This document shows, piece by piece, positions 1-50,884 of a stretch of 50,884 nucleotides of DNA. The position numbers and the translations under genes are program-made. The notes under the pieces are model-generated. The model was not told the DNA's origin, searched no databases, and was given only the letters and a program-made list of their open reading frames with translations. The stretch lies in sequence record SRR2962707_1476; one strand, given 5' to 3'. Position 1 is the first letter of the stretch. Each line of letters starts with the position of its first letter.

Positions 1-101
1 TGTTAACGTAGAGGTCTATATCATATTGTGAGGTTTAGGGTTTAAGAAAAAATTTCGTCGCAAGAATACAAAAATTCAGTAACTCACAAAATCCGACAAA
101 C

Positions 102-109
102 TATTTTTG
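102..109 (+). promoter_or_regulatory. Bacteroidota housekeeping -7 promoter element (TATTTTTG) upstream of bla-uvrA
   Basis: Exact TAnnTTTG match 56 nt before ATG 166; no clear -33 TTTG. Confidence 0.45.
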
Positions 110-165
110 CCGGCATAAGAACCGAATTCCTTAGTTAGTGTTTCATAGACATACAAACCCCTAAA

Positions 166-912
166 ATGGTTGGAAAATATAGCTTTCAGAAAAAGTACTA
201 TTCATATTTCCTTTTGCTGATCATATCTGCTTGCTCAACAAAAAAAGGTGTTACAGATACGTATGAGAGTGAGAACCTGATTATCTCCCAACTTTCCGAA
301 AATGTATTTCAGCATGAATCATTTTTCAATAGTGAACAATGGGGACGAGTAGGCTGCAATGGCGCCATTTTCAGAAGTGATGATGAAGTAGTAATTATAG
401 ATACTCCAGTAGATGATATCGCTTCCAAAGAATTACTTAACTGGATTGAGGAACAATGGAAGAGTAAGGTTGTGGCTGTTGTTGCCACTCATTTTCACGA
501 AGATTGTATTGGCGGCCTAAAAGAATTTCATAATCGGGGGATTTCTTCATTTGCATCGCACAAAACCATCGAACTTGCCAGTGCAGGTACAGAAGTGATA
601 CCAACTACAGGATTTTTGGATTATTTTGAAATTGAAGTGGGTGATGACAAGGTGGTTAACAGGTATTTTGGTGCAGGCCACACTGATGATAATATTGTCT
701 CCTATTTTCCTGCTGGAAATGCGTTGTTTGGTGGATGCCTCATCAAAACCTATGGGGCTGGAAAAGGAAATTTGGCAGACGCGGATACTTTAGTATGGTC
801 AGAAACCGTATCAAAAGTACTCGCCGAATACCGTGATTCAATGGTGATACCAGGGCATGGGAAAAGCGGAGGAGCTGAGTTATTGAACTATACCATTGAC
901 CTGTTTGACTGA
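166..912 (+). CDS. bla: Subclass B1 metallo-beta-lactamase, predicted lipoprotein
   Basis: HFHED (H116-x-H118-x-D120), GHTDDN (H196), FGGCLIK (C221/K224), GNL, PGHG (H263); lipobox-like IISAC at residue 23. Confidence 0.9.
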   Translation: MVGKYSFQKKYYSYFLLLIISACSTKKGVTDTYESENLIISQLSENVFQHESFFNSEQWGRVGCNGAIFRSDDEVVIIDTPVDDIASKELLNWIEEQWKSKVVAVVATHFHEDCIGGLKEFHNRGISSFASHKTIELASAGTEVIPTTGFLDYFEIEVGDDKVVNRYFGAGHTDDNIVSYFPAGNALFGGCLIKTYGAGKGNLADADTLVWSETVSKVLAEYRDSMVIPGHGKSGGAELLNYTIDLFD

Positions 913-3718
913 AAGTAAGAAAGCATTGAAAAATAAAATCGACGATCTGGATCCAAAAGAATACATCATCATCAAAGGTGCTCGGGTGAATAACCTGAAA
1001 AACCTTGATGTTGCTATTCCTCGGGATCAACTGGTGGTGATCACAGGATTGTCAGGTTCTGGCAAGTCTTCTCTGGCGTTTGATACACTTTTTGCGGAAG
1101 GCCAGCGGAAATATGTGGAAAGTCTTAGTTCCTATGCCCGTCAGTTTCTTGGGAGAATGGAAAAACCAGAAGTGGACTACATAAAAGGAGTAGCGCCGGC
1201 TATTGCCATTGAGCAAAAAGTTTCATCCAGAAATCCGAGATCCACCGTTGGCACGACCACAGAAATCTACGATTACCTCAAATTGCTTTTCGCCAGAATC
1301 GGGAAAACAATCTCACCGGAATCTGGCAAGGAGGTAAAAAAAGACACTGTGACGGATGTGGTAGATTATATTCTTTCTCATGAAGAGGGAACCAAGCTGA
1401 TGGTCACTACACCGCTCAAGCTGAAAGCGAAAAGATCGCTAACCAAAGAACTGGAAATCCTGATGAGCAAAGGATATACACGAGTGATGATTGGTGAGGA
1501 GGTTTCATTTATTGAAGACTTGCTGAAGTCAGGAGAAAAGCCAAGTGGTGAAATTGAAATTTTGATCGATCGTGCTGTCGTGCAAAATGACGAGGCTACT
1601 CAATTTAGATTAGCAGATTCGGTTCAGACCGCATTTTTTGAGGGCGAAGGAGATTGCTTTATTACCATCGTTGGGAAAGGGAAAAAGAATTTTTCAGATC
1701 GATTTGAATTAGATGGAATGCTCTTTGAAGAACCCACCGTCAATTTCTTCAGCTTTAATAATCCGTATGGGGCATGCAAGAAGTGTGAAGGCTTTGGCCG
1801 AGTGTTGGGTATTGATCCTGACCTGGTCATTCCTGATCGAAATCTTTCTGTCTACGAGGGTGCCATAGCGCCATGGAAAGGTGAGACCATGAAAAAATGG
1901 GCAGAACCTTTGTTGCGCGATGGTGTTCGGTTTGATTTTCCGATTCACCGCCCAATCGCTGATCTTACCCAAAAGGAATACGATCTGCTATGGACAGGCA
2001 ATGAATATTTTGATGGCCTTAATGACTTTTTTGCCCATCTTGAATCCAAACTACACAAGATCCAATACCGTGTGATGCTTTCTCGGTATCGGGGTAAGAC
2101 CACCTGTCCTGATTGCCGAGGCACGAAACTGAGAAAAGATGCCAGTTACGTGAAGATTGTGGATCATTCAATTACTGATCTGGTATTGATGCCGGTCAAT
2201 CGTTTGTTGCCATTCTTTGAGGCAATCGACTTGAAATCACATGACGAAAAGATAGCTAAGCGGATTCTGGATGAAATTCGAAACCGCCTTTCTTACCTTG
2301 ATCAGGTAGGTCTTGGATATCTGACATTAAATCGATTGACCAATACACTCTCAGGGGGTGAATTTCAGCGTATAAAACTAGCGACCTCTTTGGGAAGTGC
2401 ACTGGTTGGTTCGATGTACATTTTGGATGAACCTAGCATCGGATTGCACCCAAGAGATACGGACCGGTTGATCAGTGTTTTAAAAAGCTTACGCGATGTG
2501 GGCAACTCAGTGATTGTGGTGGAGCATGAAGAAAAGGTAATGGAAGCTGCGGATCAGATCATTGACATTGGTCCTGATGCAGGCGTGTTTGGTGGTGAGC
2601 TGGTTTTTCAAGGCAAGACCTCAGACTTAAACGGGAAAACGCAATCTCATACGGCCAAATATTTACGAGGTGATGAAGTCATTCCAGTTCCGGAAAGACG
2701 GAGGCCATGGAGATCGTCAATGGTAATCGAGGGAGCAAGGGAGAATAACCTGAAAGATATAAATGTTGAATTTCCATTAGGTGTACTGACTGTGGTGACT
2801 GGTGTTAGTGGTTCAGGGAAGTCCACCCTGGTTAGAAAGATTTTACACCCAGCCATCGGCAAACAACTTGGGTTGATTGGTGAAGCCTCGGGAAAATTCA
2901 CTAACCTGACTGGCAATTATAAGAAGATAACCCAGGTGGAGTTTGTGGATCAAAATCCCATCGGTAAAAGTTCACGGTCTAATCCAGTAACGTATGTGAA
3001 AGCCTACGATGGGATCAGGCAGTTATTTTCCGAACAACCCCTTTCCAAGACCAATAATTTTAAGCCAGCCCATTTCTCTTTCAATGTTGATGGGGGTAGA
3101 TGCGAGGTTTGCGAGGGCGAAGGAACGGTTAAGATTGAAATGCAGTTCATGGCGGACTTGCACCTGACTTGTGAAAATTGCGGAGGTCAGCGGTTCAAGA
3201 AGGAAATTTTAGAAGTCAAATTCAATGACAAAAACATTTCAGAAGTATTGGATCTTTCTGTCCAGGAAGCTTTGGAATTTTTTGAAGGACATGCATCAAT
3301 CACCAACAAGTTGCAGCCCCTGTTTGATGTCGGGCTGGGCTATGTAAAATTGGGTCAGGGATCGAATTCATTAAGTGGTGGGGAAGCACAGCGAGTGAAA
3401 TTAGCTTCATTCTTAGCCAAAGGGCAGAAGCTTCATTCCTCAGATCATATCTTATTCATTTTTGACGAGCCTACCACTGGCCTTCATTTTCATGACATTA
3501 GAAAATTGTTAGATGCGATCAATGCATTGGTGGATGCAGGAAATTCTGTTGTGATTATCGAGCATAATACAGAAATCATCAAGAACGCAGACTGGATCAT
3601 CGACCTGGGGCCGGAGGGTGGAGATGAAGGTGGAAAAGTGTGTTTTGCTGGATTGCCTGAGGAGATGATTAAGCTAAAAGACAACTACACAGCGGAGTAC
3701 CTCAGAGAGAAACTATAG
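896..3718 (+). CDS. uvrA: Excinuclease ABC subunit A (start TTG 896 or TTG 905)
   Basis: GARVNNLKN, two Walker A motifs (GLSGSGKS, GVSGSGKS), LSGGE signatures, CxxC zinc modules, DEP Walker B motifs. Confidence 0.97.
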   Translation: MTCLTESKKALKNKIDDLDPKEYIIIKGARVNNLKNLDVAIPRDQLVVITGLSGSGKSSLAFDTLFAEGQRKYVESLSSYARQFLGRMEKPEVDYIKGVAPAIAIEQKVSSRNPRSTVGTTTEIYDYLKLLFARIGKTISPESGKEVKKDTVTDVVDYILSHEEGTKLMVTTPLKLKAKRSLTKELEILMSKGYTRVMIGEEVSFIEDLLKSGEKPSGEIEILIDRAVVQNDEATQFRLADSVQTAFFEGEGDCFITIVGKGKKNFSDRFELDGMLFEEPTVNFFSFNNPYGACKKCEGFGRVLGIDPDLVIPDRNLSVYEGAIAPWKGETMKKWAEPLLRDGVRFDFPIHRPIADLTQKEYDLLWTGNEYFDGLNDFFAHLESKLHKIQYRVMLSRYRGKTTCPDCRGTKLRKDASYVKIVDHSITDLVLMPVNRLLPFFEAIDLKSHDEKIAKRILDEIRNRLSYLDQVGLGYLTLNRLTNTLSGGEFQRIKLATSLGSALVGSMYILDEPSIGLHPRDTDRLISVLKSLRDVGNSVIVVEHEEKVMEAADQIIDIGPDAGVFGGELVFQGKTSDLNGKTQSHTAKYLRGDEVIPVPERRRPWRSSMVIEGARENNLKDINVEFPLGVLTVVTGVSGSGKSTLVRKILHPAIGKQLGLIGEASGKFTNLTGNYKKITQVEFVDQNPIGKSSRSNPVTYVKAYDGIRQLFSEQPLSKTNNFKPAHFSFNVDGGRCEVCEGEGTVKIEMQFMADLHLTCENCGGQRFKKEILEVKFNDKNISEVLDLSVQEALEFFEGHASITNKLQPLFDVGLGYVKLGQGSNSLSGGEAQRVKLASFLAKGQKLHSSDHILFIFDEPTTGLHFHDIRKLLDAINALVDAGNSVVIIEHNTEIIKNADWIIDLGPEGGDEGGKVCFAGLPEEMIKLKDNYTAEYLREKL

Positions 3719-3724
3719 TTATTA

Positions 3725-4126
3725 TTAGCCCTCAAGCATATACCCTCTCATCCTGTGCCTGATTCTGCCAAGATTTGGTTCTGAGGAGGCACTCTCAATA
3801 GAGGAAGACAGAAAGCCAATCGACTTTTCCTCAAAGCCAAAGAATTTGGCAACCCGCTCACAATACTTGATCTCACTAAGTAGCACCTTACTGTCAACTT
3901 TCATGAGTCTGACTGCATGGATGAGGATCTCGACCTTATCATCAAAACTTAAGTCCTTTACGAGGTTACTCACTTTGTCACTCTCAACGAGAAGCTGTTT
4001 CAGCTCTTTTAATGTCATCCCTTGCAGGCTAGCCAGGTGCTTAATGAAGTCTTTTTCGGTGTTGTCGAACTCACCATCTGCTTGTGCAATGCCAACAAGC
4101 ACTTTGAACTTTACGGCTTCATTCAT
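3725..4126 (-). CDS. TerB-family (tellurite-resistance-like) protein
   Basis: IAQADGEFDNTEKDFI and a second half-repeat LMKVDSKVLLSE; 133 aa, helical. Confidence 0.75.
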   Translation of the reverse strand: MNEAVKFKVLVGIAQADGEFDNTEKDFIKHLASLQGMTLKELKQLLVESDKVSNLVKDLSFDDKVEILIHAVRLMKVDSKVLLSEIKYCERVAKFFGFEEKSIGFLSSSIESASSEPNLGRIRHRMRGYMLEG

Positions 4127-4240
4127 AATCAGCGGGTTGGTTAATCCAACAATTTGATAACAAATGATCTACTTATCGCACTGATTATCAATATTTTGGA
4201 TGAGCAGTATGATTCTGTCGATTGATTCTTCCCGGAAATT

Positions 4241-4930
4241 CTAATTATCAAAATATGTACCCAGCATTTTCATGTTGGCCTCAGTTACAGCAACATCATA
4301 TTTAACCTGTCCTGCCTCTATTAGAATCACGCGATCACAAGATTCAGCAATATTCAATAAGTTGTGACTGGACACGATAACACTTCTGCCGGCCTCTTTT
4401 TGCGCTCGAATGAGTTTTCTCAATTTGGCTTGCGAGGTAGGATCAAGATGGGCAAAAGGCTCATCCATGAGGATGTATTTTGGATCGCCTGCTAGGAGTG
4501 ACAAGACACCTATTCTCACCTTAGTACCTGTCGATAAATCTCTGATATACTTTTTATTTTCATCAATGTCTTTGTTGGAAAACTCCGCAAACTGAGAAAG
4601 CAAAGCTTCCACGCTGAAGGTGGATTGTTTCATCTTCAATATGAAAGAGAGATATTCTTTCGGTTTCAGGAATTCAATCAGAAAGGACTCATCGATAAAG
4701 GCGTTCAAATGATTTTGCCATTCCGCAGAAACACTGACGTGAACATTTTCAATTGCCACATATCCTTCATCAGGTTTAATTAGATCGAGAATAGACTTAA
4801 AGAAAGTGGTCTTCCCTGCGCCATTATTCCCGACAATACCGATGCATTCTCCCGGATGAAATTCGAGGTTCGCAATGTCCAGAGCAGCCACTCCGTTAAA
4901 TGATTTCTTAAGATTATGGACTTTTATCAT
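4241..4930 (-). CDS. ABC transporter ATP-binding protein
   Basis: Walker A GNNGAGKTT, degenerate signature LSTGT, Walker B ILMDEP, SSH switch; 4-nt overlap with the permease. Confidence 0.93.
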   Translation of the reverse strand: MIKVHNLKKSFNGVAALDIANLEFHPGECIGIVGNNGAGKTTFFKSILDLIKPDEGYVAIENVHVSVSAEWQNHLNAFIDESFLIEFLKPKEYLSFILKMKQSTFSVEALLSQFAEFSNKDIDENKKYIRDLSTGTKVRIGVLSLLAGDPKYILMDEPFAHLDPTSQAKLRKLIRAQKEAGRSVIVSSHNLLNIAESCDRVILIEAGQVKYDVAVTEANMKMLGTYFDN

Positions 4931-6315
4931 GCCTTAAAACTTTGAGATAGGTGATATTTCTTTTTCATGTATTTCCTGGCGATGATCTCAGTAATTGGCT
5001 TGTATAGTATAAGGCCAACCACTCCCATTCCACCAAAAACCAGCATCGCCTGTTCAGCAAAAATTGCCTGACCAATTCCATAAATAATCATTGGAAGGAG
5101 CGTAACAAGAAAGCTGGTGACAAAAATGGGCCCGGTCATCATACCATTATAGTTCATAAAAGAATTTTCTGTCAAAATGATCCTGGTTCCATTGTATGTA
5201 GATCGAAACAATACCAAAGGAATAGTTACGCCTATGTTGTACAGAAAAATCATCAGCAGGTTCAACCAATTCAATCCATTGATAACTGTGGGTATGGAAG
5301 CCAATAAGAGACCTACCAAACAAGTACCCAGGTAGAACGCATATCTTGTCCGGATAAAGTCCCTTGGAGCAATATTGGTTAGTAGAAAGTCAAAGTAACT
5401 TCCCTCCCATCCCAGCGAGTAAACGCCATGCTGGATAATGAAAAATCCAGTTGAAATGAAGTAAATCAAAATGCTAATTGGGCTTATTGAGTTTTCGTCC
5501 AGCATCAATGGGAGAATCAAAATACTTATCAGCCCTAGCATGATATTACTTCTGGTTCGTTTGTTTCGAATCAGGAGTGCCCACTCTAATTGAAAGATGG
5601 GATTCTTGAAGCTAATTACCGGAAGAGAATCGAAAAGGCTGCCTCCTCTCGATTTCTCATGAATTTCTCTTCTCTCGATCGTTCCTTTCACCAGCGAGAA
5701 TGAAAGAAATATACTGATAGCTGTCACTATAGCTGGAATAAGTGGATGAAGTATTACAGCCGCAATTTCCAGATGAGGAAGTAGAAATTGGATCAGCAAA
5801 ACCATAAGCATGGATCCGGCAATAGCGGTTCGGACCCATCTTAGTGAAAACTGAGTAGCCAATGCGATAAAGTGGTTAGATATCCACCACAAGAACATGG
5901 AAAGAAGGTAAGTAAACCCAAGCCATTCACCTGCTTTAATAATGACCAAAATCATGGATATAGCAAAAATGAATGGAGTTATACCAAATAGGCTGGTAAC
6001 TAGATACTGAGAAGCAATTTGTTTAGGACGATCCAACCATAAAACATAGTATTTGAGTTTGGGCAGTGGTCGTCTGATGACCAGTCGAAGGCCCAGATCC
6101 AGAAAGATATATGTCATCAGGAACAAGGGATAATTCACCTCACTTAATTGGAAGAATGTACTTACCGATGAAGCATAATCATCCATGAGCATGTAGCTGT
6201 AAGACAGCATGCTTCCAAAAAGGATTGAGAGGACGATAAAAGCGAAAACCTCCCCATCAAAGGAAGTGCTCCTCACTATTGATTTATAATGATGTCGAAT
6301 GTAAAATAGATCCAT
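4927..6315 (-). CDS. Multi-pass membrane protein, DUF5687-like ABC exporter permease
   Basis: About 12 hydrophobic segments; LEWALLIRNKRTR and GWEGSYFD motifs; coupled to the ABC ATPase. Confidence 0.75.
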   Translation of the reverse strand: MDLFYIRHHYKSIVRSTSFDGEVFAFIVLSILFGSMLSYSYMLMDDYASSVSTFFQLSEVNYPLFLMTYIFLDLGLRLVIRRPLPKLKYYVLWLDRPKQIASQYLVTSLFGITPFIFAISMILVIIKAGEWLGFTYLLSMFLWWISNHFIALATQFSLRWVRTAIAGSMLMVLLIQFLLPHLEIAAVILHPLIPAIVTAISIFLSFSLVKGTIERREIHEKSRGGSLFDSLPVISFKNPIFQLEWALLIRNKRTRSNIMLGLISILILPLMLDENSISPISILIYFISTGFFIIQHGVYSLGWEGSYFDFLLTNIAPRDFIRTRYAFYLGTCLVGLLLASIPTVINGLNWLNLLMIFLYNIGVTIPLVLFRSTYNGTRIILTENSFMNYNGMMTGPIFVTSFLVTLLPMIIYGIGQAIFAEQAMLVFGGMGVVGLILYKPITEIIARKYMKKKYHLSQSFKA

Positions 6316-6380
6316 TGAGTAGAAAGGTATTCAGAATGACAGAGGGTTAGTATCATTGCAGACCAATTACTTACACAAGC

Positions 6381-7145
6381 ATGAGAAAAAATATAGTTGC
6401 CGGAAACTGGAAGATGAATTGTTCACTACCTGAGGGTAAAAAATTGGCCTCTGAGGTTATTCATATGGTGCAAGACGAGGTGAGAACGGATACAGAGATT
6501 GTTCTGATTCCTCCTTTTATTCACTTAACAGGCATTCAGAATTTAATCGGCACCATCCCAAATATTTATATGGGTGCTCAGAATTGTCATCAGGAGGAGT
6601 TCGGTGCTTTTACAGGGGAGGTTTCAGCAGCCATGCTGGTTTCCGTTGGCGCTAAGTATGTCGTCTTGGGTCATAGCGAAAGAAGGGAATATTTTGACGA
6701 GTCAGATGAGTTGCTGGCCAATAAGGTAAAACATGCACTCAACAATGGCTTAATTCCTATTTTTTGCTGCGGTGAAAAACTAGAAGTACGGGAAGCTGGC
6801 AACCAGGAAAAAGTGGTGGATGAGCAGGTAGAAAAGGCCCTTTTTGGCTTGTCTGATGAGGAAATAAGCAAAGTAGTGATTGCTTATGAGCCCGTGTGGG
6901 CAATTGGAACAGGTAAAACTGCTTCAGCCGATCAGGCACAGGAAATGCATGCTTTTATCCGTGCTAAACTAGGCGCTAAATATGGGTCAGCAATAGCCGA
7001 CGGCATTTCCATTCTTTATGGCGGAAGTGTTAAGCCAGACAATGCCAAAGAAATTTTTGCAAAACCTGATGTGGATGGTGGTCTAATAGGTGGTGCAAGT
7101 CTGAAATCGAGAGACTTTACGGAGATCATCAAAGCATTTGATTAA
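6381..7145 (+). CDS. tpiA: Triosephosphate isomerase
   Basis: AGNWKMN, GHSERR, AYEPVWAIGTG, YGGSV, GGASL. Confidence 0.98.
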   Translation: MRKNIVAGNWKMNCSLPEGKKLASEVIHMVQDEVRTDTEIVLIPPFIHLTGIQNLIGTIPNIYMGAQNCHQEEFGAFTGEVSAAMLVSVGAKYVVLGHSERREYFDESDELLANKVKHALNNGLIPIFCCGEKLEVREAGNQEKVVDEQVEKALFGLSDEEISKVVIAYEPVWAIGTGKTASADQAQEMHAFIRAKLGAKYGSAIADGISILYGGSVKPDNAKEIFAKPDVDGGLIGGASLKSRDFTEIIKAFD

Positions 7146-7970
7146 ATGGATTTTATCACCATCAAGGTCACTTGTTCTGAGGAGTTAACAGAACTCCTGA
7201 TTTCGGAGCTATTCGAGATGGGTTTCGATTCATTTCAGGAATTTGGCGATGGCTTTGAAGGTAGCTGCGTGCAGGAGCAATTTTCTGAGGAAGCCGTCAA
7301 AGACATCCTGGCATCTTATCCCAATATCTCTTTCGAAGTAAAAGAACAGGAAAAGATCAATTGGAATGAAGAATGGGAGAAAAATTATGATCCGATCATT
7401 GTTGGGGATAAATGCATAGTAAGAGCATCTTTCCATGACCCTCAGCCACAGTTTGAATATGAAATCATAGTCACCCCAAAAATGTCCTTTGGAACAGGGC
7501 ATCATGCAACGACCTATCAGGTACTGGCCTATCAGATGGAGCTGGATCATGAGGGAAAAAGTGTGCTGGATGTTGGAACCGGAACCGGAATCCTGGCGAT
7601 CATGGCACATAAGCGAGGGGCCAATAAACTGGTTGCCACTGATATCGATGACTGGTGTATTGAAAATAGTGAAGAGAATTTTGCGTTGAATGATGTGAAA
7701 GAGGTGAAATTGATCAAAGGGCAGATAGATGAGGTAGAAGAAACCGGATTTGATGTCGTCATCGCTAACATCAACAAGAATGTGTTGCTGGATCAAATGG
7801 ACGCTTATGTTTCCAGGTTGAAAGCAGGAGGGCAATTGATATTAAGCGGTTTTTATCAGGAAGATGTTGAAGACTTAATAGAAGAGGCGAGTAAATTTCG
7901 TCTAACAAAGAGTCGGGAGACTAACCGTGATAAGTGGGCAATGCTCGCACTTTCTAAACCATCCGTCTAA
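7146..7970 (+). CDS. prmA: Ribosomal protein L11 methyltransferase
   Basis: PKMSFGTGHHATT, VLDVGTGTGIL, ANIN, ILSGF. Confidence 0.95.
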   Translation: MDFITIKVTCSEELTELLISELFEMGFDSFQEFGDGFEGSCVQEQFSEEAVKDILASYPNISFEVKEQEKINWNEEWEKNYDPIIVGDKCIVRASFHDPQPQFEYEIIVTPKMSFGTGHHATTYQVLAYQMELDHEGKSVLDVGTGTGILAIMAHKRGANKLVATDIDDWCIENSEENFALNDVKEVKLIKGQIDEVEETGFDVVIANINKNVLLDQMDAYVSRLKAGGQLILSGFYQEDVEDLIEEASKFRLTKSRETNRDKWAMLALSKPSV

Positions 7971-8024
7971 TTCTGGCGTCTATTTCACTGTAAACAAAGG
8001 ACTTATCAATATCTTTAAGCTCTT

Positions 8025-11000
8025 ATGCGTGCGCTGATTATTTCTGTTTTTCTATTTGGGCTGATGGCAACCTCAGCGCATGCCCAACGATTTTCAGAAG
8101 ACAAGACAGAATTCAGAGCACAGGTGATTGGCAGACTGCAAGCCATTGGCACCGAATCCGCCAAGAAAATCGCCTATGATTTTCAAAACGCATGGGATGG
8201 AAAATTCACCTCTGTGCAACAAGACAGGGTGCATTCCATTGCACTGACCATGCAAAAGAAGGGATACAAGTTTTATCCTTATTTCTATCACTATTTTACT
8301 TATTTAGCTTATTCTGTCGCTCAGGAAAACTTGCAGACGGACAAGCTTTCTAAAGTATTGGAGATCAACGAGCAGGTGGTGGAAACACTCACCAAAGCAC
8401 AATACAAAGACTTTTTATTTGGCCTCAACATTTTCTTTGCAAGAAGATACTTGAGTCTTGATCACAACCTAGCTGTCCTCTCAGTTGGAGGCTCCTATAA
8501 CTTTCAACTTTTAGATGATTATATCGCTCTGCCTCAGGAAGAAGAAATATTGCAGGATGATACTACTACCTTGGTCACCGCAGAAGAAGTTGAGCAAACA
8601 GATGAACCTTCAGACTCCTGGAGCACAAGTGATAGCTGGAGTTCGGACGATTCGTGGAGTAGTTCGGATGACTCCTGGAGCTCGGACGATTCCTGGAGTA
8701 GCTCGGATGATTCTTGGAGTTCCAGTGACGACTCATGGGGCTCAAGTGATTCATGGGGAAGCGATAATAGTTGGGGAGATAGCAATGATAGCTGGGGAGA
8801 TTCCTGGGACACCAATAACCAAACGTATGAAGAAGCGACACCTACACGTCCGGATTATGCCCCAATCATTCCGGATTATCTCACATTAAAGAAATACCAA
8901 TACCTCCATCCTGAGCTGGATGGACCCATTATCGAATTACTCAATTCACAGGTGGTGATGTCAACACCTTACGACTCCCTGCGGATCAAAAATATCAATG
9001 CAAGTTTCCTTCTTAAGGATCGTACGCTTGTAGGAAAACAAGGATTAATAGAGTGGCCGGGAAGAAACCAAAATTTTAGAGGTGCCTCCGTTCAGCTATC
9101 AGATTTCCATATTCGGAAGGATCGTTCAGACTGGTGGACTCCTAACGCAAAGCTACAATTTGACAAGTTGGTAGCAGGCCAGGTAGAAGGAGTATTTGAA
9201 TACAAGAGTGTCCCCAGACCTAAAAGGGCAATGAGTAGATACCCAATATTTACCTCCAATAAAGCAGATGTCACAGTTAAGCTTAGCGACGACAAATTGA
9301 GCTATACAGGAGGGGTTCAGCTGCAGGGAAACAAACTGTTTGGCAGATCGATATCCAGAGAGTATGGCACTCTGAAGATTTTGGATGGCAAAGGAAATAC
9401 GGTGGTTCTGAAGTCTAAAAACTTCATTTTAGGAGACTCATTGGTATCAATGGAAAATGGCTCTTTTACGCTTTTGCATGGCAGTGATTCAATTTACCAT
9501 AAAGAAGTTCGTGCCAAGTTTGATATCAATACAAGGGAATTGCAAGTGCTTAGAAACAGCTCATTAACTCCCTATCGATCGTCGTATTTTGATGTAACAA
9601 TGAACGTTGATTTGATCAAGTGGGACATGCAAGTAGATTCATTTGCACTTGAGATCATGAATGGCAAAGACTTGATACCTGCCTCATTTGAGTCAGAAGA
9701 TTTTTTCGATGAGCTCAGGTATAAAAAAGTAGCCAGGTTCCTGGATTTCCACCCTATCAATGCGGCGGTGAGTTATGCCCTTAAATATGATCTGGAAGAG
9801 TTCTATGTTGGTGAGTTAGCAATGGAATATGAGATTGATGAGCGTTTTGCAAAGGGTGCCGGTAAAATTCTATCCCAGTATGGATTTGCAGCTTACAACG
9901 CTGAGACAGGTCACTTGAAATTGTACCCCAAGGCATTTCACTATTTCAATTCATCCGCTCAAAAAGTAGATTATGACAATTTAATGGTTCCTTCCAGGAT
10001 TAAAAACGGTTCAAATGCTCACATCCGTTTGGATAGTGGACAATTGAATATTCGCGGCGTGAGCAGATTCTACCTGACTACCGATTTCAAGATTTACGTA
10101 GAGCCGCAAGACAGCACCATAACCTTACTAAAGGGAAGAAATCTCGAATTTGATGGGATGGTACATGCTGGAGATTTCCAATATAAGGGTGTTGGGCATC
10201 AATTTGATTACGAAGAGTTTCTTGTGAACATGCCTCAGATTGATTCCATGAGATTGACTGTTCCATTGCGTGACTCAACAAATGCCGAGGCAGGTTATGA
10301 GACTGCCACGCTTCAGAATAAACTTACCGAAACGTCTGGAACACTCTACATTGATCGTAAGGAGAATAAGTCAGGAGTTATCAAAAACAACAGCTACCCT
10401 TACTTCATTTCTGATAGTGAAGCAGTCGTATATTTTGATGGCAAAGAAGTATTGAATGGTGCGTATGATAAATCTGTAAGATTCATCATTCCGCCCTTTG
10501 AGATGGATAGTCTGGAAAGGGAAGATGGAGAGTCAATAAGCTTTGAAGGAACGTTTAACTCCGGAGGTATTTTCCCTACATTCCCGGAGACCTTGCACAT
10601 TCAGGAGGATCGATCATTGGGATTTATTCACCAAATACCTGCAGAAGGGTATAACCTATATGGTACAGAGGCAAAGACCTATGAAGAAATCCATTTGAGT
10701 AACAAAGGAATGAGAGGGTACGGACAGATCGACTTCCTGACCACCACGATCTATTCTGATGACTTTATTTACTATCCGGATTCAGTAACAACCGATGGAA
10801 CAGCAGGTGTCATCTCTCCGGGAACTTATAAAGGAGCCAGCTATCCTGAAGCTGTATTGGGTGCCTATGACATGTACTGGCTGCCAAGGAAAGACAGTAT
10901 GTATCTTCGGTCGGTCGGAGAACCATTTAAATTTTATAACTCAACAGCAGAGTTAACTGGTGAAGCAAACATCACAACACAAGGCGTATATGGTGGAGGA

Positions 11001-12977
11001 ACTATGCTGACCAGAGGATCAAAATCTGTATCCAGTGAGTTGAGCTTCCAGCAGTATACCTATGGTGCAAGGCATGCGGCCTTCGAAGTACTTACAGATG
11101 ATCCAGAAAAACCAGCTATGGCGGGAGATGACATTCGATTGGATTTCGATTTGAACAACAATACGGCCACTGTAAGACCGGAAAAAGTGGGTGTTGCTGC
11201 CATTTCTTTCCCATATGCTCAGATGAAAACGTCCATTACAGAAGCAGTTTGGGATCTGGAAGATTCTGTGGTTATCATGACCAAACCTCCTAATATCCCA
11301 TTGGAGGATTCGTATTTCTTCACTACCAGGGAAGATCTGGATTCATTGGCGTTTAATGCTGAACGAGCAGAGTACGACATCAACACTCAGGAGCTGAATG
11401 TACAGGGGATTCCATTCATTATTGTAGCCGATTCCAAGATTATTCCTGAAGGCAATGAAACCACCATTCTTGCTAATTCCGTCTTGCAGGAGTTCAAAAA
11501 TGCAGAGATCATCATTGATACGCTCAATGGCTACCACTATTTGGACCGGGCAAACATTCGTGTGATCTCAAGAAACAAATTCGAGGGCAATGCCTATTAC
11601 CAGCAAATTGTAGATAAAGATACGTTTGATATTCGCTTCGATAGTTTCGAGCTTCAGGAGGTACCTGTCGGTGAGCCTGATAGAAGAGGCAGGGTTCAAA
11701 CAAGGCAGATGACCGTTTCCGGCGGTGAGGTAGAGGAGAACCTTAACCTGATAATTTCTCCAGGATTTCTATATAAAGGTTCAGTGACAATGTATGCATC
11801 CAAACAAGCACTTGAACTGGATGGATCAGTCAAGTTAATGTTGAGTGATCCAGAATACAATAAATGGGTAAAATTTAAGCGAGAGGAAGGTGAAAGAAAC
11901 GTTCAACTGCCTGTAGATAATGCAGTATTTGATGATGGATCCATCGTAGTTAGTGGTATTCACTCCAACATTCGTGATGAGCTCTACACCACCTTTATTG
12001 ACTCAAAGGCCAATTCTGCTGATAAGGACTTTTTTCGGGCAAAAGGCATGTTGAGTTTTAATGATTCTCTCAACCTGTATCGTATTGAAACACCAAGTAA
12101 AACCACGGGAGATACCTATGCAGGTACCTCAATGATTTATAATGATAGTACCAAGTCCATGATTTTTGAGGGAATGGCCACATTCATTGACCCACTCAAC
12201 ACCCAGGTGCAGGTGAGTTCATCAATTCTTGGAACCGGAAATGCTGAGACGATGGATTTAGATATTGATGCCATGATGTCCATCACCATGCCTGCCCCAT
12301 CTTCTGCCATGGAATTGATGGCAGTCGACTTATTAGATATTATCGAACGTATCGGACCACCATTGGCTAATGATATTTCCATTGAACTGTTGTATAAACT
12401 CGCCAATTACCTGGATGAAAATTCTGCTAGGTATTATGAGGAAAATAGTTTAAAGGACTATGTGCCTCTCGTTTCCGTATCTAGGGCTATGGAAAGTTCC
12501 ATTTTTATTTCAGGTGTAAAAATGAAGTGGAACAAGGATCAAAAGGCATGGCACAATACCACGAAGTTGGCCATCTCAAACATTTTCCAAAATGACATCA
12601 ACGCGAAGCTTGATGGCTTTCTTGAAATCAAAAAGGATGAGACTGGCGCAGATGTGGTGAGCTTATTCATTCAAGCTGCTCCGGGCGTATGGTATTACAT
12701 GGGCTATACCACTAACCAACTTATTCTATATTCTTCAAATGCAAAGTTCAACGAAGAGGTTAGAGGGAAATCAAATGTTGAAAGTTCAAAACCTGGCGAA
12801 CTTGTTTTAGCCATTGGGGATGAGAATGAAACGCTGAGTTTCATCAATGCTTTCCGATTGAACTATTTCGGAATTACTGAACCTTATAACCTGATTTCTC
12901 CTGATGATATTCAGGTTGAGGACGAAAACTTTGACACCATCAAGAAGGACGATGACGATGGTTTCGGGTTTGAATAA
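8025..12977 (+). CDS. Large (1650 aa) secreted beta-rich protein of unknown function with a Trp/Ser/Asp repeat insert and acidic C-tail
   Basis: Long ORF, Sec signal ending SAHA-Q, alternating beta-strand pattern; no family recognised with certainty. Confidence 0.85.
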   Translation: MRALIISVFLFGLMATSAHAQRFSEDKTEFRAQVIGRLQAIGTESAKKIAYDFQNAWDGKFTSVQQDRVHSIALTMQKKGYKFYPYFYHYFTYLAYSVAQENLQTDKLSKVLEINEQVVETLTKAQYKDFLFGLNIFFARRYLSLDHNLAVLSVGGSYNFQLLDDYIALPQEEEILQDDTTTLVTAEEVEQTDEPSDSWSTSDSWSSDDSWSSSDDSWSSDDSWSSSDDSWSSSDDSWGSSDSWGSDNSWGDSNDSWGDSWDTNNQTYEEATPTRPDYAPIIPDYLTLKKYQYLHPELDGPIIELLNSQVVMSTPYDSLRIKNINASFLLKDRTLVGKQGLIEWPGRNQNFRGASVQLSDFHIRKDRSDWWTPNAKLQFDKLVAGQVEGVFEYKSVPRPKRAMSRYPIFTSNKADVTVKLSDDKLSYTGGVQLQGNKLFGRSISREYGTLKILDGKGNTVVLKSKNFILGDSLVSMENGSFTLLHGSDSIYHKEVRAKFDINTRELQVLRNSSLTPYRSSYFDVTMNVDLIKWDMQVDSFALEIMNGKDLIPASFESEDFFDELRYKKVARFLDFHPINAAVSYALKYDLEEFYVGELAMEYEIDERFAKGAGKILSQYGFAAYNAETGHLKLYPKAFHYFNSSAQKVDYDNLMVPSRIKNGSNAHIRLDSGQLNIRGVSRFYLTTDFKIYVEPQDSTITLLKGRNLEFDGMVHAGDFQYKGVGHQFDYEEFLVNMPQIDSMRLTVPLRDSTNAEAGYETATLQNKLTETSGTLYIDRKENKSGVIKNNSYPYFISDSEAVVYFDGKEVLNGAYDKSVRFIIPPFEMDSLEREDGESISFEGTFNSGGIFPTFPETLHIQEDRSLGFIHQIPAEGYNLYGTEAKTYEEIHLSNKGMRGYGQIDFLTTTIYSDDFIYYPDSVTTDGTAGVISPGTYKGASYPEAVLGAYDMYWLPRKDSMYLRSVGEPFKFYNSTAELTGEANITTQGVYGGGTMLTRGSKSVSSELSFQQYTYGARHAAFEVLTDDPEKPAMAGDDIRLDFDLNNNTATVRPEKVGVAAISFPYAQMKTSITEAVWDLEDSVVIMTKPPNIPLEDSYFFTTREDLDSLAFNAERAEYDINTQELNVQGIPFIIVADSKIIPEGNETTILANSVLQEFKNAEIIIDTLNGYHYLDRANIRVISRNKFEGNAYYQQIVDKDTFDIRFDSFELQEVPVGEPDRRGRVQTRQMTVSGGEVEENLNLIISPGFLYKGSVTMYASKQALELDGSVKLMLSDPEYNKWVKFKREEGERNVQLPVDNAVFDDGSIVVSGIHSNIRDELYTTFIDSKANSADKDFFRAKGMLSFNDSLNLYRIETPSKTTGDTYAGTSMIYNDSTKSMIFEGMATFIDPLNTQVQVSSSILGTGNAETMDLDIDAMMSITMPAPSSAMELMAVDLLDIIERIGPPLANDISIELLYKLANYLDENSARYYEENSLKDYVPLVSVSRAMESSIFISGVKMKWNKDQKAWHNTTKLAISNIFQNDINAKLDGFLEIKKDETGADVVSLFIQAAPGVWYYMGYTTNQLILYSSNAKFNEEVRGKSNVESSKPGELVLAIGDENETLSFINAFRLNYFGITEPYNLISPDDIQVEDENFDTIKKDDDDGFGFE
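8613..8807 (+). repeat. Degenerate coding tandem repeat (mostly 18/21-bp units) encoding 11 x [D/N]SW
   Basis: Units such as GACTCCTGGAGCTCGGAC and GATTCCTGGAGTAGCTCGGAT; peptide DSWSTSDSWSSDDSWSSSDDSW...GDSW. Confidence 0.92.
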
Positions 12978-13042
12978 ACCAGTTACTCTGAAGGCGATAT
13001 CAGGTATCTTGGCCTATCCTTTATTCTCTAATTCGCTTCAAT

Positions 13043-13050
13043 TAAGTTTG
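13043..13050 (+). promoter_or_regulatory. Bacteroidota -7 promoter element (TAAGTTTG) for the peptidase-dsbD-M23 operon
   Basis: Exact TAnnTTTG 16 nt before ATG 13067, followed by an A-rich leader. Confidence 0.6.
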
Positions 13051-13066
13051 CCAAAAAATAAACAAT

Positions 13067-14434
13067 ATGAGTGCATTAACCTATATAGAAGAAAACAAGG
13101 ACAAATTTCTTGACGAGCTATTAGATCTGCTCCGAATTCCATCTGTTAGCGCTGATTCTAAATTCAAAGGAGATGTGAGAAAAGCAGCGGAATTTCTAAA
13201 GGCAAGGTTTGATGACCTTGGTACTCACGTGGAAATCTGCGAAACAGCTGGCCACCCCATTGTGTATGCAGAGCACATTATAGATCCCAATCTTCCAACT
13301 GTATTGGTGTATGGACACTATGACGTGCAGCCAGCAGATCCATATGAACTTTGGCACTCACCCCCATTCGAGCCAGTTGTGAAGAATGAAAGAATATATG
13401 CACGTGGATCGGCCGATGATAAGGGCCAGGTATACATGCACGTGAAGGCCTATGAAGCATTGATCAAATCTGACAGCCTTCCATGCAACGTCAAGTTCAT
13501 GATTGAAGGAGAAGAAGAAGTAGGGTCAGAAAACCTTGAAATTTTCGTTCGGGCCAATAAAGAAAAACTGGCTGCTGATGTTATTCTCATTTCTGACACT
13601 CACATCATCAGCAATGACACTCCATCCATCACTGTAGGGTTAAGAGGCTTGAGTTACCTGGAAGTAGAGGTTACGGGACCTAACAGGGATTTACATTCAG
13701 GGACATTCGGAGGAGCGGTTGGCAATCCAATCAATACACTTTGCCAAATGATCGCGTCGCTTCAAAATGAGAAAGGTGAGATCACCATTCCAGGATTCTA
13801 TGACAAGGTGGAAACCCTTTCCGATGAATACAGAGCAAAGATGAACAAAGCACCATTCAACCTTGAACATTTCAAGAAAGATCTGGATATAGCAGCTGAA
13901 AAAGGTGAAGAAGGATATACTACTGTAGAAAGAACCGGAATTCGCCCGACTTTGGATGTAAACGGCATATGGGGAGGATATATTGGTGAAGGAGCGAAGA
14001 CTGTTTTGCCATCAAAGGCCTATGCTAAAATCTCCATGAGATTGGTACCAAACCAGGGCAGCAAGGAGATCACAGAATTGTTTAGCAACCACTTTAACAG
14101 CATCGCACCGAAGCATGTGAAAGTGAAAGTTTCACCGCATCATGGTGGTGAGCCTTCTGTTATTCCGACCACTTCAATTGGATACAAAGCTGCCGCGAAA
14201 GCAATGGAAAAAACCTGGGGAAAAGAACCCATTCCTACCCGAGAAGGAGGCAGTATTCCAATCGTGGCATTATTTCAGGAAGTATTGGGGCTTGACTCTA
14301 TTCTCATGGGATTCGGATTGCAGGAAGATGCCATTCACTCACCAAATGAAAGCTATGGGTTGTTCAACTATTACCGTGGCATTGAAACGATTTCTCATTT
14401 CTATCAGTTCTTCACTGAAATGTCAAAATCATAG
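13067..14434 (+). CDS. M20-family dipeptidase
   Basis: YGHYDVQP, RGSADDKGQ, EGEEE, DLHSG, IHSPNE. Confidence 0.92.
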   Translation: MSALTYIEENKDKFLDELLDLLRIPSVSADSKFKGDVRKAAEFLKARFDDLGTHVEICETAGHPIVYAEHIIDPNLPTVLVYGHYDVQPADPYELWHSPPFEPVVKNERIYARGSADDKGQVYMHVKAYEALIKSDSLPCNVKFMIEGEEEVGSENLEIFVRANKEKLAADVILISDTHIISNDTPSITVGLRGLSYLEVEVTGPNRDLHSGTFGGAVGNPINTLCQMIASLQNEKGEITIPGFYDKVETLSDEYRAKMNKAPFNLEHFKKDLDIAAEKGEEGYTTVERTGIRPTLDVNGIWGGYIGEGAKTVLPSKAYAKISMRLVPNQGSKEITELFSNHFNSIAPKHVKVKVSPHHGGEPSVIPTTSIGYKAAAKAMEKTWGKEPIPTREGGSIPIVALFQEVLGLDSILMGFGLQEDAIHSPNESYGLFNYYRGIETISHFYQFFTEMSKS

Positions 14435-14436
14435 CC

Positions 14437-16404
14437 ATGAGAAGGTTTCTGGTATCAGCACTAATCATTCTTGCATCTGTTTCGCTGTACGGACAGGTAT
14501 TGCGCCCAATAAGCTGGAATGTGAAACTTTCAACTACGGCACCAGCAGTAGGAGAAGAAGTTACCCTTGAGTTTAAGGCTAAGATTGATGAGAAATGGTA
14601 TCTCTATTCTTCGGATTTCGATCCGGACCTGGGCCCGATGATCACCGAGTTTTTCTTCGAAGCTAATGATACCTATGAACTGGTTGGTGAAATTGAACCC
14701 GTGAACCCGAAAAAGAAATACGACTCGTTATGGGAAGGTGAATACACCTATTTCAAAGGTGAGGGGCTATTTCGGCAGAAGGTGAAAATCCTCAAGGAAG
14801 ACTTCAAAATAAGTGGGAATTATACCTACCAGGTTTGCTCGGATATTGACGGGAAATGTATTCCTTTCGATGATGAATTCAGCCTGAGTCCAAAGGACCA
14901 GAAGAAAGCGGCAACAAAAAAAAAGCCCGAACTAAAAAAGGATCAGGAGGAAGGTAGCCTTTGGTCCATTCTTATCACCGCCTTCATTGCCGGGCTGATT
15001 GCCCTGCTTACCCCTTGCGTATATCCAATGATTCCCATTACTGTTTCAATTTTCCTGAAACAGAGTAAATCCAAATCAGAAGGAATCGGCAAGGCACTGA
15101 TTTATGGTATTTCCATAATTGTTTTCTTCAGTCTACTCGGATTTCTTATTTCATTGATCTGGGGCTTTACTGCACTGAATGAACTCAGTACGCACTGGCT
15201 GTTTAACCTTATCATTTTTTCAGTGTTTGTGTTTTTTGCGCTATCCTTCTTTGGATTATTTGAAATGACACTCCCTTCAGGGTTGGTCAACAAAATTGAT
15301 CGTCAGGCAGATAGGGGTGGTTTGATTGGCATTTTCTTCATGGCCATCACCCTGGTGCTCGTGAGTTTTTCTTGCACCTTCCCGATTGTGGGAACAGCAC
15401 TCATCAACACATTGAGTGGAGGAAGTGTATTGGAAGGCACGATGGCAATGTTTGGCTTCTCCTTGGCTTTTGCCATTCCTTTCACCGGATTTGCCATTTT
15501 CCCCGCATGGTTGAAAACCATGCCACAATCCGGTGGTTGGATGAATGTCGTAAAAGTGGTACTCGGATTTTTGGAGCTGGCACTCGCTCTTAAGTTTTTG
15601 AGTGTTGCTGATCTGGCCTATCACTGGGGAATTCTTGATCGTGAAGTATTCATTGCTTTGTGGATTGCTATTTTCGGGTTGTTAGGACTTTATCTCATTG
15701 GTAAAATCAAACTGAATAGTGATGATGACAGTCCGAAAATCTCAGTTGCCAGGTTAATTCTGGCTATTTGTACTTTTTCGTTTGTGGTGGCATTGATTCC
15801 GGGCTTGTGGGGAGCACCTCTGAAATCATTGGGCGGTTTTCTGCCACCAATGAGCACACACAACTTCAACCTTTTGAAAGCAGAAGCAGGAGGTTTTACC
15901 TGTGAAGAGCCATTGCACAGCAGCATTCTTGAGTGGCCGCATGGATTGGAAGGCTACTTCGATTACGAGCAGGCGCTGGCATGTGCCAGGGAACAAGGAA
16001 AACCGATATTCATTGATTTTACCGGTCATGGTTGTGTCAATTGCAGGGAAATGGAACAGCGGGTATGGTCTGATCCGGCAGTTCTGAAGAGGCTGAGTCA
16101 GGATTTTGTATTGGTCGCATTATATGTTGATGACAGGACGGTTTTACCTGAATCCAAATGGTATAATTCTACGTTTGATGGAAGAACGAAAAAGACCATA
16201 GGACAACAAAATGCAGACTTTCAAATCACAAGGTTCAACAACAATGCGCAACCTTATTATGTACTTCTCAACGATGAGGGGAGACCACTAATGGAGCCGA
16301 GAGCATATGATTTGAGCATTCCTGGATTTGTCGATTTTCTTGATCAAGGCTTGGAAAATCACCGAAATGGGGCAGTTTTGCAGATAGATCAACCAATTCA
16401 ATGA
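14437..16404 (+). CDS. dsbD: Thiol:disulfide interchange protein DsbD family
   Basis: N-terminal domain with QVC...KC, transmembrane TPCVYP and SFSCT, C-terminal thioredoxin CVNC. Confidence 0.9.
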   Translation: MRRFLVSALIILASVSLYGQVLRPISWNVKLSTTAPAVGEEVTLEFKAKIDEKWYLYSSDFDPDLGPMITEFFFEANDTYELVGEIEPVNPKKKYDSLWEGEYTYFKGEGLFRQKVKILKEDFKISGNYTYQVCSDIDGKCIPFDDEFSLSPKDQKKAATKKKPELKKDQEEGSLWSILITAFIAGLIALLTPCVYPMIPITVSIFLKQSKSKSEGIGKALIYGISIIVFFSLLGFLISLIWGFTALNELSTHWLFNLIIFSVFVFFALSFFGLFEMTLPSGLVNKIDRQADRGGLIGIFFMAITLVLVSFSCTFPIVGTALINTLSGGSVLEGTMAMFGFSLAFAIPFTGFAIFPAWLKTMPQSGGWMNVVKVVLGFLELALALKFLSVADLAYHWGILDREVFIALWIAIFGLLGLYLIGKIKLNSDDDSPKISVARLILAICTFSFVVALIPGLWGAPLKSLGGFLPPMSTHNFNLLKAEAGGFTCEEPLHSSILEWPHGLEGYFDYEQALACAREQGKPIFIDFTGHGCVNCREMEQRVWSDPAVLKRLSQDFVLVALYVDDRTVLPESKWYNSTFDGRTKKTIGQQNADFQITRFNNNAQPYYVLLNDEGRPLMEPRAYDLSIPGFVDFLDQGLENHRNGAVLQIDQPIQ

Positions 16405-17726
16405 GAAAAACCAGCGTTTGGCTAATCATTACGGGAGTCACCATCGCCATTGGCACGGCACTTTACTACAACCCTCTGTCATCGAAACCATCCGACGAGG
16501 AGATAGTGGATATTGTTATCGATACAGCTGATTTATACATCCCAACCCTTTACTACGGCATTCCTGTAGATTCATTTGAAATAGCTGAAGGCAGAGTGAG
16601 ATGGAATCAGAATCTGTCCGAGATTTTAACAGATTACAATATTTCATACCAGGACTTGCACCTTTTATCTCAGCGAGCCAGAGATGTTTATGATGTGAGA
16701 AAGCTCAAAGCAGGGGCTAATTACTCCATCATCCACAACCGTGACTCACTTCGTACCGCGCGTCAATTCATTTTTGAGCCATCCCAAACCGAATATGTCA
16801 TTTACAATTTTGCAGATTCGATTTATGCGGAGTTGCAGCAAAAACCTATTGAAATAATAGAACGTTCTTTTGCTGCAGAGATCAATTCGTCATTGTACAA
16901 TGCCATTTTGGATCAGGGATCTTCACCACTCCTGGTAAATCAACTGGTTGACGTTTTTGCCTGGCAGGTTGACTTTTTCCGGATCGCCCAAGGGGATAAA
17001 TTCAAAATCATCTATGAGGAAGAAAGAGTTGACGGGGAAATTGTAGGCATTCGAAATATCAAAGGAGCTTACTTCGAACATTGGGGCAAGCCTTACTATG
17101 CAATACCATTCAATACCGGTGAAAAGAACGATTATTTTGATGAAGAAGGAAACAGCTTAAGAAAAACCTTCTTACGTGCACCTTTGAACTACAGCAGAAT
17201 TAGTTCACGATATTCTCCAAGAAGATTTCATCCGGTCCAAAAAAGATACAAAGCCCATCTAGGGACGGATTATGCAGCCCCAACCGGCACGCCAATTCGA
17301 ACCGTCGGTGACGGAGTGGTCCTGGAAGCTCGTTACCATGGAGGAAATGGTAATTATGTGAAAATAAGGCACAACAGCAACTACACAACTCAATACTTAC
17401 ACATGTCGAAAATTGCCAAGGGTATCCGTCCGGGAGTTCATGTAAAACAAGGTACCACCATCGGTTACGTGGGCAGTACAGGACTAGCCAATGGTCCACA
17501 CCTATGTTTCAGGTTTTGGAAAAACGGCAGACAAGTGGATGCACTAAAAGTGGATCTGCCCTCATCAAGTGGAATTGATTCAACTCAAATAGTAGGTTTC
17601 AGGATCGTTAGCGACTCAATCAGAACCCTTCTGGATAGAATGCCATTTGAAATAGAAGAGGAACTATTGGCTGAAGTTCCCGAAAATACTGCGGTTTTAC
17701 TGGAAATCGGGCCAAGCCAGGACTGA
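16401..17726 (+). CDS. M23-family peptidoglycan DD-endopeptidase (MepM-like)
   Basis: N-terminal anchor, RISSRY..RRFHPV, HLGTD (HxxxD), YLHMS, GPHLC in place of HxH. Confidence 0.9.
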   Translation: MRKTSVWLIITGVTIAIGTALYYNPLSSKPSDEEIVDIVIDTADLYIPTLYYGIPVDSFEIAEGRVRWNQNLSEILTDYNISYQDLHLLSQRARDVYDVRKLKAGANYSIIHNRDSLRTARQFIFEPSQTEYVIYNFADSIYAELQQKPIEIIERSFAAEINSSLYNAILDQGSSPLLVNQLVDVFAWQVDFFRIAQGDKFKIIYEEERVDGEIVGIRNIKGAYFEHWGKPYYAIPFNTGEKNDYFDEEGNSLRKTFLRAPLNYSRISSRYSPRRFHPVQKRYKAHLGTDYAAPTGTPIRTVGDGVVLEARYHGGNGNYVKIRHNSNYTTQYLHMSKIAKGIRPGVHVKQGTTIGYVGSTGLANGPHLCFRFWKNGRQVDALKVDLPSSSGIDSTQIVGFRIVSDSIRTLLDRMPFEIEEELLAEVPENTAVLLEIGPSQD

Positions 17727-17808
17727 CCCCAAACGTGCGAATACCTGATATATTCTTTAATTTTTGAATTTATTTGCATTATTTTGGCTTAAATCATCCA
17801 AAAGTCGA

Positions 17809-18483
17809 ATGCGAAACGTATTCATTGCCACCTTATTATCGCTAGTTACGCTTTCTGTGCTGAAAGCTCAAAGTTCTGATACCCTGGTCACAGTCTCTGG
17901 TAAGATGCTGAAAGCGCAGGATTCAACCTCAATCACCGGTAATATCCTCTATGAAAAACTTCCCTATTACGACGATATGGGAATGGCTACAGTTAGTGCC
18001 GACGGCACCTTCCTGATTCAGCTGATACAAGGAGAGACCTATAATTTTTCTGTTTCCAAGCCAGGTTTTCGAAAGTATGAAAATCAGGTAACGGCCTCTG
18101 GAAATCAGGTCATGAATATCTATGTTGAGGAAGACATTGTGGAATTAAGGAAATTGGAAAACCTGCTGTTTGCCAGCTCCAGTGATCGAATTAATGCTTC
18201 TTCTTATGAAGAATTGGATGGTTTGGCACAATGGTTGAATGACAATCCAAGTATTGTGATTCAATTGGAAGGACATACAGATTTCTCAGGGAACGCTGAA
18301 GCTAACCTGAGACTATCACAAGCACGGGTTGAAGCCGTGAAAGAATACCTCATTGATAAGAAAGTCAAAAAGAGCAGAATATTTACTAAAGCCTTTGGAG
18401 GCACTCAGCCAGTCACTCAGGAAAGAACACCTGAAGCCAGAGCGCTTAACCGCCGAGTAGAAGTAAGAGTTATCCGCCGCTAA
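17809..18483 (+). CDS. OmpA-C-domain periplasmic protein with N-terminal carboxypeptidase-regulatory-like domain (start revised to ATG 17809)
   Basis: Signal peptide MRNVF...LKA-Q; GHTD, NLRLSQARVEAV, LNRRVE. Confidence 0.88.
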   Translation: MRNVFIATLLSLVTLSVLKAQSSDTLVTVSGKMLKAQDSTSITGNILYEKLPYYDDMGMATVSADGTFLIQLIQGETYNFSVSKPGFRKYENQVTASGNQVMNIYVEEDIVELRKLENLLFASSSDRINASSYEELDGLAQWLNDNPSIVIQLEGHTDFSGNAEANLRLSQARVEAVKEYLIDKKVKKSRIFTKAFGGTQPVTQERTPEARALNRRVEVRVIRR

Positions 18484-18492
18484 TAAGAAGTT

Positions 18493-20541
18493 ATGAAAAA
18501 GATTTGCTTAGTTGTATTTGGTCTAATCGCCTTTCAGGCGGCCAGATCACAGGAAACAGTAGCCTGGGGTACCCAGATTGTAGATGTTTCCTCTGAGTAT
18601 TCGCCATACGAGTATTCAGCCATTCAGGCGCTTCATCGACCGAACGTTCCACCTGAAGGTGGCGAGAATCCAAACGCATGGAGGCCGAAAAGCACTGACA
18701 AAGAAGAATTTATCATGGTCTCCTTCAGTACGCCAATCCGTGCGAAGCAGGTTGCCATTGCCGAATCAGAAAACCCGGGAGCAGTTAAGGCAGTTTATGG
18801 GTACGATAAGGATTACAACGAGTACACCTTATTTGAATTAACACCTCGTGACCTCCCGATTGAATCGAGATTGCTCAACCTATTTTTTGAAACAACTTCT
18901 TACGAAATTGAAGCCATCCGAGTGGTCTTGGAAGGTAGTGCAGCAGAAGGCTACAACGCCATTGATGCAATAGGTGTTTCGGCTTCCAATATTCCAATAA
19001 ATGTCCTGATCAATCTGGCAGCTGGAGTGAATTCTAACATTGATGCGGAGAAACTGAGCACCAATGTAAATAGTGAGTATGTGGAGCATAGCCCCATCAT
19101 TTCTCCTGATGGTAAAAGACTTTATTTCTCACGACAATTCCACCCGGATAATGTCGGCGGTGTGAATGATGCGGAAGACATTTGGGTATCCGAATTGGAT
19201 GAAGAAACGGGAGAATGGCTACCCGCAAAGAACCTGGGCCCACCATTAAATAATCAAGGACCTAATTTCATTAGCTCTATTTCCATGATTGATGGAAAAG
19301 AAGTACTGATTTTAGGTAATAGATATGGAAAGAAAGGAAGGATGTATACAGGAGTTTCTCAATCTATTAAAGAGGGAGACACCTTCACAGATCCCGAAGG
19401 AATAGAAATTGAAAATGAATACAATTATTCTCCAAACGCAGATTTCTTCCTTGCACCCGGAGGGAAAGCTATGATTATTTCAGCTGAGCGCGACGATACA
19501 TATGGGGCTAGAGATTTATATGTTAGTTTCAAGAAGCGTGATGGTTCTTGGACTGAGCCAAAAAACCTTGGAAGCGACATTAACACAGTCGGAGAAGAAG
19601 AATCACCTTTTATGGCTGAAGATGGTAAAACCCTTTATTTTTCTTCTGATGGCTATAAAGGTTACGGAGGAGCAGATATTTATGTAGCATTCAAGCTGGA
19701 TGATACGTGGGGAAGATGGTCAGAGCCTGAGAACCTTGGCCCTGGTATTAACAAAAGCGGAAATGACGAATACTTTAGCATTCCAGCCACAGGGCAAAGC
19801 CTCTATTTCACTCGTGGTGAAAAAGGTGAGGATCAGGATATTTTCAGCTTTGCGGTAGAAGATTTGTTTGTAGATCAATTGGCTCCAATGGCCTCCTCCG
19901 TAGAGCACCTTATGAATAAAGAAGTCATTGTTACTGTTTCAGGAGTGGTATTGGATGCCAAAACCAAACAACCTGTTGAAGGGGCATCTGTTTTGATAGA
20001 AAGACTACCTGATGGATTAGATATAGGGCATGCTTCTACCAATGAGACCGGGAAGTTCCTTTTCACCGTAAAAGGTGATGCACTTTACGGATTAGTCGGT
20101 GAAGCTGATGGCTATATTTCACAAAGTGAAAATCTTGATTTTACCAGTTTCACCAAGTCAGACACACTTGAAAAAAACATTGACATCTTCCCTATTGAAA
20201 AGGGAGAGACATTGGTTTTGAAGAATATTTTCTTCGACTTCAATAAATCGGAATTGAAGACCGCATCATACCCTGAGCTTAACAGAGTACTGGACTTGAT
20301 GAAAACTGATAAAATTGAAAAGATCTTAATAACCGGTCATACCGATTCTGTTGGTGATGAGGATTATAACATGGCATTGTCTGGTAGAAGAGCCAAGTCA
20401 GTTATGGACTATTTCATCAAAAGTGGAATCAGTCGAGATCGATTAGAATACAAAGCATTCGGTGAGACACAACCTAAAGTAGCGAATGATACTCCCGAAA
20501 ATAGGGCTCAGAACAGACGGGTTGAGTTCCAGATTCAATAA
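18493..20541 (+). CDS. PorE-like protein: N-terminal beta-sandwich, PD40 beta-propeller, CRD-like domain, OmpA-C
   Basis: SPDGKRLYFS and AEDGKTLYFSS repeats, KNLGxxIN, GHTD, NMALSGRRA, QNRRVE. Confidence 0.88.
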   Translation: MKKICLVVFGLIAFQAARSQETVAWGTQIVDVSSEYSPYEYSAIQALHRPNVPPEGGENPNAWRPKSTDKEEFIMVSFSTPIRAKQVAIAESENPGAVKAVYGYDKDYNEYTLFELTPRDLPIESRLLNLFFETTSYEIEAIRVVLEGSAAEGYNAIDAIGVSASNIPINVLINLAAGVNSNIDAEKLSTNVNSEYVEHSPIISPDGKRLYFSRQFHPDNVGGVNDAEDIWVSELDEETGEWLPAKNLGPPLNNQGPNFISSISMIDGKEVLILGNRYGKKGRMYTGVSQSIKEGDTFTDPEGIEIENEYNYSPNADFFLAPGGKAMIISAERDDTYGARDLYVSFKKRDGSWTEPKNLGSDINTVGEEESPFMAEDGKTLYFSSDGYKGYGGADIYVAFKLDDTWGRWSEPENLGPGINKSGNDEYFSIPATGQSLYFTRGEKGEDQDIFSFAVEDLFVDQLAPMASSVEHLMNKEVIVTVSGVVLDAKTKQPVEGASVLIERLPDGLDIGHASTNETGKFLFTVKGDALYGLVGEADGYISQSENLDFTSFTKSDTLEKNIDIFPIEKGETLVLKNIFFDFNKSELKTASYPELNRVLDLMKTDKIEKILITGHTDSVGDEDYNMALSGRRAKSVMDYFIKSGISRDRLEYKAFGETQPKVANDTPENRAQNRRVEFQIQ

Positions 20542-20562
20542 TAAGATCAATTTGTAATGATG

Positions 20563-20592
20563 AAGTCAGCTTGTTTCGAGCTGACTTTTTTT
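20563..20592 (+). terminator. Intrinsic terminator after the OmpA-domain genes
   Basis: AAGTCAGCTTG-TTT-CGAGCTGACTT stem followed by a T run. Confidence 0.85.
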
Positions 20593-20602
20593 ATTTTTAG
20601 GT

Positions 20603-22003
20603 ATGGATGCAGCGGTACAATCACACATAAGAGATCGGTTTCAGGCAATAAAGGAAACGTCGATCAGACTAAGGGAATCCAAACCGGGTGAACGAAAAGA
20701 GAAACTCAAGAAGCTTGAAAACTGGATATTGGTCAATCGATCGGATATTCAACAAGCGGTTTTCAACGATCTTCAAAAACCAAAGCAAGAGGTTGACCTC
20801 ACTGAGATCTTTGTCGTACTGTCAGAAATCAGAGCGGCTAGAAGGAACCTTAAGTCGTGGATGGCTGCTAAACCAGCCGATACCAGTATTACCTATTTGG
20901 GAACGAAGGCGGAGACATTTTACGAACCAAAAGGTGCTTGTCTGATTATTTCCCCATGGAATTACCCATTTCAGCTTGCTGTTGCCCCCTTGGTTTCAGC
21001 TATTGCTGCTGGAAATGCTGTTATCATTAAACCATCCGAATACTCTGAAAACACGTCTGAGCTAATCCAACGAATGTGCGATGATGTCTTTGATAGGGAT
21101 GAAGTTAGTGTGGTATTGGGTGCCGTTGATGAATCTCAGGAACTACTCTCCATGCCTTTTGATCATATTTTCTTTACGGGGAGTCCCGGTGTAGGAAAAA
21201 TTGTGATGGCTGCTGCTGCCAAGCACCTTACTTCAGTGACTCTTGAGCTGGGAGGAAAATCGCCAACAATTGTAGATGAAACAGCCAGCATAAAAGATGC
21301 TGCACAAAAAATTGCCTGGGGTAAATGGCAAAACGCCGGCCAGGTGTGTATTGCCCCCGATTATCTGTTTGTTCATGAAAATGTAAAGGACAAACTCATA
21401 GAGGAGTTGGTGGTTCAATCCACCAAACTATATGGATCGAAAGAAACCTACGGTGGAATTATTGGAAGGCAACACCACAACCGGATTAATGACCTCATGG
21501 CTGATGCCATTGAAAAAGGTGCTGATTTGGAATTTGGAGGAAAATCAGATCGAGAAAACCTGAGATTTACGCCGACTCTTCTTTCAAATGTGGCAAAAAA
21601 TTCGCGAGTTATGGAAGAGGAGATTTTTGGTCCGATACTTCCACTCCAAACCTTTTCAGATTTAAGTGAGGTAGTGAAGTTTATTAACGATAAGCCAAAG
21701 CCGCTGGCTTTGTACTTGTTCTCAAGAAGTAAGAAAAACATTGCTCGCATCAAGAAGCAAACAAGTGCAGGAATGATGACGATCAACGATGCTGTTTTGC
21801 AATTTGCTCATCCCCATTTACCTATTGGTGGAGTGAACAATAGTGGGATTGGGAAGGCTCACGGACACACCGGTTTTATCGCTTTTTCTAATGAAAAGGC
21901 AATCGTCAAGCAACGAATTGGACTGACCATGGCCAAAACCGTCTACCCACCGTATTCACGCTTCAAAAACTTCATGATTAATATGATGGTTAAGTATTTT
22001 TGA
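20603..22003 (+). CDS. Aldehyde dehydrogenase (ALDH3/coniferyl-aldehyde-like)
   Basis: PWNYP, FTGS, ELGGKSP, AGQVCIAPDY catalytic Cys, EEIFGP. Confidence 0.93.
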   Translation: MDAAVQSHIRDRFQAIKETSIRLRESKPGERKEKLKKLENWILVNRSDIQQAVFNDLQKPKQEVDLTEIFVVLSEIRAARRNLKSWMAAKPADTSITYLGTKAETFYEPKGACLIISPWNYPFQLAVAPLVSAIAAGNAVIIKPSEYSENTSELIQRMCDDVFDRDEVSVVLGAVDESQELLSMPFDHIFFTGSPGVGKIVMAAAAKHLTSVTLELGGKSPTIVDETASIKDAAQKIAWGKWQNAGQVCIAPDYLFVHENVKDKLIEELVVQSTKLYGSKETYGGIIGRQHHNRINDLMADAIEKGADLEFGGKSDRENLRFTPTLLSNVAKNSRVMEEEIFGPILPLQTFSDLSEVVKFINDKPKPLALYLFSRSKKNIARIKKQTSAGMMTINDAVLQFAHPHLPIGGVNNSGIGKAHGHTGFIAFSNEKAIVKQRIGLTMAKTVYPPYSRFKNFMINMMVKYF

Positions 22004-22006
22004 TCC

Positions 22007-22399
22007 GTGAAAAAAATTTACCCAACGATTTTTGTATTAGTGTTTGTGGCTTGCACATCCGGCTCTTCTGAGAGACCTTCGGCATGGCACGGAAAGTGGA
22101 AAGCTGAATGGGTTACTGATCCTGCAGGCTATCCGGGTGTTACCGATATGGAATTCTATATGAACGGTTTGTTTACCTTCACCTCTTCTGAACTTACGGT
22201 CACTGCTAACGGCTATCCGGGGTGTATTTTCAATGTGGACACCTTATCGCATACACAGTCGTGGAAAATTTCCGGGGATACACTCTTCCTTCTAAACGAG
22301 CCTGAAACCACTGGGATGACTTATACTGTCAGGTCAATTTCCAATGACCGAATTGAGCTCCAATTAATGGAAGACATATTCGTTACTCTTACTAAATAG
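22007..22399 (+). CDS. Small lipoprotein, possibly lipocalin-like
   Basis: GTG start, lipobox FVAC, early GKW motif, beta-strand pattern. Confidence 0.7.
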   Translation: MKKIYPTIFVLVFVACTSGSSERPSAWHGKWKAEWVTDPAGYPGVTDMEFYMNGLFTFTSSELTVTANGYPGCIFNVDTLSHTQSWKISGDTLFLLNEPETTGMTYTVRSISNDRIELQLMEDIFVTLTK

Positions 22400-22480
22400 C
22401 AAATCATCTTTAAGTTAAAAATGCTCGCTGCATTATTAGATGCCTTGCATTCTGGTTAATTTGGTCTAAAATATCACACC

Positions 22481-25321
22481 ATGAAAAAGGTTCTCAAGAT
22501 TCTAGGTATCCTGTTGCTTTTGCTCATCGCTGCTGTCATTGTCCTTCCGATCATCTTTAAAGATGACATTCAAAAAGCGATTGATGACACCATGTCGGAA
22601 AGCTTGAATGCCAAAGTGTTCTATGATGTGGATCAGTTCGGACTTTCACTAATCAAGAATTTTCCTGATATGACGGTGAGTATGGGGAATTTTGGGATTG
22701 TCGGAGCGGAAGAATTTTCATCTGATACACTCGTGTCCGTGGCAAGTTTTGAGGTGACTGTGGATCTCATGTCCATCATATCTGGTAGCCAAATTCAGGT
22801 CGAGGAAATCCTTTTAGACCAGCCAAAAATCCTGGTATTGGTATTGGAAAATGGGAAAGCCAACTATGACATAGCAAAAGAATCAGAGGAGGCAGCTGCT
22901 GAAGAACCGGCTGTAGTTTCAGAGGAACCTGCTGGGTCATCAGCGGGAGGTGATGAAATAAGAATAGGAATCAAAAGATGGGCAATTAACGACGGGAGCA
23001 TGATTTACAGGGATGAATCCATGCAATTTCACACGGCACTCTATGGATTGAACCATGAAGGATCTGGTGACTTTACCCTGGATGTTTTTGACTTGACAAC
23101 AAGCACGGTAATTGAATCAGCATCACTTGGATTCGAAGGAGTAGAGTATGCTTCTAATAAAACACTCAAAGCAGATGTTACTTTGAACATGAACCTACCG
23201 GAGATGACTTTCACCTTCAAAGACAACCTTATCGCTGTTAATGATTTTGCGATGGGAGCTGAGGGATTTGTCAGTATGCCCGGTGAAGACATCAACATGG
23301 ATATCACTTTTGAAGGGAAGGAGATTGATCTTAAGAGCATCCTCTCATTAATCCCAGGTGTATATCAGGAATACCTGGCAGGTGTAACTGCTGGAGGCGA
23401 AATCAACTTTGATGGGTATGTGAGAGGCTCCTTCAACGAGACAAGTATGCCACAGGTAGCAGCCAACTTATCTATAAGTAACGGGAAGATTGCCTATGCT
23501 GAATACAATATTCCCATGGAGCAAATCAATATCAAAACCAGTTTCAATTACCCGTCAGCGGACCTTCGGGAGACCTCCTTCAACATTGATAATTTTAGCA
23601 TGCTTGTGGATGGTGAAAAGCTATCCGCCTACCTGAAATTTAAGAATCTGGAAGATTTCAACTGGGATTTCGGATTTGATGGGAACGCTGATCTGGAGAA
23701 GATCATGAAGATTGTTCCGATGGAAGGCATGACATTAAAAGGTAAAATCAATGCTGGATTGAAAACGAAGGGCAAGATGTCTGATGTTGAAGCAGAGAGA
23801 TATACCTCGTTACCAACCTCCGGGAACCTTACCATAGATGGCTTTTATTTTGAATCTGCAGACTTACCTCAAGGATTTGGAATCTCGAAGGCCAACCTTA
23901 CTTTCAATCCAAGTACCATTGCCTTGACTCAATTTGATGCCGCCACTGGAAATTCCGACTTCAGTATGGATGGAAGCATCAATAATTACCTTGGCTTTGC
24001 CCTCGGCGATGAGATGTTGACTGGGAATTTGAATCTCAATTCTAACCTGATAGACCTTAATGAATTCATGACCGAAGAGGAGGTTGCCGAAGATACAGAC
24101 ACTGCAGATACGACAGCATTGGAAGTGATTCGTGTCCCTGAGAACATTGATTTCACTTTTGCCTCCTCAATCAAGAAAATCACTTTCACCAACATCGCAA
24201 TGGAACAGTTTCAAGGAAAGGTATTGGTGAAAGACGGAGCTATTACACTGGATAAAAACAGTTTCAAAATGCTGGATGGCACATTTGAGTTGACAGGCTC
24301 TTATGTGACCAAAGATCTTGATCAACCCAAGTATGATTTCGGCTTTAAGATAAAAGACCTTTCGATAGCAGGAGCATTTGAAAGTTTCGAGACTATACAG
24401 CAGTATGTTCCGATCGCCAAACAAGTTTCTGGAAAATTTTCCACCGATTTCAATGTCAATGGGCTACTTGGAGATGACATGATGCCAATCATGGATCAAA
24501 TGAATTTAAAAGGATTGGTGAATGTGGCTAGTGCTGCTTTGAAAGGAGGGGCATTCATGGACAAGCTTAACACAGTTGCTGCATTTAAATCCGGGGCTTC
24601 AGCTTCCGATTCTGAGGACAAACAGATCTCTCTGAAAGATGTTTTGATCGCCACGGAGATTAGAGATGGGCGCATGTATGTTGAGCCGTTTGATTTGGAA
24701 GTAAAAGGTCAGAAAGCTTCTATTGGTGGAAATAATACGCTTGATGGAAAGCTTGACTATTCCATGTTAATGAGGGATGTTCCAACAGGGGCAATTGGAA
24801 ATGCATTGAATAGTGCGCTGAGTTCCTTGACCGGAGGTAAGAAACTGGTTTCTGATAAAGTAAACCTGAATCTTGGCATAGGAGGCACATACGATGATGT
24901 ACAAGTGAAACTACTAGGAACAAGTCCATCAGGTTCTTCCGGAAGCACATCCGCAACAACGGCCTTCAAACAACAACTTTCATCCAAAGCGGATGAGGAA
25001 AAAGCTAAAGCTGAGGCAGAGCTAGAAAAGCAGAAAGAAGCACAGCGTCAAAAAATCATTTCTCAAGCTGAGTCCCAAGCTGCAGATATACGAGCTAAGG
25101 GTAAAGAGACTGCAGACCAAATTAGAAAAGAAGGCTATGCAGCTGCAGATAAATTGATTTCTGATGCAGGATCAAACCCAATCAAAAAACGAGTTGCCCA
25201 GGAAGCTGCCAAGAAGCTTCGATCTGAAACCGATAATAAGGCAAATGCTATCGAGGCTGAAGCCAACAAAAAAGCCGATCAACTTGTGGCGGAGGCGAAA
25301 GATAAAGCTTCCAAAATATAG
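22481..25321 (+). CDS. AsmA-family protein with C-terminal helical extension
   Basis: N-terminal TM anchor, LSLIKNFP, ENGKANYDI, repeated beta-groove segments, Ala/Lys/Glu-rich tail. Confidence 0.85.
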   Translation: MKKVLKILGILLLLLIAAVIVLPIIFKDDIQKAIDDTMSESLNAKVFYDVDQFGLSLIKNFPDMTVSMGNFGIVGAEEFSSDTLVSVASFEVTVDLMSIISGSQIQVEEILLDQPKILVLVLENGKANYDIAKESEEAAAEEPAVVSEEPAGSSAGGDEIRIGIKRWAINDGSMIYRDESMQFHTALYGLNHEGSGDFTLDVFDLTTSTVIESASLGFEGVEYASNKTLKADVTLNMNLPEMTFTFKDNLIAVNDFAMGAEGFVSMPGEDINMDITFEGKEIDLKSILSLIPGVYQEYLAGVTAGGEINFDGYVRGSFNETSMPQVAANLSISNGKIAYAEYNIPMEQINIKTSFNYPSADLRETSFNIDNFSMLVDGEKLSAYLKFKNLEDFNWDFGFDGNADLEKIMKIVPMEGMTLKGKINAGLKTKGKMSDVEAERYTSLPTSGNLTIDGFYFESADLPQGFGISKANLTFNPSTIALTQFDAATGNSDFSMDGSINNYLGFALGDEMLTGNLNLNSNLIDLNEFMTEEEVAEDTDTADTTALEVIRVPENIDFTFASSIKKITFTNIAMEQFQGKVLVKDGAITLDKNSFKMLDGTFELTGSYVTKDLDQPKYDFGFKIKDLSIAGAFESFETIQQYVPIAKQVSGKFSTDFNVNGLLGDDMMPIMDQMNLKGLVNVASAALKGGAFMDKLNTVAAFKSGASASDSEDKQISLKDVLIATEIRDGRMYVEPFDLEVKGQKASIGGNNTLDGKLDYSMLMRDVPTGAIGNALNSALSSLTGGKKLVSDKVNLNLGIGGTYDDVQVKLLGTSPSGSSGSTSATTAFKQQLSSKADEEKAKAEAELEKQKEAQRQKIISQAESQAADIRAKGKETADQIRKEGYAAADKLISDAGSNPIKKRVAQEAAKKLRSETDNKANAIEAEANKKADQLVAEAKDKASKI

Positions 25322-25329
25322 GTATCAGG

Positions 25330-26598
25330 CTACCATCTTTGAAGGACTTGCATCCGATGAGCATCCAGTTTCAGAAAGCTGAAAAGCAGAATGGTGAATG
25401 CCCAAAGTGAGGAACCCCCGTAGCTAAAAAATGGCAGGGGAATACCGATGACTGGGAACAAACCAATCGTCATGGCAATGTTCACGGCAAAGTGAAAGAA
25501 GATAATTGACAGCACACCATATCCATAGATTCTGGCGAAGGTCGATTTTTGACGCTCCGCTAAAAAGATAAGCCGAAGGAATAGCGCGGTAAAAAGCCCG
25601 AGTAGGATCAGGCTACCAAGCCATCCATGCTCTTCCCCTATGGTGCAAAAAATAAAGTCGGTAGATTGCTCAGGCACAAAATCGAACTTCGTTTGTGTGC
25701 CTTCGAGAAAACCTTTGCCTGCAAATCCACCACTACCAATTGCGATTTTTGATTGTGTGACATTCCACCCGATTCCCAAAGGATCAATATTCGGATTGAC
25801 CAAAGACATGATTCTTTTTTGCTGGTGTGGCTTAAGAACATCTGTAAGAATGAAATCCACACTTCGTACCGCCAATGTGATAACTATACCACTGACAATA
25901 ATGTAGGCCAGACGCTTAGGTCTTCGTGCATTGAGCCCTATTGCCAATAATACGATGATAGCAATCGCCACAAGAAGAACCGTTTGACTGACTAGCAGTG
26001 TAAGAATAAATACAAGAAAAATCGTCACAGCAATGATCAGTAACATAGGAGGCATCCCTTCTCTGAACATGGGCACGACCAAAGCTCCATACACCATTGC
26101 AGTACCCATATCTCCTTGAAGCACTGTCAGCGCCATGGGAATGATGATAATTGAAAAGGCAATCATGAGCGTTTTAAGGTCTTCCAATTTGCGGGTGGAA
26201 GAGTCCATGTATTTCGCAAGCGCGAAAGCTGTTGCAAACTTGGCAAACTCAGATGGCTGAAGTCCAAATCCTCCGATTCCAACCCATGATTTTGAGCCCG
26301 CTACTTCTTTACCTCCAATTAAGATGAAAAGCAAAAGCCCAATAAAAACAGCGTAGATGATGTAGGCGAAGGAATCGAAAAACTTATAATCAAAGAAGAA
26401 TACGATAAAAGCAAGAGCTACCGAGGTACAAATCCAGATGAATTGTCTTCCGGCACTTGTTGAGAAATCAAAAATCCCTTGATTGATATCAGGATCATAT
26501 TCTGCCGCATAGATATTCAACCATCCTGCCAGCACCAGGATCCCAAAAAGAAGGACGGTCATCCAATCAATTTTCTGCGATAACGGGTCTTGGCGCAT
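25330..26598 (-). CDS. rodA: Rod shape-determining protein RodA
   Basis: QPSEFAK, QSKIAIGSGG, PEQSTDFIF, GIPLPFFSYGGSS; last gene of the mre operon. Confidence 0.96.
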   Translation of the reverse strand: MRQDPLSQKIDWMTVLLFGILVLAGWLNIYAAEYDPDINQGIFDFSTSAGRQFIWICTSVALAFIVFFFDYKFFDSFAYIIYAVFIGLLLFILIGGKEVAGSKSWVGIGGFGLQPSEFAKFATAFALAKYMDSSTRKLEDLKTLMIAFSIIIIPMALTVLQGDMGTAMVYGALVVPMFREGMPPMLLIIAVTIFLVFILTLLVSQTVLLVAIAIIVLLAIGLNARRPKRLAYIIVSGIVITLAVRSVDFILTDVLKPHQQKRIMSLVNPNIDPLGIGWNVTQSKIAIGSGGFAGKGFLEGTQTKFDFVPEQSTDFIFCTIGEEHGWLGSLILLGLFTALFLRLIFLAERQKSTFARIYGYGVLSIIFFHFAVNIAMTIGLFPVIGIPLPFFSYGGSSLWAFTILLFSFLKLDAHRMQVLQRW

Positions 26599-28390
26599 TT
26601 TGAGGTAAATATCTTTCTTCTAAAACATAGATTTCAAGCCAAGGACGCGAGATTTCACCAAAGATGTATTTCTCGGCCAATAGACTGGCTACTGAAACTG
26701 CAGCCCGACCTCCTTGTCCGGCATTCTCCACGTAGGCCGCAATGGATATTTGAGGGTCATCCAAAGGGGCAAAACCCATGAACCCGGAGTGATCTTCTCC
26801 ATGAGGATTTTGAACCGTGCTGGTTTTTCCACACAATCTCAAACTATCCATATAGCCTCGGATACCTGAGCCTTCTTTGACTACCAGTTCCATTCCTCTT
26901 ACGACCGTCTCGTAATGTTTAGGGTCAAAAGGAAGCGTCTCTTTTTCAATATTGGCATTGGGCCAACCATCAATTTTGTCAACAACATGAGGAGTGATAA
27001 AGTAGCCACGGTTGGCCAGTATAGCACCAAGGTTCGCCATTTGGAGCGGAGTAACAAGCAACTCTCCTTGCCCAATACTCAAGGAGGCTATGTTGGAATA
27101 CTTCCAACGATCCTTACCATAGATTCGATCATAATATTCAATGGAAGGGACATTCCCTGTAATCTCATTAGGTAGATCTACTCCCAGCTTTCTCCCCAGC
27201 CCGAATTCCTTCACATATTCTCTCCATTTCTCAAAACCAATTCTTGAATCCAGAAACTGACTTTCTTCTACCCCTTGCTCAACCATACGCTTCATCACGA
27301 GATAGAAATAATTGTTAGACGATTTCTGTATGGCCTTTAACATTTTATATGGACCCGGAGGTGCCAGATCCCCAATGTTCGAGCCATCGGTGATGATGAC
27401 TTCTTCAGGAGAGACAACTCCCTCATGCATGGAAATAACTCCCTGAATGGTTTTAAACATGGATCCGGGGGGATATCGTGCCTGTAATGGTCGATTTAGA
27501 AAAGGCTTATCTTCATTGCTATTCAGTGTCGGGAAGTTTTTACTCAGATTCTTACCACTAAGCAGCTGAGGGTCATAGGATGGAGCTGACACAAAGGCCA
27601 GAATTCTCCCGGTCTTTGGCTCAATGGCTACCACACTTCCCACCTTCCCTTCCATCAGCTTTTCAGCATATTGTTGCAGTTCGAGATCAATGGTTAGGTT
27701 GATGTTTTCTCCGGATTTTGGCAAAGTGTCGTACTCTCCATCACGATATTCTGCCTTGATCACTCCTTGTACATTCACCACCTTGTAACTGGCTCCACGC
27801 TTACCTCTCAAGCGATTCTCATACGACTTTTCGATTCCACCTATACCAATATAATCGCCTGGCTTGTAATATCTGGTTGTATCTCGCGTGATTTCCCGGG
27901 CACTAATTTCACCAACATAGCCGAGCACATTAGCCAGCGATTGGGTGTTGTAAGATCGAATGGTTCTTGGGAGCACATAAAATCCGGGAAAATTGATAAG
28001 TTGATCCTGGAGCTTGGCAAAAAGCTCATCTGAGATTTGCTCTTCAAACTTGGATGCGAGGATGGAAGAATATCTTGAAGCCTTTTTAAGCCGTGTTTCC
28101 AGTTCTTCGGTAGTGATGTTCAGCAACTCACAAAACTTGGTAGTATCTGTAATTTCGGCCTCTTTTGGTACTACCATTAGATCATACACAGGCGAGTTGT
28201 AAATGACCAAACTGTCATTGCTATCATAAACCAAACCCCTGTAAGGATACTGGACAATCTTTTGAACAACATTATTTTCAGCAGCGACCTTATAATCCTC
28301 GTCAACGATCTGGATGTAGAATAGCCGTGCGGCAAAAACCAATCCCGTTAAAACGACTATTACCCGGATAAAGAACGCTCTTCCAATCAT
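26567..28390 (-). CDS. mrdA: Penicillin-binding protein 2
   Basis: PYRGLVYD dimerisation domain, PGSMFK (SxxK), SSN (SxN), KTS in place of KTG; operon context. Confidence 0.95.
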   Translation of the reverse strand: MIGRAFFIRVIVVLTGLVFAARLFYIQIVDEDYKVAAENNVVQKIVQYPYRGLVYDSNDSLVIYNSPVYDLMVVPKEAEITDTTKFCELLNITTEELETRLKKASRYSSILASKFEEQISDELFAKLQDQLINFPGFYVLPRTIRSYNTQSLANVLGYVGEISAREITRDTTRYYKPGDYIGIGGIEKSYENRLRGKRGASYKVVNVQGVIKAEYRDGEYDTLPKSGENINLTIDLELQQYAEKLMEGKVGSVVAIEPKTGRILAFVSAPSYDPQLLSGKNLSKNFPTLNSNEDKPFLNRPLQARYPPGSMFKTIQGVISMHEGVVSPEEVIITDGSNIGDLAPPGPYKMLKAIQKSSNNYFYLVMKRMVEQGVEESQFLDSRIGFEKWREYVKEFGLGRKLGVDLPNEITGNVPSIEYYDRIYGKDRWKYSNIASLSIGQGELLVTPLQMANLGAILANRGYFITPHVVDKIDGWPNANIEKETLPFDPKHYETVVRGMELVVKEGSGIRGYMDSLRLCGKTSTVQNPHGEDHSGFMGFAPLDDPQISIAAYVENAGQGGRAAVSVASLLAEKYIFGEISRPWLEIYVLEERYLPQNAPRPVIAEN

Positions 28391-28902
28391 ATTCTCCTAC
28401 GGTTTGAGGTAAGAAGAAAATTGACAATGAAAATGATTGCGGTACTAAATATAGAACTAAAAAAGACCCTGCTCATGACCATTCCAAACAAGTGAAATCC
28501 TCCATTTTCTACGATAAACAAGATAAAATGGTGCAAAAACACTAAAGGAAATACAAAATACAAGAACCCGGTTTTTCTAAGTGAACTGATGTTCAGATTG
28601 GTAATTTCCTGCCAGTCATCATTCACCACACCAAGCCAGAAGCCTCGAACAAATAAGATGAATACACTAGCAGAAGCATGAATACCAGGAGTGTTGCTAA
28701 ACACATCGACAAGTAAGCCTGAAAAAAACCCGATAATCATCAGGTATGATCGACTTAATGTACGTGGGAGCAGCAATAGAAATCCGACATAGAAAAACCC
28801 AAAGGCCTTATCAAAGAGGGTGATGCGGTGCACCAAAGGAAGCTGCACTAACAACAGAAGCACCAGGTTCAGAATTTGTTCTCTTATGTTGATCCTGTTC
28901 AT
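28387..28902 (-). CDS. mreD: Rod shape-determining protein MreD
   Basis: Hydrophobic, GLLVDVFSNTPGIHA; lies between mreC and mrdA. Confidence 0.88.
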   Translation of the reverse strand: MNRINIREQILNLVLLLLVQLPLVHRITLFDKAFGFFYVGFLLLLPRTLSRSYLMIIGFFSGLLVDVFSNTPGIHASASVFILFVRGFWLGVVNDDWQEITNLNISSLRKTGFLYFVFPLVFLHHFILFIVENGGFHLFGMVMSRVFFSSIFSTAIIFIVNFLLTSNRRRI

Positions 28903-29699
28903 AGCTGCACCAATGAATCCTTTTCCTGTTTCAACACATCCTTAATGACGAATACATGATAAAGCGATGTAAAGTCTGAGGTCAGCTTTATTCGCGCATC
29001 ATAAAAAGTCATGTGATCTTCCAGATTAAAATCATCAACGATTCCAATCATAATGTTTTCAGGGAACACCGAGTTGAAACCTGAGGTGACAATGGAGTCT
29101 CCTTTTTGAAGCTTGATGTGTCTTGGAATGTACTTCAGACTCGCATGCGCATAGTCGATTTGATCCCATTGAACTGTGCCTTTGGTCTCTGTACGTTTAA
29201 CTTTTGAAGAGATTAATAACTTAGGATGTAGTAGTGAGTAGATAGTAGCGAAGTTGTCAGAAACGGCTTTTACCTGCCCCACCACTCCAAAAGAGGAGAT
29301 CACACCCATACCTACCTCTATGCTGTCTTTTCTTCCGGCTGATATTGTTAGAAAATTGGAGCTCCTGTCAAAGGTATTGCTAATCACCTTGGCACCTATG
29401 ACATGATACTGATCTACCGTGTCCAGGTAGGAATCTGCTTGAGTTCTCAGCATCCTCAACTCCTGCTGAAGCTGCTCGTTTTCCAGCATCAACTGTTGAT
29501 TGATTTCTGACAGTTCAAAATAGTTGGAGACGTTTTCTGAGCTTTGTGCTACAGAGGCTGCTAAGTTGTTGCTGGAATTAAAGAAAGAGGCGTTGTACCT
29601 ATTATTATAGTTGATTAGCAACCAAACACTTAGGATTTCCAGGCCTAAAAAAATGCCAATCTCTCGTTGTTGATAAAGGAAATCTAACAGTCGTTGCAT
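28899..29699 (-). CDS. mreC: Rod shape-determining protein MreC
   Basis: TM segment, coiled coil, GMGVIS..GVVG, GDSIVTSG..FPE. Confidence 0.94.
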   Translation of the reverse strand: MQRLLDFLYQQREIGIFLGLEILSVWLLINYNNRYNASFFNSSNNLAASVAQSSENVSNYFELSEINQQLMLENEQLQQELRMLRTQADSYLDTVDQYHVIGAKVISNTFDRSSNFLTISAGRKDSIEVGMGVISSFGVVGQVKAVSDNFATIYSLLHPKLLISSKVKRTETKGTVQWDQIDYAHASLKYIPRHIKLQKGDSIVTSGFNSVFPENIMIGIVDDFNLEDHMTFYDARIKLTSDFTSLYHVFVIKDVLKQEKDSLVQL

Positions 29700-29706
29700 C
29701 CACTAT

Positions 29707-30735
29707 TTAGGTCATTAATACCGCTTTGTAATGATTGATGCTTTTAAGCGCAGCACCTGTACCTCTAACTACGGCACGCAATGGATCCTCCGCAATATGG
29801 ATCGGTAGCTTGGTTTTCATCGCTAGTCTCTTATCGAGCCCTCGAAGCATGGCACCACCACCGGTCAGGTAAATTCCATTGTCGTAGATGTCGGCAGAAA
29901 GTTCTGGTGGAGATATCTCCAATGCTTTCAGAACAGCCTCTTCAATTTTTGAAACGGATTTATCGATTGCAAAAGCAATTTCTGAATAGGAAATCTTGAT
30001 GACCTTAGGAATACCAGTCATCAAATCACGACCTCTGATTTCAAAATCTTCCGGGCCATCTTCGAGCTCCGTCAGTGCAGAACCTACCTCGATTTTAACT
30101 TTCTCCGCTGTACGCTCACCAATCAGAAGATTGTGCTGACGTCTCATGTAATCAAGAATGTCTTTGTTGAAGGAGTCTCCAGCTACTCGAATGGATTGGT
30201 CACATACGATTCCACTCAAAGCAATCACGGCGATTTCAGTAGTACCTCCCCCGATATCCACAACCATGCTACCAATGGGCTGATCAATGTCGATACCAAT
30301 ACCGATAGCTGCTGCGATGGGCTCATGGATCATGTAGACTTCCTTAGCGCCGGCATGTTCTGCGGAATCCCGAACGGCCCTCTTCTCAACTTCTGTGATA
30401 CCTGATGGAATACAAATGATCATTCGGTGTGAAGCAGGCATAAAGCTTTTCTTGCCTCTATCCATCATTTTGATCATTCCTCGGATCATGTGTTCCGCAG
30501 CGTGGAAATCTGCAATCACCCCATCCTTAAGAGGACGAATGGTTTTAATGTTTTCGTGGGTTTTCTCATGCATCTGCATCGCTTCGCGACCGATCGCCAA
30601 AACCTTATTATTACTCTTATCAATTGCAATGATGGAAGGCTCATCCACAACAACCTTATCCTTGCTGATAATCAGTGTGTTTGCCGTTCCTAAATCGATT
30701 GCTATATCACTTTGGAAAAAATCAAAAAGACCCAT
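29707..30735 (-). CDS. mreB: Actin-like rod shape protein MreB
   Basis: IDLGTANT, RPLKDGVIADF, DIGGGTTE, LTGGGA. Confidence 0.98.
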   Translation of the reverse strand: MGLFDFFQSDIAIDLGTANTLIISKDKVVVDEPSIIAIDKSNNKVLAIGREAMQMHEKTHENIKTIRPLKDGVIADFHAAEHMIRGMIKMMDRGKKSFMPASHRMIICIPSGITEVEKRAVRDSAEHAGAKEVYMIHEPIAAAIGIGIDIDQPIGSMVVDIGGGTTEIAVIALSGIVCDQSIRVAGDSFNKDILDYMRRQHNLLIGERTAEKVKIEVGSALTELEDGPEDFEIRGRDLMTGIPKVIKISYSEIAFAIDKSVSKIEEAVLKALEISPPELSADIYDNGIYLTGGGAMLRGLDKRLAMKTKLPIHIAEDPLRAVVRGTGAALKSINHYKAVLMT

Positions 30736-30756
30736 GAATGCTGCTCAGAATTTGTG

Positions 30757-30764
30757 CGAATTTA
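30757..30764 (-). promoter_or_regulatory. Probable -7 element (TAAATTCG, variant of TAnnTTTG) for the mreB operon
   Basis: One mismatch to consensus, 21 nt upstream of the mreB ATG. Confidence 0.45.
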
Positions 30765-30911
30765 GGTTCGTTTTTGCATAAAAGCTAAAAATCCGGTCTG
30801 TGGATTGTCATATCTGCCGATTGACCTGCCTTCCGACTTTTTTTATGCTCGTTTAAACATAAAAAGACCCAATTTGTTTCCTAATTTTAAACCAATACAA
30901 AAATCAACATC

Positions 30912-31412
30912 ATGGCAAAGATCACACTAGGCGGAAACGAAACGAATACCATTGGCGAACTACCTGCAGTTGGCAGTGAAGCACCTGACTTCATGTTGGT
31001 AAAAAGGGACATGAAAGAAGTCAGTCTTGCCAATTATCATGGCCAAAAAGTGATCATGAATATTTACCCAAGTATTGATACAGGTATCTGCGCCATGTCC
31101 ACGGTTAAGTTCAATGAGCAGGCCTCTAAGCTGGAAAATACCAGGATCATCTGCGTTTCTAAAGATCTTCCTTTTGCGCTGAACCGATATTGTCAAGCTG
31201 AGGGAATAGAAAATCTTGACAACCTGACAAACTTCAGAGATGGTGGAGATTTCGGAAAAAAGTACGGGGTTGAAATTACAGATGGACCATTTAAAGGTCT
31301 GAATGCCAGGGCTATTGTTGTGGTAGATGAAGATGGAAAAGTTGCTTACACAGAGTTAGTTCCTGAGGTTGGTCAGGAGCCCGATTACGAAAAGGCACTC
31401 GCTGCTTTGTAA
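30912..31412 (+). CDS. tpx: Thiol peroxidase (atypical 2-Cys peroxiredoxin)
   Basis: PSIDTGIC, SKDLPFALNRYC, LNARA. Confidence 0.95.
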   Translation: MAKITLGGNETNTIGELPAVGSEAPDFMLVKRDMKEVSLANYHGQKVIMNIYPSIDTGICAMSTVKFNEQASKLENTRIICVSKDLPFALNRYCQAEGIENLDNLTNFRDGGDFGKKYGVEITDGPFKGLNARAIVVVDEDGKVAYTELVPEVGQEPDYEKALAAL

Positions 31413-31461
31413 ATAAAGCAACCATTTTTGGTGTTATGGCATTATTAAATTGACCATCAAT

Positions 31462-31488
31462 TGAAACATATCGTGCTTTGGCACGTCT
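31462..31488 (+). promoter_or_regulatory. Candidate ECF-sigma promoter TGAAAC-N16-CGTCT
   Basis: Canonical ECF AAC/CGT geometry about 40 nt before the TonB receptor start. Confidence 0.5.
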
Positions 31489-31528
31489 TTGGTTTGGTCA
31501 CTAACACTAATTCATAATACTCACCACG

Positions 31529-33931
31529 TTGAAAAAGATACTTCTGCTACTGGCAGTACTCCCAACACTATTGTTTGCTCAGGAAAAATTCACCATCAAT
31601 GGCTATGTGAAAGATGTTGCCAATGGGGAAGCTTTGATTGGGGCAACAGTACTCATCACTGAACTTGGATCTGGAAATATCACGAATGTGTACGGGTTCT
31701 ATTCCATCACGCTACCTCCCGGCGACTATACAGTTGAATACAGGTATGTGGGCTTTCTAACGCAATCAAGGACAGTTTCATTAAACCAAAACACCCGCAT
31801 TGATATTGAACTGGGGGAGGAACAGCAGATGCTTGCTGAGGTGGTTGTCACTGCAGAACCTGAAGACAAAAATGTTTCCTCAACTGAGATGAGTGTTGGC
31901 GAGATGGATATTAAAACCATCAATAAAATACCGGCATTTCTGGGGGAAGTTGATGTGATTAAAAGTATCCAGTTGCTTCCCGGTGTTACCTCTGTGGGGG
32001 AGGGGTCATCCGGTTTCAACGTACGAGGAGGGAGCGTTGGTCAAAACCTGGTATTGCTGGATGATGCTCCTATCTACAACACTTCACACATGCTCGGCTT
32101 TTTCTCCGTCTTCAACCCGGATGCGGTAAAAGATGTCAAATTATATAAAGGCGGTATCCCGGCTCAGTTTGGTGGTCGGCTAGCTTCCGTGTTGGACATC
32201 CGCATGAAGGAAGGAAACATAAAAGAATATGAAGTGAACGGTGGAGTAGGAACCATCTTCTCCAGGGTGGCACTTGAGGGGCCAATCAAAAAGGAGAAAG
32301 CCTCTTTCATCGTGGCGGGTAGAAGATCGTACATCGATATACTTGCACGGCCGTTTACAGATGTATTTAGTAATGGTGCCGGGTTGTACTTCTATGATCT
32401 GACGACCAAAGCAAACTGGAATATTTCATCTAAAGACAGGGTATATGTCTCTGGGTATTGGGGTCGTGACGTCTTCAATTTTGATGAAAGAAATGGAATC
32501 AACTGGGGGAGTAAGGCTGGAACATTCCGATGGAATCACCTGTACAACGACCGAATCTTTTCTAACCTGACATTTTACGTCAGTGATTATGATTATGAGC
32601 TGGCCTTTGGGGATAATGATCTGGACAAATTCAAATGGACTTCCAACATTACCACTTATGATATAAAGCCAGAATTCACCTACTTCATCAACCCCCAGAA
32701 TGAGCTGACTTTTGGCGGAGAAGCCATTCTCTATAAGTTCAGTCCTGCGGATGCCACAGCGAGCAGCAACGGGACGGACATTGAATTCAACTTGTCTCAT
32801 AAAAGGGCACTGGAGTACGGTATTTATATCGGCAATCAACAGACAGTAAATGACAAATTGAGCGTGCAGTATGGTGTACGATTGTCAGGTTTCAATTACA
32901 TGGGAATCGATGAAGGGCTCTATTACACCTTCAATGATACCATCCCGGGATACAGGAGAAGTGCAACGGATGTCCAGCAAGTTGATGAATGGGAAACCAT
33001 TGAAGATTATCAAAATATTGAGCCGAGGATTTCACTTAAATATCAATTGAATCCTACTTCCTCTATCAAGGCAAGCTACAATAGGATGGCCCAGTACATT
33101 CATCTGGTATCCAACACCACGGCTTCAAATCCATTGGATATCTGGACACCAAGTACGAACAATATCAAACCACAGATTGGGCAGCAGTGGGCAGCAGGTT
33201 ATTTCAGAAACTTCAGGAATAATGCTTACGAATTTTCAGTTGAAGCCTATTACCGAAAAACGGAAAATCAGATCGACTATATAGATGGTGCTGAGCTTTT
33301 CATCAATGAATTGATTGAGGGAGATGTGCTTGCGGGAGATGGAAGGGCTTACGGTCTTGAATTTTATCTTAAGAAGAATGAAGGTCGATTCACCGGCTGG
33401 GTGAGCTATACACTCGGACGAACAGAGCTAAAAATTGACGGCATCAACTTCAGGGATGACCTGGAAAACAGAAAAGGGCAATGGTATCCGGCCAGATATG
33501 ATCAGCTGCATAACCTGAAGCTGGCAGGTTTTTATGAGCTCAACAAAAGATGGTCAGTTTCTGGAAATTTCACTTTCCTTTCCGGAACACCCACCACTTT
33601 CCCAACTCACCGATACACGGTTGAGCATCTGACTATTCCGGAAAATGCCAATAACTCTAGGAATAACCTGAGAATTCCGGATTATCACCGATTGGATATT
33701 TCCTTCACCTTGCTTGGACGTGAGGTAAGTAAGAAGGGGAAAGTGAGAAAGAATCGTGATTCGTGGGTATTCACGGTATACAATATTTACAATAGGCAAA
33801 ATCCCTTTTCCATCTACTTCTGGCAAGGAGGAGATCGTATAGGCGTGGGTGATCCCGCTCCAACTCGTGCAACCCAGGTTTCTATACTTGGTGCTTTGGT
33901 TCCATCTGTTACGTACAACTTCAAGTTTTAA
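31529..33931 (+). CDS. TonB-dependent receptor with N-terminal carboxypeptidase-regulatory-like domain
   Basis: TTG start, signal peptide, plug FNVRGG..QNLVLLD, C-terminal YNFKF. Confidence 0.92.
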   Translation: MKKILLLLAVLPTLLFAQEKFTINGYVKDVANGEALIGATVLITELGSGNITNVYGFYSITLPPGDYTVEYRYVGFLTQSRTVSLNQNTRIDIELGEEQQMLAEVVVTAEPEDKNVSSTEMSVGEMDIKTINKIPAFLGEVDVIKSIQLLPGVTSVGEGSSGFNVRGGSVGQNLVLLDDAPIYNTSHMLGFFSVFNPDAVKDVKLYKGGIPAQFGGRLASVLDIRMKEGNIKEYEVNGGVGTIFSRVALEGPIKKEKASFIVAGRRSYIDILARPFTDVFSNGAGLYFYDLTTKANWNISSKDRVYVSGYWGRDVFNFDERNGINWGSKAGTFRWNHLYNDRIFSNLTFYVSDYDYELAFGDNDLDKFKWTSNITTYDIKPEFTYFINPQNELTFGGEAILYKFSPADATASSNGTDIEFNLSHKRALEYGIYIGNQQTVNDKLSVQYGVRLSGFNYMGIDEGLYYTFNDTIPGYRRSATDVQQVDEWETIEDYQNIEPRISLKYQLNPTSSIKASYNRMAQYIHLVSNTTASNPLDIWTPSTNNIKPQIGQQWAAGYFRNFRNNAYEFSVEAYYRKTENQIDYIDGAELFINELIEGDVLAGDGRAYGLEFYLKKNEGRFTGWVSYTLGRTELKIDGINFRDDLENRKGQWYPARYDQLHNLKLAGFYELNKRWSVSGNFTFLSGTPTTFPTHRYTVEHLTIPENANNSRNNLRIPDYHRLDISFTLLGREVSKKGKVRKNRDSWVFTVYNIYNRQNPFSIYFWQGGDRIGVGDPAPTRATQVSILGALVPSVTYNFKF

Positions 33932-33935
33932 GAAA

Positions 33936-34859
33936 ATGAAAAGATTACTTTATATCGGATTAGTAGTTGCCTTGCTGGGATGTGAAACAGACATCAATGT
34001 CGAGCTCCCTGAGGCGGACGCACTTGTAGCTGTGGACGCGTGGCTTTACCATAAAGCTGAGCCGCAGGTAATCGATGTGACCCTGACCAGCACCTATTTT
34101 GACCAATCTGCACCGACAGGTTTGTCAGGAGCGATAGTCACAGTCACTGATTTAACCAACAGCGACATATACACATTTGCTGAAGAGGAGCCGGGGAAAT
34201 ACGTTTGGAACCCTGCCACACCAACCGATTCTTTTGGAATAATTGGCAATAATTATCACCTCTCCATTGAGCTGATTGATCGAACCATTGAGTCAGTATC
34301 TACTTTGAATCGGGTGATGCCAATTGATAGCATCACCTGGAGATTGGAAGAAGAAACACCATTTACCAATGGAGAATACTACGTGGGAGAATTTTGGGCT
34401 ACAGACCTGATTGGTGAGGGAGATGTATACTGGATCAAATCCTGGAAAAATGGCCAATTGCTGAATAAACCAAACGAGATAAACATTGCTTATGATGGCG
34501 CATTTTCAGAAGGAGACAATGCGGACGGACTTACGTTCCCGCTTCCGATTCGAGATGCTATCAGCCCGTTTGAATTTGATGATGATGACATCCTGATTCC
34601 ACCATATGTGCTTGGAGATTCAGTCTTCGTGGAGCTCAATTCCATTACTCCGGAGGCATTTTTCTTTCTACGAGCGGCTCGTGATCAAATTGATCGTCCC
34701 GGTGGATTTGGAGAGCTTTTCTCTGTTCCATTGGCGAATGTTCAGTCCAACTTATTTGCTTCAAACGATGAAAAGGTAGTAGGCTTCTTTTGTGTATCGG
34801 CTTCCAGCACACTTGGAAGAAAGTTCACTGAGGATGCGATAAGGGAAGTTCCTGAGTAA
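33936..34859 (+). CDS. DUF4249-family lipoprotein (start revised to ATG 33936)
   Basis: Lipobox LLGC-ETD; GELF..P.ANVQSN, VVGFF; directly follows the TonB receptor. Confidence 0.82.
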   Translation: MKRLLYIGLVVALLGCETDINVELPEADALVAVDAWLYHKAEPQVIDVTLTSTYFDQSAPTGLSGAIVTVTDLTNSDIYTFAEEEPGKYVWNPATPTDSFGIIGNNYHLSIELIDRTIESVSTLNRVMPIDSITWRLEEETPFTNGEYYVGEFWATDLIGEGDVYWIKSWKNGQLLNKPNEINIAYDGAFSEGDNADGLTFPLPIRDAISPFEFDDDDILIPPYVLGDSVFVELNSITPEAFFFLRAARDQIDRPGGFGELFSVPLANVQSNLFASNDEKVVGFFCVSASSTLGRKFTEDAIREVPE

Positions 34860-34894
34860 TTATTGTCTTTGTTTTGTAATATTTTGTAGCAAAT

Positions 34895-34924
34895 AAATCC
34901 ACTTGCCATCGTAGGCTCGTAGGT
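34895..34924 (+). promoter_or_regulatory. Putative ECF (SigK-like) promoter copy 1: AAATCC-N17-CGTAGGT
   Basis: Same motif and spacing at 37687 and 41255; CGTA ends 34 nt before ATG 34956. Confidence 0.72.
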
Positions 34925-34955
34925 TAGGCTTTAATCATTTTAAAAGTTTAACACT

Positions 34956-35714
34956 ATGAGAAAATTACTCCTAACAATGGGTCTGGTCGCTTCGGCCGCC
35001 TTTGTTATTCTGATGGCAGCTGATCACATCGATGCGCCTGCTGTCGGCTCGCTAACTGAGGGCAGCTCTGTGGCAGATATCACAGACTACTATGCCTTCG
35101 AAAGTCCTTCCAATTCTGACAACTATGTGTTTGTCTGCAATGTGGCAGGTCTCACCGCTCCTTCTGCATCTGCATCATTGAGTTTTGCAACGAATGTGAT
35201 GTACGAATTCAACATCGATAATGATGGTGATAATGTCGAGGACCTGGTGATTCAAACAACTTTTACCTCTGACGGTAAAGTAGTTTCCTACGGTCCGGTT
35301 GCACCGACAGCTACTGGTCTGAACAGTGTTCTTGAAACGACAGGAACAATGGTTGAAGCGGACATCACTGCATATGGTGAAAGTGCACAAGTAGGAACGG
35401 GTTCTGGAATCAGCCTTTTTGCCGGCCCTCGTGACGATCCATTTTTCATGGATTTCTTTCAGTTCGTCAGCATCGTGAATGGTGTTGGAGCATCCCTATC
35501 TGACGAAACCAATACTGGATTATATGATGGAAACAGGGATTCTGATCCGGATACGGAAGGTGTTCAGCCATATCCTGCTGCTTTCAATAATCCCGGAACG
35601 GATGCCTTCGCCGGAACGAATGTACTTTCAGTAGTTGTGGAGGTACCCAAGTCTATGCTTGGATCAAGCAACACGTTCAGCTCGTGGGTAGAAAGCAAAG
35701 TGATTGTACAATAA
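34956..35714 (+). CDS. DUF4331-family secreted protein (N-terminal-half type)
   Basis: Signal peptide followed by ADHIDAP; DITDYYAF, FNIDNDGD, FAGPRDDPFF, AGTNVLSVVVEVP. Confidence 0.88.
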   Translation: MRKLLLTMGLVASAAFVILMAADHIDAPAVGSLTEGSSVADITDYYAFESPSNSDNYVFVCNVAGLTAPSASASLSFATNVMYEFNIDNDGDNVEDLVIQTTFTSDGKVVSYGPVAPTATGLNSVLETTGTMVEADITAYGESAQVGTGSGISLFAGPRDDPFFMDFFQFVSIVNGVGASLSDETNTGLYDGNRDSDPDTEGVQPYPAAFNNPGTDAFAGTNVLSVVVEVPKSMLGSSNTFSSWVESKVIVQ

Positions 35715-35739
35715 GGTTTCAACTTAAAAATTAAAGACA

Positions 35740-36312
35740 ATGAGTATCAATAATACACTAATGAAAAAGCTTGGAATATTATTTCTGATTACTTCCATGC
35801 TATTTACCACTTCATGTGGAGATGACGATGCAGGGGTTACTCCTGATCCGGATGTTTATGCAACGATTGATCAGATGGGCAGACCTGCGATCAACACCGT
35901 ATTCAACTTCTTTGGTTCTGCGGATGTGAAAAACAACTACAACCTGACATTACCGTCAGCGGGTAGTGCGAACTCAGCGGCCTTCAAAGGAATTTTGGAT
36001 GCACTTCAAACCTATATTTTCCTTGATCCTGTCGAGTTTGAAAACATTCTTGGTATTGGCAATGCTGACTTAGCTGGTGTACTTGCAGTCGATGTACTGA
36101 CCTCAGACAAGACAGCCTCTTCGTCATATGGAACCTTGAACGGTCGGGCACTTGGAGATGATGTGGTCGATGTAACCTTGCTGCTTGCTTTTAGCGATCA
36201 GTCGGATGCAGGAGCCGATAATCAAGTAAAAGCTGGAGTATCTTCTGACAATGTAAGCGCTAACGATAAGTCGTTCAGCAGCACATTCCCATACCTGGCA
36301 TCACCTCACTAA
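35740..36312 (+). CDS. DUF4331-family lipoprotein (C-terminal-half type; alternative start 35761)
   Basis: Lipobox TTSC-GDDD; QMGRPAINT, NGRAL.DDVVD, FPYLASPH. Confidence 0.85.
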   Translation: MSINNTLMKKLGILFLITSMLFTTSCGDDDAGVTPDPDVYATIDQMGRPAINTVFNFFGSADVKNNYNLTLPSAGSANSAAFKGILDALQTYIFLDPVEFENILGIGNADLAGVLAVDVLTSDKTASSSYGTLNGRALGDDVVDVTLLLAFSDQSDAGADNQVKAGVSSDNVSANDKSFSSTFPYLASPH

Positions 36313-36316
36313 TCAT

Positions 36317-36356
36317 ATTGGAAGTCATCATGCTATGGGGTGACTTCCAATTTTTT
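36317..36356 (+). terminator. Intra-operon hairpin/terminator between the DUF4331 pair and the TPR gene
   Basis: ATTGGAAGTCATC...GGTGACTTCCAAT 13-bp stem (one G-U) plus T run. Confidence 0.8.
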
Positions 36357-36377
36357 CTCACTATCAATTAAGCTATT

Positions 36378-37718
36378 ATGAAATCTCTCTTACGAATTAT
36401 TGTCTTTTTTTGGGTTTTATCTTCATGTACCCAGGTTCAAGACGAACAGATCGCAAAAGCCAAAGATTACGAAAAGTACCTTGACATAAATCAAGAAGAA
36501 ACCATTCTGTCATTGGAGCAGGAAGTTACTTTTTGGAAAGAAAAGATCAGCAGTCTGCCAAATGGATTCACGTATCATCAAAAATTAGGGAGCAGCTATC
36601 TCTCCTTATTTGAAACAACCGGGAGGATCGAATACCTGCATTTAGCAAACACAGCTTTTGAGCAGGCTGAATCGCTGACATTAGGTGCCGTCAAGACTGG
36701 GAGTCTTCTCACCTTGAGTAGCCTATCCATCAAGAAGCACGACTTTGAATCAGCTGCAAAATATGCTGTACAGGCTAAAAGTGCCTCAGAAGAAAAATTA
36801 GGTCCATTGCTCATGCAGTTTGATGCTGAAATGGAGCTTGGAAATTACCAGGCAGCTGGGGCCATTCTAAAGGAAAACAAACAAAAAACATCTTTCGACT
36901 ACCTCGTGCGATTGTCTAAGTATAAAGACTATGAAGGAGATCTTGATTCAGCTATTTACTATATGCAAACAGCTGAAAGTTTGGTGCAAAAAGAACATTC
37001 AGGCAGGAAAGTTTGGGCCAAAGCCAATCTTGGGGACATGTACGGTCATGCAGGAAGAATTACTGATTCTTATAATAAATACCTGGAGGTCCTCTCCTTT
37101 GATTCGACTTACAGCTATGTGCTGAAGGGTATTGCCTGGATTGCATATTCAGCCGATCACAATACAGAAGAAGCTATGCGAATTCTAAAAGCCATCCATC
37201 AGCGGACAGCTATGCCTGACTTACTTTTAAACATGGCTGAAATCCATGAATACGAAGGAAGAAACGACCAGGCAGTTCGGTTAAAAACAGATTTCATTGA
37301 GGAGGCTACACGGGATGAATACCTCAGCATGTACAACAAGTACCTCATCGATTTGTATCTCGAAAGGGGCGAAATGGAAAAGGCATTGGCACTCGCTCAG
37401 AATGAGGTGGACACAAGGCCAACGCCTGCTACCTTCGATTGGCTGGCAAGGGTCTATGCAAAAAAGGGCAATTTGAATGAAGCAATCCATCTCTATCGGA
37501 CTGAGGTGGAAGGTAAGACCCAGGAGCCCGAAACGATTTTGCATATGGGGTTGGCTTATCACCTTGCAGGAATAGAAAAGGGTGAAAACTACCTCGAAGA
37601 AAGCCTGGAATCGTCGTTTGAGTTGGGACCACTTTGGAGCCGGACAATAGAAGAAACATTGAAATCTAAAAAAATTGCAATGGGGGAAATCCAAACAGGC
37701 TCATCACTTCGTAAGTAG
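36378..37718 (+). CDS. TPR-repeat lipoprotein associated with the DUF4331 locus
   Basis: Lipobox LSSC; helical TPR pattern; MYGHAGRI..SY..YL, FELGP. Confidence 0.82.
   Translation: MKSLLRIIVFFWVLSSCTQVQDEQIAKAKDYEKYLDINQEETILSLEQEVTFWKEKISSLPNGFTYHQKLGSSYLSLFETTGRIEYLHLANTAFEQAESLTLGAVKTGSLLTLSSLSIKKHDFESAAKYAVQAKSASEEKLGPLLMQFDAEMELGNYQAAGAILKENKQKTSFDYLVRLSKYKDYEGDLDSAIYYMQTAESLVQKEHSGRKVWAKANLGDMYGHAGRITDSYNKYLEVLSFDSTYSYVLKGIAWIAYSADHNTEEAMRILKAIHQRTAMPDLLLNMAEIHEYEGRNDQAVRLKTDFIEEATRDEYLSMYNKYLIDLYLERGEMEKALALAQNEVDTRPTPATFDWLARVYAKKGNLNEAIHLYRTEVEGKTQEPETILHMGLAYHLAGIEKGENYLEESLESSFELGPLWSRTIEETLKSKKIAMGEIQTGSSLRK
37687..37716 (+). promoter_or_regulatory. Putative ECF promoter copy 2, inside the TPR gene 3' end: AAATCC-N17-CGTAAGT
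   Basis: Matches copies 1 and 3 in both boxes and in spacer length. Confidence 0.68.
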
Positions 37719-37719
37719 C

Positions 37720-37802
37720 CTTGAAAAGAAACAACTTTCGTGCAATGCACGGATAGCTGGTTGGTGATAGAGAGCCCTGGTTGTTGTGACCGGGGTTTTT
37801 TT
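37720..37802 (+). ncRNA. Candidate ECF-dependent small RNA (~82 nt)
   Basis: Promoter motif immediately upstream, internal hairpin TTCGTGC-AAT-GCACGGA, GU-rich linker, intrinsic terminator; ends are predicted. Confidence 0.55.
37772..37802 (+). terminator. Intrinsic terminator
   Basis: GAGCCCTGGTT...GACCGGGGTTT stem (with G-U pairs) followed by a T run. Confidence 0.78.
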
Positions 37803-37868
37803 CTTAAGGATGTGTTAATGCTGCTTCATCATTAGCAACCAAACCACTCGAAGATTATATTCGAGTAT

Positions 37869-38990
37869 ATGATCACACGTTTCCTAATCATTGGAATGGT
37901 GTTTTTGATCCTGTCTTGTGAAGACACACATAAGCATCATCCGATTTTGCAATACTATCCATCTGAATCAGTCTTTGATGCGGGCTTTGTAAACAAGTCG
38001 TATCGGCATTATATCCCCAATAATCCAGATGCAACATCAAGAACGGAGATCCGCTACATAAGATATCAGAAAACGGGAGATGATACCTTCAAAACGGACA
38101 TGTACAATGCCGGATTTCAGTGGACCGGTGAGCGCTACTTTAGGGTAAAAGAAGATACTCTTTTCCTCGAAAGAGGTACGGGAGTCAGCTGGGACTTATT
38201 GGATACGCTAGAACTCAATTTGCAAAGTCACATTCTCTCCATTTGGCAAGGACAAAATGATGTACCCTATCAGGTTCAGTACAAGTTTAATGAGAAAGAT
38301 TACCTCTATTCGGAGTATCAGCAAACTGTTTATGATAGCATCATCCTTGACAAGCCGGCAAAGGTTTTTGCGAACAAATGGGATTACCGAGCCATTGAAA
38401 ATGACTCTTTGATAAGTCAAGGTAGCTCCAGGTCATATTACGTGAAAGAATTGGGATTTTTTGGCAGTGATGAACTTGCAGAAGAGTATTCAACTAAAAA
38501 TGAATTGATTGAGCAGATGTCGGCTAATGAGTTTGAAAGAAGATCACAGCATAACAAGAATCGGATTGCCTACATCGATCCTGCATCTACGTTGAGCGAT
38601 GACGCTGACTTCAAGTTATGTTCGCATGAAGATCGAATTGCTGACTACTATAATGCACGTCCCTATGCCCAATTCAAAGAAGGTAAGAAGGAGATGGAAC
38701 GCATCATATTTGAGCAGCTTGACCGAGAAACATTAGTTGGTGAAAACGGTATGCTAACCTTCCGGTTTGTAGTCAATTGTGAAGGAAAAGCAGGGCGCTT
38801 TGTTACTGAACAATTTGATTTTGATTATCACAGAACGACATTTTCTCAAGAGACTGTCGATCATTTGCTGGAGATCCTGATGGGGTTGGAGGATTGGCAG
38901 GCGCTGACCATCAGTGATGAACCGCGAGATGCCTATGTATACATCACATTTAAAATTGAGCATGGAGAGATCATTGACATATTGCCTTAG
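37869..38990 (+). CDS. Lipoprotein with C-terminal TonB-C-like domain
   Basis: Lipobox ILSC; C-terminal GMLTFRFVVNCEGKAGRF...W.A...YITFKI. Confidence 0.7.
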   Translation: MITRFLIIGMVFLILSCEDTHKHHPILQYYPSESVFDAGFVNKSYRHYIPNNPDATSRTEIRYIRYQKTGDDTFKTDMYNAGFQWTGERYFRVKEDTLFLERGTGVSWDLLDTLELNLQSHILSIWQGQNDVPYQVQYKFNEKDYLYSEYQQTVYDSIILDKPAKVFANKWDYRAIENDSLISQGSSRSYYVKELGFFGSDELAEEYSTKNELIEQMSANEFERRSQHNKNRIAYIDPASTLSDDADFKLCSHEDRIADYYNARPYAQFKEGKKEMERIIFEQLDRETLVGENGMLTFRFVVNCEGKAGRFVTEQFDFDYHRTTFSQETVDHLLEILMGLEDWQALTISDEPRDAYVYITFKIEHGEIIDILP

Positions 38991-39825
38991 AATTTTATTG
39001 GTATTGATCCTGGTTTCCGCTTGCGGGGAGCAACGGGAATGGTATGCCAAAACGATTCCAGATGAGGAGAAGAAGGAACTAAGTGTCAGGCTAAGAAGAG
39101 GGGGAGCCTATTACTATCAGGGATCAGTGCCGGAACAATTCCAGCTTGAGGAAGCCATGCAAATGGATTCTACAGATGGTGATTTATGGCGGGAAATAGC
39201 CACTGCGCCTCTAAAAAGGGGTATTGCTGATAAATTCTATACCTATTACGAGGGAGGAGTTCAATATAAACCCATTAAATGGTCCGGGTTCCGTGGATAC
39301 GTCTATCTCTATTTCTACCGTGATTACATGCGAGCAATAGCAGATTTCAACTACAATGACGAGCTACTGGGTGAAGTTGGTTTTTCTCAGGGTCAGAGCC
39401 ACGATTACATGCGCGGGATATGCTACTACGGGCTCAAAGACTATGAGAATGCCCATCAGCAATTGAATAAATACATTACTGAGGTAGTAGCAGAGGAAGG
39501 CGAAGAATGGGTGGATGTGTATGCCTTCCTGTATCGAGGACTTACCTCTGTCCGGTTGGAGCGATACGATGAAGCATTAGCGGATTTTGATCGGGCCTTA
39601 AAATATTATCCGAATTTGTCCGACTGTTTCTATCACAAAGCAAGAATTCTGGCGTACGGGAAAGAATATGAAGAAGCACTGGACTTGCTAAAGAAAGCCA
39701 AATCCAATCATAAGAAAGGATACTATCATCACCGACCTTATGTGGAGGTGTTGGAACAAGTCTATGTTCAGGATATAGATGAGTTGGAGAGAGAAATTCA
39801 GAAGAAACTAGTACAGCACATCTAA
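38962..39825 (+). CDS. TPR-repeat lipoprotein (start ATG 38962 or TTG 38974)
   Basis: Lipobox VSAC; TPRs such as AFLYRGL...YDEALADFDRALKYYP. Confidence 0.8.
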   Translation: MERSLTYCLRILLVLILVSACGEQREWYAKTIPDEEKKELSVRLRRGGAYYYQGSVPEQFQLEEAMQMDSTDGDLWREIATAPLKRGIADKFYTYYEGGVQYKPIKWSGFRGYVYLYFYRDYMRAIADFNYNDELLGEVGFSQGQSHDYMRGICYYGLKDYENAHQQLNKYITEVVAEEGEEWVDVYAFLYRGLTSVRLERYDEALADFDRALKYYPNLSDCFYHKARILAYGKEYEEALDLLKKAKSNHKKGYYHHRPYVEVLEQVYVQDIDELEREIQKKLVQHI

Positions 39826-39829
39826 GCTG

Positions 39830-40624
39830 CTACACATTTCCAACCACCTGCATGGTCTCCAGCGATGGATTTACACTACCGCCTTTTGGCTCGATAGTTA
39901 CGGCGAATGCTGCCGCATTTGACCCGATGTTTTTCATCTGAACAAGCATCTGCCCCGATTTAATATCAAATACACCTGCATCTACAGGTTTGCCATCTAT
40001 GATAGCCCAAAGTTGATATTGTTGATCCTGGGAAAGAGATTTCAGATTTTGAATGCTCAGATATACATCCTCTGTAGCCTCATTCCAGTAAACCGTAGCA
40101 AGTGACTGAGGCGAATTATCTGTGCCATTCATGACTACACGTTGGTACGCACTGTTGTTCATGATCGCAACAGCACCTTGTAGATCATCCAACTGCTGGT
40201 TCACCATGTTATAGTTGTCAGCAAATTGTTGATTTTGAGCAATCAAACTGGAAAGTCGATCTTCTGCGCCTTGCCATTTGCTCCAATAATTAAACGCCAT
40301 TAAGAGTGAACCAATAGCGATGATCACTGAAGCAGCCGCCGCATATTTCATAAAAGAAGAACTGCCAGAAGTGTCCATCGAAATAACCGGCGTGTCACTG
40401 TCATCTTCCAGCTGATCCATAAGTTTTGACTTAAGGTCAGCCTTTGGTTTCACGGCAGTTGCGAAGGCCAGAGCTTCCATCGTTTCTTCGATACGATCGA
40501 TCTCCTCCCTGATCTCCGTGTGATCAGCAGCCATCTTTTCCACTTCTGCGCGTTCAGCAGTGCTTAGCTGATCCATCACATAAGCTTCTAGAATTCCTGA
40601 CGATATGTATGCTTCTACATTCAC
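39830..40624 (-). CDS. Anti-sigma factor, RskA family
   Basis: YISSGILEAYV N-domain, single TM, coiled coil, QYQLWAI..GKPVDAGVF, FAVTIEP.GGS..P. Confidence 0.9.
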   Translation of the reverse strand: MNVEAYISSGILEAYVMDQLSTAERAEVEKMAADHTEIREEIDRIEETMEALAFATAVKPKADLKSKLMDQLEDDSDTPVISMDTSGSSSFMKYAAAASVIIAIGSLLMAFNYWSKWQGAEDRLSSLIAQNQQFADNYNMVNQQLDDLQGAVAIMNNSAYQRVVMNGTDNSPQSLATVYWNEATEDVYLSIQNLKSLSQDQQYQLWAIIDGKPVDAGVFDIKSGQMLVQMKNIGSNAAAFAVTIEPKGGSVNPSLETMQVVGNV

Positions 40625-41175
40625 TCTATTTTTAATACGTCTCGTAAACTTTTTAATCCCATGCGCAACCGTGTTTTCACAGTACCCAAAGGAATATCAA
40701 ATTCTTCTGCGATTTCAGATTGGGTATATCCTTTGAAATATGCCATTTCAAGTATAAACCTTTCTTCGTCTCGCAAGGCTTTCATAGCCTCTTTCAGACC
40801 AATTCCGTCAATGTTTTGGTAGCTCTGGTGGGATAGCTCTATACCAGTTACGTAAGTTTCCATGGTATCGGTTTTCCCGGCCTTCTTAATTTCTTTCGAA
40901 CGCAGCTTATCGATGGCAAGATTTCTGGCAATATTGATCATCCAGGTGAAGAATCTACCCTTTGATTGATCGTACTGATCAATCTTGTCCCAGAATTTCA
41001 TAAAGGCATCCTGCAAGACTTCTTCAGCTACATCTTCGTTGTTGACAATGCGTGAGATGGTACCATATATGGCAGCAGAATAGTTGTCGTATAAGTAACT
41101 GAAAGCGTCCTTGCTCCCTGCTTTAAGCCTGGCTACCAACTGATCCTGATCGATTTGTGATTTCGAATTACTCAC
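40621..41175 (-). CDS. ECF RNA polymerase sigma factor (SigK-like)
   Basis: AEEVLQDAF, FTWM..IARNLAID, GYTQSEIAE...PLGTVKTR; GTG start; 4-nt overlap with the anti-sigma gene. Confidence 0.94.
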   Translation of the reverse strand: MSNSKSQIDQDQLVARLKAGSKDAFSYLYDNYSAAIYGTISRIVNNEDVAEEVLQDAFMKFWDKIDQYDQSKGRFFTWMINIARNLAIDKLRSKEIKKAGKTDTMETYVTGIELSHQSYQNIDGIGLKEAMKALRDEERFILEMAYFKGYTQSEIAEEFDIPLGTVKTRLRMGLKSLRDVLKIE

Positions 41176-41254
41176 GCACTGTTACCTATCGGCACCTAAA
41201 TTATCAATTAAATGATGAGTGGTCGAATATTTTTTAAGTCTTTTTCTTCCTTTG

Positions 41255-41284
41255 AAATCTTTTTTGATAGCAAACGCCGTAAAT
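41255..41284 (+). promoter_or_regulatory. Putative ECF promoter copy 3: AAATCT-N17-CGTAAAT
   Basis: Same motif; CGTA ends 44 nt before the TonB receptor ATG, in the intergenic region divergent from the sigma gene. Confidence 0.68.
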
Positions 41285-41325
41285 AGAGGCAAATAGCATC
41301 TAAAACGATACGCAACGCCTTAAGA

Positions 41326-43539
41326 ATGAAAAAAATAGCCATACTCATTTTAACATTAGCCAACATTGGTTTTCTCTACGGACAGCACGTTTCGGGCATC
41401 ATCACAGATGAAAGCAATGGCACTCCGATTGAATTTGCAACTGTTTACAATTTCACGCAAAACTCCCATTCACACTCAGATGCAACTGGTAAATTCATTC
41501 TGAATCAATTGAAATCCGGGGATTCAATAGTTGTTTCGATGGTGGGGTATGAGCGTCTTTCTTTCATTTATTCATCAAATAATGGCCTAAACATTTCCTT
41601 GATTCCTGCACCAGTTCAACTGGATCAGATTACAATCACCCCGGAGTTAAACACCCTCAACAAAATCCGAGATGTAGATCTTCAGATCAATCCGGTTAAT
41701 TCTTCACAGGAAATCCTTCGTAAAGTCCCAGGGCTATTTATCGCCCAGCATGCAGGTGGAGGAAAGGCTGAGCAAATTTTTCTAAGGGGTTTTGATATTG
41801 ATCATGGAACAGACATCCAAATCACTACGGATGGGATGCCTGTGAACATGGTTTCACATGCACACGGACAAGGCTATGCCGACCTTCATTACTTGATCCC
41901 GGAAACCATAGAGGCGGTGGATTTTGGAAAAGGGCCTTATTATGCACAGAAAGGAAACTTTACCACTGCAGGCTATGTGGATTTCAAAACCAAAGAGGGA
42001 ATTGATCAAAGCAGCGTGAAACTTGAAGCCGGGGATTTCAATACCTTGAGGGTTGTTAACATGCTGGATATTGTCTCAGGGAACACCAAGTCAGACGCCT
42101 ACCTTGCCACGGAGTACCTGATTACTGATGGCCCATTTCAATCTTCTCAAAATTTCAATCGGTTGAACCTGTTTGGGAAATTCAACACAAGGATTGGAAA
42201 CGATAGATTGTCGGTACAGGTGTCTACGTTCAATAGTAAGTGGGACGCATCCGGACAAATTCCTTTGAGAGCTATTGAATCCGGATCCATAGGAAGGTTT
42301 GGCGCTATTGATGACACTGAAGGTGGAGAAACTTCTCGTCAAAATATACTTGTTGATTACACTAAGACCATTTCAGAAGTGGTATTTGTGCGGACGAAGG
42401 CATTTATCTCGAAATACGATTTTGAACTGTATTCCAACTTCACTTTTTTTCTTGACGATCCTGTCAACGGGGATCAGATCAGGCAAAAAGAAGATCGAAC
42501 GATCTATGGTTTGCAAACCAGTCACAACTATCTGACGAGCGCCTTGTCAGGTGATTTAACAATAGAAACCGGGGTTGGATTTAGGTATGATGATATCAAC
42601 GGAAATGAACTTTCTCACACGAGAAATCGGCAAGAAACACTTGAGTCATTTGCACTTTCAGATATCGATGAGTTCAATGGGTTTGTCTATTCGAATGCGG
42701 AATGGGAATCTGGGAATTGGCTATTGAATGCAGGAGTTCGCCTGGATCAATTCAGGTTTGAGGAGATCGACTTTCTCAGTGCTACCTATGATCGTAAATC
42801 CAAAACCCAAACTTTCTTCGCACCCAAACTCAATGTGGTTTACAGGGCATCCAGTCAATTGCAGCTTTATGCAAAAACAGGAAAAGGGTTTCACAGTAAT
42901 GACACACGAGTTGTATTAAGATCAGCTGAAAGGACATTGCCAGCAGCGACTGGTTATGATCTTGGCGTGATCTATCAGCCGTTTGAGCGATTGGTGGTGG
43001 ATGTAGCATACTGGCAGCTCTTTTTACAACAGGAATTTGTATATGTCGGAGATGCGGGCATTGTGGAGCCTAGTGGCAGATCCAAACGACAGGGAGTGGA
43101 CGTTGGAATCAACTATCAATTGACGGATAAACTGTTTGCGTTTGCCAACTTCAACTACGCCAATCCAAAAGCCATTGATGAACCGGAGGGTGCTGATTAC
43201 ATTCCTTTAGCACCTACGTTTACCAGTGTTGGAGGAATATCGTATCGGGGGAATCGAATCAATGCCAGTTTTAACTATAGATACATTGGTGACAGGGCAG
43301 CAAATGAAGATTATTCGGTTACTGCCGAAGGATATCTGGTCTCCAACCTTTCCTTGAATTACAATCGACCTTCCTGGACAATTGGTATTTCCGTTGAAAA
43401 CTTGTTTGATGTGGAGTGGCGAGAAGCGCAGTTTGATACTGAATCCAGGCTTGCCGAAGAGACTGAATCAGCTTCGGAGATCCACTTCACTCCCGGGGTA
43501 CCCTTCTTTGCTAAAGCAGGGATGACATTCAGGTTTTAA
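41326..43539 (+). CDS. TonB-dependent receptor with His-rich plug
   Basis: Signal peptide; QHAGGGKAEQIFLRGFDIDHGTD, SHAHGQGYAD; C-terminal MTFRF. Confidence 0.9.
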   Translation: MKKIAILILTLANIGFLYGQHVSGIITDESNGTPIEFATVYNFTQNSHSHSDATGKFILNQLKSGDSIVVSMVGYERLSFIYSSNNGLNISLIPAPVQLDQITITPELNTLNKIRDVDLQINPVNSSQEILRKVPGLFIAQHAGGGKAEQIFLRGFDIDHGTDIQITTDGMPVNMVSHAHGQGYADLHYLIPETIEAVDFGKGPYYAQKGNFTTAGYVDFKTKEGIDQSSVKLEAGDFNTLRVVNMLDIVSGNTKSDAYLATEYLITDGPFQSSQNFNRLNLFGKFNTRIGNDRLSVQVSTFNSKWDASGQIPLRAIESGSIGRFGAIDDTEGGETSRQNILVDYTKTISEVVFVRTKAFISKYDFELYSNFTFFLDDPVNGDQIRQKEDRTIYGLQTSHNYLTSALSGDLTIETGVGFRYDDINGNELSHTRNRQETLESFALSDIDEFNGFVYSNAEWESGNWLLNAGVRLDQFRFEEIDFLSATYDRKSKTQTFFAPKLNVVYRASSQLQLYAKTGKGFHSNDTRVVLRSAERTLPAATGYDLGVIYQPFERLVVDVAYWQLFLQQEFVYVGDAGIVEPSGRSKRQGVDVGINYQLTDKLFAFANFNYANPKAIDEPEGADYIPLAPTFTSVGGISYRGNRINASFNYRYIGDRAANEDYSVTAEGYLVSNLSLNYNRPSWTIGISVENLFDVEWREAQFDTESRLAEETESASEIHFTPGVPFFAKAGMTFRF

Positions 43540-44925
43540 TTACCTGAATCTTCTGAAAAGTACTTTTAAGAATTCTTTGACCTCATCTGATTGCATGTCC
43601 CAGCTGTTGTGCTTGGCATAGCTCTGAACAAGGTATTCTACTGATTCATCAAACGTGCTGAAGTCTTCTAACTCAAAGAGGGCATTCTCGAATTCATTTT
43701 TATCGTTACGGAAAAGTTCTTTGATGAACATGTAGCGATGATTCAAAGAGATCAATTCAAGGATGCTGTCGCCCTTATGTGTAGACTCATGATGCTCAGC
43801 CAATGTCTCCTCTTCCTTTTCAAATTGCTTGTTGATGGTTTCCTCAGGAAAGTCATCTTCCCTATCATCTTCATCCAACATTACAGGAGAACTTACCGTT
43901 CTGGCAGGTTCTTCATCTGATGATTCTTCAATATTCTGTACTTCTTCTTCCTCACTATCCTCTTCAGGCTCATCGTCAAAATCATCGAATTTTTCTTCCT
44001 CAGCATCATCCTCTTCTTCTATTTCGTTTAAAGGTTTCTCTTCCTCTGGTTCCGGAGCAGTCTCTTCTTCTATATCGTCATCCACTACTTCGTCCTCTCC
44101 CACTTCATCGGCTACCTTGTCCCTGGCAAATGCATCTTCGTCAATGTCCTCTTCCTTCATGGCGTCATCGTCTTCGGAGACGGTGACATTTTCGCTTTCA
44201 GGCTGGGCATCCGGAGCGGTCTTTCTAGGCTTAGACGGCTCTTCCACCAAATCTTCCTCGCCTGGCTCGAAAAGATCATCCTCATCAAAATCATCAATGT
44301 CCGGGTCATCGGAATAGACCTTTTCCATTGAAATCTCCAATGTGGCAGACAATTGGGTGCATAGCTCTTCCACTGCTTCGGAGGTATCAAAATCCTCAAA
44401 CTCATCTGGCAATTCATCGATCACATCATCGATCGTCAGCCCACGCATGTCTGAAAGAAAATTGTGAATTTCTTTTTTGTAGATTTTTAGGTACTTGACC
44501 GTTCCTTCTATGGTCTTGTCTCGGATAGTTTCCACCCCTCGACTGTCCAGATCTATTTCTACATAAGCCTGAGGCATTGCAGCCAGGTATATTGTGTCCT
44601 TTACGGCATGATTAAGGAGCGTTTCGAATTTGCCTCTATTGATCTCAATATGCTGAGACAGGACATTCATGAACTGAATCATGGCCTGTCTGACTTCATC
44701 ATGCTTGTAGTTGAAAAAAGGGCTCTCAAGCTTTTTAGTCTCTTCCTGCCAATACCTGAATAGGAGTTTGATAACGAAAAAATTGACCTGCTTGGAAGGG
44801 GTTACATTCAGTATTTCCTTGCCGGTAATTACGTCTTTACCGTCTTTGAAAAAATCAGATGATACTTTAGATGCAAATTTCTCACAATAGCTATCTATAA
44901 AATCTTCGTTTAGTTTCTTTTGCAT
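43540..44925 (-). CDS. Hypothetical cytoplasmic protein with long Asp/Glu-rich linker
   Basis: Helical N-domain, about 160-aa acidic tract, C-domain ISLNHRYMFIKELF...W...FLKVLFRRFR. Confidence 0.85.
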   Translation of the reverse strand: MQKKLNEDFIDSYCEKFASKVSSDFFKDGKDVITGKEILNVTPSKQVNFFVIKLLFRYWQEETKKLESPFFNYKHDEVRQAMIQFMNVLSQHIEINRGKFETLLNHAVKDTIYLAAMPQAYVEIDLDSRGVETIRDKTIEGTVKYLKIYKKEIHNFLSDMRGLTIDDVIDELPDEFEDFDTSEAVEELCTQLSATLEISMEKVYSDDPDIDDFDEDDLFEPGEEDLVEEPSKPRKTAPDAQPESENVTVSEDDDAMKEEDIDEDAFARDKVADEVGEDEVVDDDIEEETAPEPEEEKPLNEIEEEDDAEEEKFDDFDDEPEEDSEEEEVQNIEESSDEEPARTVSSPVMLDEDDREDDFPEETINKQFEKEEETLAEHHESTHKGDSILELISLNHRYMFIKELFRNDKNEFENALFELEDFSTFDESVEYLVQSYAKHNSWDMQSDEVKEFLKVLFRRFR

Positions 44926-44945
44926 ATCTGAAAATTGGTCGAGGA

Positions 44946-45266
44946 ATGCCTAAAGTATTAATAGTCAACCTAAACAGTAAATCTATTCATTGTGAGGATA
45001 AAAGGGAAAAGTTGCTTGATATTTTGCTCAAGGAGACCGATTGGATGCATGCCTGTGGAGCCAAAGGTCGGTGCACCACTTGCAAAGCCAGGATCTTAAC
45101 CGGAATGGAACATTTAAGTGAACGTACTTTGAGTGAAATGCAATACCTTAAATTAAATAAATTGCAGGATGATGAACGCCTGACTTGCCAGGTAGAAGTG
45201 AGCGGAGATATCACAATAGAAGTACCAAGAGAAACCCAATTGCCCCACATTACCTACAGTAAATAA
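44946..45266 (+). CDS. 2Fe-2S ferredoxin
   Basis: HACGAKGRCTTC ... RLTCQ. Confidence 0.92.
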   Translation: MPKVLIVNLNSKSIHCEDKREKLLDILLKETDWMHACGAKGRCTTCKARILTGMEHLSERTLSEMQYLKLNKLQDDERLTCQVEVSGDITIEVPRETQLPHITYSK

Positions 45267-45856
45267 TGTTTGTAGAGCCACATATTGGAAAAGGATCACT
45301 GAGAAGAAGCGGATGGATTGAAGTAGTCTGTGGTTCTATGTTTTCGGGTAAGACTGAGGAGTTGATTCGTCGCTTGAATCGGGCATTGATTGCAAGCCAG
45401 CATGTTGAGATTTTCAAGCCTGCTGTAGACAAGCGATATGATAAAGTGAAGATTGTCTCCCACAAAGAATCTTCGATCACTTCAACACCAGTCAATTTTG
45501 CGAATGACATTCTGCTCAGAGCAGGAAACAGCGAGGTTGTCGGTATTGATGAGGCTCAATTCTTTGATGATCAAATTGTGGATGTTGCCGTGAAGCTGGC
45601 CAATGATGGAAAGCGAGTAATAGTAGCAGGATTGGACATGGACTTTAAAGGCCGACCATTTAAGCCGATGGACTCGCTCATGGCCATTGCCGAATACATC
45701 ACCAAGGTGCATGCGGTATGCATGAAGTGTGGAAATGTTGCTTCGTATTCCCATCGACGTACTAAATCGAAGCAAACGATAGTTTTAGGAGAAAAGGATG
45801 TCTATGAAGCACTTTGCAGGTCTTGCTTTTTTGAAGCATTGGGTAAGGATAAGTAG
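45266..45856 (+). CDS. tdk: Thymidine kinase
   Basis: GSMFSGKTEELIRR, IDEAQFF, AGLDMDF, CMKC...YEALCRSC; TAATG coupling to fdx. Confidence 0.97.
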   Translation: MFVEPHIGKGSLRRSGWIEVVCGSMFSGKTEELIRRLNRALIASQHVEIFKPAVDKRYDKVKIVSHKESSITSTPVNFANDILLRAGNSEVVGIDEAQFFDDQIVDVAVKLANDGKRVIVAGLDMDFKGRPFKPMDSLMAIAEYITKVHAVCMKCGNVASYSHRRTKSKQTIVLGEKDVYEALCRSCFFEALGKDK

Positions 45857-47978
45857 CCTTTTTATTGGTTTGCTAGCCTCTGGTCAGGACATAGCTGTGG
45901 GCACCTGGAGGACACATTTCAGTTACTCCGATGCAAGAATTCTCACTGCATCGGTAAGCAAAGTTTTTTGTGCCACTGAGAATGGTCTTTTTTCCTGGGA
46001 TTTCTATGAAGAAACCATCAGAAAGCTTTCCAAGATAGATGGCCTATCCGATGTAGGCATTTCAGCAATGACCTATGACATAAATGGACAGGTGTTAATC
46101 ATTGGGTACAGATCAGGTCTCGTGGATTTTGTCTACAGCGATAGAATTGTAACAGTTCGGGAAATTGCAACATCAAATCTTGAAGGCGACAAGCAGATCA
46201 ATGCGATTGAGATCGGGGATGACCGGGTGTTTCTTGCCACTGATCTTGGGATCATCGTCCTGGATATTTCAAATGCATCGATCTTGGAAAATTACGTCCA
46301 GATTGGTGAGAACGGAGCGACTGTTCAGGTTGAAGAAATATTATTCATCAATGATTCCTTATTTATCCGAACGAATCAGGGAATTCAAGCAGGTGACTTG
46401 AGCAAAAATCTTTTGGATTATAACAACTGGGTCAGATATGTTGGAACCGGTAGTCTTAATGATGTGCATCAAGGGATAGGTGGGGTATTTGCATTAGATG
46501 GAAGTAATCTTTTCAATTATGATGGAAGCGATTGGGTTGATACCGGGGTGGATCTGCCAGGGAATGGAACAAAGTTGTTTTCTTATCAAACTGTTTTGCT
46601 AACCGCAGGGGAAGATGGTACTGTTTACGAATGGGATGGGAATTCATTTGTGTTCAAGCACACAACACAAGGGTTGGATATCAATGATCTTGTTTACGAT
46701 ACTAATGGATTACTTTATGTGGCGGATGGTTTGCTTGGTGTTTTTGTGGAACTGGCTCCAAACACCCTCTCCCCGGTCGGGCCATTGTCTGACTTCTATT
46801 CAAGCATCGAGGTATTAAACAATGAAGCATATGGCTTTCACGCACCAACTCCATTTGGGTACAATGGAACAGAAAAAGTCGATGGTTATTCCTTGTTTTC
46901 GGAAGGAATTTGGTCAAATCCAACTATAGAAAATTTTCAGAACATCACGGATGTGGCCAGCTTCAATGGCAACAAGTATTTTTCTTCCATTGGGGATGGA
47001 CTATATGATGAGAATAATGAGGTAATTATCCGTGATATTCCTAAGAGTTCAAGCACGTTGGATACCATGCTTACAGGGCTTGCTTCAGGAGATCGTCTTT
47101 GGGTTGTCGGTTTTCATCCCGAGGAAGCAGCACATTACATGGATGACGAGGGTAACTGGGCTTCTTATCCGGTAAGCAGAACTTCAGATAATGCGGTGCT
47201 TTCGGTCGATCTTTCAGCAACAGGTATTGCCTGGTTAAATAATTCAGCAGGCTACATTACCATTATTGATGTCGAAGAAGATGCAGTGGACTTTCTCACA
47301 TCTTCTGATGGTCTGCCCTCCACTGTGACTGACGTAAATATCAGTGTGGAAGATGATGCCTGGGTGAGCACCATCAGAGGGCCGGCCAGCTTTTCAGAGG
47401 CCTCTTTCATTTTCAGTGACCAATCGGCCCTCATTCCCACCTTCGAGAACCGGGTGCTCTTTGAGAGTGAAGTGATTAATGCGGTGATGACGGATGGTGG
47501 CAACAGGGTGTGGTTCGGTACGGATCGCGGGTTGTGGGTATTTGATGAAAATACATCTGAGCAAATCGCATTATTCAATGAAAGCAACAGCCCAATTCCA
47601 TCCAACAAAGTCTTGGAATTGGCTTACAATGGGAATAATGGAGAAGTTTTCATTGTAACAGACAAAGGGATGGTTTCTTATCGAAGTGCGTCATCCATTG
47701 GAGATCGAAGACACTCTAATGTCTCCATATTTCCCAATCCTGTTAGACCAGGGTACCAGGGCGAGGTAGGAATAACCGGCCTTGCCAATAATGTGACAAT
47801 CAAGGTGACTGATGTGAATGGAAATCTTGTCAAAGAAATTCAGGCAAATGGAAGTGCCGCTTCTTGGGATTTGAAAGACTTGAGAGGAGGAGGGGTTGTT
47901 ACGGGTATTTATTTTTTCTTCAGTGCCAGTTCGGATGGCGAGGAAACCTATGTTGGGAAAATAGCTGTCGTCCGCTGA
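45831..47978 (+). CDS. porZ: PorZ-like T9SS beta-propeller protein with C-terminal sorting domain (start uncertain: 45798, 45804 or TTG 45831)
   Basis: GTWRTHFSY, LSKIDGLSD, DGGNRVWFGT, NSPIPSN, FPNPVRP, GKIAVVR; directly upstream of recO. Confidence 0.85.
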   Translation: MKHWVRISSLFIGLLASGQDIAVGTWRTHFSYSDARILTASVSKVFCATENGLFSWDFYEETIRKLSKIDGLSDVGISAMTYDINGQVLIIGYRSGLVDFVYSDRIVTVREIATSNLEGDKQINAIEIGDDRVFLATDLGIIVLDISNASILENYVQIGENGATVQVEEILFINDSLFIRTNQGIQAGDLSKNLLDYNNWVRYVGTGSLNDVHQGIGGVFALDGSNLFNYDGSDWVDTGVDLPGNGTKLFSYQTVLLTAGEDGTVYEWDGNSFVFKHTTQGLDINDLVYDTNGLLYVADGLLGVFVELAPNTLSPVGPLSDFYSSIEVLNNEAYGFHAPTPFGYNGTEKVDGYSLFSEGIWSNPTIENFQNITDVASFNGNKYFSSIGDGLYDENNEVIIRDIPKSSSTLDTMLTGLASGDRLWVVGFHPEEAAHYMDDEGNWASYPVSRTSDNAVLSVDLSATGIAWLNNSAGYITIIDVEEDAVDFLTSSDGLPSTVTDVNISVEDDAWVSTIRGPASFSEASFIFSDQSALIPTFENRVLFESEVINAVMTDGGNRVWFGTDRGLWVFDENTSEQIALFNESNSPIPSNKVLELAYNGNNGEVFIVTDKGMVSYRSASSIGDRRHSNVSIFPNPVRPGYQGEVGITGLANNVTIKVTDVNGNLVKEIQANGSAASWDLKDLRGGGVVTGIYFFFSASSDGEETYVGKIAVVR

Positions 47979-48655
47979 TGATTGTAAAGTCCAAAGGAAT
48001 TGTTCTGAGCTATATAAAATATGGTGACACCTCGATCATTGCCCGAATATTTACCGAAGAACTTGGCTATGGGTCATTCATTGTTAATTCAATCAGAAGT
48101 CAGAAGTCAAAGAAGAGCATTGGGTATTTTCAACCCTTTTCTATTTTGGAACTGGTATTGTATGTGAAAGAAACCAGAGACCTCCAACGTGTATCAGAAT
48201 TCAAGAATCACATTCCCCTTCATCACATTCATCAAAACCTTACCAAAAGCACAATCACACTTTTTCTTACAGAGGTATTTTCCAAGCTCCTGCAATTTGA
48301 ACATGCACCTAACCCTCATTTGTACACCTTTGCTGAAGAGTCCATCCAAACATTTGATCAGTTGGAGAAAGGTATCGGGAATTTTCATCTTCAATTTTTA
48401 TTGAAAATTGGTTCGTACTTAGGTTTTGAAATCGAGGAGGCAGACAGTCTTTTCAGCTCTATTGATAAGCTGGCCCCCGCATCCAGCGATCATCATCTGG
48501 CAGAGAAATTATTGATGGATCCCTATGGTTCAACGTATGACTTGAACCGTCATTCCAGAAACATATTACTAGATGCAATTCTGAATTTCTACGAACATCA
48601 TGCTCATATTTCAAAGCCAAAATCACTGGAAGTGCTAAGAAGTGTGCTCAATTGA
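47978..48655 (+). CDS. recO: DNA repair protein RecO (start revised to ATG 47978)
   Basis: KGIVL..IKYGDTSIIARIFTEELG, FQPFSILE, PKSLEVLR; TGATG coupling to porZ. Confidence 0.92.
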   Translation: MIVKSKGIVLSYIKYGDTSIIARIFTEELGYGSFIVNSIRSQKSKKSIGYFQPFSILELVLYVKETRDLQRVSEFKNHIPLHHIHQNLTKSTITLFLTEVFSKLLQFEHAPNPHLYTFAEESIQTFDQLEKGIGNFHLQFLLKIGSYLGFEIEEADSLFSSIDKLAPASSDHHLAEKLLMDPYGSTYDLNRHSRNILLDAILNFYEHHAHISKPKSLEVLRSVLN

Positions 48656-48709
48656 TTCCGACTTTATTTCGATTCTGATTAACTTGTGTAAACATTAACA
48701 ACCTACAAG

Positions 48710-49672
48710 ATGGCAGAGATATTATACGACGAAGTACCCTCGCTAGACCTGAATGACTTCACTAATGGAACCCCCGAAAAAAAGGCAGCATTTGTCAAAG
48801 CCCTTGGGGATGCTTACACTAACATTGGTTTTGTTTCTATTAAAAATCATGGCCTCTCCGATGCGCTTACTGCAAACCTCTATTCTTCAGTGGAGGAATT
48901 CTTCCGACTGGCGGATGATGTGAAAATTAAGTATGAGAAAGTGGAGCTTGCGGGCCAAAGAGGTTACATCAGTAAGGGCCGGGAAAAAGCCAAAGGAAGA
49001 AATACAGGGGATTTGAAAGAATTCTTTCATGTTGGTCAACCGGATGATAACAAGCGATCAGACTACCCGGACAATATCTGGCCTGATGAAGTACCAAATT
49101 TGAAAAAATATACAACCGAGGCATACAACACCCTGCTGCAAGCGGGGATCCAAATGCTTCGTGCAATTGCCACTTTCCTTGAGCTTCCTGAAAACTACTT
49201 TGATGACAAGGTTCGCCAGGGAAACAGCATACTCCGACCCATTCATTATTTCCCGATTGAAAATCCGGATGAAATTCCGTCGGATGCCGTTCGGGCAGCT
49301 GAGCATGGAGACATCAATTTAATTACCCTTTTGATGGGGGCAAGTGCCGATGGCCTGCAAGTTTTGAGAAGAGACGGTAAGTGGATTCCGATCACCGCAC
49401 TACCTGATCAAATTGTAGTGAATGTGGGAGATATGTTGGAAAGACACACAAACAAGAAATTAAAGTCAACCATTCACAGGGTGGTTAATCCACCGCGTGA
49501 ACTGATGCACACATCAAGATTCTCCATTCCATTCTTCATGCATCCGGTTTCTGAGATGGACTTGACATGTCTTCCGGGTTGTGTAGATGAAAATCATCCT
49601 AAGGAATTTGAGGACACCACAGCCGGAGAATTTCTGGATGAACGTTTACGTGAGATTGGACTAAAATCCTAA
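48710..49672 (+). CDS. 2OG-Fe(II) oxygenase, isopenicillin-N-synthase-like family
   Basis: HxD (HGDINLITLL), VNVGDML, HRV, RFS. Confidence 0.92.
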   Translation: MAEILYDEVPSLDLNDFTNGTPEKKAAFVKALGDAYTNIGFVSIKNHGLSDALTANLYSSVEEFFRLADDVKIKYEKVELAGQRGYISKGREKAKGRNTGDLKEFFHVGQPDDNKRSDYPDNIWPDEVPNLKKYTTEAYNTLLQAGIQMLRAIATFLELPENYFDDKVRQGNSILRPIHYFPIENPDEIPSDAVRAAEHGDINLITLLMGASADGLQVLRRDGKWIPITALPDQIVVNVGDMLERHTNKKLKSTIHRVVNPPRELMHTSRFSIPFFMHPVSEMDLTCLPGCVDENHPKEFEDTTAGEFLDERLREIGLKS

Positions 49673-49676
49673 TCGG

Positions 49677-50867
49677 GTGTCCTTCAGGAGAGTTCGTGGC
49701 ATCATATTTCTTAAGGATGTTTCCATCCTTTCCGTTACCGCCTTTGGTGGCCCGCAGGGACATTTCGGGATGTTTCTCGATATGTTTGTTAAGAAGCGTG
49801 GCTACTTAAGCGAAGAAGATCTCATTGAATTATTTGCCCTTTGCCAGGTACTTCCAGGTCCTACATCTACTCAGACCATTACTTCACTGGGATACAAAAT
49901 TGGAGGTCCTAATCTCGCCTACCTAACACTTTTGGTTTGGATGTTGCCAGCAGTAAGCTTGATGACAGCCATGGCTATTCTGGTTAGTTCAGCAGAGGAA
50001 ATGGAGATCTCTCTTGATTTTTTGCGCTTTATTGAGCCCATGGCTGTAGGGATCGTTGCGTACTCATCTTACAGAATTGCCGCGAAGGTGGTAAGCACTA
50101 AAATGGGATATGCTTTGATGATTGTTTCAGCGATTGCCTCATTTGTGCTTAAGTCTCCTTATGCTTTTCCAACCTTAATTATCCTGGGGGGATTGGCGAC
50201 TACCTGGAAATACAAGCGTCAACCCATAGAGGAGAAAGAACGAATCAAAATCAATTTTTCGAATTTGATATTATGGGTGTCTGTTTTGATAATCGCTGCA
50301 ATTCTAGGAGGAATTACTCAGTACCAGCCGATCAAACTTTTTGAGAATTTTTATCGGAATGGAAGTTTGATCTTTGGTGGTGGGCAGGTTTTGGTACCCT
50401 TGCTTTATACCGAGTTTGTAGAGTTCAAAAAGTTTATCACGTCGGATGAGTTTATCCATGGATACGGAATGGTTCAAGCCATACCAGGCCCAACTTTTTC
50501 ATTCAGCGGATACATTGGAGCATTGAGTATCGATGGTCTTGGTATGGGGGGAAGAATTTTAGGAGCAATTATGGCAGCTTTGGGGATTTTTCTTCCAGGG
50601 ACATTCCTCATCTTCTTTGTGATTCGTTTCTGGGAGCAACTGAAAAAGTATCGAATCGTCAAAGCTTCTTTGGAAGGCATCAATGCAGTGAGTGCTGGAA
50701 TGGTAATAGCCGCCGCTTTCTTGATAATGGTCCCAATGGAACCACTGGCCATTAATTACATACTCATTTTGGCCACTGTGGGGATGCTACATTTTACCAA
50801 AATCCCAACACCGCTTATCATCGTTGGTGGACTTATACTTGGAATTGTAGTCGCTGACCCGTCCTGA
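49677..50867 (+). CDS. chrA: Chromate efflux transporter, long-chain CHR family
   Basis: AFGGPQGH, QVLPGP, IFGGGQV, QAIPGP, IFLPG. Confidence 0.92.
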   Translation: MSFRRVRGIIFLKDVSILSVTAFGGPQGHFGMFLDMFVKKRGYLSEEDLIELFALCQVLPGPTSTQTITSLGYKIGGPNLAYLTLLVWMLPAVSLMTAMAILVSSAEEMEISLDFLRFIEPMAVGIVAYSSYRIAAKVVSTKMGYALMIVSAIASFVLKSPYAFPTLIILGGLATTWKYKRQPIEEKERIKINFSNLILWVSVLIIAAILGGITQYQPIKLFENFYRNGSLIFGGGQVLVPLLYTEFVEFKKFITSDEFIHGYGMVQAIPGPTFSFSGYIGALSIDGLGMGGRILGAIMAALGIFLPGTFLIFFVIRFWEQLKKYRIVKASLEGINAVSAGMVIAAAFLIMVPMEPLAINYILILATVGMLHFTKIPTPLIIVGGLILGIVVADPS

Positions 50868-50884
50868 AAAAGGTTGACTGGGTT

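Follow-up and report, generated by a model that had tools for sequence, protein, structure and literature searches.

Several sRNAs are known to stand under the control of ECF sigma factors. In E. coli, MicA, RybB and MicL belong to sigmaE; MicL, whose start lies 226 nt inside cutC, undergoes processing, depends on Hfq and acts as a repressor of lpp (PMC4102768). In Fusobacterium nucleatum, the sigmaE-dependent FoxI and FoxJ repress the porin FomA, as has been proven experimentally (PMC11005410). Few sRNAs of Bacteroidota have been characterized, and those that we found in the literature all come from gut or fish-associated models. Among them, FopS of Bacteroides thetaiotaomicron carries its seed in a single-stranded 5' part and has a housekeeping promoter, GibS has a PM2 motif, and the targets are susC starts (PMC11697453, PMC7366714). 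Bacteroidota encode 22.5 ECF sigma factors per genome on average (bioRxiv 10.1101/2019.12.11.873521). In ECF18, ECF19 and ECF214, an RskA-like anti-sigma factor stands at position +1, DUF4331 and fasciclin genes occur in the context, and the predicted promoters of ECF18 and ECF19 show ATC in the -35 and CG or CGTA in the -10 element (PMC7826278). In the text covered, no sRNA is mentioned for ECF18, ECF19 or ECF214 (PMC7826278), and the passages covered from transcriptome papers on B. thetaiotaomicron and F. psychrophilum name no ECF-driven sRNA. Searches of the openly accessible literature for ECF-dependent or sibling sRNAs of Bacteroidota and Cytophagales returned no description of the RNA presented here. 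DUF4331 gave no match in main texts, and the 20 matches listed of 420 for the core sequence of this RNA were all eukaryotic chance matches.

The locus under study lies in a 50,884-nt stretch of SRR2962707_1476 (hereafter the window), and genome-scale tests were run on the genomes of relatives. The closest named relatives of the TPR protein encoded in the window belong to Ekhidna (Cyclobacteriaceae, Cytophagales), with 49-56% identity. The gene order is DUF4249, DUF4331a, DUF4331b, TPR, the RNA unit, a 373-aa ORF and TPR2; beyond TPR2, an rskA-like gene and the sigma gene are encoded on the minus strand, followed by a TonB-dependent receptor. Two DUF4331 ORFs and the gene of a TPR lipoprotein (446 aa, 36378-37718) form an operon at 34956..37718 (+). 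Of the two DUF4331 ORFs (34956-36312), one corresponds to the N-terminal end of the Pfam model and the other to its C-terminal end, a split that is kept across Bacteroidota loci. The ECF sigma factor (40621..41175, -) has SigK as its best NCBIfam match, which at 137.7 bits stays below the cut-off of 226 for SigK (ECF19s2). No cysteine is present in the protein, which thus lacks the sigma4 cysteine pair of the redox-sensing SigK (ECF19s2) sigma. Directly downstream of the sigma gene, as in SigK (ECF19s2) systems, lies the gene of an RskA-type anti-sigma factor (39830..40624, -) with Pfam RskA_C above its cut-off. The TonB-dependent receptor gene (41326-43539) stands separately here; in the operon of many relatives (L010, L021, L025, L028) it directly follows TPR, in the very slot that the RNA occupies in Ekhidna.

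Within this arrangement, we find an ECF-type promoter with a -35 box AAATCC (37687..37692, +) and a -10 box CGTA-NN-T (CGTAAGT; 37710..37716, +) separated by a 17-nt spacer, both assigned by sequence, a promoter matrix and conservation. As the original prediction had it, these boxes occupy the last 32 nt of the TPR ORF. The bare motif ATCC-N16-18-CGTA does not exceed chance, either in the window (5 matches against 2.1 expected, with 7 of 100 shuffles as high) or genome-wide, where its counts equal those of a reversed control. The site rises above chance because of its position, that is, its rank under the matrix and its recurrence with the RNA in 21 genomes. The matrix was trained only on 68 DUF4331-operon promoters and is independent of the RNA unit: in 68 of 77 Bacteroidota loci, ATC(C/T)-N16/17-CGTA occurs no more than 160 nt upstream of DUF4331a, whereas 0 of 77 control regions contain it. 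With 23.4 bits, the site at 37689 is the highest-scoring one in the window, and it exceeds the maximum of 20.3 bits reached in 2.4 Mb of Ekhidna sp. To15 sequence. It had also been claimed that the same boxes precede both the DUF4331 operon and the receptor. This holds for the operon (34895..34924, +; 19.8 bits), whereas the receptor has a weaker copy with AAATCT instead of AAATCC (AAATCT...CGTA, 41254..41284, +; 11.8 bits). The ATCT variant is present in about a fifth of DUF4331-operon promoters, and one orthologous locus (L009) carries the exact motif before the receptor gene.

The 21 orthologous promoters score 14.9-25.0 bits and lie 37-48 nt from the core of the RNA, with a spacer of 17 nt in 19 of them and 16 nt in two. 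Across 22 copies, the -35 sequence AATCCA is conserved at 80-100%. The promoter is hidden in the TPR coding sequence in the window, which invited a comparison with MicL; in all ten TPR-linked orthologues with a promoter, by contrast, the -35 box lies 1-19 nt past the stop codon. The overlap in the window exists because a stop codon was lost, leaving a 16-residue C-terminal tail that covers the promoter and is absent from the relatives of the TPR protein. Judging from these loci, the parallel with the promoter-in-CDS geometry of MicL is incidental. A sigma or rskA match occurs within 8 kb in many of 80 loci. From this co-location, and from the promoters listed for ECF groups (PMC7826278), we infer that the motif is read by the neighbouring SigK/RskA-like sigma.

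The promoter also occurs elsewhere. In two distant relatives (L053:9305 and L073:9333), the same ECF promoter after TPR drives a protein gene instead of an RNA, and the start of its product may resemble a fasciclin-domain protein. Four further intergenic matches to the matrix in To15 (L349:5224, L265:4467(-), L275:8243 and L285:18969) score 16.5-19.7 bits and are candidate regulon members.

Downstream of the promoter, an RNA of ~82 nt is predicted at 37720..37802 (+), its start deduced from the -10 box. It comprises a 5' hairpin (37737..37753, +; TTCGTGC at 37737-37743, AAT, GCACGGA at 37747-37753) whose sequence varies while its pairing is kept, the stretch TAGCTGGTTGGTGATAG (37754-37770, +), and an intrinsic terminator (37774..37802, +; stem 37774-37796, T run 37796-37802). 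All three lie where they had first been noticed, and a simple terminator scan of the window did not include 37774..37802 among its calls. By conservation, the middle part divides into a core, ATAGCTGGTTG (37753..37763, +), which is common to sibling RNAs, and an extension, GTGATAGA (37764..37771, +), which is specific to the ECF-linked sibling; of the 21 orthologues with a promoter, 20 have it and L213 lacks it. The GU-rich stretch had been described as unpaired; its location stands, but in the predicted fold of the window copy GGUUG pairs with an upstream CAACU near the 5' end, and the core may be partly paired there. An 88-nt stretch gave a fold z-score of -3.26, and 1 of 200 shuffles was as stable. 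One RNA run (share 0.12) yielded low-depth contigs on neighbouring genes and none over 37424-38104, a depth too shallow to tell.

In orthologues, both helices covary. Two-sided changes affect 10 of 11 pairs of the 5' hairpin in a model-fitted alignment (n=25) and 6 of 11 in an unfitted one (n=13). In the terminator, 98% of cells are paired and 5 of 10 pairs show two-sided changes in the model-fitted alignment. For the whole structure, 91.6% of cells are paired in the model-fitted alignment, a value reached by 0 of 500 shuffles and compared with 30-41% for slid controls, and 87.7% in the unfitted alignment; relatedness inflates counts of this kind. The promoter boxes and the stretch GCUGGUUGGUGAUAGA are conserved at 90% or more across 22 copies, in which the promoter spacer is only 31% identical. 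A loop-free core of constant sequence is flanked by variable helices, the usual signature of a seed. No ORF in the RNA is conserved across 21 orthologues, and a small peptide encoded in it was rejected on this ground. The window and 20 sibling loci lack any Rfam 15 match at gathering. As far as sequence comparison goes, the unit is a real, conserved and uncatalogued non-coding RNA gene. That it could be an ordinary terminator beside a DNA-level binding site, without function of its own, is extremely improbable: the motifs are short, as this reading would have it, yet the 5' hairpin covaries, the distance between promoter and core is conserved, and the orientation from core to terminator is fixed in all copies.

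The distribution of the unit tells with which genes it belongs. Behind TPR, the complete set of promoter, hairpin, core and terminator is found in 10 of 80 genome loci; 2 others have a short variant lacking a promoter, and the remaining 68 have neither form. A covariance model, R2, was applied to 42 genomes of the genus, some of which are incomplete. It matched in 25 of them, with 24 strong places (21 with and 3 without promoter) and 4 weak ones corresponding to plain terminators or other siblings. The promoter is thus combined with the covarying hairpin, the core and the terminator in 21 of the 42 genomes, and these 21 form one clade and are not independent events. Conservation of promoter, core and terminator at orthologous loci was the test that the original prediction had set for itself, and it is what we observe. 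The sigma orthologue is found in 29 of the 42 genomes and DUF4331a in 14. Sigma is present in all 21 genomes with promoter and RNA, and the unit is present in none of the 13 genomes without a sigma match; one of these (G235) has both promoter and core in degraded form. In 8 genomes, sigma occurs without promoter and RNA. The proposed tie to the DUF4331-TPR operon is not supported by this comparison: 9 of the 21 unit genomes, 4 of them apparently single-contig, show no DUF4331 match and a tenth has its match ~1 Mb from the unit. In these 10 the unit stands directly behind DUF4249, and in the other 11 loci behind TPR. Because it accompanies sigma in 21 of 21 genomes, occurs in 9 without DUF4331 and stands after another gene in 10, the unit is, by its distribution, an independent gene that tracks sigma rather than the operon. 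What remains of its description as the non-coding arm of the SigK/RskA-like system is a discrete non-coding gene with an ECF-type promoter that co-occurs with the sigma pair. Very probably, this gene is a member of the neighbouring sigma's regulon. In 400 other genomes of the order, promoter plus core gave 3 matches, the level of the control, and a metagenome scan returned only distant TPR relatives.

These data also bear on two readings in which the unit serves a neighbouring gene. Contrary to the claim that no annotated gene follows, the 373-aa ORF begins at 37869 on the same strand, 67 nt past the T run. The ECF promoter might serve this ORF, with hairpin, core and terminator setting read-through as a cis-acting leader or attenuator, and the ORF is indeed found no more than ~1.5 kb downstream in 16 of 21 promoter-bearing loci. 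We consider this quite improbable. An intact unit is also found in 5 loci that lack the 373-aa gene and in 2 where that gene is 800 nt away, a convergent gene follows it in L202 as it does many siblings, and no leader peptide is conserved in the 21 orthologues. A TTAA-N7-TTAA box lies just past the terminator (37804-37818), with a similar box in 13 of 22 orthologous loci; it probably regulates the 373-aa ORF gene, because every locus with such a box is one where that ORF follows.

Alternatively, the unit could be a 3'-end element of the upstream mRNA, serving as a signal for stability or processing or giving rise to an sRNA by cleavage of the 3' UTR, in which case the promoter match would be incidental or minor. 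Two genomes (G004 and G418) have a short promoterless variant after the TPR stop, the siblings of type D sit directly 3' of a small ORF (63 residues, no Pfam match), and, because the unit is at the same time the terminator of the operon, it will be part of operon transcripts. Nevertheless, 21 genomes retain the two boxes and the distance between them although the spacer sequence has drifted to 31% identity, and they do so also where the upstream gene is DUF4249, which makes a 3'-end element very improbable. We consider it highly likely that the RNA is made from the ECF-type promoter.

The core is not exclusive to this locus, since AUAGCUGGUU(G) before a terminator marks a wider family of siblings. 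The sequence ATAGCTGGTTG followed by a CCC...GGG hairpin was found in 93 of 401 Cyclobacteriaceae genomes, against 16 for a reversed control; of 30 loci with this pattern that were checked, 24 resemble intergenic hairpin-core-terminator units and 6 are chance matches in ORFs. Across the phylum, 42 of 301 genomes contained the exact core, a count close to that of the reversed control, and most matches had no terminator. In each complete Ekhidna genome, 4-5 family copies occupy conserved places. Core and terminator keep a fixed orientation in all copies. The downstream genes vary, and several siblings face convergent ones. Some siblings have housekeeping-like TAnnTT(T)G boxes and one copy stands behind the ECF promoter; with ECF promoter scores of at most 5.2 bits at the 24 non-ECF loci, this promoter is limited to that single member.

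Several features of the siblings were recorded in passing. Five more Ekhidna types (hairpin, ATAGCTGGTT, terminator) occupy conserved places without an ECF promoter: L293:190-310 (-), L362:3720-3840 (-), L329:17090-17190 (+), L178:1470-1545 (+) and G002:C1:3258414 (+). One genome (G082) has at least seven copies, on seven contigs, and tandem copies 150-300 nt apart were seen at G054:C1:209005-209248, G203:C43:78651-78880, G304:C1:70639-70826 and G295:C33:116184-116513. The type-D sibling directly follows a conserved unannotated ORF of 62-67 residues (L178:1283-1474 (+); also L180, L182, L185 and L219), which stands after a hybrid sensor-regulator gene and has no Pfam match. In one sibling type shared by several genera (L167, L169, L170, L172), direct repeats of TTGGCAG ~22 nt apart, 60-90 nt upstream of the core, are likely a regulator binding site.

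A family with one core invites two readings of how that core acts. In the one we favour with moderate confidence, the unit is an independent gene for a sigma-induced, trans-acting small RNA that works by base-pairing. In the other, the shared core would be a protein-binding site, and the siblings would titrate one RNA-binding protein (Csr/Rsm-like) or sponge an RNA. Several copies under different promoters with only 10-11 nt in common are what such decoys would predict; moreover, 8 nt of the core (AGCTGGTT) equal a D-arm stretch of two To15 tRNA genes (L273 and L341, on the opposite strand), a likeness that is probably due to chance, and there is no genome-wide signal of complementarity to mRNAs. 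Known decoy RNAs, however, carry repeats of their motif, and each RNA of this family has a single copy. The core is also absent from the 23S rRNA of five Ekhidna genomes, and mimicry of 23S rRNA was rejected, the Ekhidna 23S differing at that place. With the changes at the PD40 site described below, all of which keep pairing to the core, we regard the decoy reading as unlikely.

Targets of a base-pairing core were sought in 1901 To15 genes, predicted with a simple gene caller in 2.4 of 3.97 Mb (~60% of the genome). The reverse complement of (C/U)AUAGCUGGUUG is CAACCAGCU-AUG, suggesting binding at start codons as for FopS and GibS. The C/U alternation fits this idea, but real starts are not enriched: whether judged by duplex energy, word count or fixed register, the 1901 To15 starts showed no excess of complementary sites over internal ATGs or shuffled seeds, and the idea of the core as an antisense of such starts is not supported. 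Nine TonB/SusC-type starts in the same ~60% of the genome paired no better than other genes (p=0.83). No perfect start-codon target recurred across the genus among the 150 matches listed of 239, and pattern searches in 5 to 42 genomes gave no start-codon site in more than 2-3 genomes among the matches listed; searches with the core-complement pattern returned siblings rather than targets.

One recurrent non-coding site did emerge, 22-29 nt upstream of the ATG of a gene that encodes a secreted PD40 beta-propeller protein. The site, AA(C/T)C(A/G)GCT, is present in all 14 orthologues with a long 5' region, out of 30 orthologue loci, as AACCAGCT in 10, AACCGGCT in 1 and AATCAGCT in 3, so that G-U pairing to the core is kept while the flanks drift. 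One further orthologue has AATCAGCTA in a different UTR context and 15 of the 30 lack the site. No strict match was found in 27 orthologues from other genera, the background frequency of such sites is 15 in 1901 genes, and there is overlap between the site and a probable -33 box that belongs to a divergent amidase-like gene. Found post hoc, this 5' UTR site is a candidate lead for the family core. For the extension, CTATCACCA sites number 4 in To15 upstream regions against 0.3 expected (p=0.003, for one of ~50 words tested). Two of them recur, in close relatives only. For the best gene, 8 orthologues are clear and the 4 closest of these keep the site, so the extension gives weak candidates. 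A secreted 383-residue protein without Pfam match (L375-L378) has two adjacent sites, complementary to core and extension, 20 nt upstream of its start in the 4 closest of 8 clear orthologues.

Putting these elements together, we propose that the RskA-type anti-sigma factor releases the adjacent SigK-like ECF sigma, with which RNA polymerase would start near 37720 and stop at the terminator, giving the ~82-nt RNA. This RNA would be one member of a multi-copy Cyclobacteriaceae family (hairpin, AUAGCUGGUU(G), terminator) placed behind different promoters or at gene 3' ends, of which one Ekhidna copy has been wired to sigma. Its core, perhaps with the GUGAUAG extension, would most likely base-pair with a few mRNAs in their 5' regions, lower their translation and thereby provide sigma with a repressive output. 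We infer transcription, sigma dependence, base-pairing, repression and targets alike; repression, with envelope proteins as the targets, is suggested by analogy to MicA, RybB and MicL (PMC4102768) and to FoxI and FoxJ (PMC11005410). More tentatively, the Cyclobacteriaceae siblings, each with its own promoter, could feed separate signals through the invariant core to a common target, which may be a few mRNAs or one RNA-binding protein. Ekhidna would have added the SigK/RskA-like sigma to this hub, and the RNA could be a main sigma output where the DUF4331-TPR operon was lost.

What is new is a putative ~82-nt RNA of a marine Bacteroidota genus behind a stress-sigma promoter, one of several uncatalogued siblings. 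If the proposal is true, Bacteroidota would gain in it their first demonstrated ECF-controlled sRNA, within the reach of our literature search. In a genus with a cultured marine member (E. lutea), it would extend the design of an activator with an RNA repressor to this phylum and to sigma factors of SigK/RskA type. With the sibling family, the integration of several promoters by one seed can be tested in a natural setting, and the promoter offers a strong reporter for seeking the stimulus of a widespread sigma and its DUF4331 regulon.

The described systems resemble this locus in different respects. ECF18 is listed for Proteobacteria alone and has two cysteines, and ECF19 lists no Bacteroidetes, unlike the cysteine-free sigma of Ekhidna (PMC7826278). 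MicA, RybB and MicL are sRNAs for which an ECF promoter of their own lies at a gene's 3' end and which stop at that gene's terminator, and MicL-S, with ~80 nt, is similar in length to the predicted Ekhidna RNA (PMC4102768). The latter differs from MicL in its normally intergenic promoter and SigK/RskA-like sigma, with no known sequence likeness and no envelope target found. FoxI and FoxJ are also ECF-dependent, form a non-coding arm and occur outside Proteobacteria, in another phylum and under another type of sigma (PMC11005410). The FopS family and GibS are, like the Ekhidna RNA, multi-copy sRNAs of Bacteroidota with a short seed and a terminator (PMC11697453, PMC7366714). Their Rfam models gave no match over the unit even at E<=10, and in the Ekhidna RNA the core stands between the hairpin and the terminator, directly adjoining the latter. 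The promoter of GibS differs, and GibS has an additional seed, which can be compared with the ECF promoter and the extension of the Ekhidna copy (PMC11697453, PMC7366714).
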